A stretch of DNA of 64,000 bases from Cyanophora paradoxa CCMP329. Lineage: Eukaryota; Plantae; Glaucophyta. Below are positions 1-64,000 of the stretch, piece by piece. The notes below the pieces were generated by a model, which was given only the letters and a program-made list of their open reading frames with translations, had not been told where the DNA came from and did not search any database. A program made the position numbers and the translations under genes. Each line of letters opens with the position of its first letter. Position 1 is the stretch's first letter. The stretch lies in NCBI GenBank assembly GCA_004431415.1, contig QPMI01000614.1, positions 62,001 through 126,000 of the forward strand, given 5' to 3'.

Positions 1-2670
1 CGCCGGGCGGAGCGGGCCACAGGGCGCACCGGCCCCGCGCGGGAGAGGAGATCGCCAGCGCCGAGCTGGCCCTCAGAGCCACGTCCGAAAGCGAGCACTT
101 GCCCGTTCGCTGCACAAGGCGTCGGTGTGATCGGACAGCGAGGCCGGGGAGGAATGCGAGCGGCAGGGCGCACCGGCGAGGCAGAGGGTGTGGAATCCGC
201 CGGCTGGCCCCGAGGTCGGTGAGGCGTGCGGACAGACGGGGAGCTCAGCGTGGGGGCGCGGACCGGCGGCGGAGCGGATTGGGAGGCCCTCGAGGGCGGC
301 GACGCGGCGTGGCACCCACTCGCCCTCCAGCGCCCCGTGGCCCAGCTGCCCATACGCGCCCCACCTGCCGCACGCGCTCAGTCATGGGCGCCGGGGGGAG
401 GGGAGGCAGGCGGGCCCGAAGGTGTATAGGTCGCCGCGGGAGGTGACGCATGCCGTGTGGAACGCCCCGCACGAGACCTCCACCACGGCTCCCGCCCCGT
501 CCCCCGCCGGCAGCCCCACCTGCCGCCCACGTCAGCCGTGCATCCAAGGGATGCGCGCGGTACGGGGCACCAGGGCCGGCGTAGACGAGTCGCGGGCCTC
601 GCGGCCGCGGCCGGTGCAGCCGAGCGGCCCGCTGCCCCAGCAGAAGAGTCGCCCGCCTTCGGTCACGGCCGCCGAGTGGTAGCCCCCACAGGCGACGGAT
701 AGCACGCGTTCGCCTCCGAAGCCCTCGACCCGCCGTGGCGCCGGTGCCTGCTCCTGGCGTCAGGGGCGGCGGCGGAGCGAGTGGCGCACGTTGCGCACGC
801 GGCGCTCGTCGCCGATGCCAAGCTGCCCGAACGCGCCGTACCCCATCGCGAAGACCGCCCCGCCCTCTGCGCGGCGCGTTGGCGACCGGAAGCGGCGACG
901 GGGGTTCAGCACGACGCACCGGAGAGGATGAGGGTGTGCGACCAGCCGAAGGCGACCTGGCGGGCGGCTGAGGACGGCGGGGCGGGCTCGCGGTGGCGGC
1001 GGACCTGGCGAACAGAAAGGCGCTCCAGGGAGGCCACGGGCCGCGGCACGGGTTGCTTCAGGTTCGTCTCGTGCCTGCTCAACCCGCGTCGAATCGCAGC
1101 GGTGGGCTCCAGGGCGCTCGCGAGCGCACCCGATGCGGCCGTACTTGCCGGAGCCCCAGGTGAGGAGGGAGCCGTCCCCTGCGGCGCGTGAGGGACGAGG
1201 GGAGAGGCAGGTCGTGAGTAGAGCACCGGCGATGGCGGCGGAGTGGTTCCAGCCGCAGAAGACGGCGCGGAGGGGCCCCGCGGCCTCGTCGAGCGCCGCC
1301 AGTGCGGGGAAGCTGCGGTCGGCCTCGTCCCCCGTCCCCAGCTGGTGGTGCTTACCCGCACCCCACGCCACCACCTGCCCGCCCCCCGCCCGCGTCCCGC
1401 GCACAGCCGGCAGCGGCGCCTCGTCGGGCCGGTGCGGGATCTCCGGCCCGGAGCTCTCGCGGCGGGGGGACTCCCGCTGGCCCCGCTGTGGCGCGCGGTG
1501 CTCATCCTCGAAGCGATCCTGCGGCGGCCAGGCCGGCTCCTCGCGATCACTGGCCGCCGGCGGCCGGCGCGGGGCGCCGCCGCCGCGCGTGGGGGAGACG
1601 CCGCGGTGCACGTCGGCATCGTGGGGGAGGCGGTACGCGGAGGCCGAGGCGCCTGAGCCTGGGTGATCCTCTCCCGCCCCCGCCGGGCCCCGGGCGCGCC
1701 AGAGATCCGTCGTGTCGATCAGCAGCACGCCCTTCCCCGTGTCCGTGACGTCCCCGAGCTGCGACCGCGTGGGCAGCCGCCCCTCGGGGGCAGCGGGGCG
1801 CGGGGGTCACCCGTGTAGTGGCCTTAGCAACGTTCTGCTCGTACGCGGCCGCGGGCAGCGGTTCACCGTTCCGGGGCGTCCCGTGCGCGTGGCGGAAAGC
1901 GTCGGCGAACTCGACGTGGCCGAGGTCCACGACGACCGCCTGAGAGCGATCGGTTGTCTGTGGGTAAAGAAAGCTCAGATAATGACTCACTTGGCTGTAG
2001 TCGGGGAGCGCGAAAGAGCCCAGGTTCCGCGCCGGGTCGTCCCAGACCGCCTCCGCCTTCGAAGCGCGGTCGAACAGATGGATTTCCATGTTCAGCGGGC
2101 TCGTGCCCAGGATCCTCTCGAGCTTCTCCTTGAAGGCGTCCAGCGAAAGCGAGTTCTTGAAGCGCTTGTGCGTCACGATGGGCAGCTGCACAGGCGTTAC
2201 GCCCAGCGCACGAGGGTCCCGGCTAGAGCACAGCGAACCTCAGAGTGGGTGACCACGAGCCACGTGGCTGGCTCGACAGGCTTCGGCAAGTCATCGTCCA
2301 AAACAGAAGCCGCCGCGGAGGCAGGCTCTTGGCGAGCGACGTAGCTCGTTACCGGCTTCGAGGCCAGCTGCGTGCCTAACAGCGAGCTTAGGGCTGGCTC
2401 AGGTGGCGCCTCCGGCTGCAACGCTGGCGCGCCGGTGCGAAAGGCCTCTGACACCGGGGCTGCAGCGATATGTACTGGCATAAACGATGCAGCTGCAGCC
2501 CCTAAGGCCTGCGGAGGCTGCCGGGTTGCCGTGGGGGGCGCGCTCGCGCCTGGGCTTAGCTGCGAAGGCTGCTGGAACACAGGTGGCGGGCCCTTGATTT
2601 CGCCGTGAAGCGTTAGGGTCCACAGCGGCGTCTGTGCATGCTGGCTCAGGGCACTGCCCGCGGCCTCCAT
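1..2670 (-). CDS. Multi-exon protein with a TBCB-like ubiquitin-like domain followed by RCC1 repeats (3' end runs off the window)
   Basis: Probable ATG at 2670 (MEAAGSALSQ). The exon peptide VTHKRFKNSLSLDAFKEKLERILGTSPLNMEIHLFD...LGSFALPDYSQ resembles the tubulin cofactor B Ubl domain. RCC1 motifs follow: VVAWGAGKHHQLGTGD, VFCGWNHSAAI, LLTWGSGKYGRIG, VAFGWSHTLIL, VFAMGYGAFGQLGIG, VSCGAFHTACVTSRGDLYTFG. Confidence 0.8.
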
Positions 2671-2780
2671 GAATGCAACAACCACCAGGTTCAAAACGCA
2701 AGGGGGGGGAAAGACCGAGGGGGTATCGATTGTGATCTCCGCCGCCGGTACCTCTGCCGCATTGCCAGCAGCAGGTAGCT

Positions 2781-3323
2781 ATGGAAATAGTGAGGCGCAA
2801 GGAGGCGCTGCGGCTGTACAAGTCTTTCATGCAGCTCGCAATCGACTACGGCGTCGCGGAGCTGCGGCCGCAGGCCAGCCTGCGGCCCTACATCCTCAAC
2901 GACACGCGCTCGCGGTTCAGGGTGCGCCTCGCGGCGGACTAGTGGTGCCTCCACCGAACGCGTGCCGATCCGCAGGCAAACGCCGGCGAGACGGCTGGCG
3001 AGCGAATTGACGAGCTGATAGACGAGGGGAAGAAGGAGCTAGTGGCCCTGCGTAAGATCCTCGACAATACGGCGAAGCGGAGACACCCGCGCACGGTGCT
3101 GCCATGCGCGTGCCGGTCTGCCCCTCTGACGGCGCTCGCAGGAGACGCCGGAGGATGCAGCGCGTGCGGCGCGGGCGCGCGTCATGTTCACGCAGGACGG
3201 CGAAGGCGCTCGGGAGCTAAATGCGCTTCGGCCCGGAATCCTCGATGCGCTTCGGTGCGCGGGCGCCTGGCGCTCGTGCCGCTCGCACCCAGCCTGGCAG
3301 CCCTGCAGATGTACCTCTCTTAA
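2781..3323 (+). CDS. LYR-motif (Complex1_LYR family) small protein, about 4 exons; 3' end uncertain (about 3220-3323)
   Basis: MEIVRRKEALRLYKSFMQLAIDY...YILNDTRSRFR, then an intron, then ANAGETAGERIDELIDEGKKELVAL. This is the LYK motif with the downstream R..F and helix pattern of LYRM proteins. Confidence 0.75.
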
Positions 3324-4407
3324 TCAAGACGCAGATCATTCTTTGGCGGCAGGTAGACATGATCAAGGCAGCACATGTACAGTTTGAGCAATGATCATGA
3401 GCAATGATCATGAGCACGGGAAAGCGAACTCCGCGGCTCCGGTCTGGATGTGGGCTACGTACTATGGTAGCTCAGCTGGGGGAGGTCTGGATGTGGGCTT
3501 CTCGGAGGGCGCGGTTCGAAATCTCTTCGGTGTTGTCGATGTCCCCGCCCGCGCCGCTCGCTTGCAGGCCGCCGCCCTGCGCGCCATTATCCGCCTCAGG
3601 TTCAAAAGCCGGCTCCAGGGACGCCTCAACGTCCAAGGTCGTGCCGCTCGGAGCCCGCATCGCGACGCAATTGCAATCTGGCGCGGCGCGCACGCGCGCG
3701 CTCACGGTTAGGAGGAAGCTGCGGGAAAAGGAAGCGGCCCGGCGGACCAGGACACAGGCCAGACTCAGCGAGCACGTTCGGATGATCTTTCCAGACCTCT
3801 GCGAGCACGTTTGGATGATGATCGTCAGGCGCTGTAACGTGTGCGGGGCGCCGAGCGAGGCGCGAGAGGTGCTGATCATGATCTTCGAATTCGCGGCCCG
3901 CGCGCCACGCACGCGAGAGCTAGCGGTAGCGGACCTTCGAATTTCGAAATGTTGTCGCTCACCTCTGCAGGCGCACGCGCGACGCGGCGCAAGCTCTTAT
4001 CCAAGCTGTACGCCTTGGCGCGGCGGGCGCGAACCGTCCATCGATTTGATATTGCGCGCCATTGCAATTGTGGGAATCTCCAGCGCGAGTGGGTTCGAGA
4101 ATTGAAGCGCAACGCCCCCACCAGCGCTCTTTTTTGCTTGCGGGGGGTAGAGCGTACTTCGGGTTTCTCAGAGTCGTGGCATCGAGTTGCGTGAGCGGGC
4201 AGCCTCCCCCGCCCAGCGCGGTACGCTGCAATCGCTGCCGCGCAAGCTTAGTAGACGCTCTGTCTGGGCGCCAGCGGAGAATTGTCTGGCGGACGAACTG
4301 GTTTGACTTGGCCCGGAATCTCAGCCCGGCAGCGCTGCGCGACCCTGGAAGCCTGCGCGGCAGTCTAGATATATCGTTTGGACACCCTGTATCGAGCGTA
4401 CCGGGAA

Positions 4408-6632
4408 ATGGAGCTCCTCCGTTCCGGCGAGGACGCCGCCCCCTTGCACGATCCTTCCTCATGGCGCCCACCCGAGAGGCCCCCGGAGCTTCTGACGGTG
4501 CGTTTCTTTCGATTTAGCGGGCGTACGTGAGGCGATTAGACCGTATCCGCGCTATATCGGGTGACGAAGACAGCTCCGCCACGCGCGCATAGCCGCGGTT
4601 ATGTGCGCTCTAGATTGTTCGCTTATGTGTGAGGTTGGTGCTCCCGGTCCCCCGAGCGGATAGTCACTTCGGATCGATATCTCGAGGCGCCGGCGCGGCG
4701 CGGCTCGCTTGCGCACACGCGTGCGCAGCGCTATGGCTAGCTGCAGCTGCCGGCGCCTGATCGCTTGCGGACGTCCACGTGCGCAGGGTGAGAGCCTGCT
4801 GTCTGTCAAAAGAAAGGCCAAGGTTCTTTCCTTCCCGCGCATCCGAAGCCCTCGATTAATCGGGTCGCAGATGCACGTTTGCACGCGGGGCATGCCGGGG
4901 CGTGTGGTTCTCTTCGCCCCTGGACACGTATACCTGAACAACAAGCGCATCGTTTTCGTCCCCGCCAGCCGCTCCCTCTCCTGCATGAACTTCCCCCTCA
5001 AGAACGTGGAGGACGAGTGCCTCGTGAACCGTGCGCAGCTCCCCGCGCGCTGCCTTGCACCGCGCATCGCCGGCGCAATATCTAACGCATGCGCTGTGCG
5101 TGCAGTGGTGTTCGGGGTCAAGGCGATCCGGTTCACGTGCAACCGCCAGCCGATGCCCCTGGTCGTCAAGATTATTTTGGACAAAGACAATCGGGCTCCA
5201 ATCTACCTCCTGCTCCTCTCGTTCCTCGCACAAGTCAGGTTCGAGCGCCACTCCGGATCCACCCTCGATTCGAGTCGATTCGAGCTCAAGACTGTGCACG
5301 CGGCAGGTTCGGGAGGGGCGCGCGGGCGTTCGGGGGGCAGCCCGGCGTGCTGGACCGGCCGGTGGCGACGGGCGGGCGGAGCGGGTCGCTGGCGCCGTCG
5401 GAGTCGCCGTCGACGTCGTCGCGGTCGGTGGCGGAGGACGCGAGCCTCACCGCAAGCGCCAGCGCCCCGTCCCTCGCATCCGCCTCCTCCGCCTCCGCCT
5501 CCCTCGCCTCCTCCCCCTCCAGCGCCGCCTCTACCCCCCGCCGCCCCGCCGACGTCCACCCCCCGCCCCTCGACCTCCCCTCCCCCGACCCGCGCCGGCC
5601 CCGCTCCCGCCGCTCGCTCTTTGCCGCCTTCTCCCGCGCCGCTGCTGGCGACGGCGGCCCCACCGCCCCCCGGCCCGCCACCGCGCCGCCAGCTGCAGGA
5701 GATCCCTTCCAGTCTGGCGGCAAGGGGGTGCCGGTGACGGGCACGCCAGAGGGGCGGCGGGTGGCGTTCTGGGACCCGGCGTCGCAGGCAGTGCACCTTG
5801 CGGTGGAAGTGCCGCGTGCGTGGGACGCGGCGCGGGCCGAGGAGGAGGCCGAGGCGCGCGAGCCCTGGCAGCGGCCCTCCCGCCTTTACTCCCGCGAGGA
5901 CGTGCGCCGCCCCGCCCCCCACCCGCGCCCCCGCCCGGGGCCTCACGGCCGTTCGCGCGAACGCAGTTCGACCGCATGGCCGCCGAGATTGAGACCATCG
6001 TCCGCCGCAAGGTACCTTGCCCCACCCTCGTCCTATCGTGGGCCCCGAGCCGCGCGACCGTCTTACTGACCGGGGCTCTGCCCAGGCGCGGCGCTCCAGC
6101 GGGTTCTTCGGGCGAAGCCGGCGCGGGGGCGCGGGCTCGGGCGCGGGGGCTGCGGAGGGTCCCTCGCTCGGCCTGCACTGCTTCCTCTCCCTCCGCATGG
6201 AGACACTCGGTGCCTCCCTCCGCCTCCGCCTCACCGCCCCGAGACTCGGCAAACCGCGGCTGACGCGAGGGCGTGCCCTCCCGCGCGGCAGGGGAGCTCT
6301 TCGGCATGGAGCTCGTGCCCCCACCGCTGGAGCTCGACGAGCTGACTCCCGCAACCGCCCTGCCGCCCGCTGCGGCTCGGGCTGCCCCCAACGACACCGG
6401 AGCAGCGGAGGTTACGCGGGAGGTGCCGGCCGCGGCCGCTGGGTCGGCTGGCGCCGGCGCACGTGGTCAGCGGCCCCGGGCGCCGCACGACCGGCGCGAG
6501 TCGGCGTCGCACGGCCACGGCGCCGGCGCCGGCCATGGCCACGGCCACGGCCACGGCCACGGGGCGCACACGCCGGTCCCTATCCTCGACCCGCGACCCG
6601 GCGGCGTCCTCTCCGTCGTCCTCGCCCCGTGA
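4408..6632 (+). CDS. Multi-exon protein with an N-terminal GRAM/PH-like (WBP2-like) domain and a Ser/Pro/His-rich tail; start uncertain
   Basis: PGHVYLNNKRIVFVPASRSLSCMNFPLKNVEDE resembles the G-x-x-Y-L-T/N-N-x-R-x-I-F GRAM signature. The last exon ends HGHGHGHG...GVLSVVLAP* at 6632. Confidence 0.55.
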
Positions 6633-7110
6633 ATCCGAGCTCGCGATCGGGGCGAGCGCTCGAGGCCTCGGCTTGGCCAGCTGCCAGGCTGCAGCTGCCA
6701 GGCTGCAGGAACCGGGCCGGGCCTTCCTAGAGCCCGGCGGCCTGCAGCTGCATTTTTTTCGCATGTGCACAGCTTTCGCTTCTAAACTTTGAAACAGCCG
6801 GCGTTCCATGTACATGCAAAATCCTGTTCTTGTAAATTAACTATACGTATACTTACTGCGATCATGATGACCTTCGGACGCGCTGACGTACGCGTTAATT
6901 ATAACAATCGCCGGCGCGGTGCATGCCCGGCCGTGATGAACGATCCTCTTGCTTCTTCGATTCAATTTGAGCGCGGGCCGGGTACTGCATGCGTTCGAGC
7001 CGAGAACCAGGCTTGCCGAGTCCGACGGTCGACGTCGCAGCTGCAGCCGCGTATATACCGTAGTAGTACGTACACGCGCGCGCCGCGCGAGCGGCCCGGC
7101 GGCGGGGCCC

Positions 7111-8908
7111 ATGCGGGACCGGAGCTACAGGCTTGGGAGCCCAGGGCCCCCGGAGCGTCGAACCCTGGCGCTCGACCAGCTGCTCGATCTGGGGCTCAGC
7201 GAGATCCCGGAGCGCGCGCTGGACGCAGGCTCCGAGCTTTGGCAATCTTTCCGTTTGGCCGAAATGCGCGAGCTAGACCTCAGCGCAGCCGAGCGCCTGC
7301 AGCCAGCCCGCCTCGCGCAAATCCTGGCGGATTCGCCTCGGCTACGCTTCGTCGCCGCGAGTCTCGCACCAGCGGACAGGGATTCAAGCGTTTCGGCGCT
7401 CGAAAACGCCGTGCGTCGGCTGGACGACCTGCGCTCTCTGGTTCTGAAGGTGCGCATGCGTGGCCCATGGCCGCGCAAGCCGCGGCCGCGGCCGGCACTT
7501 GTCGAACGCGGCGCGGCGCCTCATGAACGGAGCGCGGCAGGGCCCGTTCGTGGCGGACCTAGCGATCGTGGCGCGCCTCGTCGAGCGGGCGTCGGAGCGC
7601 GGGGCGCTCGAGCTGCTCGCCGTCGAGGCGCGCGAGTGGCGCAGGGGGGACGCCGCCGGCTTCGCCGCCCTGCTGCGCGCCGCCCGCCGCGTCGGCACTC
7701 TCCGCCTGGGCTCGCCCCTGGGGGCCGAGCAGGCGTGCGCCCTCTTCGCGGGGCTCCCAGACATGCGGGGCCTGCGGACCCTCGCGGCGGCCGTGGAGGC
7801 GGAAAGCGCCAGCATGTCCGGCCTCGCGGCGGCCGTGCAGGCGGGCCTGCGGGGCAGCCAGCTAGAGACCCTTCACCTGACCCTCGACGGCTCCTTCGCC
7901 TCGTCGCTCCCCGCGGGGGCGGCCCTGGCGGCGGCGGCGGCCTCGGGCCGGAGCCTGCGGGAGCTGGTGCTGCGGGGCTTCCAGCTGCTGGACACGGGGG
8001 TGCCGGCGCTGGCGAAGGGCCCGCGCCTGCGCCTCGCCATCCTGGACTACGATCCCGCCACGCTTCTCGACGCGCGGGGGCCCAGCTCTTGCCCCGCCCC
8101 GCGCCGCTTGCTCTCCGCCCCCTCCCTCTCCGCCTTCGCCATCTCCTGCTGGCGCCCCGGGCAGTACCCCGCGCGGGACGCCTGGGGCGAGGCCCTGCGG
8201 GAGCTGGCGGTGGACAGCCCGGAGGACTGGCAGGTCGCCCGCCTGGCCCTGCGCTCCTGCCCCGCCCTCGTCCGCCTTCGCTTTTGCATCGCGGAGGAGG
8301 GGCCGGCACCGGCGCCCCCCGGCGAGGAGGAGCGGGCGGCGCTCGCCCGCCTCGCCTCGCTCCGCCTGCGCTGCGAGGCCCGCGGCTGCGCCCTCGCGGT
8401 CTGGCTCGCCGCCGCCGTGCGCGCCGCGCCCTGCCGCGCCCTTGAGGACGTGGCCCTCGCGTGCCCGCCGCCCCCGCGGGACTTCGCGGCGGCCTACTGG
8501 GAGGCCCTCGCCGACTGCTGCCCCGCGCTGGAGGCAGCTGAGGGGCCCTGGGAGCCCGCTGCCGGCCTCCCCCGCGACCTCCTCGCCCGCGTGCGCGCCC
8601 TCCGGCTCTGCGGGCCGGCCGCGGAGGCGGCGGCTGGCGATCGCGAGGCGGTGGAGGCGCTCCTGCGGGGGGGCCCGCGCCTCGAAGACCTCCGGCTGGA
8701 CGCCCTCCGCGCCGACCCGCGGGAGGACGTCGGACCCCTGCGCGACGCCGTGCGGGCGCACGGCCGCCTGCGCCGCCTCGTCGTCGACGACGCCGGGCCG
8801 CCCGCCGCCCGCTTCTCCCTCTCCAACGCCATCGACCTCCTTTCCGACCTCGCCGACCCGCCCTGCCCCCTCGTAGACCCTTGCATCTCTTGCTTCGCAA
8901 GCCCCTAG
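7111..8908 (+). CDS. Leucine-rich-repeat (RNI-like) protein, 2 exons
   Basis: Exon 1 about 7111-7449, GT-AG intron about 7450-7540, then a long exon to 8908. LxxLxL repeats: LRELVLRGF, LETLHLTL, LEDLRLDA, LRRLVVDD. Confidence 0.55.
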
Positions 8909-9181
8909 CCCCCGCAACGGTCCCCGGCCCCTGCCCCGCGCGTGTCGCCTTCGTCTGCGGCCACAGAGATGGAGCGAGGTTGAGTTTAACAAATCTAGTT
9001 GATCCCGAACCTAGCAGCACCCTCGCCGCGTGCACCTGAGTAGACGTGGGCACGCCCTAGCCCCTCCCTGCCTCAGGAGGGTGCAAAGACTGCACGTAAA
9101 ACTCCACGGAGCACACTGCGGCTTCCTACCTTGAAAAAGCTAGACTGATGACGGGCTGGCTAGGGGCAACCGGCCCGAGGG

Positions 9182-10133
9182 TCACTGGCTCCGGAGCAAG
9201 TGCTGGATCTTAAGGTCCTTGTCGACCACCGCGAGGATGTTCGTCTCCTTAATGAAGTCGATCCTGCGCGCGCCGCGCCCCTCAGCGACCGGCCTGCCCC
9301 CGCGCCCCCGCCCCCGCACTTCTCCTCGCCGAACGATTCCTGGATGAAGAAGCCCGCGGGCATGATGACGCTGCGGCGCGGGCGTGAGCGACGCCTGCGG
9401 CCTGCAGGGGCGCCTGCCGCACCGATCGCCGACGCTGACGGACACGGGCTCGTACACCTCCTTCTTCTGACCCTGCGCGAGCGCGCATCACACGGCCGTC
9501 ACCGCTGCCCCGCCAGCAGCCACGTGCGGACCTTCGAGTTGTAGTAGTCGCGGTAGATGCCCGGCCCGTGCGCTGCGAGGGCCGCTCAGGCTGGACCAGC
9601 GCGGATCACAGCACGGCGCTGCCGGGGGCAAGTGCCCCGGTCGCGGTGCAGATGCGCTAGCTGCAACGCACCGATGACCTCGCCGACGATGAACTGCTTC
9701 TCGAAGTCGCTCGCGTTGTCCGGCAGCAGGATGCCACCGGCGGTCTTCTTCTTCACCTCCTCGCGCCGCACCGCGACTGCTCGAATCGCATTAGCGGCTA
9801 CCATCGCTCCCTTGCGTGACGGGATCGTGACGGTTCGCACCGAAATCAAGCGAGGGCCTGACCTGCGAAGAATCTCGAGGCTCAGCGGATGCGCGATCTT
9901 GGGAGGCGGGCAATCCTGACCTTGCCTCCGTTCTTGGCCGTGTACTGGTAAGCGACGCGTCCCGACGGCAGCTCTACACGTTCCGAAGCGCCGGGCTCGC
10001 CGCAGAAGATGGTCGCAGGGGCGCGCTGGGGCGGCAGGGCTGCGCTCCGGGCGGCGGGCCGGATCTGCGCCGCTCCGAAGAAGACGCGCCTCTCGGCGAG
10101 GGGCTGAACGAGGCCGATGCTGAACGCCGCCAT
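9182..10133 (-). CDS. cpn10: Plastid-targeted co-chaperonin Cpn10 (GroES family), multi-exon
   Basis: Transit-like N-terminus MAAFSIGLVQPLAERRVFFG. GroES motifs VAVRREEVKKKTAGGILLPD, GEVI, PVSVSVGDR and FIKETNILAVVD. Confidence 0.8.
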
Positions 10134-10189
10134 GTTGACCGTGTACCCGCGTACAGCTGGGTACAGGGTTCGCAGGGGGGAGCGCCGAC
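10134..10189. promoter_or_regulatory. 56-bp bidirectional intergenic region between the cpn10 and cemA start codons
   Basis: Divergent ATGs at 10133 (-) and 10190 (+). Contains the inverted repeat TGTACCC (10142-10148) / GGGTACA (10159-10165) and three GTAC cores. Confidence 0.55.
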
Positions 10190-12426
10190 ATGGAGGCCTT
10201 CAGCAGCGGGGCTCCGCTTCCGCTGCGGGAGTCACCTGCACCTCCGCGGGTCGAAGTTCCGCGCGTCCTAGTCCAACCGGCAGTCGCAGCTTGGCGCGCA
10301 CCCGGAGGCGCGCTGCAGCCTGACCGCGGGTTGAGGGCAGGCCTCGGCCGCTACCAGCGGAACACGCTGGGCTTCGGCCGCGCTGGTCTTTGGGGGGCGC
10401 CCGTCCGGCGCTTCTGGTTTGCCTCGGCCTCAGCACGCCAGCGGGCTCCCGAGCTGTATCGGATATTGGCGGCCCAGCGACGGGAAGACGAGAGCGGCTC
10501 GCGCCGGGGCCGCCGCCCAGACACGCCTGGTTCGCAGAGCGCGCGTGCCGAGAATCGCTTGGTGAAGCGTGGCTCTCACATGCTACGCCCGGCAGGCGAG
10601 TTCGTAGAGGATGTGGAGTACGTGGAAGACGAGGACATCGCGGGCGAGGATGTGCAGTACATGTCGGCCCCCGTCCCCGCCCACACGCTGCCAAAGCCGA
10701 CGACCCCGGCCGCCCGCAGCGACGAGGTTATCGAGGAGCTCGAGGGGCCGGGCGCAGCTGTTCGGAAGCCGCGGAAGGGGCCGGTGCAGTCTGTGAACGA
10801 CATCTTCTACTCGACCGGCATGATGCGCGACGGCGACACAAGCGATTTCACGTGAACGCCCCGCCGGTTCGCTGGCTTCCGCGAGCTGACCCCTTGTGCT
10901 CGAAGCGATGCGGGCGGGCGGCCTCCGCGGCGGCGAGCAAGCCGCGTCGAGCGATACGACGCGCTGAGCGACGAGGAGCGGGCGTACATGCGACGGCGGC
11001 GCTCCTCCCGCTCGGACCGCCAGATCGGGACCGGTGGCGCTAACAGGCGCTCGAACGGTGCTGCCCAGCGCGTCGAAAGCGTGCGTCGGCGGCAGCCGGG
11101 CGGCGACCCCCGCCCTGGCGTTGTGCGCTGAAGCGGGGCGCGGGCAGCGGGCGCGCTCGCTCCTCGCGACGTTTCTTTCGGACGGGCAGTACGTCGACGA
11201 GGACGCCGTGGCGGAGGCGAGGAGGACCCCCCCCCGCCCCTCGGTTCCTTTCGCTGAGGCAAGGGCTCCTCCCGCGCGGCAGGCCCTCCGCATCCGGCGG
11301 GAGCAGACGATCATTGCTCTGCGCTTCCTCGTCTCCATCCTCTTCCTCCCCTTCGCCCTCTCCTCTACCGTGAAGACTTTCGTCTTTGGCGCGCCGCGCT
11401 GCCCGGCCGGCGCGGCGCGGTCGGCTGACGGGGCGGGGCAGGGCCGATCGTGGACATGCGGCAGTCGCAGCAGTCGGAGATCTTCCTCAACGAGACGATG
11501 GAGGAGCGCGCCTTCTCCGAGCTCCAGCGCTTCGAGGCCCGCCCGCCCCGCCCGCCCAGCCGGCACCGGGGGCGGCCGCGAGCGTCGCGCAGGAGCGGCT
11601 TCACTTCGAGATGCTGATCGGGAAGATCCCGAAGATGGACCACGAGGCTCTCGAGGAGAAGCTCAAGGACAAGGCCCTCGCCCTCGCCGACGAGGCCCGC
11701 CCGCCCGCCCGCCGGCGCCGCGGCGCGCTGCCTGACGGCGCGGCAGTACCGGCACGAGGGGGCGGACGCCCTCAAGAACGTCCTCTCCGACCTCTTCTCC
11801 CTCGCCGGTCCGCCCGCCCCGCCCCGCCCCCGAGCGCAGCCCCGCCGACGGCGCCGCAGGGACGGCCCTCTTCCTCCTCTCGCGCCGCCGCGAGGTCTCC
11901 GTCTTCAAGGGCTTCCTCGACCGCGTGCGTCCCGCCCCGCGCCGCGGCGCCCCGGGGGCCTGAGGGGGCGGGCAGTCGATCGTGGGGATGTCGGACACGG
12001 CCAAGTCGTTCATCATCATCATCCTCTCCGACATCCTCGTCGGCTTCCACTCCCCGCACGGGCGCGCCCCGCCCCGCGCCCCACCCCGCACGCCCGCCTC
12101 ACGCCCCCCGCAGCTGGGAGGTTCTCATGGAGAACTGGGCCCGCCACTGGGGCATCGGCGAGGCGCGCCTCCCCCCGCACCCTCTCGCTCGCCCGTGCGA
12201 CCCCCCCGCGCAGAGCCGGGAGTTCATCTTCGTCTTCATCGCCACCTTCCCCGTCATGGTGGTGCGCCCCGCCCCGCCCCCGTTGCCCCCCGCGCCCGGC
12301 GCGGGCCGACGAGGCCGGCCCGGGCGGCGCGCGCAGGACTGCCTGCTGAAGTTCTGGATCTTCAACTACATCAACCGCATCTCGCCCTCGTCCGTTGCCA
12401 CGTACCGCGCAATGAACGACGGATGA
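10190..12426 (+). CDS. cemA: Nuclear-encoded CemA/Ycf10/PxcA proton-extrusion envelope protein with a transit peptide, multi-exon
   Basis: N-terminus MEAFSSGAPL. The spliced C-terminus [87 protein letters not shown] matches the CemA/PxcA signature. Confidence 0.92.
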
Positions 12427-12941
12427 GCGGCCGTCCCCTCGGCGACTCTCGCCGTTTCTTTAAATTCCTTCTAGCCCTAGTCCCGGGGTAGCGTAGGAGT
12501 TCTTTAGGTATGTACCGATGCTGTAGGTATAATCTACATCTCTATCGAACAGCCTGGCAGCGCGCGCGTTGCCCGGCCGCCGTTGCCGCAGTGCCGCCGC
12601 CGCGGCCGCACGCTCAAGAAGGTTAGGCCTGAGGGGACCTTTAGTTATGTGCAATCGATGCATACTAACGGATTACCGGCGCTCAGCGGCTGGAATAGCA
12701 TGCGCATGCGCATGCGCAGTTCACGTCGACCGAAGCCTTGCATTTGGCTGCCTTGCTATGACAAGGGTATTGTATCGTACTACACCGTGCGGTACCCCGG
12801 CCGGCCGCCACAGCCCCCCAGATCCCCCATCGCATCTGCGGCGCACATCGACATATTTAGACTGCGACCACTCTCTGGACCGAAGTCACGACTACTTCGT
12901 CGCATCGGCCAGCAGCGCGACTCTTGCTTCAGGCGCCGGCA

Positions 12942-15903
12942 ATGGCGTTCATTGCCGCGCTCCCGGCCGTACGTATCTGTGCTGGAGTGCCGGCGACGGC
13001 CGGCCGGCCGGCGACGCCAGCGGACGGCACCCGCGCGCAATCGGCCAGCAGGTACCGCTCCCAGCTCAAAGTTTCTAAAACCCGACCTCTCACGGTCTGC
13101 ACGCAGGGCTGATGCTTCAACGTCCAGCGCACGGCTGGCCCGGCGCGAGCTGCTGGGGTCGGCTCTCCCGCTCCGCCGCCGCTTGTTTGGCTCGACCGGC
13201 TGCGGTGCGGCGAACGTGCTGCAAAGCATCACTGCAGTATCTCAAACCGCACTCGCCGACAATATATGCAGAGGGCACGGAGCGGCTGCTCGTTTTTGCC
13301 AAGGCGTCGAAGAAGGGCGGCAGCCGCTCAAAGACCCCCGCGCCACAGGCGGATCTGATCGAGAGCAAGGCTGAGGATCAAAGGGATCGTGCGCCTCTCC
13401 GCCCGCTCTCGAAGAGACTGTGGCGGACCGCTGACCACTTCAGCAGGGCTAACTGAGATCCGAAAGGGGATCGCGCGGCAATCGGTGCTGGTGAACCCCC
13501 CGCCGGCGCATCCGCACGAGACGAAGATCAAGTCCGCCGCCGCCGCCGACTTCGACGAGCAGGAGGTCGGCGCCCGGCGCTATCGCTGCGCCCTCCGCGC
13601 CGCACGCTGCCGCTGACCGGGCGACGGCGGCGACGAACAGTTCATTTACTCGCACGCAATCTTTTGCAACCGCTCGCTGGACTTCAAGCAGATTAAGTGC
13701 GTGGGCTTCGACATGGACTGTGCGCCCTTTCCTTCCTTTTCGCTCCTCCTGCGCCCTGCCGACGCGGAGGCAGACACGCTGGCGGTGTACAACCCTGACA
13801 CATTCGAGCGGCTCGCCTTCGAGTCCGCCCGGGAGAAGCTGGTGCGGCGCAGCCGCCGCGCGCCGTCGGAGCGCCGGCCCACGGCGCCGCGCGGGGCAGG
13901 TGGCGATGGGGTACCCGCGGGAGATCCTGGAGTGGGACTTCGACCCGCACCACGCGGTGCGGGGCCTCATCATCGACAAGGCCCGCGGCAACATCCTCAA
14001 GGCGCGGCCCGCGCCCCCGGACGGCGCCGCCCCGCGCCTGAGGCGGCGCAGATGGACCGGCACAAGTACGTCAAAGTCGGCTTCCACGGCCTCCGCATGC
14101 TCTCCAAGGTACCGCGCCCCCGGCCCCGTCCCCGCGGCGCGCCAACGCTCCCCCAGGAGGAGCGCCGCCGCCTCTACACCAACTCGCGCAACACCGCCGA
14201 CTCGTACACGGTCCGCCCCGGGCCGCCTCGCAGCGCCCGTGGCGGGGCTGAGGCGGGGCGCGGCAGGAGCCGGCGTACGCGCTGGTGGACACGTGGTTCA
14301 GCCTGACGGACGCGTACCTCTACTCGCGGCTGGTGGAGCACAAGGAGGGCGCCCCGGAGTCGATCGAGCGCTCCTTCGCCGAGATCTACAGGGACGTCCG
14401 CGCCGCCGTCGACCTCTGCCACCGGCCCGCCCCGGCCCGCCCCCCCGCGGGGCCTCCCCGGCCTGACGGGGCCCGCAGGGACGGGTCGATCAAGGAGAAG
14501 GTCTGCCAGGACCCCGGCCGCTACATCGTGCGGGACCCGAACCTCGTCCCCACCCTCAAGCACCTCAAGAAGGCCCGCCCCGCCGCGCCCCGGCCCCGCC
14601 CGGGCGCCCCCCTTACGCCGCGTCAGGTCGGCAAGAAGCTTTTCTTGGCGACGAACTCGCTGTGGGGGTACACGCACGCGGTGATGAACTACATCTGCGG
14701 GGAGGGCGAGTACGACCCGGAGAACCTGAGCGAGGAGTGGCTGGAGCTCTTCGAGGTGGTCATCACGGGTGCCGCCAAGCCGTCTTTCTTCATGTCGGCG
14801 CCGCCGCTCTACGAGGTGCAGCCGGAGACGGGCCTGCTGCGCAACGTGGACGGCGTCGGCTTCCCCGAGGGGGCCAAGGTCTTCCAGGGCGGCAACTACG
14901 ACCACGTGCACTCGCTGCTCGGCGTCGAGCGCGGCTCCGAGGTCCTGGTGCGCCCCGCGCCCCGCCGCCCCCGCGAGGCGCAGCCGGCCGGTGCGAGGGG
15001 CGCGGCGGCAGTACGTGGGGGACCACATCTACGGGGACATCCTCCGCTCGAAGAAGGAGATCGGGTGGCGGACGATCCTGCTCGTGCCCGAGCTCGAGCA
15101 CGAGATCGAGGTGCTGCACCGCAACCGCGAGGACCTCATCCGCTTCGACGAGCTCCGCCACCGCCGCGACGCCCTCGACGACCGCATCCAGATCCTCCGC
15201 ACCTACATCGAGGAGGCCGGCGCCCCCGACCTCCAGGCCCGCCCCGCCCGCCCCGGCCCCGCCCCGGCACCCTTGAGCCGCCCCGCAGAAGGGCTCCGGC
15301 TTCCGCCTCGTGGGCGCCAACGCCTCCGTCCGCTCTTCCTCCTCCGCGAGGCCCAAGGGGTCCGCCCCCCTTCCCGCTGCCCGCGTCCGCGCAGCGCGCT
15401 TGAGCGGGGCGCAGGCGGCGGGGCGGGGCGGGAGAGGCTGGCCGCAAAGCGCCGAGCGGGGAGGAGCTGGAAGGGCGGCTGGCGAGGCTGAGGGCGGCGT
15501 ACCAGGAGACGCACACAGAGCTCTGCGAGCTCCTCCAGGCCCGCCCCGCGCCGTCCCGCCCGCCGCCGCCGCCGCCGCCGACGCGGGGCGCAGCGGTACC
15601 ACGAGAAGTTCCACCCGGTCTGGGGCCAGATGCTCAAGACGGGGTACCAGAACTCGCGCTTCGCGACGCAGATGGAGAACTACGCGTGCCTGTACACGTC
15701 TCGCGCCACGAACCTCGTGAGCGCCACCTCCCGCATCAACGTGGCCTCGCTGAGCGCTTGTCTGCCCTCGACAGCGCTTCATCGCCCCGAACAAGCACTT
15801 CCGCTGCTCGCGGGACGTGATGCCGCACGACCCCTTCTGGACGGTCGGCCCTGCCGAGGATGGACTTGAGGAGGACGACGGCTTCCTTCACGCCCTCCTC
15901 TGA
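12942..15903 (+). CDS. HAD-superfamily 5'-nucleotidase (cN-II/NT5DC family), probably plastid-targeted, about 17 exons
   Basis: [10 protein letters not shown] transit-like start. Motifs [68 protein letters not shown]...[11 protein letters not shown] and MPHD. Confidence 0.92.
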
Positions 15904-17023
15904 GCACCCGCCCACCTTCGGGCACTGTACTTATACTCCCAGGTTGCCAGGCTGCGCCCCAGTGGCTCCGTGCCAGCTGCAGGGCGTGGTTCGCCAAGGC
16001 CTGTGTATCATACCCTAAATCGCCTGGCCCCAGCTTGTCGCCACACACATGGCGTTCTGGCCCCCAGCCCACTGGGCTCCCTGTCGCTTGTGGCGCGGCA
16101 GGCTCCCAGATGTAACGAATTAGGTTTCCTTCCTCGTATATAGGAGAGCGTGGGGGGAGCCCCCCCGCTGTGCGCCGCAACGCCCTCAATTGCAAGATGA
16201 TCTCTGTATTTGTCAACGTTTAACGCCACGGCGTTGTGACATGTCTTGCTGTCAAGTCGGAGCTTGAGTATAGTCTTCATCCTCATGATCATGTCACAGT
16301 GTGTAGTGTAGCCTATAGCAAGTAGCCCTAGGCCTGCTCAGAACAGATTCACAACCATTTGAATTGAGTATAGCTCAGCGGCTCTAGATCTAGATCTGTT
16401 TGACTCGGTGATTTTAACTGTCACGCAGTGTCCCAGTGTGTATGCATGGCACTGCGGCATACCATGATGCCATGATGCGGATTGAACCGTTGAACTTAAC
16501 GCTCACACTGAGTCAGCGGCTGCATTGATCATGACACTGTGACATACACATTGTGCGTGTATACGTACAGTGCATTTCAAGTTTGCACTCAGTGACTGGC
16601 AGTGCAATTTTGCACTAGTGCACTTCATGATCATGCAAGCTTAAGGCTTGCCCAAGTTGTATATATAGGCTTGCCTTTCAAGTTAATTTGCAATTCAATG
16701 ATTGAAGCGTGAAGTTCATGATCAACGAGTACGGTTCAAATTCTTAACAAAGTTGCAGTTCTAGATCTGTACGAATTCCGAAGTTCTGTACGTACCAGAA
16801 CTAGCTTCCGAAGTTCGGGCTTCAAGCTTTAATTAACAGCCTGACGAGGACAAAACACTTGTTGCACCAGCAGCTGCTCATTCGCCGAGTTCGGCTCGGT
16901 TGCCATGGGCTTGGCGCTTCCGCATGCCTTGAGTTCATCCGACACACGAATTCCACCCCGGTCGGGACGCTCGTCTTGGCTTCCCGGGTCACATTCTCCG
17001 GGTGCCCAGAGACGCCCATAATC

Positions 17024-17095
17024 TGGTCCTGCCCAGATTCGAACTGGGGTTTTCAGATTCAAAGTCTGATGTGCTCACCACTGCACCACAGGACC
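17024..17095 (-). tRNA. tRNA-Gln (anticodon TTG)
   Basis: The reverse complement GGTCCTGTGGTGCAGTGGTGAGCACATCAGACTTTGAATCTGAAAACCCCAGTTCGAATCTGGGCAGGACCA folds into a complete cloverleaf with A and B boxes. Confidence 0.95.
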
Positions 17096-17129
17096 GTTTT
17101 CCGATACAGGCAGCGAAAATCGACGGGGT

Positions 17130-17443
17130 GTTCAGAGTGCGCCCCGCGGCCGAACGCGTGCCGATCCGCAGGCGAACGCCGGCGAGACGGCCGGCGAGCG
17201 GATTGACGAGCTCATCGACGAGGGGAAGAAGGAGCTAGTGGCCCTGCGTAAGATCCTCGACAATACGGCGAAGCGGAGACACCCACGCACGGTGCTGCCA
17301 TGCGCGTGCCGGTCTGGCCCCTCTGACGGCGCTCGCAGGAGACGCCGGAGGATGCAGCGCGTGCGGCGCGGGCGCGCGTCATGTTCACGCAGGACTGCGA
17401 AGGCGCACGGGAGCTCAACGCGCTTCGACCCGGGATCATCGAC
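17130..17443 (+). pseudogene. 5'-truncated duplicate of the LYR gene (copy of about 2915-3245, introns retained)
   Basis: Near-identical to 2915-3245 (e.g. gaggggaagaaggagctagtggccctgcgtaagatcctcgacaatacggcgaagcggagacacc). It lacks the ATG/LYR exon and has a deletion in the first intron. Confidence 0.85.
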
Positions 17444-17980
17444 TATAGCTATAGCTATTATTCTAGCTGCCGCAGTGCGTGACATCAATCTAAGTCTAGC
17501 TGTCGCATGCGCAGTGCACGGCTTGCGCGACGCGCGGAGCGCGTGCGTGTGTCCCCCACTGGGCCATGCGGAGCGCTACGCGCTGTTACGGCTTGCAATT
17601 GCGCGACGCGCGGAGCGCGTCTGATTCGCGCCCGGATCCGGACGGCCTCATCGAGGGCCACCACGTCACGTGCATCACGTGCAGGTGGAGATTATGCCAC
17701 GGTGCGTTGCTAGCCGATCCCTCCACACGGGGGAGGCCGCCTGCTCGCTTGGCCTATAGCTACTCTAGCCGGCGCCTACTTGGGATCCGGAGCTGCGCTC
17801 GTCGACCCTGAGCGCTTGCGCCAATTGCAACAATGACATTGCAATTGATTGATATTAAATGTGACATTAACATTTACGTACATGCAAAATCTACTACGTA
17901 TGGCTAGTAACTTACGTAAAACACTCAACAAGCTCGCAGGTTAGCTATAGTAGAGTAATAATACAGGAAGCTAGAAGCAC

Positions 17981-19260
17981 TCAAGAGAGCACACAACTGA
18001 ACTGGGAAGGCTCTGGGCGGGCTTCGGGGAGGGGCGGAGCCCAGCAGGTGGCAGCCGCCTTGCGGGCGTTGCCTCCCACCTGCCTCTGCAGCTCCTCCTC
18101 GTACTTCAAAAGCTGTTCCAGAAATCCGTCATTCGGATACACGATCTGTAACAGAAGCAACGGTGAGCCCTGTGCGCTGCCACATGGGGGCCCTGGGGCG
18201 CACGAGCTTGCGGGGATTGCGCTGTGCTGAAACATGGCGAATCGCTGAGAGCAGTGTACGATCGGACGCTGGTTGGCGGAGGGCAAGGGAAGGGAGGAGC
18301 GAGCGGCGGGAGGGCGCCCGCACCGGCCTCAGCACCAAGGTGCCGCTCCCTCATGACGTAAGCAATCACGACTGTGGCAGATCGTCTGCGGGGCGTAGCG
18401 CGTCGGCCTGGGACCACAGGTGGACGCGAGGCGGGCCGCGCACGAGACGCCCGCCTGGCAGTGGCATAGAACGCGCGCCTTATCCCGCTGCATAACAGGA
18501 GTAAGAAGTGGGTAGCAGTGCGGAGTCGAACTCGAAACAGGGAGCGGACACGGGCATTGTCAAAGAATTCAAAAGCGGGGCCGAATGCCTTCTCGCGAAT
18601 CGGGAATTCGTCCTGCTCCGCGCGTCAGGGGTTGCGCGAGCACGGGATCCAAGCGCGGTGGGGAGGGGAGAGGGGGGGGGGGGGGGGGGGAGGGGAGGGG
18701 AGGGGGGAGGGGGAGGGGGGGGGGGCGGACTGACTGTGTCTACAGCGTCGATCTCGCTGTACTGAAAGCCCTCTCCATAGAATACTTGCCCCGTGTGGAT
18801 GACATTCGGCGCTAGGGGGGAAGTCAGCAGCACAAGGGCAGGGGTAACAGAACTATAGCAATCGGCGCTCACCGAGGTTGAAGATGCGGGTTATCCCCAG
18901 CCGACCAAGGCAATCGAGATCCAGCGCATCGCGTCCAGTCCCTGTTGGGCGCCGGCGTTAGCGCCGCTGCCGGGTTTCGCGCGAAACGGCTCACCAAGGT
19001 AGAGGAAGGGTCCGTCTGCCGTCTCGAGGATCGCGCTGGGCTCTGGGGCCGGCCGTGAAGAAGCGGGGATGTCTTTCGTCATTGCTTCCATGAGGTCATC
19101 GAGGAGCTGCCGTGCGGGGGCTCAGGTCGAGGTTCGTACAAATTCGAACGAGGCGAGCTGAGCGGCGTGGGCGCACTCGCCGGAGGACCGCAATTTGAGG
19201 GCTGGGATCAGGTGGCAGGCCCGTTGACGCTGCCGGCTTTCCCTCGCCCTCCGACGGCAT
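17981..19260 (-). CDS. Dual-specificity protein phosphatase, multi-exon
   Basis: PSAILETADGPFLYLG; spliced catalytic loop RVLCHCQAGVS|RSATVVIAYVM; IVYPNDGFLEQLLKYEEEL. Confidence 0.9.
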
Positions 19261-19469
19261 TGCGGGCGAGCTAGCTAAGGCTCGGACTACGCCTGCCCGC
19301 GCTTGAGAATGTGAGGCGGATGCTCGAGCGCCCAAGAGGAGGCCGGTGGGAGTTCGAATGAAGGCTGCCGCCGCTCACCTCGTGAAGTGAAGGCTGCCGC
19401 GGCTCACCACTGCCGCGGCTGAAGTGAAGTGAAGTGAACGAGCCCGGAGCTGCTGAGCTGAGGTAGCCC

Positions 19470-19573
19470 CCACGGACCACGGATTACGGTCCACGATCCA
19501 CGGACCACGGTCTACGGACCCACAGACACCCACAGTGTGAGGCACAGTCACCCACAGTGACCCACAGTCACCC
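19470..19573. repeat. Degenerate short tandem repeats (CCACGGA-like 7-mers, then CACCCACAGT-like 10-mers)
   Basis: cacggaccacggattacggtccacgatccacggaccacggtc... followed by cacccacagt/gacccacagt units. Confidence 0.7.
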
Positions 19574-19878
19574 GAGAGAGAGAGAGCAAGTAAAAGACAC
19601 TCCCAGGACTCGAACTCGAGTCTGGGTGGTGGTTACAAAATGAGAGAGAAAAAAGATATCAAATACACGAATCCCACCCCGATACCGGCTCCCTGAACGG
19701 CACGGGTGGGGTATCGCGTCTCAAAGTGCAAAATTGGGGTAGATAGAAGGGATGTCAAGGGCATCCTCATCATCACTAATAAAGACTACAGGACTAGAAT
19801 CAGAAGCAGCGTCAGAGAAGTCATCATCTGTAATATAGATTACAGGACTAGATGAATCTGAACGAGCACTAGAACTAG
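19574..19878 (-). mobile_element. Short non-LTR retroelement (SINE or truncated LINE 3' end) with a (TC)n tail
   Basis: The minus strand ends ...GTTCGAGTCCTGGGAGTGTCTTTTACTTGC(TC)n. Flanked by the direct repeat CAGTCACCC (19565-19573, 19879-19887). The same 3' motif recurs at about 50851-50889. Confidence 0.55.
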
Positions 19879-20004
19879 CAGTCACCCACAGTGTGACCCA
19901 CTGCTCTGAGGGGTACGCCTACAACGCCCAACGAAACTACCCTCGCACCGTTGGCGCCTGAGCTGTACAAGGCCGCGGCTTCGAATTTAGCTTCCGCTTG
20001 AGCG

Positions 20005-20674
20005 ATGAAAGAGTCCACGAAAGACAAATTGATCAGCGGGATTAGCGCGGCCGTCTTCGTCCTCCTCTCGATCGTTATCACATTCAGCAGCGGGTACCTT
20101 CGATCGACGCTGGAGATCGGTAACCGGCGCGCTCTGGGTCGTTTGTCGCCTCCTGATTCGCTCGGATTCGCGTAGGACTGCTACCGCTCGGGTTTCTCTG
20201 GCTAAGCGCGTGCTTTGCCGCATACTCCGTGCTGCGACATAGCTGATCGTGCGCGCCCCTGCAGCGCGCAGTGGCAACATCGATTTGACCAGAAAGGTAC
20301 GCCTGCACCGCTGGCAGCTGCGTCCGCAGCTGACGCACTCTGACTCATCCGCTCAGCAAGTTGGCGCGGTTCGGGAGCGCGTTCCGCGTGAGAGGCTGCG
20401 GCGTGTCGGGGTAGATCTCCCCGCCAGCTGGCTGAAACTGGACTTGCAACTGACCTGTGCACAGCAACTTCCCCCTGCCGTGTTCTACGGCATCCTCGTG
20501 GCGTTGATTCTGCTTTGTTTGCTAATGTACGGAATTCACGGCACGCTCGGCCTGTCCTTTCGCGTGCGTGAGTTTTCGAGTGTGTAGAGCTGCACTCCCT
20601 CCGCGTTGGAGTTGACGAAGACCCCACTTGTACAGATTTTCGGCCTAGCCCTCGCTATCTCGTGCACAGTTAAC
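20005..20674 (+). CDS. Small multi-pass membrane protein of unknown function, multi-exon
   Basis: Hydrophobic exon peptides MKESTKDKLISGISAAVFVLLSIVITF, LLPLGFLWLSACFAAY and LPPAVFYGILVALILLCLLMYGIH, separated by short introns. Confidence 0.5.
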
Positions 20675-20754
20675 ACAGCCATGCTACTCTCCCCAAAGTC
20701 TGGTCACCGAATGGTGTGAGTTGTATTTTACGATGTAGAATGTGATAGTATATT

Positions 20755-21327
20755 TCAAGACGTTGAATGCAACAGAAGACCGCCTTGGTCGAAGGGCATA
20801 AACGTTCCATCGGGAGTCTGGCGTGCAGATGAGCTCAAGATCTAGTCACCAGTCTCAGAACGGCGTCGGGGCGGGACCTTCTCGAAGGACGTTGCTCCCG
20901 CTTGCTTGTACTCCGAAACCTGCAGGAACTGGCCAGCGCGCAGGATCAGGCCGGCGCTCAACCGTAGCTATAGCTAAGCTAGCCAGCACGTGCACCTTCC
21001 CCGTCGGCGTCTCGTGGACGATCCCGCGAAGCTGTAGCGACGAAAGCGCATCAGCGGCTTGTATACGTAGCGGATGCGAAGCGGCGCGTACAATCGCGCC
21101 GTTCCGCGGCCACTCCGGAGGTCCGGCGAACGTACCGCCCGTCTTCGGATCTTTTCTCCAGTACATGCCTGCGAGCAGTGCGAGATTTGAGGCAGTGCGA
21201 GATTCGAGGCGGTGCGCCGCCCCCCTTCTATACCTGTGCACGAGCCCGGGTGCCGCAGGACGAACTCGCTCGTACTCATAGCTGATGAAGAAACTGCGGA
21301 TCGAGCGACGAAGCAGGCTCTGAACAT
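20755..21327 (-). CDS. Small uncharacterised protein with a mitochondrial-type presequence
   Basis: MFRACFVARSAVSSSAMSTSEFVLRHP...MYWRKDPKTGG..PPEWPRNGA..LRGIVHE...PDGTFMPFDQGGLLLHSTS*. Resembles a small algal/protist hypothetical family (from recall, unverified). Confidence 0.6.
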
Positions 21328-21390
21328 GCAACTAAGGGGGGTACAGACTGACAACGCTAGCTAGCGAAGCAAGCGACAACGGCGCTTGCA

Positions 21391-24300
21391 ATGAACGGAG
21401 GCGGTGCGATGTCGCCGAGCGAGGCGAGTCGGCTGCGTGCGAGGGCTGGCGCGCCGGCGCCTTCGCCGGCGCCTTGCAATTTGGACAGCGAGCTGGAGAA
21501 CCCGCTAAAGATGTTCTGCAGGCCTTCCACGGTGCGTGCGGCGTAGCGATGAAGCTCTCTGCGCGTTGACGCGCGATTGCGAGCGCCTGCACGTCGGGCG
21601 TGACGCGCCGCTCAGATCGCCGTCATCGGCGCGACGGAACGCCCTGGGAGCGTTGGGAGGCTGCTGCTCTGGAACCTCGTATCGTCACCGTGCGGAGGCA
21701 CGCTCTTCCCGATCAACCCGAACCGACGCAGGCGAGGAAAGGCGCCGCGGGCCGGCGGAACGACCGGGATGACGTGCTTGCCGCGCAGCGTGCTGGGCAT
21801 CAAGGCTTACGAGAGCGTGAAGGAGATCCCCGAGCCAGTGGAGCTCGCGTGCATTGCGCTCCCGGCGCCGCAGGTGCTCGCGGCAGTCGAGCAGTGCCTC
21901 GACGCCGGGGTGAAGGTGCGCCCCTCATCCGCGCGGGTGCGAGCGGAGTCCGAAGCGCGGCGCAGGGATGCATCATCGTGTCATCGGGCTTCAAGGAGCA
22001 GGGGGAGGCCGGGGCGAAGCTGGAGCAGGAGATCATGGCCCGCGTCCGCATCGCCGCCTCCGCCCGCGCCGCCGCTTCCCCGGGCGCAAAGCGCCTCGCC
22101 ATCGCCCCGATGCGGATCCTGGGGCCTAACTCGGTGCGCGGCGCGCGGGGCGGGGGCGCGGGGTCGCCGACGCGGCGCAGCTCGGGGTGATGATGCCGTA
22201 CACGGGCCTTAACGCGTCGATCGGCTGGACGGGGATGCCCCGCCCGGGCTCCGTCGCCCTCGTCTCCCAGTCCGGTGCCGCCGCCGCCGGCAGCGGCGCG
22301 CGGGCAGCGGCGTGACGGGGCGCAGGGACGGTGATGAACTCGCTGATCGACTGGACGCAGCGGCAGCAGGTCGGCTTTTCGGCGCTCATCTCCCTCGGCA
22401 ACATGTCCGACGTCTGCTGGTCCGACGTCATCAACATGCTCGGTGCGCCGCCGCCGGCCGGCCGGCCCGGCGGGGCCGGCCGGCGGCGGCCTCACGCGGC
22501 GCAGGGATGGACCCGCACACGCGCAGCATCCTCCTTTACATCGAGAGCATCGGGGATACGAAGGCGCGCAACGGGGCGGGGCGCGGCGGGGCGGGGCGGG
22601 GCGGGGCGGGGCGGGGGCCGAGGCGGGGCGGCAGGCGTTCATGTCGGCGGCGCGGAGCGTGGCGCGGGAGAAGCCGATCGTAGTGTACAAGGCGGGGGTG
22701 TCGGAGGCGGCGACGTCGACGGCGGCAACGCACACGGGGGCGCTGGTGGAGAACAACGACGTCGTCGACGCCGCCCTCCGCCGCTGCGGCGTCCTCCGCG
22801 TCCAGCACCTCCAGGCCCGCCCCCCGCCCTCGCCCTCCCCCCCGCCCCTGCGCCCACCCCCGCCCAGGACCTCTTCGGCCTCTCCAGCGCCCTCCACTGC
22901 CAGCCCCTCTGCCGCGGTGCCGCCCCCCGCGCCGCCCGTCGCGGCGGCGGGGCGAGCGGCGCGCAGGGCGGCGCATCGCGATCGTGAGCAACTCGGGGGG
23001 GCCCGGCATCATCGCCACTGACGCCCTCCTCGCCGGCGGCTGCGAGGCGCGCCCCGCCATCCCGCCGCCCCGCAGCGCCGCGCGGGGGCCGACGCGGCGC
23101 GCAGCTGGCGAAAGTGGCGGCTGCGACGCGGGAGGCGATCCGGGGGCGCTGCCGGCGCGCTGGGACGCCCCCACGAACCCGCTCATCGTCCCCTCGGACG
23201 CCGGCGAAGAGTGCGCCGGGGGCGGGGGCGGGGGCGGGGCGGCGGGGCGGAGGGCCGGGCGGGGGCCGACGGAGCGCAGGGCGTACGCGGCGGCGGTGGA
23301 GGGGATGATCCGGGACCCCGGCGTCGACGGCCTCCTCGTCCTCGTCGCCGCCCAGGCCCGCCCCGCCCCGCCCCCGCCCCCGCCCGGGGGCCCGACCCTC
23401 GACCGCGCGCAGCCCGCCTCGGACCCCCTCTCCCTCGCCCACCGCATCAAGCCCATCATCGCGCGCCGCCCCGCCGCCTGCTGGGCCGCGCGGCGGGCGA
23501 CAGGGCGGGCAGGTGCGGGAGCGGGAGGCGCACGCGCAGGGGGCGGTGCACGCGACGCCGGCGAAGCCGGTGATCGGGTGCTGGTTCGGGGGCCGGGGGA
23601 TGTCGGAGGGGGAGCAGGTGCTGGCGGCGGCGGGGGTCCCGATGGCGGAGTTCCCCGACGTCGCGGCGCGCGTCTGCGCCGAGATGTACCACTACAGCGC
23701 CAACCTCCGCCTCCTCTACGAGACCCCCTCCCTGCCCCTCGACACCGACTCTCGCACCCCGGACCGCCCCGCCGTCGCCGCCCTCATCCGGCCCGCCCCA
23801 CCCCGCCTCGCCCCGCCCCGGCGCCCCAGCGACCGGCCGCGCAGGCGCGCGCGGGAGGAGGGCCGCTCCGCCCTGAACGAGTACGAGTCGATGGCCGTCC
23901 TCTCCGCCTACGGTGCGCGCCGGCCGGCCTCGGGGCGCCGGGGGGCGAGCGGCGGGGCGCAGGGATCCCGTGCGTGGAGAGCTTCATCGCCCGCACCGCC
24001 GACGAGGCCGCCGCCGCCGCCCGCCGCATCGGCTTCCCCGTGCCGGCCCCGCCCCGCCCCGCGGGGACGCCCCTCACGCCCCGCAGGTCGTCGTCAAGCT
24101 CCTCTCCAACCAGGTGCGCCCCGCCGACAGGGGCGGGGCGTGGGGCGGGCGGCGAGGGGCGGCAGGTGTCGCACAAGAGCGCGCGGCACGGCGTGCGGCT
24201 GCACCTCCACGACGAGGCCGCCGTCCGCAGCGCCTTCGCCGCCATCGCCGACCTCGGCGTCCGCCCCGCCGCCCCGCCGCCGCCCCGCGCCCCCTCCCGT

Positions 24301-26653
24301 ACCCGACGGCCGGCAGGGCCCCGAGGCCATCGGCGTGACCGTCCAGAGGCAGCACGGCTTCACCGCCGGAGCCGCCGGCTTCGAGCCGCAGGGTGCTCCA
24401 CGCCCCCGCCCGCCTCGCCCCGCCCCGCCCCGACACGCGCCGCCTTGCGCAGCGACCTGCGAGCTCATCGTCGGGAGCAAGACGGACGCGCAGGCGCACC
24501 CCGCACCGCGTGTTCCGTGGGCGGCGGGCGCTGACGAGGATGCAGTTCGGGCCGGTGCTGCTCTTCGGGGCGGGGGGCGTGCGGGTCGAGGTCCAGCGCG
24601 ACAAGTGCCCCGCCGGCCGCCCCGCCCCGGGCCCCGGCGGCCGCTGAGCGCCGGCAGGGCCGTCTCGCTGCCGCCCCTCAACTCGACCCTCGCGCGCCGC
24701 ATGATGGAGCGCACCCGCGTCTACCACACCCTCACCGCGCGCCCCGCCCCGTCCCGTCCCGCACGCGCCGCCCCGCTGCCCTGACGCCGGCGCAGGGCGG
24801 CGTGCGGGGCTCGCAGGTGCGGGGCCGGCGGGGGGGCGGGGCGGGCGGGGGCGAGCGGCGGGGGTGCAGGAGACGGACGTGGAGGGGCTGGTGGCGGCGC
24901 TGGTGGCCTTCTCGCAGCTCGTCGTGGAGCAGTACGGCGAGATCGAGAGCATCGACGCCAACCCCCTCGTCGTCACCCTTCAGGACGGCGCGCCGCCCCG
25001 CCCCCGCCCCGCCCGCCCCGCCCCGACGCCCCCGCCAGGCGCCCTCTGCTGCCTTGACGCCCGCATCTGCCTGCACCCCCCGGGCTCCTCCCCTCCTCCC
25101 CTCGCCATCCGGCCCTTCCCCCGTCAGGTGTGCCCCGCCCGCCCGCCTGCCCGCCAACTGGCCCCTCCCGACGCCGCCGCAGTACGTCTCGCAGTTCACG
25201 CTGCCGGCCAAGTGCGGGCCCCCGCCGCCGCCCTTGGACCGCCCGTGCCGACGCCGCGGGGCCGCGCAGGCGGCAGGCGCCGGCGGCGGGGGAGGCGGGG
25301 GCGGGGGCGCCCGCCGGCGAAGAAGGCTCCCGCGTGGGCCAAGTACGCCCCCACCTCGCGGTGCGCCCCCCGCCCCCGCCCCGGTCGCCCCCGAGCCCCG
25401 CGGCAGGCCGGCCTCCAGCGCAGGCCCCGCCGCCGCCGCCTCGCGCGGTGCGCTCGCCGCCGCGCGGCGCGGTGCGCGCGGGCGTGAGGGGCGGGCGGCA
25501 GGGCCGAGCTCGTGGTTGGACGGGGACCTGCAGGTGACCCTCCGGCCCGTCCGCGCCGAGGACGAGCCGCTCATGGCGCGCCGCCCCGCCCCCGCCCGCC
25601 GGCCCTCCGCATGATGCCGCCGGCCGCCAGGTCGCCTTCCACTCGACCCTCTCGGAGCGGTGCGGGGCGGCGCTGCGCTCCCCACCGCCGCGCCTCGAAT
25701 GCCTCGCAGGTCGGTCTACTTCCGCTACTTCGCCGCCGTGAGCCTCGCCGAGCGCACCTCGCACGGCACGCCCCGCCCGCCCCGCCCCGCCCCCGCCCGC
25801 CCCCCCGCCGATGGCCGAGCGCAGACCGCCTTGCCAAGACGTGCTTCATCGACTACGACCGGTGCGGGGGCGCGGGGCCGGGGCGCGGGGCCGGGGACTG
25901 GGCGAGGGGCGCGGCAGGGACATGGCGCTCGCGGCAATCATCTCGCACCCGCACCCCGATGACAGCGCCCCGGCCGGCATGGGCTCCCTCCAGTGCTGCC
26001 TCGCCCCCGCCCGCCCCGCCCCACCCCGCCGACGGCCGCCGGTCGGGCAGGACGGGCGTGCGGGGCCGGGCCCAGTCGGTGACGGAGGACGTCTGCATCG
26101 GGGTCGCCCGCGCCGTCCGCAAGGCGGGGCCGCTCGGTGAGCGGCACGCGCGGGGCGGGAGAGGAGGGGGCGAGGGGCCGGGGCGGGGCCAGGGCTCTGG
26201 GACGAGGCGGAGGTCGGCGTCATCATCTCCGACTCCCTCCAGGGCCGCGGGTCCGGCCCCGCCCCGCCCCCGTTGCCGCCCCCGCCCCACCACGCCCCGC
26301 AGCCTTGGCCGCATCCTCATGCAGCGCCTCATCGAGGCGCCCGCCCCGGCGCCCCGCCCCCGCCCCCGCCCCGCCGGCGTCTCACCCGCCGGCAGGTCTG
26401 CCGGGCGGAGGGCCTGCGCTCGCTGCACGCCGAGGCGCGCGGGGCCCGCCGCGGGGCGCGTGCTTGGGGCGGGGCAGATGGCGGGGGCGCAGGTGCTGGC
26501 GGAGAACACGGGCATGCGCCGCATCTTCGACCAGCTCGGCTTCGAGGCGCCCCCGCCCCGCCCGCTCGCCCCGCGCGCCCCCGCTAAAGGGCTGCGCAGA
26601 GCCACTACAACGCGTCGGAGGACGTCATGCACGCCGCCCTCGCCCTCGCCTGA
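21391..26653 (+). CDS. Bacterial-type bifunctional acetate-CoA ligase (ADP-forming, ACD alpha+beta) / GNAT N-acetyltransferase fusion, very intron-rich
   Basis: [140 protein letters not shown]. GNAT part: VTLRPVRAEDEPLM, CFIDYDRDMALAA, GLGRILMQRLI, VLAENTGMRRIFDQLGF. Confidence 0.9.
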
Positions 26654-26719
26654 CTCCCCCCCGCCCCGCCCGTCCCGCCCGGGCCCAGCCCGCCCCGCCC
26701 CGCTCCCCGCAGCCGGCTC

Positions 26720-28692
26720 TAGGTGGAGCCCGAGGTGCGGGTGTGCCCGCGGGGCTGAATGCCAGAACATTCGGCCAAACCGGGACGAACGAACGCCGTT
26801 GACAATGCGGACGACTTCCTGGGAGCGGGCGTACCGCTGCGTGGTAGAATGCAGCAGGGCGGCATCCGCTACAGCTTACAGCTCGCCCCAGGGGGAGGCG
26901 AGGGCGCGGGGGGTCGAGAGCGCGATGCTGCGGCGCGCGGCGGGGGCTGCCCCCGCCGCGCCGACGCGGCCGGGGGCGACGGAGGGGGGGAAGCTGTTGC
27001 TGCCCGTCCCCCGCCGCCCGCGCCCGTGCGGCTCTACACCCCGCGGCTCGAGCTCGCCAGCGGCGGCCTCGCTCGACCCCGCGCGCGGGCTCCCCACCGC
27101 AAAGCCTGCGATGAGGCTGTCCCACGGGCCGCCGCAGGGCGGGAGCGGAGCGCCGCGGCTGCGGGGCGGGGGCGGGGGCGGCCGGGAGAATGCGACGCCG
27201 GCGAGCTGGGCGGCGAGGGCGAGTCGCCCGAGCTGCGCGCTCCTCGCTGAGCGCAACCGCCCGGCCCGCGCCCCGCCCTGCGCGCACCTCCTCCGCGTGG
27301 TCGGCCAGCCACGGCGCCCCCACCGCCAGCGCCCGCCACCACAGGGCGAAGAGAGCCGTCCGCCGCCGCCGTGACGGCCCCCCCGGCCCCTTCCGCAGCT
27401 GCGGCGGGCCCCCTCGGGCGGAGGTGGCGGGACGGAGAGAGGAGGCGGCGGCGGCTGCTGCAGGGAGGTTAGCGGGCGCCAGGTACTGGGGCGGGAAGCG
27501 CGCACGGCGGCGGGGGGAGGGGCGGGCGTTCGAGAAGAGTGGCACGAGGGGTGTGGTGTGGAGGATCCGGCCTGGGGAGGGCGGACACGACAGGCCCCCG
27601 GGGCAGGGCGGCGGGTGCGGCCCCGCGAAGCCTCTCGAGGGCGAGGAGGGCGCCGACGCCGGCTGCAGCCGCCTGGCCCCACACGGCGTTCGGCGCTCGC
27701 GGCCGGCGGGGCCGGACGGGGCAAGTTCTGGGGCGGGCACCTTCGGGGGCTCATGTACCGAGATGGCGGCACGTCTAGCTTGACCCGCGGTGAGGGCTCC
27801 GGCTCGATTGGCGCAACGTGCTGCGCGGCAGCTGAGGCGACGGCGGCGGGGGAGGGATCCTCACGGGCTGACGGGCCTGGAGACCGGAGAGCCACACGCG
27901 CTCGGCGGTGCCTAGGCGGCGGGCCGTCTCGGCGCGCTGCAGTAGGCTCGGCAGGCCGCCGGCAAAGGCGCGGAGGAACTCCTTGCGGCCGACGTGCCCG
28001 AGAGCGGCGGCCGCTTCGCCGGCGGCCTGCCGCACCAGCCACTCCGCCTCCGCCGGCCCCAGCCCCGGCTCGAACGCCCGCACGAAGCGCGCCAGCTGCC
28101 CCCCGCCGGCGCCACGTCGCCGCGGCGCCTTGTGGCAGCCGGGAGCGCACGCCGAGGGGTCGCTGGGGGGGCGCACCTCGGAGCAGGGGAGGCGGGCCTC
28201 GAGGGAGCCGGCGAGGGCCGTGAACATGGCCTGGCGACGGGCGGTGAGGCGGGTCGGCGGGGCTGCTGGGCGGGGCTTGCCCTGCGCCCGCGCTCCGTGG
28301 CCAAGCACGCCTGCACGAAGGACCAGCCGGTGCCGTCCAGGAAATCTGCCCGCCCCACGCCGCCCCATCAGCAGCCGGCGGGGGTCGGCGCGCGTGGGCG
28401 GCGTGCCTTCCCGAGTGAGGACCTCGTCCTGCCCCCTAAGAAGCTCGGCCATGCGGCGCTCCGCCATCCGGTCCAGCTGCATGTCCCCGCGCGCCAGCAC
28501 ATCGCCAATGAGCAACAGCATCTCTCGAATGTCTAGGTAGTGCGTGGTTTGCGACTCGTCTAGCACTGCAAGCGCCTGCCAGACACGCTCCGCAACCTGC
28601 AGGATAGCGGGCGGCAGGTAGCTGGCTGGTGTTGCGACTTCGCCTGGATCACCTCTTGCATCTGGTCTCGGAAGGCGCAGTGCGGACTCCAT
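26720..28692 (-). CDS. Hypothetical multi-exon protein with a Pro/Ser-rich C-terminus; 3' end approximate
   Basis: Long coding-like first exon MESALRLPRP...VAERVWQALAVLDESQTTHYLDIREMLLLIGDVL, with regularly spaced short introns downstream. No family recognised. Confidence 0.45.
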
Positions 28693-28930
28693 CAACCTCG
28701 CTGCCGGACCGAATCTCGAAAGCTAGACCAGTCGGTCACAGCTCAAAGCTAGCTACTGGACGATGGATCATCATCTGATAGCGAAGGATCAGTGGGCGCG
28801 GCTGGAGGATCGTCGGATTAGCTAGCTGCGGGGATGCAGGAAGAGGCGGAGCAGGCGGCGCTGGAGCAGGCGGATCGGCTACTGGCTAGAGGCTGTTGGG
28901 GATGTTAAGCAGCGCTAGCTTAGCCTTGAA

Positions 28931-28972
28931 ACTTGAGTCTTGAGACTTGAGTCTTGAGACTGAGTCTTGAGT
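28931..28972. repeat. Tandem 7-mer CTTGAGW array in the divergent promoter region
   Basis: acttgagtcttgagacttgagtcttgagactgagtcttgagt. Confidence 0.8.
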
Positions 28973-29092
28973 TTGGAGGGGGCTATCGCATTTCGGAAGT
29001 GCGAAAGCGCCCCTGGCGCAAAAAGCATCCAAGCTAGCGAACCAAGCCTCTGCTAGCGAAGCAAGCTAGCCGATTTGAAGGGGAACTGAGAG

Positions 29093-30908
29093 ATGCAAGT
29101 TGGGAAGTACATCATCGGCAAGGTTAATGGCCCAGCGCAGCGCGCGTGAGCTGTTTCTGACCTTCATTCTACAGGCACTTGGCCGTGGCGAGTACGGAGA
29201 GTGCGTCGCAGCTGCAGCTTCGGCCTTGCGCCTATTCACATAAGCGCCGCGCGCCAGGGTGTTTGATGGCCAAAACGTGGAGTCGGGCGACAAGGTCGCG
29301 GTGAAGAAGATGGATCGGCGGAAGATTGAGGACGAGAAGCGTGTGCCGCAGGTCATGAAGGAGGTGAACGCCCAACGCCAGCTGGCCCTCCATCGCTGGC
29401 CCCCATTGAGGCCGCGCAGATCAAGAACATGTCTTCTCTCTGCCACCCGAACATTGTCGAGGTCTGTTAGCGCAGGTGATTGCCCGCGCCGCCGCTCCTG
29501 ATCCGCGCACAGTTGAAGGACGTCGTCTTCGATGATTCCCACCTCTACGTCGTGCTGGAGCGCGTTCAGGGTATGGAGCTCTACGAGAAAGTTGGTTAGT
29601 CGTCGTCAGCTCCAAGAAAATGCGTGCCCGCTAGCAGCTCATGCCCCCGCAGCCAGCAGCCGTGCGCTGGACGAGGATACCGCCCGCAACTACTTCCGTC
29701 AGATCGTCGCCGGTCCGTTGTGAATCATGCGTCTCGTTTTGTAGCGATGGTTTCATTGCGGCGCAGGCGTGGAGTACTGCCACAAGCGGCGCATCTGCCA
29801 CCGTGATCTCAAGCTGGAGGTGCGCCCGGCTCGCCAGCATAGTCGCCGCCCTTGCTTATGGGCATGCAGAACGTTATGATCGAGCCGAGCACTGGCCTCC
29901 TGAAGCTTATCGGTGCGGCGTTCCTTTTCGTTCCTTCTTTTGGGGGGCGATGACCGCCCACGCAGACTTCGGCTTCTCGCGGCACTTGAGCCAGGACTCG
30001 GTGCTCCAGACGATGGCGGGCACGAACATGTATATGGCCCCCGAGATCTTCTCCGGCAAGCAGTACCAGGGCGAGGTGGGCCCCACGCGCCGCGCCGGCG
30101 CCCTAAACTCCCGCCCACGCGCTCCGCCCCAGCCCGTGGACGTCTGGGCCCTTGGAGTGATTCTCTACGTCATGGTGCGCCCCTTGGCCCTCCCGGCGCC
30201 GCCCGGCCGGGCTGCCGACGCGCGCACAGCTCGTCGGGCAGTACCCGTTCGGAAACCCCTCCATGAACTGGAGCGTGCTCATGCGGCGCGTCACCAAGGC
30301 CGACTTCTCCCCCATCCCCAACCGCGTCTCCCGCGAGGCCGCGGTTCGCGCCGGCCCGCCCCGCGGATGGCCGGCCGGCTGACGGGGGGCGCCGCGCACT
30401 GCAGGACCTCATCCGCAAGATCCTCACCGTCGACGTGAAGGAGCGCCTCACCCTTGACACTATCAAGCAGCACGGCACGCAGCGCCCCACTCCGCCTCTG
30501 TGCGCTCCGCCTCGCCCTGAGGCCGCCGCAGCCTGGTTCCGGGGCCGCGACGCGCCGCTTGAGGGCGAGTCGCACGCGCACGACGGGAAGCCGGCACCGG
30601 AGGTTCCGTTCAAGTGGATCAGAAAGATGCTCGGCGTTAAAGACAAGAAGAAAGAGTCCGCCCCCCACAGCCCCGCCCTTGCACCGCAACGGCTTCATGA
30701 CCCAGCGCAGCGGCCGCCCCGCGACGCCCGAGGACGACATCCCCTACAAGCCCGAGATCGAGTTCACATGGTTTGCCCCGGTGCTCAAGTCGGCCCATGG
30801 GGCGCAGTGGGGCTGACGCAGGACCCCAGGCCGGAGCCGGCGCCGCGGCGAGCTGCAGAGCCCTCGATAGACGCCGCAGAGGAGGAGCCCGTCTTCGAAG
30901 ACGACTAG
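29093..30908 (+). CDS. Ser/Thr protein kinase (CAMK group, SnRK/CIPK-like), multi-exon
   Basis: YIIGKALGRGEYG, VAVK, HPNIV, HRDLKLEN, IDFG, MAGTNMYMAPE, VDVWALGVILYVM, DLIRKILTVDVKERLT. Confidence 0.93.
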
Positions 30909-31289
30909 CCGCGCCCCGCTCCCCATCCTGCCCCATTCCCCCTCTCTCACAAACGAAACCAAGCCCTCATCCGCATTGGGAGAGGGGGGGTCTTGCAGCC
31001 GGAGCCTGTGCCGGCGGATACTCATATACCGGCGCGCGGCGCTGCGTGCAAGGCACATGTACAGCCGGGGCAGCCTGGGCATCATCTGTCGGGGGGTACA
31101 GCGATTGTTTGCATGCGCAGCGTTTCCAGTACTAGTGCGGCATACGCGTTTGTCAACGCCGGCGCGGTCTGTGTACGTACGCGTATACGTAGAAACGGCC
31201 TGCACGCTAGATTCTTCAGTTGTCCAGTTATCATTTCACAGCTCGAGCCCAGCGACGCGAGTAGCGGCAGTTACGCGAAAGCGCGCATT

Positions 31290-33301
31290 ATGTCGAAATC
31301 TAGCGCTATCAGTGCCCCGCCGGGCACGGTAGCGAGGTCAAGAACGACGACAGCAAAGAGCGAGGTCATAAAGGACGCGACGAGCTCTCGCGTCGAAACT
31401 TCGACGTCCTTCGTGGGGTGCGACCAGGGGGAGGAGTGGAGGCGGCTTCAGATCCGGCGGGCAGAGCTAGATCTCCGGTTCGGCCCCGCGCCCATGCGCG
31501 GCTCCGACGTCCGACGCCCGGCGCAGATTCTCTCTTCTCACGGGGCAGACGTTTCGCTGGAAAGAGATCGCGCGGACCGAGGGCGGCGGCGAGTGGCGGG
31601 GCGTCGTTCGAGGTCGTCGCCGGTAGCTGCAGCTAAGAACTCTGTCCCGTTAACCTTCCACCCAGACAAAATCGTAAGCCTCCGACAAGACCCCGAGAGC
31701 CTTCAGTATCGAGTTCACGGCGTCGGCGATCCTGCGTCGGCGGAGCAGCTGCTCGTCGAATTTTTCAATCTCGATCACCCGCTGGAGTCGTTGTATTCTT
31801 CTTGGGTCGAGGCGGATTGTCGTTTTCGCGCGGTCAGCGTGGAGTTTTGGTGGGCCCCGGGCCTGGCGGCCGATGTCTGACGCCTGTGCAGGTCGGCCCC
31901 TGCCTACCGGGCGCACGGGTTCTGCGCCAGGTCCGATAGGCCCTCGCTTGCTTTCTGGCTTGTGTCGCACCTAACCCTCCATGATTCGGCAAGGACCCCG
32001 TGGAGTGGTGCGATCGGGAGCCCGCCGCGCCGGCGCCGGGCCGCGAGGCGGGAATTCATACGCGGCGGGCGCAGCGTCTTCTCCTTCATCTGCTCGTCGA
32101 ACAACAACATCTCGCGCATCACGTCGATGGTTGCGTCCCTCTGCCGCGCCCTCGGCAGGCCCCTCGGTCCGCGCCCTCGCCCCGGGCGGCGCGCGCCGCG
32201 CCCGACGGGCCCCAGGGGAGGTGGATGGGGAGTCGTACTACCAGTTCCCCACCCTGGAGGCGCTGCAGTCGGTCTCGGAGGAGGCCCTGCGGGAGGCGAG
32301 CTTCGGCTACCGCGCGCCCTGGATCGCCAAGGCCGCCCGCATGCTCCTCGAGCGCGGCGGTGCGCCGGCCCGCCGCCTTCCGCCACAGGCAGCCCATCCC
32401 CGCGCGCGGCAGGCGAGGAGTACCTGCTTTCGCTGCGAGGCCGGCCGCGGGAGGAGGTGCAGGAAGCGCTCACGCAGCTGCCCGGCGTCGGCAAGAAGGT
32501 CGCAGCGCCGGTCGCCGCCGGCTGCCTCCCAGCGGCGCTAACGAGGCGGGCGCAGGTGGCGGCCTGCATTGCCCTCTTCTCCCTCGACAAGCACGACGAG
32601 GTGCTCATAGGCCCCGAGCAGCGCCCCGCCGATGGGGGCCCGAACCCCGCCGCCGCAGATCCCCGTGGACACGGTGCTTGCGGCGATCGCGGCACTCTGT
32701 GCGGACGCGCGTGGCCCAAGCGCTCACAGCGGGGCAGCACGTCTGGCAGATCGCCGTACGCCACTATCTACCGCATCTCAAGAACAAGTCCCTCACGGTC
32801 CGCCACCCCCGCGAGCCCCCGGACGCGTTCGCCGCCACGCAACAGGCCGCCTCCAGCCGGCCGTGCACGATGCTGTGGGAGCCTTCTTTCGCGAGGTGCC
32901 CGCCCCGCCCGCGATCGCGAGTGACCCCCTCCGGCCCCCGTCGACCGAAGCCCGCAGCGTTTCGGGCCGTACGCTGGCTGGGGTGCACTGCTCCTTTGCC
33001 CTCGGGGCATGGTTTTCACACACGTGAACTCACACAGCCTGACAGCTCACAACACCCTCTTCGTCGCTGATCTTCCCGCGTACAAACCTTTCCTCAAGCA
33101 ATCGCAACCTCCCCCCGGCGAGCCGGAGGCCGCCGAGCCGGAGGAAGAGCAGGTGCACGGCCCCGCGAGCCTTGGCGGGTGCAGGACGCCTCAGCGGGCG
33201 GGCGGCAGGTGCCGGCGACGAAGCGGAGGCGAGGGCCCGGCAAGCTGAAGGGGGCTTCCAAGGGTCCTACGAAGCGCGGCAAGGCCGTTGTATACGTATA
33301 G
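31290..33301 (+). CDS. OGG1: 8-oxoguanine DNA glycosylase/AP lyase
   Basis: GQTFRW, RVLRQDPVE, FSFICSSNNNISRITSMV, FPTLEAL, FGYRA, HhH-GPD LPGVGKKVAACIALFSLDK..IPVDTHVWQIA, FGPYAGWAH. Confidence 0.95.
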
Positions 33302-34479
33302 CTATAGGACCCGGGAATGTCAACTTGAGGAGGCGACTTGCAATTCGGTCTTTGATCGAAGGGCCGGACTTCGATTCAGTGATTTGAGGTTCAAAATAAG
33401 GTGCCTGAAATTAAATAGAAAGAAATCGACTTCCAAGCTAGCTATATAGCTATCATAGTACTACGGTATATAGGCCCTGAAACCTGACTAGTGTACGTAC
33501 TGAGTGAGATCTAGATGCCATGCCATGATGCCATGACTCAGTGATGATGTACATGTAGGCGCCGTGGGCTCGCGGCGGCTTATGATCAAATCCGATGATC
33601 ATCGGATCTAGAGCCTCGCCGAGTCGGAGGCTTTAAGGCTTGCGCATCATGGCATGCATATGCGCATGCCCGCGGCCAACTTGGCAAGTAACACCGTGCA
33701 CCGTGGCACTGATCATCGGATCATGCATATGAGTTGAATGCCACTGCGGTCAACTGCGGCCTGCCTGCCAGGCCATGCCACTTTGTTTTTGAGATCTATC
33801 ACTGAGTCATCCGATGATGATGATCGGATGCCATGATTCCACTGGGCCAAGTTCGCATTAGTCACTGAGTTAAAGCCCCGGTCCCGGGGAGTCCCGACTG
33901 GCCCGGCCCCCGACTCGGCGAGGCCCTGCCGCAGTGCAGCCTGCCAGGCTGGCAGCCGCTGAGCTGCCGCAGTGCCGCCGGGCCGGACGCGGCCGCGGGC
34001 TGCACTGCCAGCCTGGCAGGCTGCGGCACTGCGGCAGCCTGCAGCCTCAGGCCGGGCCCTGAGGGCCTGGCAGCTGACTCGACAGTGACAGCTCATTCAT
34101 ATGATTATCAGCCTGGCACTGCGGCAGCGTGCTGATTGATCACGAGTGTAATTAACACGAAATTGCGGCTCGCCGAGTCGGGCGCCGCGCTTGTTTTGCC
34201 GCGAAAAACGGGTATGCTAGCTCAAGGCGACTTGGATCAAATTCGGTCTGTAAAATAATTGAGGCTCGACTAGCCGACTCGCTACTAGGCTAACCTCAGT
34301 AAATCTACTTTACTACCCATAAAATACTACGTCCCGCCCCGCGCGACATGCAAATGATGATTCATGATCAAGCTCAAGCTTCGAATAGAAATTACTGAGC
34401 ATTCAAGCTTCTGATGCCAATGCCGCGTGCAACCTGAACCTCGGAGCTACTAGGCTATCATCTAGCCTAGTAGCGCCCG

Positions 34480-35990
34480 CCCTGCTACTGTGTCGTACGT
34501 GTCTTGCGATCAGCTCAACTCGGCCAGCGGCACGCAAGTACCTGACCGGGTCGCAAGTACCTGGAATTGGCTCTGCCCGTACCCGTAGCCGCCCTGGCCC
34601 CCGAACTGTCCCTGTGGTGCAGAGAGCGTCAACCGCTCGCTTCGAAGATTGATTCGAGACGATGGCAATTGCAATTGCAAGGTACGTACGCCTTGGTAGC
34701 CACCCTGGCCGAAACCCTGGGTACGGTAGCTCAGCCTGATCATGAGCGAGAAGCAGCGATACGGTCGGAAAGAGAAATTGTGCGCACGCCCTGGAAGCCG
34801 CCCTGCCCGAAGCCGCCCTGCCCGAAGCCTTGCCCAAAGCCGCCCTGCCCGAAGCCGCCCTGCCCGAAGCCTTGCCCAAAGCCGCCCTGCCCGAAGCCGC
34901 CCTGCCCGAAGCCTTGCCCAAAGCCGCCTTGCCCGAAGCCTCCCTGCCCGAAGCCGCCCTGCCCGGAGCCCTGAGCGCACAGCAGTTGCGGATCCGGATG
35001 TGAGGCGCAAAGCGCAGGCTTGAGGGCGTGAGAACGTACGCCCTGGAAGCCCTGGCCGCCGAACCCCCCGAAGCCTGTCCGAACGCAGGTTAGCGGCGCG
35101 GGGCCCGCGAGGCTGCGGTGGGCGCACCGCCGGGCCCGCCTCCAAGCTGCCGGCCAAGGCCGCCGCCTGCGACGCGTGAGACGGGCCTCGAGTGTGCGGG
35201 AGGCGGGACTCGCACCGGGGAGCCCTGGCGTGGCGTACTGCGCGAAGGGATCGTCCGGCTGGGGCAGCACCATCAACGGGCCGCCGCCAGGGACGCCGCC
35301 CGGGAACGCCTGCAGCGGAATTCTCTGAGCCCGACACCGGCACGGCACACACCGCGCGACGTGCTCGGGACCGCACCAGGGTGGCCGGGTCGCTAGGGTT
35401 CAGACGGTTCGGGTCCACACGGCCAGCCTCCTGCGAAGCGCAATCCAGTCAAACCCGGCACCCCTGAAAAATCCGAGGCCGGCGTCGCACGATCTCGCGA
35501 CGGATGAACTCCTGCATGCGCGTGTCATAGCGCGGCGGGAATTCGACGCCGCATCGCTCCGACTCACCTCCATGGCCTGCGCCTTCCGCGCGTGGTACTG
35601 CGCGCCCATGCGCCGCATCAGGAGAAACGGGCGAGTAAGCGGCGGAGTCGATGTGTATAATCCAGCGCGCCTGCGCGGGAATGCCGCCGCCGATGACGGC
35701 GTGGGGCGTGCGCTTCCGCTGCTCCAGCCTCGCCATGCAGATCTGCGAAGCGCAGGAGAGCATCAGGGAGCGCGGCTGCCGCGCGTCGGCGCAAGGCGCG
35801 CCTCGACGGCCTGCTCATGGGTGACTCCGGCTGCGCGGGCTCCTCGTGAGCAACGATGGCGCAAAGTGGCGGGGCTGCACGCACGAGGGATCAGGATCTG
35901 CCAAGCCAAGCGAGGACGGCGAGTCGAGTCAAGATGCAACGTGCGTCGCGTACAAGCGCTCGGAAAAACGCGTGGTGCGTGAAATAAGCA
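34480..35990 (-). CDS. Gly/Phe/Gln-rich (GGFGQ repeat) low-complexity protein, multi-exon; both ends approximate
   Basis: Exons encode GFGGFGGQGFQG, GSGQ(GGFGQ)n GGFQG (about 34790-34975), GFGQGGYQG and GQFGGQGGYGYGQSQFQ. Upstream exons include AFPGGVPGGGPLMVLPQPDDPFAQY. Confidence 0.6.
34790..34970 (-). repeat. Coding tandem repeat (15/12-bp units, with a ~42-bp higher-order unit) encoding GGFGQ/GFGQ
   Basis: Reiterated ccctgcccgaagccg / ccttgcccaaagccg units. Confidence 0.9.
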
Positions 35991-36381
35991 GCCCAATGCG
36001 CAAGAGCCAACTCTCCGAGAACTACGGGCTAGCGCTCCACGTGCACGCGAAGCAATCCGATCCGCGGCAGACCTCGAAGCCGGCGCTCGTCGGGATGACC
36101 TCTGCGGCCTGGCGTTCGGCCTCCCTGTTCGCAAGCGCCGGCGTCAGCGAGGTGCACACTCAGGAAAAGCCGGGGAGAGCTCGGGAGAGCTCGGGAGAGC
36201 AGCGGCGCCCGTGCGCGCGTCACCGCAGGGCCGCTCACCGGATGAGCTCCTGTCCGCTCTTCTGATAGGATGCCATCGTCGACGTCGGATCGTGTGCGGG
36301 GTGGCGGTCGGTGCGAGGTTCGTTGGCTTTGTACCCGAGACGCACCGGTGGCCGTACCCAAGCTCGGCCCGACCCCCCCAC

Positions 36382-36390
36382 TTCCCGCCA
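36382..36390 (+). promoter_or_regulatory. Candidate E2F-binding site upstream of MCM3
   Basis: TTCCCGCCA about 40 bp upstream of the MCM3 ATG, close to the TTTSSCGC consensus. MCM genes are classic E2F targets. Confidence 0.35.
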
Positions 36391-36426
36391 CTTGAGCCCG
36401 GCGAGCAGCGGTAGCATAGCCGCGGG

Positions 36427-40981
<4,555 letters not shown>

Positions 40982-41489
40982 CCCGCTCCCCCGTTGGTCG
41001 CGCGCGCTCCGAGGGTGGATGCGCTTCTCACCCAACTGATCATGTGATCATTAGGGGGTAGGCAGCTAGCTTATGTCTCGCCAGAGGCTGCCGCACCCCA
41101 AATCGTCTACGAATGCTAGCGCTGGAACCCGTACCGATACTTTTAGCAACGTATAGATTTACGTAGGCATGCAACTACTATATAAGTAGACGTGCCGACA
41201 CCCGGTGAACGTATGCACATGCACTTGCTCGGCGGACATCGTAGCACTGCATCTGAGTTTTCCTCTGATCATGATCATCGACAAGGACCCGCACTGCGGC
41301 AGCCCAGATCTGGACGAATTCGAATGTATATATGCGATGCTGGAAAAGTCGCGACGGGGCTATCGGTGCGCCTCAGCGCTAGCCTGGAAGCCCTGGGGCT
41401 CCGCCATACTCTGTAAATGTGGCAAGTCGAATATGCACATCACTCGATGCTGGGAAAGAAGCGACGGGGTCATCGGTCCGCTCCGGGAT

Positions 41490-43228
41490 CTACTGCATGG
41501 AAAGCATGTACTCCTCCATCTTACTGAAGTCCTCCTCTCCTTCCACCCCCTCCTCAAGCACGTCCGACTCCACAACCTGCGCGGAACAGCTCGGACAAGC
41601 ATGAAGCACCACACCCCGACCCACGCGAACCTCTTCTGCGACGACCGACTCTGCAGACAGGGGCACAGCGGCTGGCGCAGTGCTTTCTGCAGCGGCTGCG
41701 GCCTTTGCGGCCGCTGCGCGGGCTGCTGGAGTCATGTTCTTCCGCGGCATCCCGACTGCCGATGTCTGTGGAACTGCGGCAGACGGAGCGGATGCGGCTG
41801 GCGTGGCGGCAGCGCCATCCGCGGAAGAGCTCCCCTTCTTCTTTTCCGCCATGAGCTCGTCGAACGATTTCACGCCAAAAGCTTTCTTTCCTGCTGCTGC
41901 CGCCGCCGCCACTTTGCCCGCCGCTACGGGCGCCGCTGGTGCTGCCGTCTTCGCCCCAGAAGAAGGGCCCGAGCTTCCGGAAGAAGCAACGGGCTTTCCA
42001 GTGACAGCGACTCGCTTGTTGGCGCCCCCAGAAGCTGGGGACTCGACGGATGGCCGCTTCTTCGCCGCCGAGGCCGGTGCAGTCCCCTCGGAGCCGCTGC
42101 CGGAAGCATCCGCGGCCGCCTGCGCCGTCTTGAGCTCCTTCTCTTTCCTCTTCTCCGCCATGATCTCGTCAAAGGTCTTCACTTTGCCCAGCTCCTGGGG
42201 GCCCTCCGGCGCCGAGCCGCCCACGTTGGGTCGCTGCGCTTCCTGTATCCGCGGACGCTGCTGATCTCGGTGTACGTCCCGCCCGTTCAAGCCACCGCGC
42301 ATGGCATGCGGGCCGTTCTCGAAGTCACGACGCGGCTGCTGCACGGCGGGTCGATCGATTGGCGCGGGCCGATCGTACGGCCGGGGTCGAGGGATCGCGT
42401 CTCGCTCGCGCTGCATCGGCCCTCCGCCGCGTGGTCTTGTTGCGAGCGGCTTCTCGTCGAACGCCCCGCCCTGTTGCTTCATCGCCAGCGTCGTCCTTAA
42501 GTCGCTCCGCTCCGGTCGGCCTGGCGGAGTTCCGAGCCGTGCGGCGACGGGGGCGCGCTCATCGCGCTGCTTTACTGTCTGCGAGATGGCTGCGACTAAC
42601 AGATTGCCGGCACGCCGCTGCTGACCTCCAGCTTGCTGGATCGGCGGCGGAGCTCGGGCAAAGCGGCCCGCCGCATCGCCATGCGCGGGAACGACGCGGC
42701 GAGATTGCGGCCCAGGCTGCTCGTAATCCGCTGAAGGATCGATGAGAAGATTGCTGTGTGGCGCGGTCATGACGGGCTGAACAGGCTGGACATGTGGGGC
42801 GAGTCGCGCGTCGTGACTGTACGGGCATAGGTTTCCCTTGTTACAGCCGGTCGGAGAGGCCCAGTAACGGCAGGGCGTAGCTGCAGGAGGCGCCACGGGG
42901 GCAAGAACAGGCGCCACAGCGCGAGTCTGCGAACGAATTTGATCATCAGACAAACGCAACACACACGAGAAGCGGTACAGGCACCGGGTGGCGAAATGTG
43001 CAGGCTCGATCGACGCAACCGCCAACGCCGGGCATCCACTTGCGGCAGGTCGTCGGGTTGGCCTTCGCCGCCTCGGAGTGCCTGAATGTACACGCGGCGC
43101 CCTGCTCTCGCGCGTGAGATAGCCGCGAAAGAAGTCGCTGGCATAAGCTCGCTCGAGTCGCTGACCCGCGTGCAGGCGCCCATGACGAAGAAGTGGCAAT
43201 CGCCAAGGCCAGCCATTCCAGTCGCCAT
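41490..43228 (-). CDS. Tandem CCCH zinc-finger protein (ZC3H11A-like)
   Basis: DCHFFVMGACTRGAACTFRHSEAAKANPTTCRKW..GCVDRACTFRHP, PCRYWASPTGCNKGNLCPYSH, plus repeated VK(T/S)FDE(I/L)MAEK motifs. Confidence 0.8.
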
Positions 43229-43379
43229 TGCTAGCTTCCCAAACGCAAGGTGATGCTCCGCGCTGCGCCTGCCCTTGGGCTAGGAGAGAGGCTGCAGCCC
43301 TGGCTGCTCCTTTCAGGGGTACAGTGCTCCAGGTCTTGGTTGTCGGAGCGACGAGCGGCTTCGAACTGATCGATCTGTC

Positions 43380-44562
43380 ATGTCGGTACAATGCGCTTGC
43401 CCGCGCTGCCCGAGCGTCGCTAACCGTGCGCAGGCGGATGCGCGCCCGGGGCCGTCGGATACGACAGATGACGAGCACGACAATACAAATCGTGCAAAGC
43501 GAGCTCGGCGCCCTCCGACGCGGTCGTCCTCCGGCGACAGCGCAGCCTCATCCAGCGCAACTTCGAGCAGCTCGCTGGCGCTCTTGACCAAACGAGTGTG
43601 CGAGCCCTCACAAACGGGACCAACAAACTCTTATGCGCGCGCAGTTCATCGCTCTTCTAGCCCCTAACGGCAGCATCGATCTGAATGCTGCCGCCGACAA
43701 GCTGAGTATTTCGAAGAGAAGACTTTACGATATCATCAACACGCTGGAGGGCGGTGCGGAAAAGCAATGCGATCTTGCCAGTGTTCCTCGAATTAATTCT
43801 AGATGCCCAGTCCAGTTGATTGAAAAGCTGGGCAAAAATTCTTGGGCCTGGCGAGGACCGAACATGCAGTTGTCCTCACAATGCTCTCGTCTTCGTGAGC
43901 AACTTGCAAGTTTGCAAGAGCAGGAGGTTGGTGTTGCTTTTTGCTTAAGCCTCATCTGGCATCTGACTGCTGCGAGAATGCAGAGAGAAGTCGAATCTAT
44001 TATAGAGGAAATGAATGAGAATCTAATAAGCACACGGAATGAGCAGACCAGGTAGCGGCTCCTTCTCATGCGTGCTAATGGTCCGCATGTGTCTCGCTCA
44101 TGCTCTTCTTCAGATTACCCTTGGGCAAGAGGCTGCTTTTCCTCACACAAAGAGATATTATGAATCAGGGTGAGTGAACCCCACCGGCTGTCACACTACT
44201 CTTACCAGCGGGGGTGCAGCATGGGCCGCAGGGAGGACCTTGATCGCTGTGCAGTGTGCAAAAGTGGACACTTGTTTTTGGTGGTTTCACGACTGATGCT
44301 GCTTTTCAGCTCCCAGTCACAAACTGGCTTCGAGCTTCAGGGTCCAGAACAGCTCGAGGGTGCATTTAAAGCATTTGGAGAGGGACATTTAGACATCTTT
44401 GTAAGCATTTTCTTGCTATTTTGTGCGCGGCACTCTTCCTCGAAACTGTTCATAAAAAGTGCGCAGGTGTTGGCTGAGAAAGGCGAAGTTCCCCCTGACC
44501 CTGACCTGGATCCAGATCTGGCCACACAACAACGGCCCGCTCTAGCAACAGAGAATCCGTAG
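43380..44562 (+). CDS. E2F: E2F family transcription factor; start approximate
   Basis: SSLALLTK|FIALLAPNGSIDLNAAADKLSISKRRLYDIINTLEG|..LIEKLGKNSWAWRG, followed by a coiled coil and a marked-box-like region. Confidence 0.88.
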
Positions 44563-44570
44563 CAACATTA

Positions 44571-45841
44571 GGACGGAACTAAATCGCAAGTACGGGCTAC
44601 AGGTGCAGGATATACACTGCAGTGTCGTTAACATGGGCCCAGCCCATGGAGCTTGCACCCAGCCGGCCGGGCCATGCGTTGCCCACTGAGGGGAGTAATG
44701 CACCTCCCCGCAGACTCTGGCTACAGGTGCATGGCGTCTCGGGGCGGCGGGGTAGTCTCAAAATAGAGTCAGCATACGCCGGGGGCGCAAAAGGGTCAGA
44801 TCGAAATTGAATTCGAAAAACTTTGAATTCGAAATCGAAGCAAGCGGAGCGCACTTGATCATGATCGATCGCAACGTGAATATAGGTATATATACGTTCA
44901 AACCTCCACCAAATTAAAGGCGAGCCCCTGCCGCAGTGCGCATGCAGCTGTGCACGTGAGGGCACGATCGCGAAGGTTGAATATTAATTCGAATGGCCGA
45001 TATGCACGATCAACGTGAACGTTATAATTAATGCTTCGAATTCAGAAGAACGTTAACGAATTCAAATTAAAGTCCGATGCTCCAATATGCAATCGCGATC
45101 GGCCCCGGGGATCGGTACATATACCAAACCATGATCGAAATCGAAATATTGAATCAAAGTCCAACCAGTATTCCGCTTTCCATTAGGGCGTCCTTGATGT
45201 GCGCGCCCCCCCTCCGCAGGCTGACTCCATCATGCATGTCGTTAATGCTTCGAATTCAGAAGAAAATTAACAAAGTCAAATTAAAGTCCGATGCTCAAAT
45301 TTGCAATCGCGATCGGCCCCGGGGATCGGTACATATACCAAACCATGATCGAAATCGAAATATTGTCCAACCAGTATTCCGCTTTCCATTAGGGCGTCCT
45401 TGATGTGCGCACCCCCCTACCGCAGGCTGACTCCATGTCGGCGCCCCCACGGGGACCCTCACATCGGAGTGCGCCCCCGTTTGCTTTCATTTGGATCTCA
45501 AGACCTTTCGATTTCGATCTAACCCCTTTTCGCGCCCCCCGGCGCCCACCGCAGGCTGACTCCATGCCAGGCCCCCGGGGCCCCCCAGGGCCCGTAGGGG
45601 CTGCCGCCACCGCCCCAAGACGACCCCCCGCCGCCACAAGACGCGATGCAGCACCACGCCGTGCATGCGGGCACACGTAGCTCTAGCCAGCTAGAGTGTC
45701 CGCGGGGAGGCGCATTACTCTCCTTAGGGGGCCACGCAGGGCCCGGCCGGCCAGTTCGCTGGTGGGCTGGGCCCGCGGCCGCGGCGGCCGCAGTGTACAT
45801 TCCCACACTTGTAGCCCGGACCTGCGTTTTAATACGTGTCC
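44571..45841. mobile_element. MITE-like non-autonomous element with long imperfect terminal inverted repeats
   Basis: 44571-~44815 and ~45508-45841 are diverged reverse complements (GGAC..CGCA.GT.CGGGCTACA.GTG..GGA..TACACTGC..GGGCCCAGCCCA..GCCGGCCGGGCC..GAGTAATGC.CCTCCCCGC.GAC..GATCGAAAT). Non-coding interior. Confidence 0.75.
45029..45436 (+). repeat. ~200-bp tandem duplication inside the MITE-like element
   Basis: 45029-45231 and 45242-45436 share ttaatgcttcgaattcagaagaa...gatcggccccggggatcggtacatataccaaaccatgatcgaaatcgaaatattg...ccgcaggctgactccat. Confidence 0.9.
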
Positions 45842-45960
45842 AAATGCGTTCACCGGACCTCCTGTCCCCAAAGTGCAACCCCCTCCGCACGTGCAATGGA
45901 AACATGCATTCTCGAAGTAAAAAAAGGGACTTATCTACAAAGGCAACACAATTCAGCGGC

Positions 45961-47393
45961 TTAGTCGTCCACCTCCTCCACAGTTGTGCCGTCATTGCCC
46001 GCCTTCTGCTCACCGAACGTCATTGGCCGCCAGCGCTCAGAGAGGCATGAAAAACCAACCTTCTCGGTCTCCTCCTGCATATCCGACGTCCAGAGGGTCA
46101 GGTTGTCACGAAGCAGCTGCATGATGAGGGTGGAGTCCTGAACCGAAAAGAGAATCCATCATAAAGGCAAGGACCGTGCAGTTGTTGGTGGACAAAATGT
46201 ACCTTGTACGACTCGTCGCTAAGAGTGTCGAGCTCCGCAATCGCATCATCGAACGCCTGCTTTGCCAGCTGGCACGCGCTGTACGGAGTACTTGAGGCGA
46301 AGTTGTCAAAAACGCGCCGGAAAGTGCGAACCGATCAGGGAAGTTCAGAATCTCGTAGTAGAACACGGAGAAGTTGAGCGCGAGGCCAAGGCGAATGGGG
46401 TGGGTCGGAGGCAGTTCCGACGACGCAATGTCCGACGCCTGCTTGTAAGCCGCGAGCGAGTCGTCCGCAGCCGCCTGCCGGTCCGCGCCAGTCGCGAATT
46501 CCGCGAGATAGCGGTGGTAGTCGCCCTTCATCTTGTAGTAGAAGACCTTCGACTCACCGCTCGTCGCGGCCGGAATGAGGTGCTCCACCAAAATGCTAAG
46601 AATGTCACGGCAAATGCCGGCGAGCTCCTGCTCACAGAAGGATTGGACCACGCCGAAACATAGCAAAGGGAGCCAATCGCACCTGCTCGACCTTGATGCG
46701 GTAGTCACGAATCTTGGCCACGTGCGCAGTCTGGCCCTTGTTCTCCTCCTTCTGCTCAATGGAGGAGATGATCCGCCACGACGCACGGCGAGCGCCGATG
46801 ACGTTCTTGTAAGCAACCGAGAGGAGATTGCGCTCCTCGACGGTGAGCTCCAAGTCGAGCTTAGCGACCTTCTTCATGGCCTCCACCTAAGGACGAAACG
46901 GAGGAGGGCGTCAAGGGTTCGGACGCGCAGCCGGCGATTGGAGCGCGAACCATCTCATCGTAGCGCTCAGCTGCACGGACGATGCGGAGGAAAGAATCGC
47001 CGGAGTCAGCGGCAAGAGGAGGAACGGTTTGAATGTGCAGAGCCGGGTGCTATTCTCAACAGCCCAGGAGGCACGCTAGGTTGCGCAGAGAAGTGTCGGA
47101 TAAAGCAATTCACCTTGCTCGGCCAGCTGCGAGAAGGGGCGGGGGTTCAGGCGTCAGCGCAGGCCGCAGATCTCAAGCCACCTAAGGTGAGTGGCGGGAA
47201 GATCGTGCAAGGCGAACCTTGGCCATGTAGACCTGGACGATGAGCGCACGACAAGGTACACCACGAAGTCGTAAGCCAACGCGATGTAGGGGGACGCTCG
47301 CGCTGGCGCTAAATGCCCGCGGCGGCATCGTCGCCAGCCGGCGACATTCTAACACATCGACCGACGCACCTGCGCCTCACGCTCGTCGGCCAT
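45961..47393 (-). CDS. 14-3-3 protein, multi-exon with 5' micro-exons
   Basis: MADEREAQ|VYMAK|LAEQ|[90 protein letters not shown]. Confidence 0.97.
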
Positions 47394-47490
47394 TGTCCTC
47401 TTTGGCGGTGGTTCGTTGTGTGTGTGTTGACTGTCAGGGGGGTACGCACGCACAGGAGCGCGGCTCAGCGCCCCAGCCAGCTTAGCGAAA

Positions 47491-50340
47491 ATGACGCTGG
47501 AGCGCAGCTCGCGGCGCAGCGGCGGAAGGTTCCTATGAGAGGTCGCGCGCTGCGGATGGATGTTTTTGAATTCTTAGCGCAGGCGCACACAAGGCGGCGC
47601 GGACGTAAGCGTCGGCGACGTCGCCCTGTACGCGGTGAATGCATCACTGCGCGCGCGCTCTAACCCCGCCCCGCAGCGCTACTCCCCGAATACTTCGGCC
47701 GCGGACGACGCCGTCGCCTTCGCGGAGCGCGAGCCTCTCGAGGAACTACTCTGCGGTCGACTCTGCGCCTTACAAAGTGAGCGCGCGGATGGTGTTTTGG
47801 GAGAGAAGAAAGAGCAGGCACTTGACCGGCCCGCTTGCAATTTCCGCAGTTCCCGCCTCTCTCCCCTCCCCGAGCAAGGCAGAAGAACGGGGAGGGTGCG
47901 GCAGTCACCGATTTTTTGAGCGAGGACAAGGAGGAGTTGAACGTGGATCCGTCTGCTGGCACAAAGACGATTTCGAATACGATTGCGACTGCGCTGCAAA
48001 CAGCTTACTATGCTATTTCAAGCAGCGGGTTATGCAGGCGGTTGTTCAAAGGAGCACTGTCACTCGCCGTTTTCTTCGTTATCCTGGCGGTCGTAGCCGA
48101 GCTCGTGCAACACGATTATCCTGGCGGTCGTAGCCGAGCTCGTGAGCCGAGCTCGTGCGAGCTCGTAAACCTGTTACTTCTGCCTTACAATACGTGCACA
48201 GTTCCTCTGACCGGGCATGACTACCTGGATCACAAGTTCGTCCCTCTAGTCTTCCCTTCGTCCCTCCCAAGAACGGCTCAAGCCGGCGAAAGTTTGGCAC
48301 AGTGTCCAAATGCAATGCTGTGCAGATTTCGTTCGCTAGCGGAGATGACAGTGACAGAGCAACTGAATAAGCTGGAAGCGTCCTTGGAATCCCGCGCGTT
48401 TCCTGGTTTCTATCTGTGATGCGCAGCAATCTGAAGTACCTGGACAGGCTCTGCCCTGACAGCTGCGGCACTCGCCTCCCGAGTGGACGAGCTCTCCCAA
48501 GCCGTCAAAGAGCTTCGACTCCAGGCCGAGAAACCTCATTCCCCTCCTAAAGTGAAGGTGCTCTCTTTCTAATGCTTGCACATTGCAGCAATGCTGAAGG
48601 ATTTTCAGGCTGAGGAAGTGCAGGCAGAAGAGAAGGAGGGGACAGGTAGTGAAGTGACACTGGCCCTCGAGCATAAATTTCAAGGCGAACTGTCACTTCT
48701 GCGCAAGGATGTAATGGAGAGCGTAAAGAAGATGATACCAAGAACGGCTCAAGCCAGCGAAAGTCTGACACAGAGTCTGGAGGAGAAGGTCGTGGCTGTA
48801 ACAGCGGAGATTCTGCCAAAGCTGGAGCACAGTATCGACGAACGATTCGCGAAGCTCTGGAAAGAGGCTGATCGTCTTGGGGCAGCTCTAGACCCAAAAC
48901 ATCTATCTCAAGCTCTCGACTCGGCCCCAGTGAAGGCCTGGGTCTCGAAGGCCGTTCATGAGGTTCTGCTCTCACCCCATGAGCTGGCAATCGCCTTGGA
49001 CCGCGCGAGAGGACACAAAGAACAGCTGAATCTGACAGCCTTGGTAGCCTGGATGGAAGCTTTTAAAAATTTCAATTTGTGACCCTTCGTTCACAGGTGA
49101 TGAAGGTTGTTCGTGAACAGCTCGAAGTCTTCGCAGCTGATGAGGTGCGTGATGTGTTTGCATCCTCGTGCTCCTGCACTCTGCTCCCCCCCCCTCCCCC
49201 CCCTCCCCCTCCCTCCCCCCCCCTCCCCTCCTCCCCCTCCTTTCCCGACGCCTTCATTCAGATCGGCCTCCCCGATCTGGCACTTTACTCTGGCGGTGGT
49301 CGTATAGTGCACGGAAGTGGGTGCATCATTCTCCTTGGATGCATTCGTTTCTGTGTGTGAGCAAAGGCAGGTGGACGGCGCCATCGTTCCTCCCAACGAA
49401 CAAACGACCGCTACAGGTCACCACTGATCCGCATTATTTATTGTTTCTAAATTGCAAGCGCAGATGCTGCCTCCGGGTGCCCTGGTCCATGAGAGGGCGT
49501 GGTCCATGTTCAAGCACTATATGATTTCTATCCCGCTGTACGTTTTTGGAGTGCCGGCGCCCCCGGCCAGCCGGTCGAGCAGCTAATATTTTGGGCGGTA
49601 GGCATTACGTCGTTCTGGCCAGGAACTACCTCACGCTAGCCTTTCTTGGTACTCTGGCCCTTCAGGGAGACCTTGTCTACCGCTCACTTCAAACAGGATA
49701 CACACAGTCTACGCATGCTCCCGAAGTCATCCTTCAAGTGAGTTCTGAGTTCATTAAGTTGTACATACGATAATCACCAGTACGCAGGCGCATCACGATC
49801 GTGGGCAGTGCTGGCCGATGGCTGGCCAGTCTGGATATGTAACCATTCGATTGCCGGAGCGGGCAGTAATTGAGGCTTTTAGCATTCAGCATCTCGAACC
49901 CACTGTCATTGTTTCGGCTGTATGCACTGTCATTGTTTCGGCTGTATCTAATTTCATTTAATTTCATTCTGCAGGATACAGCTCCAAAGGACATTCGTGT
50001 GGAGGCACTTGGAGACTTCCCCACTGCAGGGACGAAGGGGGAGGTCATTGCTCGTCACACCTATCTGCCATCCAATGGAAAAGTGCAGGTAATGAATCAA
50101 CGCTGCTTACATTCAAAGATCTTGAAGTCTTTGCGTCCTTATCATGTTTGCCGTGTATTGACCTGATGTTCCACTCAGACATTCTATGTGGACACTACAC
50201 TGACTCCTGCACTTCGAACAAACCGATTCTTGCGCCTTTGGGTGGATTCTAACCATGGCAATAAGCTCTACACTTGCATCTACCGGTTTCGTGTCCACGG
50301 CAAGCCTGCGCTCAGCATAGACACGCAAGCTAGCGGCTAG
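47491..50340 (+). CDS. C-terminal SUN (Sad1/UNC-84) domain nuclear envelope protein
   Basis: TM segment ALSLAVFFVILAVVAEL, coiled coil, then ADEIGLPDLALYSGGGRIV, APEVILQ, GQCWPMAGQSGYVTIRL, APKDIRV, SNHGNKLYTCIYRFRVHG. Confidence 0.88.
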
Positions 50341-50534
50341 CTAGCTGCATCTGTGACCTACGCCTGTGTGGGCTACACATAGGAGGGTGCGGCCCTCGCC
50401 GTTGCCGGCCCGGCCATTCCCCCCAAGGCGCGAAAGGGGAGTACCGTTCCACCCTCGCAATGGCCTAAGCCGCTCGTGTGGCGTGTGCAGCATCGCGTTG
50501 TCGGTGGGCAGTAGTGGTCCCAACCCACACAAAC

Positions 50535-50889
50535 AAAGGGGTATTCAGGTCCTGTATCCCTGATGAGGATGACAATGCAAGGTGATCCAGAATGTATCTG
50601 GCTCTTTTGGCTGTGGTGATTTGGATTTTGGCTGAGTGGGGGTTTGGGACCCAGCTAGTAGCCCCTGAAACCTCACAGGGGACCCTACGGCCCGGGTAGC
50701 GACTTTGTGCAGCTAATTTTTCGCAGGTTCTCGAGACTCTGAGAGCATCTTTCATCACTACCCACGCTAGTGGGTCCCTGACAGATCCTTGCACGCCCCT
50801 CTAGGGGCCTCTGCGGTTTTGTCATACCCAGCTGCAGTGGTGCTGGCGTGGGCGTGTCTTTTACTTGCTCTCTCTCTCACACACACACA
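50535..50889 (+). mobile_element. Short non-LTR retroelement copy inserted at the inner edge of the left inverted repeat
   Basis: Ends GTGTCTTTTACTTGC(TC)n(AC)n like the 19.6-kb copy and shares TCCTGTA..TGATGAGGATG. Direct repeat CCCACACAAAC at 50524-50534 and 50900-50910. Confidence 0.55.
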
Positions 50890-51087
50890 GGATTCCCCTC
50901 CCACACAAACGTGGGCGGATCCATCCAGTGGGACCGGGACTGGGACCTGCAGGAGAGAAGGGGGAGGGGAGGGGGAAGGCAGGGGCAGGGGGAAGTAGAT
51001 GTGGGCGGGGGCCGCGGGCCAGGATCTTGGCCCAGTCGCAAGCTTAAGCGCTAGCTACGTTGAGACTGTCCGCCATCAAATACTAGC

Positions 51088-52860
51088 CTAGTCGTTGTGT
51101 AAGCAGGTTGCGTTGGGGCTGGTAGCGGGGGCCGGGCCGGGAGACGTCGTAATCGAAATTAATTCAAAATCAATCTGGGTGTACCCCACAAGTCTTTGTT
51201 GTCGACGTCTTGCAGGTCCCTCCACACGCAAGCGGAGCGCGTCGATCACGCAATTCATCGACTCGGCCGCAAGCGCCGCCGCGCTCTGAATCCCCGTTGC
51301 AGCCGGTAGCGAAAAAGTGCACAGACGTACGCGGCGGCGTGCAGTAGCTGCTTTGCCAGTTCAGCGTCGGCGTCGATCATCGAATCGGGCGCGCAGGCTC
51401 CGCGGTCGGCAGGCGCGGCAGCTGGCAGGCGCGGCAGCCGGCATACGCGGAGAAGCGCAGCACCCTGAGCGTTGATCCATGCGCGCTCCAGCTCGTTGGA
51501 GCTAGCGCAGTGAGTTCATGCGGCCCCGCAAGAAGCAGCAGAAGCACGGACAGGGCAGGGGGCCCCAAGCCGCAGATGGGCCGGCGGGCACGCCCCCGAG
51601 GCCAGCGCACGATGCACCGAAGACCTCTGAACCCAACGCCGAGTCCGAGTCGGCGCGGGATGCGCCCGATCTGGGTTTTTCGATTTTGATCCACAGGTCC
51701 GTACCAGCGCGCGCCCGGCCCTGTTCCATCCCGATGTTCTCCACAGAGAGAAGAATAACCCGCTGGTCGTCGTCGCTCATATATTCGTCATTCTCCTCCT
51801 GTGAGGCCGGTTGCACCTTCTGAATCAAGAGTTTCTCTCACCGAGCATGCTTTCAGTTTCCAAGGCTCTCAGGCATCCTTTTGCTTCTTCTCAAGCTTCC
51901 TTCTCTTCCTCGAAGCGCTTTTCGCTTCTTGCCTGTTCGTAGCAAACTTCTTGAGGAACAAGTTTGACGCTGAAGGGCCAATACTGTTCTGGGGTGAGCA
52001 TTTAATCATTTCTTCAAAGAATTCACGCTCACCTCGGCAATTGCGAAGGCCTTCATGCAGCCTTCGGCGCATGTTATCTTCAGGCCCTTCTTCTCCCGGA
52101 GTCAAACTATGATGACCGCCAGCGGCTCACAGGTATAGCTGCCCGAAGTCTTTTGGCTGGTTGCTTTGCTCGTCACACATAGCTACCTAAAAACAATACG
52201 CTGGAACCACGCGGCCGACTGCTTCGACATGCCTTTCCTCGGCTGACGCCCCGGTTGCTTCGGCAGGGCTTTCCTCTCTGGCGCTGCGACTCAGGGTGCT
52301 AGTAGCAGCGTCAAGCATAACACTCTACGCGATATACAAGGTAGGAAGCATCTTTTTTGTGCTCCAATTACTTATCTAGAGATGAAACACGCAGCGCAAG
52401 CTTATTTGTGCAACGTTCTTTGCATGGAATACCAATGCTTCGCTCCTCTCCCGAAGAGCAAACATTGCCTTCCAGCTCTTCTCCCCTGCGATCGCTTTTG
52501 TGTTCTGGACATGTTTCTTTTCTCCGCGAGGAGAGTATCGGCTGTTTCGTACCGACCTTTCAATCCTTCCGATACACTCTGTTGTGATCCTAGGCGCAGT
52601 CAATGGTTTCCTATACTTCCTGTACTACAGAAGCTGGTCCAGATGGAAAAGCTGCATCTGGCTAGACCGTCATTCTTTTCTGGCAGTCGTTGATACGAGG
52701 TAGAGTATGAGAATGTGAGCTGCTCTTCACCGTGTGTCTACGCTGAACGCACACAACAGAACCACCTGTGCTGGGGGCGCCCCGGGCGAAGCTCGATAAT
52801 GGGCAGATATCGGAAAAAGCATGGCCATGGCCAGGGCAGACGTCGACCTTCAGCTTCAAG
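51088..52860 (-). CDS. Element-internal orphan gene A (basic NLS-like and acidic tracts); structure uncertain, possibly degenerate
   Basis: Coding-like segments EGPEDNMRRRLHEGLRNCRGEREFFEEMIKC..SASRKRRKLEKKQKD, SQEENDEYMSDDDQRVILLSVE and DSMIDADAELAKQLLH. Confidence 0.4.
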
Positions 52861-52892
52861 GCTTAACAACTACGAGACCTTATTGCGGAGGG

Positions 52893-52908
52893 GGTGGTGC
52901 AAGGATCG

Positions 52909-52954
<46 letters not shown>

Positions 52955-53001
52955 GGGGAGGGCCTGCCCTAGCCATGGGCTTTTCTGCATGCACGGCCCA
53001 G

Positions 53002-53032
<31 letters not shown>

Positions 53033-53121
53033 CCCCCTCCCCCCCTCCCCCCCCCTCCCCCCCCCCCCCCCTCCCCCCCCCTCCCCCCTACCCCCCCCCC
53101 CCCCGCGATCCTTGCACCACC
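52893..53121. repeat. Hairpin: perfect 18-bp inverted repeat extended by a poly-G arm and a C-rich arm
   Basis: GGTGGTGCAAGGATCGCG(G)n ... (C-rich)CGCGATCCTTGCACCACC. Confidence 0.85.
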
Positions 53122-53573
53122 GACAGCAAGCCGCGATCCCCCCAAATTGTAGCCTGCTCTTCACACGACAGCAAAGCCACCGTGCTGGAACCACGGCATG
53201 CATCGGGCCCTTAGGGGGAAACAACAGAGCAGTGCCAAGCTCGCCTGAGGGCGGACTGGACGACCCCCGTCTGTGAGGCCCTCCTCCCACGAGGGAGGTG
53301 GCCTACGAGCTGAGAAATACTATAGGCTATTCCTTACCTACTGAGCCTCCGGGAGGGGGGGAGGGGGGATGAGGGGGGAGCCTCCGGACCGATAGTACCA
53401 CTCGTGCTAATCGTAATCGTTGAAATCGCAATCGTAACCGCAATTGCTACGCGCTACTGTATGGAGGGCGGGGGGTGGCGAGGGGGGTGGGGGGGGGGGG
53501 GGGGGGGGGTGGGCAGGGACTTGGGCTTCGGGTTGGGCGATTTCTTTTTCTGTTTTTTCGAAACGGCTCATCG

Positions 53574-56010
53574 TCAAGATCTGTCAGCATCATCATCGAT
53601 CGAAATCTCAACACTCTCTCTGCCATCCACCTCCTCAGAATATGCGGCTTGCTCGCCCTGGAAGTACTCTCGAAGAGATGAACTTGAAGAGGTGCTCTCA
53701 AAGAGGAGAACTTCGCCCTCAGACGTACAGCAAGCCAGAAATCTGCAAGGGAAGGTACTCATGGACATGCGAATCAATGAAAAATCCTAAACTACACTTG
53801 CCGGCCATCTTGACTGAAATCAACTGCATGCACAGTCCCAGCTATTTTCTCTGTATTTAGCTGCAATCGTAGGTTGTAAGTCATCATGGGTCGAACACAC
53901 AAGGCTGGCAGGGGGCAGGAATTTCGGCATTCGAATGGCCGCACCTGAACATACCCGCCATGTGCCACGTCAAATATATACAGAAAGCCTGCCCTGCCAA
54001 GGACAAAGCAGCGCCCATTCGGATGTACTGCAAAGCGTGTCCACCATCCTTTCTGCTCTTTCTCATCCGGAAACGAATATTCCATCGCAGTGCGGATGGA
54101 TGAAGGCCTGCATTCGTCACCCCACGGACCCGCAAAAGGCTGCGAACTTTAATCAAAACTGCCCAGGACGTGGGGGCTGTGTATCACGGTTCCTAGGTCT
54201 TAGGGGTTCTTAGGGAAAGCGGCATTGCCAGCTGGCCCTGGTAGAAAGAAAAACTATCTGAATACTCTCCCTTGCAATTGCTTTTAGGTGGTTTCAAGAG
54301 GCACACTGACCCGCTTGTCCATGGCTGGTTCAGAACATGAGAGATCCGACAAACAAGATAAAAGCAGAAACCTTACAGTTCGATGGCCGCCAGAGCCGAC
54401 CGAATGAAGGATTTTTGCCTGCTTGTTTCGAAAGGAGGAAAGGTGGACCGGCCTCATCATTCACTGGAATGAATGCCACGGCATCGACAATATCACCGTG
54501 TGGACGCTGTGTGCTGAAGCCTGGACGGGAGAGCTGCCAGGCCCCATTGGCAAGGCAGACGCAAGAGTTCGGGGCCCGGACCAGGACAGGATGCTGTGGG
54601 GGCGAAGCCTCAAGACGTCTGGAAGCGTCTGTAGTTTGCAATCTTCGATTGATGGTATCTACGATCCTCTGAGCAATGGCAGATGACGGTATCTACCATC
54701 CTCTGGTCAAGCATAGTGAATGCATCCTGTGGCCAAGAAAAGAGAGCTTACATCCATATCTTTGAAAAAAACGTGGGATGGAGTGGCCCCGTCTTCAATC
54801 TTGGGGCTGGCGACTCCTGACTGATGGCAAGCAGAACTCCCAGAACTTCCTGATGCATTCTCGAGCCAGCTGTAGATGCGGACTGTACTTGCGGCATCAC
54901 AAGTTGCAAGGAGAATGCGCTGACTGCCTCCGGCCCTTTCTGCAGATTGCGCATACACATCAAGATGAAGGAGTTGTGAGGGAGGCATGATCAGGTCCGA
55001 GAAGCTTGCAAGGCAGACTCGCCCGAGTACATCCCACAGTCTGTTTTAGGAGCGTGATTACCTCCGTCATCCGGCACACATACAAGCGTACCGCACAGTA
55101 CTGTCTACAGAAGCCGAGAAAATTAAACTGCGCAAAAGTAAAGGCGTATCGAAGAGTTGGAATGCAAATTGCGACAGGAGCAACGCGAAAGGGTGATGGT
55201 TAAAGATAATGACGCACCCTGCATGGATTGGGTGGGGCCGCAGTGAGTACACCGGGCCTCCATGCCCAATTAAAAGCTGCACGCCGTTATCAAGCAAGAA
55301 GGACGAGTGAATCGAGATGTGGGTGAGAATCTGGCGCACCCCTGCCGAAACTCGGCCTTCAGGGAGCATCTCGACCACCTGCCGGGCATGGAAAAGTTGA
55401 ACGGTGGAATTACTGCTTCGGAAACTGCTCCAGTGAACGAACCGCAACACCCATATCTCGTGGACGCGTGCCAGGTTCTTGTGCTTCCCCTCCTATCACA
55501 AGAATGGCATTCGCACGATCTGGTGCATTTGGGGACCCTGCCTGCGGTCTTGCCGTCCACGTCACAGCGTAGCCCACATCTGTCGAAGCCTGAGCAGAGC
55601 GTTATATCTCAGTCGCTCAGTGCCGAAAGGGGCGCGCCTTCCCAAACGAAATTCTTCTTCTCAACACCAAACGCTTCTTGTATCCCACAGCGGGACCCTC
55701 CGGTCCGGACGGGAGGCACTGGAGGACGAACGTGCCTCTATAACCAGTTGTAGCGAGGACATAACCGAGGCCACGGCTGTGCTGCACGTAAAAAAAAGGC
55801 AACATTAGCTAAAGATAACTATTTCGATTTTACTGTTTTATCCCGGGAGGAAGAGCAGAACCTTCACAAACGCGATGTCCCACAGTGCCTTTTCCACAGG
55901 GTTAGAGGACATCTTGCAGGAGTATGTGCAAGCATACTCGTAACTGAACGCACTCAGAGACTTTTTGATATCTCAAAAATAAAAGGGCACCTTCTGGACG
56001 AAGCCGCCAT
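53574..56010 (-). CDS. Divergent EED/ESC/FIE-like WD40 protein (PRC2 subunit homolog), multi-exon, apparently intact
   Basis: The spliced product is collinear with EED as recalled: YEYACTYS..KALWDIAF (cf. QPLFGVQF), YVLATTGYRGTFVLQC (VFATVGSNRVTLYEC), DVGYAVTWT (ENFYTCAWT), LIGHGGPVYSLRPHP..LIFSASVDSTVRLWDV, PGFSTQRPHGDIVDAVAF..LLSK ([26 protein letters not shown]), GWWTRF..FVLGRAGFLYIFDV (IWYMRF..LALGNQVGKLYVWDL), VHAVDFSQDG.FLACCTSEGEVLLF. Confidence 0.75.
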
Positions 56011-56126
56011 CTGCTTTCCCCTGCCACGAAGCCGCCCTTGATCTGTGACTACGATTAGGACGTCTTTTGATCTGCGATTGCGATTAGGACGTGCGATTAC
56101 GATTAGGACGTCTTTGAGGCTCGGCC

Positions 56127-56850
56127 TTATCGCGTGGTGTCCAGCGTCTCCTCCTCTAGATCCGCTAGTTGCGCCTGCTTCAACGCGCTGGAGCGCGCAT
56201 TGCGCTGCATATGCCGGAGCCGTGCCTGCCGATTGAAGCGCCTGCCGACCCCGAGCTTGCGTGCACGAGTCGATGATCGACGTTCGGAGCCGCGGCACCC
56301 CGATGAACTGCGTGAATCGACTGCCGCAGTGCTGGAGGCGCTGGCGGAACCAGGCAGCTGCCTGTCGGGGTACGCCTATGCCGTACTGGACGGCATCATG
56401 CCGTACTATGCCGTATGCATTCATATATGAAAAGACGCAATACGATCTTCTACGCTTGGGAAAACTACTTCCGGCTGTCCGCTGTGTCTTCGTACTACAA
56501 TGGACGATGTTTTCCTCGGGAATGGAAGGGTCAACGCGCGGTGATCTGATCGTGACCTGCGTTCAGTGCCACTAAGCCACTGCTGGTTTTTATGATTTTA
56601 TTCATGTTTCATCCCAACACGAACCTGGTCCAATCCGGGACTGTATCGTCTGCATCTGACGAGGTGCTTGCGCCACTAAGCCTTCTTTTCGGGCCGGCAC
56701 CCCTCCAAGAGCTGCAAGCTGCGAGTGGGTCACCAATATCCACCGTAGAGGCGAGAAGGGCCCGCGGAGGCGGCGACGGCTGGATGGGAACGTCCTCGTC
56801 CTGTGCGAAGTCTCATTTGCGCAAAAAAAGAAAAGCATAGTCAAACCTGG
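56127..56850 (-). CDS. Element-internal orphan gene C (basic, Arg-rich C-terminus); structure uncertain
   Basis: DFAQDEDVPIQPSPPP..GPKRRLSGASTSSDADD and SERRSSTRARKLGVGRRFNRQARLRHMQRNARSSALKQAQLADLEEETLDTTR* (stop at 56127). Confidence 0.35.
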
Positions 56851-56975
56851 AGAACGTGGAGATTTGTAGTGAGAAACTTAAGATTAGCAAACGCCTCTGC
56901 CAGTTCCTGTTCACGTTTTGAAATCGCGATCGGGGGCACGTCATCGTAATAGAGCATCCAGATCGAAATCGGAGC

Positions 56976-59490
56976 TTAGAGCACCTGAGTGAGCTTGGAG
57001 TTCAATTCTCGAAGGGCCGTATTTTGCAATCGAAGACGTTTGACTTCGCTCTCCAAGCGGTGGATGGACCGCTCCTGAACAATTGCAAAAACAATTAAGA
57101 GCACATTGCCAGGCCACGAAAACATGCCTGTACCTTATGGCCCACTTCGGCCTGCAGCGTGTTGCAAAGGAGCTGAATTTGCAGGTCAGCAATGCTGCTA
57201 ACTTCGTTTCGTTTCTTATGCGAACCTGAGTGCTGATGTGCAAGGTTTGCATCTCCTCGAGAACACCATCGCCCTCAGCTGCCTCGATTTCTTGTCCTTG
57301 GGGGGCGGCCCCGTCAAAGTACTTCTGGGTTCTACTTAGTGCTTGGCCAGGAGACCGTGGGACAGGGGGTGCACTGAAGTTTCGCCATCGTCGAAGTCAG
57401 AACTCTCGTGCCCTTCTTCGGAATCGTCACATTCAAGTGCACACACGGGTTCTGGTGGTGCAGGAACTTCGAACGTGACTGCGGTACTGGCATTTCAATA
57501 CATGCTCAGGTGGCCAGACAAGGACATACCCCTTTCCATCGAATCTCTTGAAGGAGTGCCAAGCAGAGTGGACAGGGAGGGGCGAACCTGCAAATGCGGT
57601 TTGGAACAAGTGGCGAAACAACAGAGCAAGACCCACCTTGTGCCTAATTGCACGAGGTGTAGGGGCAGTGTCTGCAGTGCGCAGCTGGCGGCCAGATGAT
57701 GTTATTGGGTTCTGACTGCCCTGTTCGGGAACTGAGAAGAGCGAAGCATGTTGCGATCGAGAAAAAGGAACCTTCGGCATCGGCACACAGGTTCGGTTGA
57801 GTGAGCGGCACAGGGTGGATGAGCCCGGTGCATGCCGGGTTCCAGCATGGTAGTTTTGCTGTCGTGTAAAGAGCAAGATTGTGCCGCAAAGATTAGTAAT
57901 CGTAATCGCAAAGATAATTTAGAGATAAATCGCAGCATTCGGCGCAGACCTTGGCAGGCGACCGCTGGGCAGGAGAAAGGGCGGCTGCAGAGCCTGGCGT
58001 AGCGTGGAGGTTATCCTGCAGCAGAAGTCAAGGGTTAGCAGTTCGTGTCTGAAAGTATTCCGGTTGCGAAGACGGTTTGCAAACCTGTAGAGTTGCAAGC
58101 AAGGACCGGAGGGAATCGAGTTCCCGGGGTACGAGGTCCTTCCCCTCGGATGCGACTGCCTCCATCTGGTTGCAGTTGAAGCACGTCGCCAAAAAAGAAA
58201 GCTGCCACACAGCCACAGCCATACATACCTTTGCAAGCGCCGCCTCACAGAGAGCGCGGATGGTGTCCGTATCCCACCGCTGACTGGTGTTGGACAGCAG
58301 TAAGAGCCCAATATATGGGGAGACCCGCACCTGACCAGCGGCAGGCCCATAGATGCCATCTTCATCTCGGCGGCCGACGGGTTCCTGCGGAAAATTCACG
58401 ACATATGCAATGACAAGCCTTTCGGACAGCAGACAAACCCAGAAACCAAGCTCCGCAAGCATCCTGCAGCACGGCGAGTCATACAGGGGAGTGGCGGAGG
58501 GGGCGGAGGGGGAGGGGGGAGGGGGTATTGGAGGGAGGGGTGGAGGCGGGAGGAGGAGGGGGCTGTGGGTGAGGAAGGGGGGGGGGAGGGGGGGGGGAGG
58601 CGTGGAGGGGGAGGGCAGGGCGGGGGCCCAAGGAATTGTTACCGGCGTTTTTCGGCAACTTCTTCCGCAGCAACCGCAAGCTTCGCTTCCAACTCAACGT
58701 TGCGGGCCTCAGCCGCCTCGAGCCTGGTGGATATGCGCTCCTTGATGGTCGAGAGTTCGTCCTTTGCGGCCTCCAGCCGTGCTACGTAGCTGTACAGGCC
58801 TTCGAGCTCGTCCCTGCACAATGTATCAGACAGTTTAAATCCAGAAACCAGGCGTGTGCCAACCAACGTACGTCGCTGCTGCTAGCCCTGCGGCCTTACA
58901 GGTGACCTCGTCTTGCACCCGGTGCAGGTCGCCTCTGAGCCGAAGCGCATCGCACTGCGCATCACAGAGCCAGTCGCCAAGAGACGAACAATGATCGGGG
59001 CTGTGCACACCTGAAGAGTATCGATCCGGGCACGAGCCACATTGAGTGCGGCTCGCACTCGGTCAGATGCCCCCTCAGGGCTCAATCTGTTCGCATGGAG
59101 TGTGAGGAAGCGGGGGGCAGAGCACAAGGCAGACATAAGCACCCGCCATTTGAGCCCAGAGCACCAAGAGAGAGGGACTCTGCTGTAAGAACGAGCTCGC
59201 TGCAGCAAAACAATTAGCATCCAGGTCCATCGGTACATTGACTTAGAAGTAGTCACCGCAGAAGTTCACCACACTTGCCGTCGCAGGTACGCCCCTCGGC
59301 GCCCTGATTTAACGCTGTCGGCGCTGGTTGCATAGGCAGTCCATCATCCCCCAGTTGAACCGGTGGAACGGGCGCCTCCATCTGTCGGAGCCTGCAGGCG
59401 TGCTTTCGTGTGAAGAGCATTTCCATTACGATCATCAATCATTACGAGTTCAGACCTTGGTGTAAGAGATTTTGGAGGCGCTGAACTCAT
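56976..59490 (-). CDS. Element-internal orphan gene D (coiled-coil protein), multi-exon; structure uncertain
   Basis: Probable start MSSAPPKSLTPRSEL. Coiled-coil exons DELEGLYSYVARLEAAKDELSTIKERISTRLEAAEARNVELEAKLAVAAEEVAEKRR and ERSIHRLESEVKRLRLQNTALRELNSKLTQVL*. Confidence 0.45.
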
Positions 59491-59788
59491 GAACGACTGG
59501 CCCGTGGGGGATACAGCCGTAGATACAGCCGTGTGCTGCCGATAGGAACGAAGCTACTCGCTTCCTGCAGATACAGCCGTGTGCTGCCGTTGCGTAGTGC
59601 TGACTATCTGACTATCTGCAGACACTGCTTTGCAGTGTCTGTCCGTGTGATACGTCCTGCCCACACTGACACGCGCACCAGCTCAAAATTAAGCTCGGGG
59701 AAACTGCATGTTTGAATCGTAATCGCAATCGTAATCGCAATCCCCAGTTTGCAATCCTCCACGAACGATCTGCGTTCAAAGCCGAGAA

Positions 59789-59875
59789 GAAAGTTGGACG
59801 AAAGTTGGACGAAAGTTGGACGAAAGTATCATGCAATTGGAAGCTTAAGAAAGTTGGACGAAAGTTGGACGAAAG
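59789..59875. repeat. Subterminal 11-bp tandem repeats (GAAAGTTGGAC) in two clusters
   Basis: Three copies plus a partial at 59789-59826, and two plus a partial at 59849-59875. Confidence 0.9.
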
Positions 59876-60916
59876 CAGTTGCGTACCCCTGCACGCCAAC
59901 AACAGACCAGCGCTAGCCGCGCCGACCAGCCACATACATCTGAGGCCGAGGTAGTTAACAATACCATACGCGTTGCTGTTGCTGCACAGCAGCGCGCCCC
60001 AGGTCCGCGCCGTCCCAGCGCGCCGCCCGCGTTGGAATGCCCGCGTTCGCAACCCCGGCCCGCGCGTGCAGGCACTCGCACTGGGAGGCCCGCCAATCTA
60101 CCCTCGCGGAGCGTGGATTGGAACCCCTGGGTGCCCGCCCCTCCTCCCGAAGTCCGATCTCGCGTGCGCTGTCCGACCCCCCTCTGCGCGCTTCCGCCGC
60201 CCTGCAGAATCGACCAGCCTGGCAGGGAGGGATCGCGCTTTCGCGCTTTCCCCGAGTGCGCGCCTTCGATTTCGATTTCAGGGCGCTTCGATTTCGATCT
60301 GACCCCCCTCCGCGCGTGCGCCGCATCGGCCCCGCAGGCTACCGACGGGTCCCGGCCCCGCCGGGCCTGCAGGAACTCCCACCGCCCAAGAACGACGACG
60401 CGACGCTGCACACGACACGCGCGCGGCCCTAGGCTGTGCGGGGGTGGAGCGTTACTCCCCTTACGGGTCTCGGGGGGGCAACGGCCGGGCCGGCAACGGC
60501 GAGGGCCGCACCTTCCTATGCGTAGCCCAGACAGGCGTAGTACACAGCTAGCTAGCTCTGTCTACGCTGAACGCATAGCGCTACCGCGGTCCGCCCCTTG
60601 CGCTACTGTCTTCACTGAACTCCCCTGGCTCCACTGGCTCTGAGAGGCCTCGACTAGCTGGCCTGAGACTGCCCTGCCAGTACAGCACACGCACAACCGC
60701 CAGCTAGAGCAAACCAGCTCGCGCTCCTGCCGTCGATCTGGCGCCGAAGAGCGGCTACCCCCCCCAACAGCTCCGGCCCTCCGGGCCTCGGCCTCCGGCT
60801 CCTCAGCCGCTGCCCGAAAGCTGACTGCGCATAGCTACGATCGCGTATTCGGTTGTGTCCGAGGTCGGGGATGCGCGGCGAGCGGAGGCGGCGCAAGCTC
60901 GAAAGCTCAAAGCTCA

Positions 60917-63900
60917 ATGTGGGCCTTGTTCGGTGCGAGGCCGCGGGACAAGTTCTCTCTCGAGAACCTGCAGTGCGTCCAACCACAGCGCGGCGCCTCT
61001 GCTACACAGCCACGCTAACGGAGCGCTGCACAGGTACCTGTACAACACGCTCGTGCGGAACCCGATCATTAACGATGCAAATCGAGAAGCGATCGTCGAG
61101 ACGCTTCGTACAATCTCAGAGCTTCTCATCTGGGGCGACCAGCACAACTCCAACTTCTTCGAGTGCGCCTGCCGTCCGCTGCAGCCCTGCAGGAAGCGCT
61201 TCGCGCTGCGGCGAAGCAGGTGGCGCTGCTCTGACTCGATTTCCGGCGCGCAGCTTCTTTTTGGAGAAGAACATGCTCTCTTTCTTTGCAAAGATTGTGT
61301 CGCAACCGAACGCTGGGAAGACGGCGAAAGTCCAGGTCCTTCAGACCCTGAGCATTCTTATACAGAACCTCACGAACGAGACTTCTGTTTGTGCGCTATG
61401 AGTTACCCCCGCCTGTCACTCCGCGTTAAGCCTCTGCAGACTACATCCTGTCCAACAACCACGTGAACGACCTTATCACGCAAGACGGTTTCGACTACAG
61501 CGACGAAGAGACCATAGCCTACTACATTTCTTTCCTGAAGACTCTCTCGTTGCAGCTCAACAAGAACACCATCCAGTTCTTTTTTAGCCAGGTTCAGGCG
61601 ATGCTACGAAAGAAGTCACGCTTTACTTCCGCAAATGATTTTTCCTCTGCTCTCGTAGAAGCACAACTCGTTTGCACTGTACTCTCAGGCACTTCGGTTT
61701 TTTGGGCATGACGAGAGCATGGTCCGTGCAGCTGTGCGAACCATTACCTTGCAAGTTTTCAAAGGTATGACCGGTTTGCGAACTGTTCCGATTCTTGGTG
61801 TTTTGAATGCGGGATCCGCAGTGGAGGACCGAGCTGTACGAAATTTCCTGCTTTCGCCTGGCCCTGCACAGTACTTTTCGCAGCTAGTGCTTTATATGTA
61901 CAGTCTATCACGACGGTTGGACGAGTTCTACTCGAGGCTACAGTAAGTTCCTGTTCATTGCTCTGCTGCCGGAAGAGAAGTGGCGAATCGTTATTTTCCT
62001 GAGCAACCTGCCCAGACATGGCGCGATGCTGAAATCGGAGAAAGAAGGCGTTGGCGTCATAGCTGACCTAGTGAGCATGTCGCCTGCACTGAAGTGCCTC
62101 CTGATCGACCCTTGTTGCAGGTCAGCGAATTCATGAACTGCCTGTACTATATCAACGATGTGTATTTGCTTGGTGTAGACTCCATCAATAAGGTCCATCC
62201 TTTCTGTCCTTCATCTTTGCGTGCAGCTTTGCTCACGAATCCTGCCGCTTCAGGTCTTGACCGACAATCTCCTCCAGCGCTTCCTGCTTCCCCTGCTCGT
62301 CGGGTCTGTTCTGCCCCTCAAAGTGGAAGTTCCTGTGCGTTTCGGTCGGGTCATCATAATCCTGGCACCGCTCAGAGAACTGAACGATTGCTTTGCAGGA
62401 GGGCCGCGTGACACCTCTCGTCGCTCTCTTCCTGTTGGCCCAGGTGAGCCCCCCCCCCCCCCCTCCCTCCCACCCCCTCCCTCCCCCCCCCCCTCGAAAA
62501 AAAATCCAATCGACTGCGACAGGTCTTCACGGGGCTAACTCACCCACCCGTCCTGAACACCGTGGCGCTATCGTTTTTCGGCATCCGTCCTCCTCGTTCA
62601 CTCAGCAATTCTAACTCCTACTTCGCGAACGGCGGGCTGTACGGTTCAGTAGAGCCTCCTCCTGACGTTCGCAAGCTGCTCGGTCTTCCTGGGGATAGCG
62701 ATGTGCATCACTCGCTTCGCTCAAGCACCATTGGGTCGCTTCACGCCTCCTATTCAGCACCGTCCCCACCATCCTCTTCTCTTCGAGGGCCCGAATTTTC
62801 TGCAGCACAGGACACGAACGGGTATCCTCTTCACCCGCAGAGTCACTCCCATCATCCCGGTTACCCTCCTCTTAACGGATCCATATCCCGTTCATCCTCT
62901 TCGTCATCCGCCCCTGGAACTGGTCCTGGCTACCTCTCTCCTGCCCACTCAGTGAACTCATCCGCTCCTGCCCCTCCACCATTGTCCTCCTCGCCATCCA
63001 TGCGGCAGCGTATGCATCGGGACTGCCACCTCCTCCAGCATCTAAGGTCAGTTTCGCGCAAGTTCACATTGCGCGAGCTAACTGTTTGGTTTCTGCAGCT
63101 CTGCGGATGACCGCGTTGTTCTCTGTGCTGTCTGTCTTTTACACGCCTTGGTGACGAATCCTGGCACAGACAAGGTCCGGATGTTCTCCAGTATGGGTAT
63201 CACCATCTAATCGTCATGCAGGATCTCCTTGAAACCGCTGGACTGCTCCCTCTGCGTTTGAGAAAAGCGAAATCGCTTTTGGACTCCCTCGTGGATGCCA
63301 AGGTAAGCACCACAGTAAATACATTTGCAGAGTAATGAAGGGTTTTGCAGGCCGGTCTTAGTGGACACTCTAGCGCCCTTCCCCTCTCACTTGCGTCTGG
63401 AAAGTATGCAAAGAAAGTAAGTGGTCTCCGGGAATCTCTGACAATGCGTGCAGCCCAGCCGCTGCTGCCACGGCACTCGTTGCTGCAGCACACACTGGTG
63501 CCGGGGGGGGTGGAGAGTCGGCATTCGACACGCTCTCACAGATTCAGGTTCCTGCACGATCTCATCGTTCTTTTGTTCAAGCTGATGTGGGATGACAGAG
63601 TGGGATATTCGGACCATCGTACAACGCACCAGTCATGGACGCCTTGTTGACTATCGCATTGAACCCATCCAAGGCAGGCTTGTTAATGAGCTCCTACGTT
63701 TTTGAATCTTAGCGTCCGTTTTCGCAGTGGCGCCTTGTGACACTCCATATGGTTGTCCGTCTCATTCTTGAGCTTTGCTTCAACAGTGTACGACCTTGTC
63801 AAACCCGTGCTACCTGTCAAGCCTAACACCGGACTTAGGCAACCAATAGGACATCTCTGTCGGAACATCATGCACGGCTTCTGGAAGACGCTCACCAGGT

Positions 63901-64000
63901 ATTGAAAAGTGTTTGCTTTTTTGGACAGCAACACTAACTTCAACGGAAGGGATGTGCCGCGATCCTCAGCGAAATCTTGAATTCCTACCATGGCCCTTAC
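60917..64000 (+). CDS. CLEC16A/TT9(GFS9)-like FPL-domain protein (runs off the window)
   Basis: FSLENLQYLY..VETLRTISELLIWGDQH..FFEFFLEKNML, VQVLQTLSILIQNL..YYILSNNHVNDLI..EETIAYYISFLKTLS..TIQFFF, ESMVRAAVRTITLQVF. Confidence 0.92.

Follow-up and report, generated by a model that had tools for sequence, protein, structure and literature searches.

A strongly diverged candidate relative of EED in the glaucophyte Cyanophora paradoxa

EED-type proteins and Polycomb in glaucophytes

Cyanophora paradoxa, the reference glaucophyte, counts in the literature as a species without the PRC2 core, ESC/EED, E(z) and Su(z)12 included (PMC5405695), and no E(z)-class SET protein was found in Cyanophora (PMC5725981), so the usual partners of an EED protein may be absent from it. 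One survey's zero for Cyanophora is void, since the data set has 0% BUSCO completeness (PMC9018016). In another glaucophyte, Cyanoptyche gloeocystis, candidates for both E(z) and ESC are listed (PMC9018016, supplementary tables); glaucophytes thus had the PRC2 core, and a Cyanophora orthologue would be expected by descent. Cyanophora identifiers occur in the PRC1 profile alignments of PMC10638273 and not in the EED or EZH alignments there. PRC1 is retained in Cyanophora paradoxa.

Here we describe a gene in a 64-kb stretch of Cyanophora paradoxa DNA (the window, 64,000 nucleotides, whose positions are used throughout) that, judging by its sequence, is most likely a diverged EED relative, although surveys of this species had found none. 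It resembles human EED, Drosophila ESC and Arabidopsis FIE in being colinear with them over seven blades and in sharing three cage aromatics, the arginine at human position R367 and three introns. It differs from them in its length (506 aa, against about 370-440), in its insertions (exon 10 and a Ser/Gly-rich loop), in the change of 13 of 29 invariant residues, including those of N-Y-V-D-C-x-x-W and GHRDEVLS, and in being invisible to single-sequence searches, in a species where E(z) and Su(z)12 are not reported. The EEDs of the ciliates Paramecium and Tetrahymena are likewise beyond standard homology searches, and dedicated profiles were needed to recognize these real PRC2 subunits (PMC10638273); however, they were found biochemically within PRC2, whereas the Cyanophora gene is known from sequence, with no known E(z) partner. 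As for the ESC candidate of Cyanoptyche, exon 9 of the Cyanophora gene has no detectable similarity to any of 1.84 billion proteins, which indicates either that this gene is much more diverged or that the Cyanoptyche sequence lies outside the library searched. We suggest that the locus is probably an ordinary, single-copy, expressed nuclear gene whose product, a 506-aa WD40 propeller, belongs to the EED/ESC/FIE family as a strongly diverged member.

Gene model and transcript

RNA-derived contigs from three studies (Logan; RNA-like runs X1, X2 and X3) trace a spliced minus-strand transcript with 15 exons and 14 short introns, and all 14 joints fall on canonical minus-strand splice sites, 11 of them GT..AG and three GC..AG. 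A DNA run (X16) covers the same stretch unspliced, in one contig piece and at uniform depth. The coding sequence extends on the minus strand from an ATG at 56008-56010 to a TGA at 53574-53576, with 506 codons, consistent phases and no in-frame stop, and the RNA contigs have substantial k-mer depth in the three studies. A preliminary description, made from the letters alone, had proposed an open WD40 frame at 53574-56010 with a gap near 54150-54330. The RNA contigs and splice sites give exactly those coordinates, and the gap is accounted for by a 171-nt intron (54140-54310) adjoining a 14-nt micro-exon (54311-54324). The strings quoted in that description, ALWDIAF, GYAVTW and GWWTRF, are all present in the translation, in exons 3, 5 and 13, respectively. 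The features are as follows, where P values are those of hhalign against the EED profile introduced in the next section.

53574..56010, minus strand: coding span of the EED-like gene, 14 coding exons, from RNA joints, splice sites and phases
56095..56353, minus strand: exon 1, 5' UTR only, with in-frame stops; contigs reach 56294 (X1) and 56353 (X2)
55991..56042, minus strand: exon 2, start codon (MAASSR...), from RNA joints and translation
55862..55943, minus strand: exon 3, ALWDIAF with the W proposed as equivalent of F97, from translation
55638..55781, minus strand: exon 4, blade 1 (YVLATTGYRG), EED profile columns 68-85, P=0.027
55443..55589, minus strand: exon 5, GYAVTW, in which Y takes the human Y148 position and W is the family-invariant W91, P=0.048
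55340..55378, minus strand: exon 6, 13 codons, from RNA joints and translation
55218..55276, minus strand: exon 7, LLIGHGGPVYSLRPHP, profile columns 141-159, P=2e-6
55092..55127, minus strand: exon 8, LIFSASVDSTV, from profile alignment, P=3e-3
54752..55040, minus strand: exon 9, 96 codons, blades 3-4 and a Ser/Gly-rich tail, with GHRDEVLS replaced, P=0.005
54582..54692, minus strand: exon 10 (37 codons), inserted with respect to the EED profile and without match
54377..54533, minus strand: exon 11, RPGFSTQRPHGDIVDAVAF...FLLSKQ, aligning with the EED hallmark segment, hmmsearch columns 251-269, P=5e-4
54311..54324, minus strand: exon 12, 14-nt micro-exon; 13 letters lie between the joints in three runs, and the sites are canonical after a 1-nt shift
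53945..54139, minus strand: exon 13, GWWTRFAV...GRAGFLYIFDV, with W, W and R at human W364, Y365 and R367, P=5e-6
53802..53860, minus strand: exon 14, TVHAVDFSQDG, from profile alignment, P=0.051
53485..53742, minus strand: exon 15, last blade strand, acidic tail and stop at 53574-53576

The upstream end given for exon 1 is the furthest reach of any contig (56353, in X2) and thus a minimum, and run X3 has an alternative acceptor at 56101. At the other end, the 3' UTR in exon 15 extends to about 53485, just short of a poly-G tract. An open frame of 506 codons at ~53% GC that spans 14 introns points to selection on the frame. Its GC3 is 0.50; two further coding stretches within the window have 0.79-0.81.

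Likeness to the EED family

The gene was compared with an EED profile based on 28 full ORFs from metagenomic EED genes, fetched by motif scan (alignment A2). Against this profile, human EED chains align as one stretch with E=3e-171, and WDR5-type proteins as five to seven stretches. The comparison was made exon by exon, not on the joined 506-aa protein, and eight exons (4, 5, 7-9, 11, 13 and 14), with P values from 2e-6 to 0.051, fall on successive, nearly contiguous profile columns (58-370) that cover blades 1-7. Fisher's method over all 12 exons gives the likeness a P of 6e-15, where controls made by shuffling or reversal give 0.02-0.87, and the minimum P among 84 such control exons was 0.013; these controls are not drawn from other WD40 families, and any seven-bladed WD40 protein may match partly in register. 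For exons 7 and 13 the in-register match is two to four orders of magnitude better than the best out-of-register match. Furthermore, when the EED HMM was run on all six frames of the window, exon 13 came out on top (E=0.01), and five of the best eight matches were exons of this gene, four of them colinear; the segment in exon 15 matched one blade out of register. Single-exon scores are low, the best being 8.8-11.3 bits.

The EED hallmark segment, FPxFSTxxxHxNYVDCxRWxGDxxLSKS, aligns with exon 11 in register (hhalign E=P=0.0005, against P=1.2e-3 for the out-of-register alternative). The exon retains P, F-S-T, H, V-D and L-S-K of this segment and has D, I, A, F and P in place of the invariant N, Y, C, W and G, which turns N-Y-x-x-C-x-x-W into D-I-x-x-A-x-x-F. 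Relative to the 28-sequence alignment, residues are kept at 16 of the 29 invariant columns and at 11 of the 25 nearly invariant ones. The GHRDEVL-type motif is missing, as had been noted, and the stretch aligned with it reads DLIMPPSQLL. In human numbering, the HMM alignment places aromatic residues at three of the four positions of the methyl-lysine cage (Y148 to Y, W364 to W and Y365 to W), together with the arginine at R367. The cage had been described as complete; this holds for the three positions and the arginine, whereas the equivalence of F97 with the W of exon 3 had been set by eye only, and the in-register profile alignment of that exon is not significant.

Intron positions point the same way. 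The intron before exon 7, at profile column 140.00 in phase 0 and three codons ahead of GHG, coincides exactly with introns in the metagenomic EED genes L076, L008 and L031; the intron after exon 8, at column 171.67 in phase 2, where it splits the R codon of R-LW, has an exact counterpart in L008, and the intron after exon 14, at column 375.67 in phase 2 following S-x-D-G, has one in L005. A fourth intron is one codon off (column 97, against 98 in four EED loci). The coincidence with canonical EED genes has P ~1e-3. The exon-wise profile comparison, the cage residues and the common intron positions together support the likeness to EED/ESC/FIE that had been proposed, and 14 spliceosomal introns, three of them at ancestral EED positions, fit an old resident gene rather than a captured copy.

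No better-fitting family than EED emerged from exon-level searches of Pfam, the PDB and the library of 1.84 billion proteins. When single exons and open segments were searched against the PDB with phmmer, no EED and nothing significant was returned; the best WD40 match was ATG16L1 against exon 13 (E=0.07), and this one blade and the EED profile fit the exon roughly equally well. An ATG16-type identity was rejected, as only one blade matches and the ~35 aa ahead of the first blade leave no room for the long N-terminal domain that an ATG16 should have. Identity with p55/RBBP4, a well-conserved family that would be expected to surface in plain PDB searches, was set aside because it is absent from their results. 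With Pfam, including its family-specific propeller models, eight exon segments gave only generic WD40 (E=0.11) and a spurious hemP, and exons 13 and 9 fell into generic propeller clusters only in the ESM Atlas. The 96-aa exon 9, searched with phmmer against the 1.84 billion proteins, found neither an orthologue nor itself, but two weak matches to long proteins, in which the EED HMM has no match and which were therefore of no use as WD40 decoys. Conserved neighbours of the gene are an FPL/CLEC16A-like ORF at 60.86 kb and, at 46.1-46.8 kb, a 14-3-3 gene whose ORF is 99% identical to EukProt tig00021352_g20712.t1, the next best matches being other glaucophytes. As the longest exon has no match while the neighbouring 14-3-3 is present in a related collection, the gene model may be absent from public catalogues.

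The inverted repeat and alternative explanations

The gene lies between the arms of an inverted repeat.

50307..50520, strand not assigned: left arm of the inverted repeat, from repeat search and BLAST
60375..60575, strand not assigned: right arm, just upstream of the FPL/CLEC16A-like ORF

The arms are ~210 bp long, 83-85% identical and 10 kb apart (BLAST aligns 165 nt at 83%), their ends read TGCG(C/T)TCAGC, and only two copies occur within the 64-kb window. The bracketing by long inverted repeats that had been described is therefore real as to this one pair, but the pair is modest, and the rest of the repeat finder's 'inverted repeats' are low-complexity poly-G or poly-C tracts. Rfam and tRNA scans returned nothing at the arms. 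A weak match to the EED profile at 50224-50319 on the plus strand, beside the left arm (E=0.35), was judged to be noise.

It would be tempting to infer from this arrangement, as the preliminary description did, that a 10.3-kb transposon, bounded by terminal inverted repeats, picked up an EED paralogue, which serves as a PRC2 decoy or anti-silencing factor. A real ~210-bp inverted repeat around a 10-kb segment (50.3-60.6 kb) with a chromatin-type gene does recall Pack-MULEs, non-autonomous CACTA elements and VANC-type elements; moreover, this gene alone has recognizable homologues between the arms, and its GC3 is atypically low. Unlike such elements, however, the segment has no common direct word of at least 7 bp within ~60 bp of the outer ends (a target-site duplication of 2-4 bp is beyond this test), no CACTA or other recognizable termini on its arms, and no evidence of further copies, and Pfam finds no transposase, integrase, reverse-transcriptase or helicase domain in any of the 65 open segments between the arms or in the longer ORFs, although short exons could hide one. 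In addition, the low identity of the arms, the uniform DNA contig depth and the nature of the supposed cargo, a complete 15-exon gene with introns at ancestral EED positions rather than a fragment or an intron-poor capture, all argue against capture, and the literature holds no canonical Cyanophora EED of which this gene could be the paralogue. We thus consider capture, and with it the decoy or anti-silencing role, very improbable; the repeat may rather consist of old dispersed or duplicated intergenic segments than of transposon ends. The same low GC3, without the third-position G+C bias of the two other coding stretches, could also be expected of a decaying relic, an EED gene left without partners that still gives rise to transcripts but is on its way to becoming a pseudogene. 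The loss of invariant residues would fit such a course, and so would a species in which neither E(z) nor Su(z)12 is reported (PMC5405695). Yet 14 introns are spliced out correctly to leave an unbroken frame of 506 codons, the k-mer depth is substantial in all three studies, and neither the cage aromatics nor the arginine has been lost, which makes decay hardly probable.

A more serious question is whether the protein is an EED at all, or a lineage-specific WD40 propeller outside the family whose likeness reflects common seven-bladed features and chance motifs. This explanation would account for the failure of plain phmmer to give a significant EED match for any exon, for the generic clusters in the Atlas, for the match of ATG16L1 to exon 13 and for the loss of nearly half of the EED-invariant residues, and the controls of the profile comparison held no decoys from other WD40 families. 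Nevertheless, we regard it as unlikely, because the EED-specific hallmark segment aligns in register, cage positions are aromatic, three introns coincide exactly with those of EED genes, each informative exon prefers its own EED blade, and neither Pfam nor the PDB shows another family. Another explanation, which we judge distinctly unlikely, accepts the gene as an EED and supposes that E(z) and Su(z)12 are really gone from Cyanophora and that the remodelled methyl-lysine reader now works outside PRC2, for instance with PRC1 or another SET enzyme; a variant in which this reader is carried by a mobile segment and interferes with silencing is less likely still.

Thus, we suggest that the gene is probably a strongly diverged EED, which may have been overlooked by BLAST-based surveys of Cyanophora. 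By analogy with the family, its propeller would read a trimethylated lysine of a histone tail with its top face and serve as scaffold for a SET-domain methyltransferase. One meaning of the finding is that PRC2 may persist in Cyanophora but have diverged beyond the reach of standard searches, as it has in ciliates; if such a cryptic PRC2 proves true, the picture of where Polycomb was lost within Archaeplastida would change. Alternatively, the finding may mean that an EED can survive the loss of its enzyme.

Structure and expression of the minus-strand gene

Logan contigs of three RNA-like sequencing runs, each from a different study (X1, X2 and X3), and of one DNA run (X16) were placed on positions 53545-56450. 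Fourteen short segments of 47-171 nt are missing from the RNA contigs; the X16 contig contains the same stretch unspliced, in a single piece and at uniform depth. Allowing for positional ambiguity of the joints, 11 of the minus-strand introns are GT..AG and three are GC..AG. Exon 1 is 5' UTR and contains in-frame stops. The coding sequence opens with an ATG at 56008-56010, closes with a TGA at 53574-53576 and comprises 506 codons with zero in-frame stops and no phase conflict; its split codons encode S, G, R, S and R. The contig joints and exon phases show that the span of the preliminary description, 53574-56010, is exactly this coding span, and the strings that it singled out (ALWDIAF, GYAVTW and GWWTRF) all lie in RNA-defined exons. 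The stretch that it could not splice, near 54150-54330, is accounted for by the RNA contigs and splice sites: a 171-nt intron spans 54140-54310, and a micro-exon of 14 nt comes next, at 54311-54324.

GC..AG introns (3 of 14), from RNA joints
53743-53801, minus strand
55590-55637, minus strand
56043-56094, minus strand

Minor RNA contigs, at ~12-15% of the spliced-contig depth, read through intron 12 (adjoining the micro-exon; contigs within 54114-54324), and intron 14 is likewise read through (contigs within 53714-53831); these contigs represent precursor that is still unspliced or else retained introns. Run X3 shows use of a different 5'-UTR acceptor, at 56101. Intron 6 (55277-55339, 63 nt) is in frame and stop-free, with a translation that aligns loosely to the EED profile, and is spliced out in the RNA contigs; intron 10, of 48 nt, and intron 13, of 84 nt, also keep the frame and contain no stop.

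Relationship to the EED family

A degenerate DNA pattern encoding the blade motif N-Y-V-D-C-x-x-W-x-G-x-x-x-L-S-K-S was used to scan metagenome contigs. It returned 100 loci, on contigs of which none resembled human DNA, and 28 complete ORFs from these loci were aligned (profile A2). Because A2 matches human EED chains in one stretch (columns 21-392, E=3e-171), whereas WDR5-type proteins score far lower and in 5-7 stretches, we regard it as a bona fide EED family profile. The gene model was searched exon by exon, and eight exons fall on successive, nearly contiguous columns of A2.

Exons of the EED-like gene on A2 (hhalign)
Exon 4, columns 58-91, P=0.027
Exon 5, columns from 95, P=0.048
Exon 7, columns 137-155, P=2e-6
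Exon 8, columns 157-167, P=3e-3
Exon 9, columns 169-242, P=5e-3
Exon 11, columns 245-286, P=5e-4
Exon 13, columns 290-346, P=5e-6
Exon 14, columns 352-370, P=0.051

These P-values are calibrated, since the minimum among 84 reversed or shuffled exons was 0.013. When the P-values of the 12 tested exons are combined by Fisher's method, the result is 6e-15, compared with 0.02-0.87 in seven control sets, the controls being reversed or shuffled exons, so that this P does not cover the in-register mapping rate of non-EED seven-bladed WD40 families. For exons 7 and 13, the in-register match is better than the best out-of-register one by 2-4 orders of magnitude (hhalign); therefore, the signal is blade-specific, not just a WD40 repeat pattern. 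Furthermore, when all 64 kb were scanned in six frames with an EED HMM, the exon 13/14 segment ranked first (E=0.01) and five of the top eight hits lay in this gene, four of them colinear; the exon 15 segment aligned one blade out of register.

Introns of the EED genes among the fetched loci and the RNA-defined introns of the window were also placed on common profile coordinates, and three window introns agree exactly in position and phase.

Shared introns, with the loci whose EED genes carry them
Three codons before G-H-G, phase 0: L076, L008, L031
Splitting the R codon of R-L-W, phase 2: L008
Following S-x-D-G, phase 2: L005

One further intron misses a match by a single codon (column 97 vs 98, phase 0, four loci). 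The chance of at least three exact coincidences among seven placeable introns is ~1e-3, and they are independent evidence for the EED-like reading.

Human F97, Y148, W364, Y365 and R367 correspond to A2 columns 53, 104, 317, 318 and 320. The methyl-lysine cage claimed earlier is borne out by HMM alignment at Y148 (Y), W364 (W) and Y365 (W), together with the Arg at R367; the alignment of F97 to W is not significant, and by eye the W of ALWDIAF is a plausible equivalent. Profile alignment agrees that the GHRDEVLS-type motif has been replaced. Exon 11, aligned to the hallmark segment, keeps P, F-S-T, H, V-D and L-S-K but not N, Y, C, W and G, and 16 of 29 EED-invariant columns are kept overall.

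The exon-wise profile match, the cage residues and the shared introns suggest that the EED-like reading is probably right. Judged from its sequence, we consider it rather likely that the gene belongs to the EED family, most likely as a new, very diverged member. However, single-exon scores are low, nearly half of the invariant residues have been lost, a single blade of ATG16L1 fits exon 13 at about the level of the EED profile, and GC3 is 0.50 vs 0.79 in a 14-3-3 exon and 0.81 in an ATP-grasp ORF, two other coding stretches of the window. With exon segments as queries, phmmer against PDB returned no EED and no significant match (top WD40, one ATG16L1 blade, E=0.07), Pfam returned only the generic WD40 model (E=0.11), and Atlas embeddings gave 'beta-propeller' and nothing finer. 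Exon 9, the longest (96 aa), gave two weak unrelated matches and no self-match against the 1.84 billion representatives of a protein library. The neighbouring 14-3-3 product is present in a related collection; public Cyanophora protein catalogues may lack the EED-like gene or carry it in a wrong model.

The inverted repeat and the neighbourhood

The preliminary description placed the gene between long inverted repeats, of which one pair of arms is real.

Inverted-repeat arms (BLAST, 165 nt at 83%; extended alignment ~85% identical)
~50307-50520, left arm
~60375-60575, right arm

The longer repeats reported by a repeat finder are poly-G/poly-C tracts. Such intergenic poly-G and poly-C/C-rich tracts, with runs of 30-45 identical bases, lie at 49152-49266, 52882-53121, 53450-53544, 58468-58636 and 62429-62503, explain the majority of the finder's 'inverted repeats', and include one directly 3' of the EED-like transcript end.

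Other features of the window
17024-17095, minus strand, tRNA-Gln(TTG)
22984-24534, plus strand, ORF with ATP-grasp_5 domain, in a block of 80% G+C
46106-46816, minus strand, 14-3-3 exon (Pfam E=3e-44)
60855-61466, plus strand, FPL/CLEC16A-like N-terminus (weak, E=8e-4)

The real arms are the sole positive evidence that the gene is transposon cargo acting as a decoy, and we find this reading unsupported. Only two arm copies occur in the window, their ends are not CACTA-like, and no direct word of at least 7 bp, as expected of a target-site duplication, flanks them. The 65 open inter-arm segments and the longer ORFs gave no hit to a transposase, integrase or reverse transcriptase, though such a domain could escape notice if split over short exons; scans for Rfam families and tRNAs at the arms were blank. 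Moreover, the right arm lies just upstream of the FPL/CLEC16A-like ORF and the 14-3-3 gene 3.5 kb outside the left arm, and 15 exons with ancestral intron positions are unlike a recent capture.

The 14-3-3 exon is 99% identical to EukProt protein tig00021352_g20712.t1, its next relatives being glaucophytes such as Cyanoptyche, in keeping with Cyanophora paradoxa as the source of the window. G+C shifts at ~44000, from 62-80% (1-44 kb) to 50-60% (44-64 kb). Micro-arrays of AATCG/CGATTA type flank the EED-like gene at 53400-53445 (after the 3' UTR) and 56040-56110 (inside the 5'-UTR intron). They recur elsewhere in the genome, because a separate 190-nt X16 contig matches only 56056-56092 and continues into unlike sequence with similar units.

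PRC2 in Cyanophora

Cyanophora was scored 0 for E(z), ESC and Su(z)12 by Mikulski et al. (2017; PMC5405695), who cautioned about incomplete gene models, and a SET-domain survey recorded no member of the E(z) class for it (PMC5725981). De Potter et al. (2023; PMC10638273) described EED as poorly conserved, with ciliate EEDs missed by standard searches; Cyanophora identifiers occur in their PRC1 alignments and not in those of EED or EZH. Sharaf et al. (2022; PMC9018016) scored the glaucophyte Cyanoptyche as E(z)=1 and ESC=1, and the data set behind their Cyanophora zeros had a BUSCO completeness of 0%. These surveys, including E(z) and ESC in Cyanoptyche, thus lead us to expect that Cyanophora inherited an EED orthologue; the literature that could be searched holds no report of one. 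We regard the EED-like gene as moderately interesting, since with it the loss of PRC2 in Cyanophora is again open to question.
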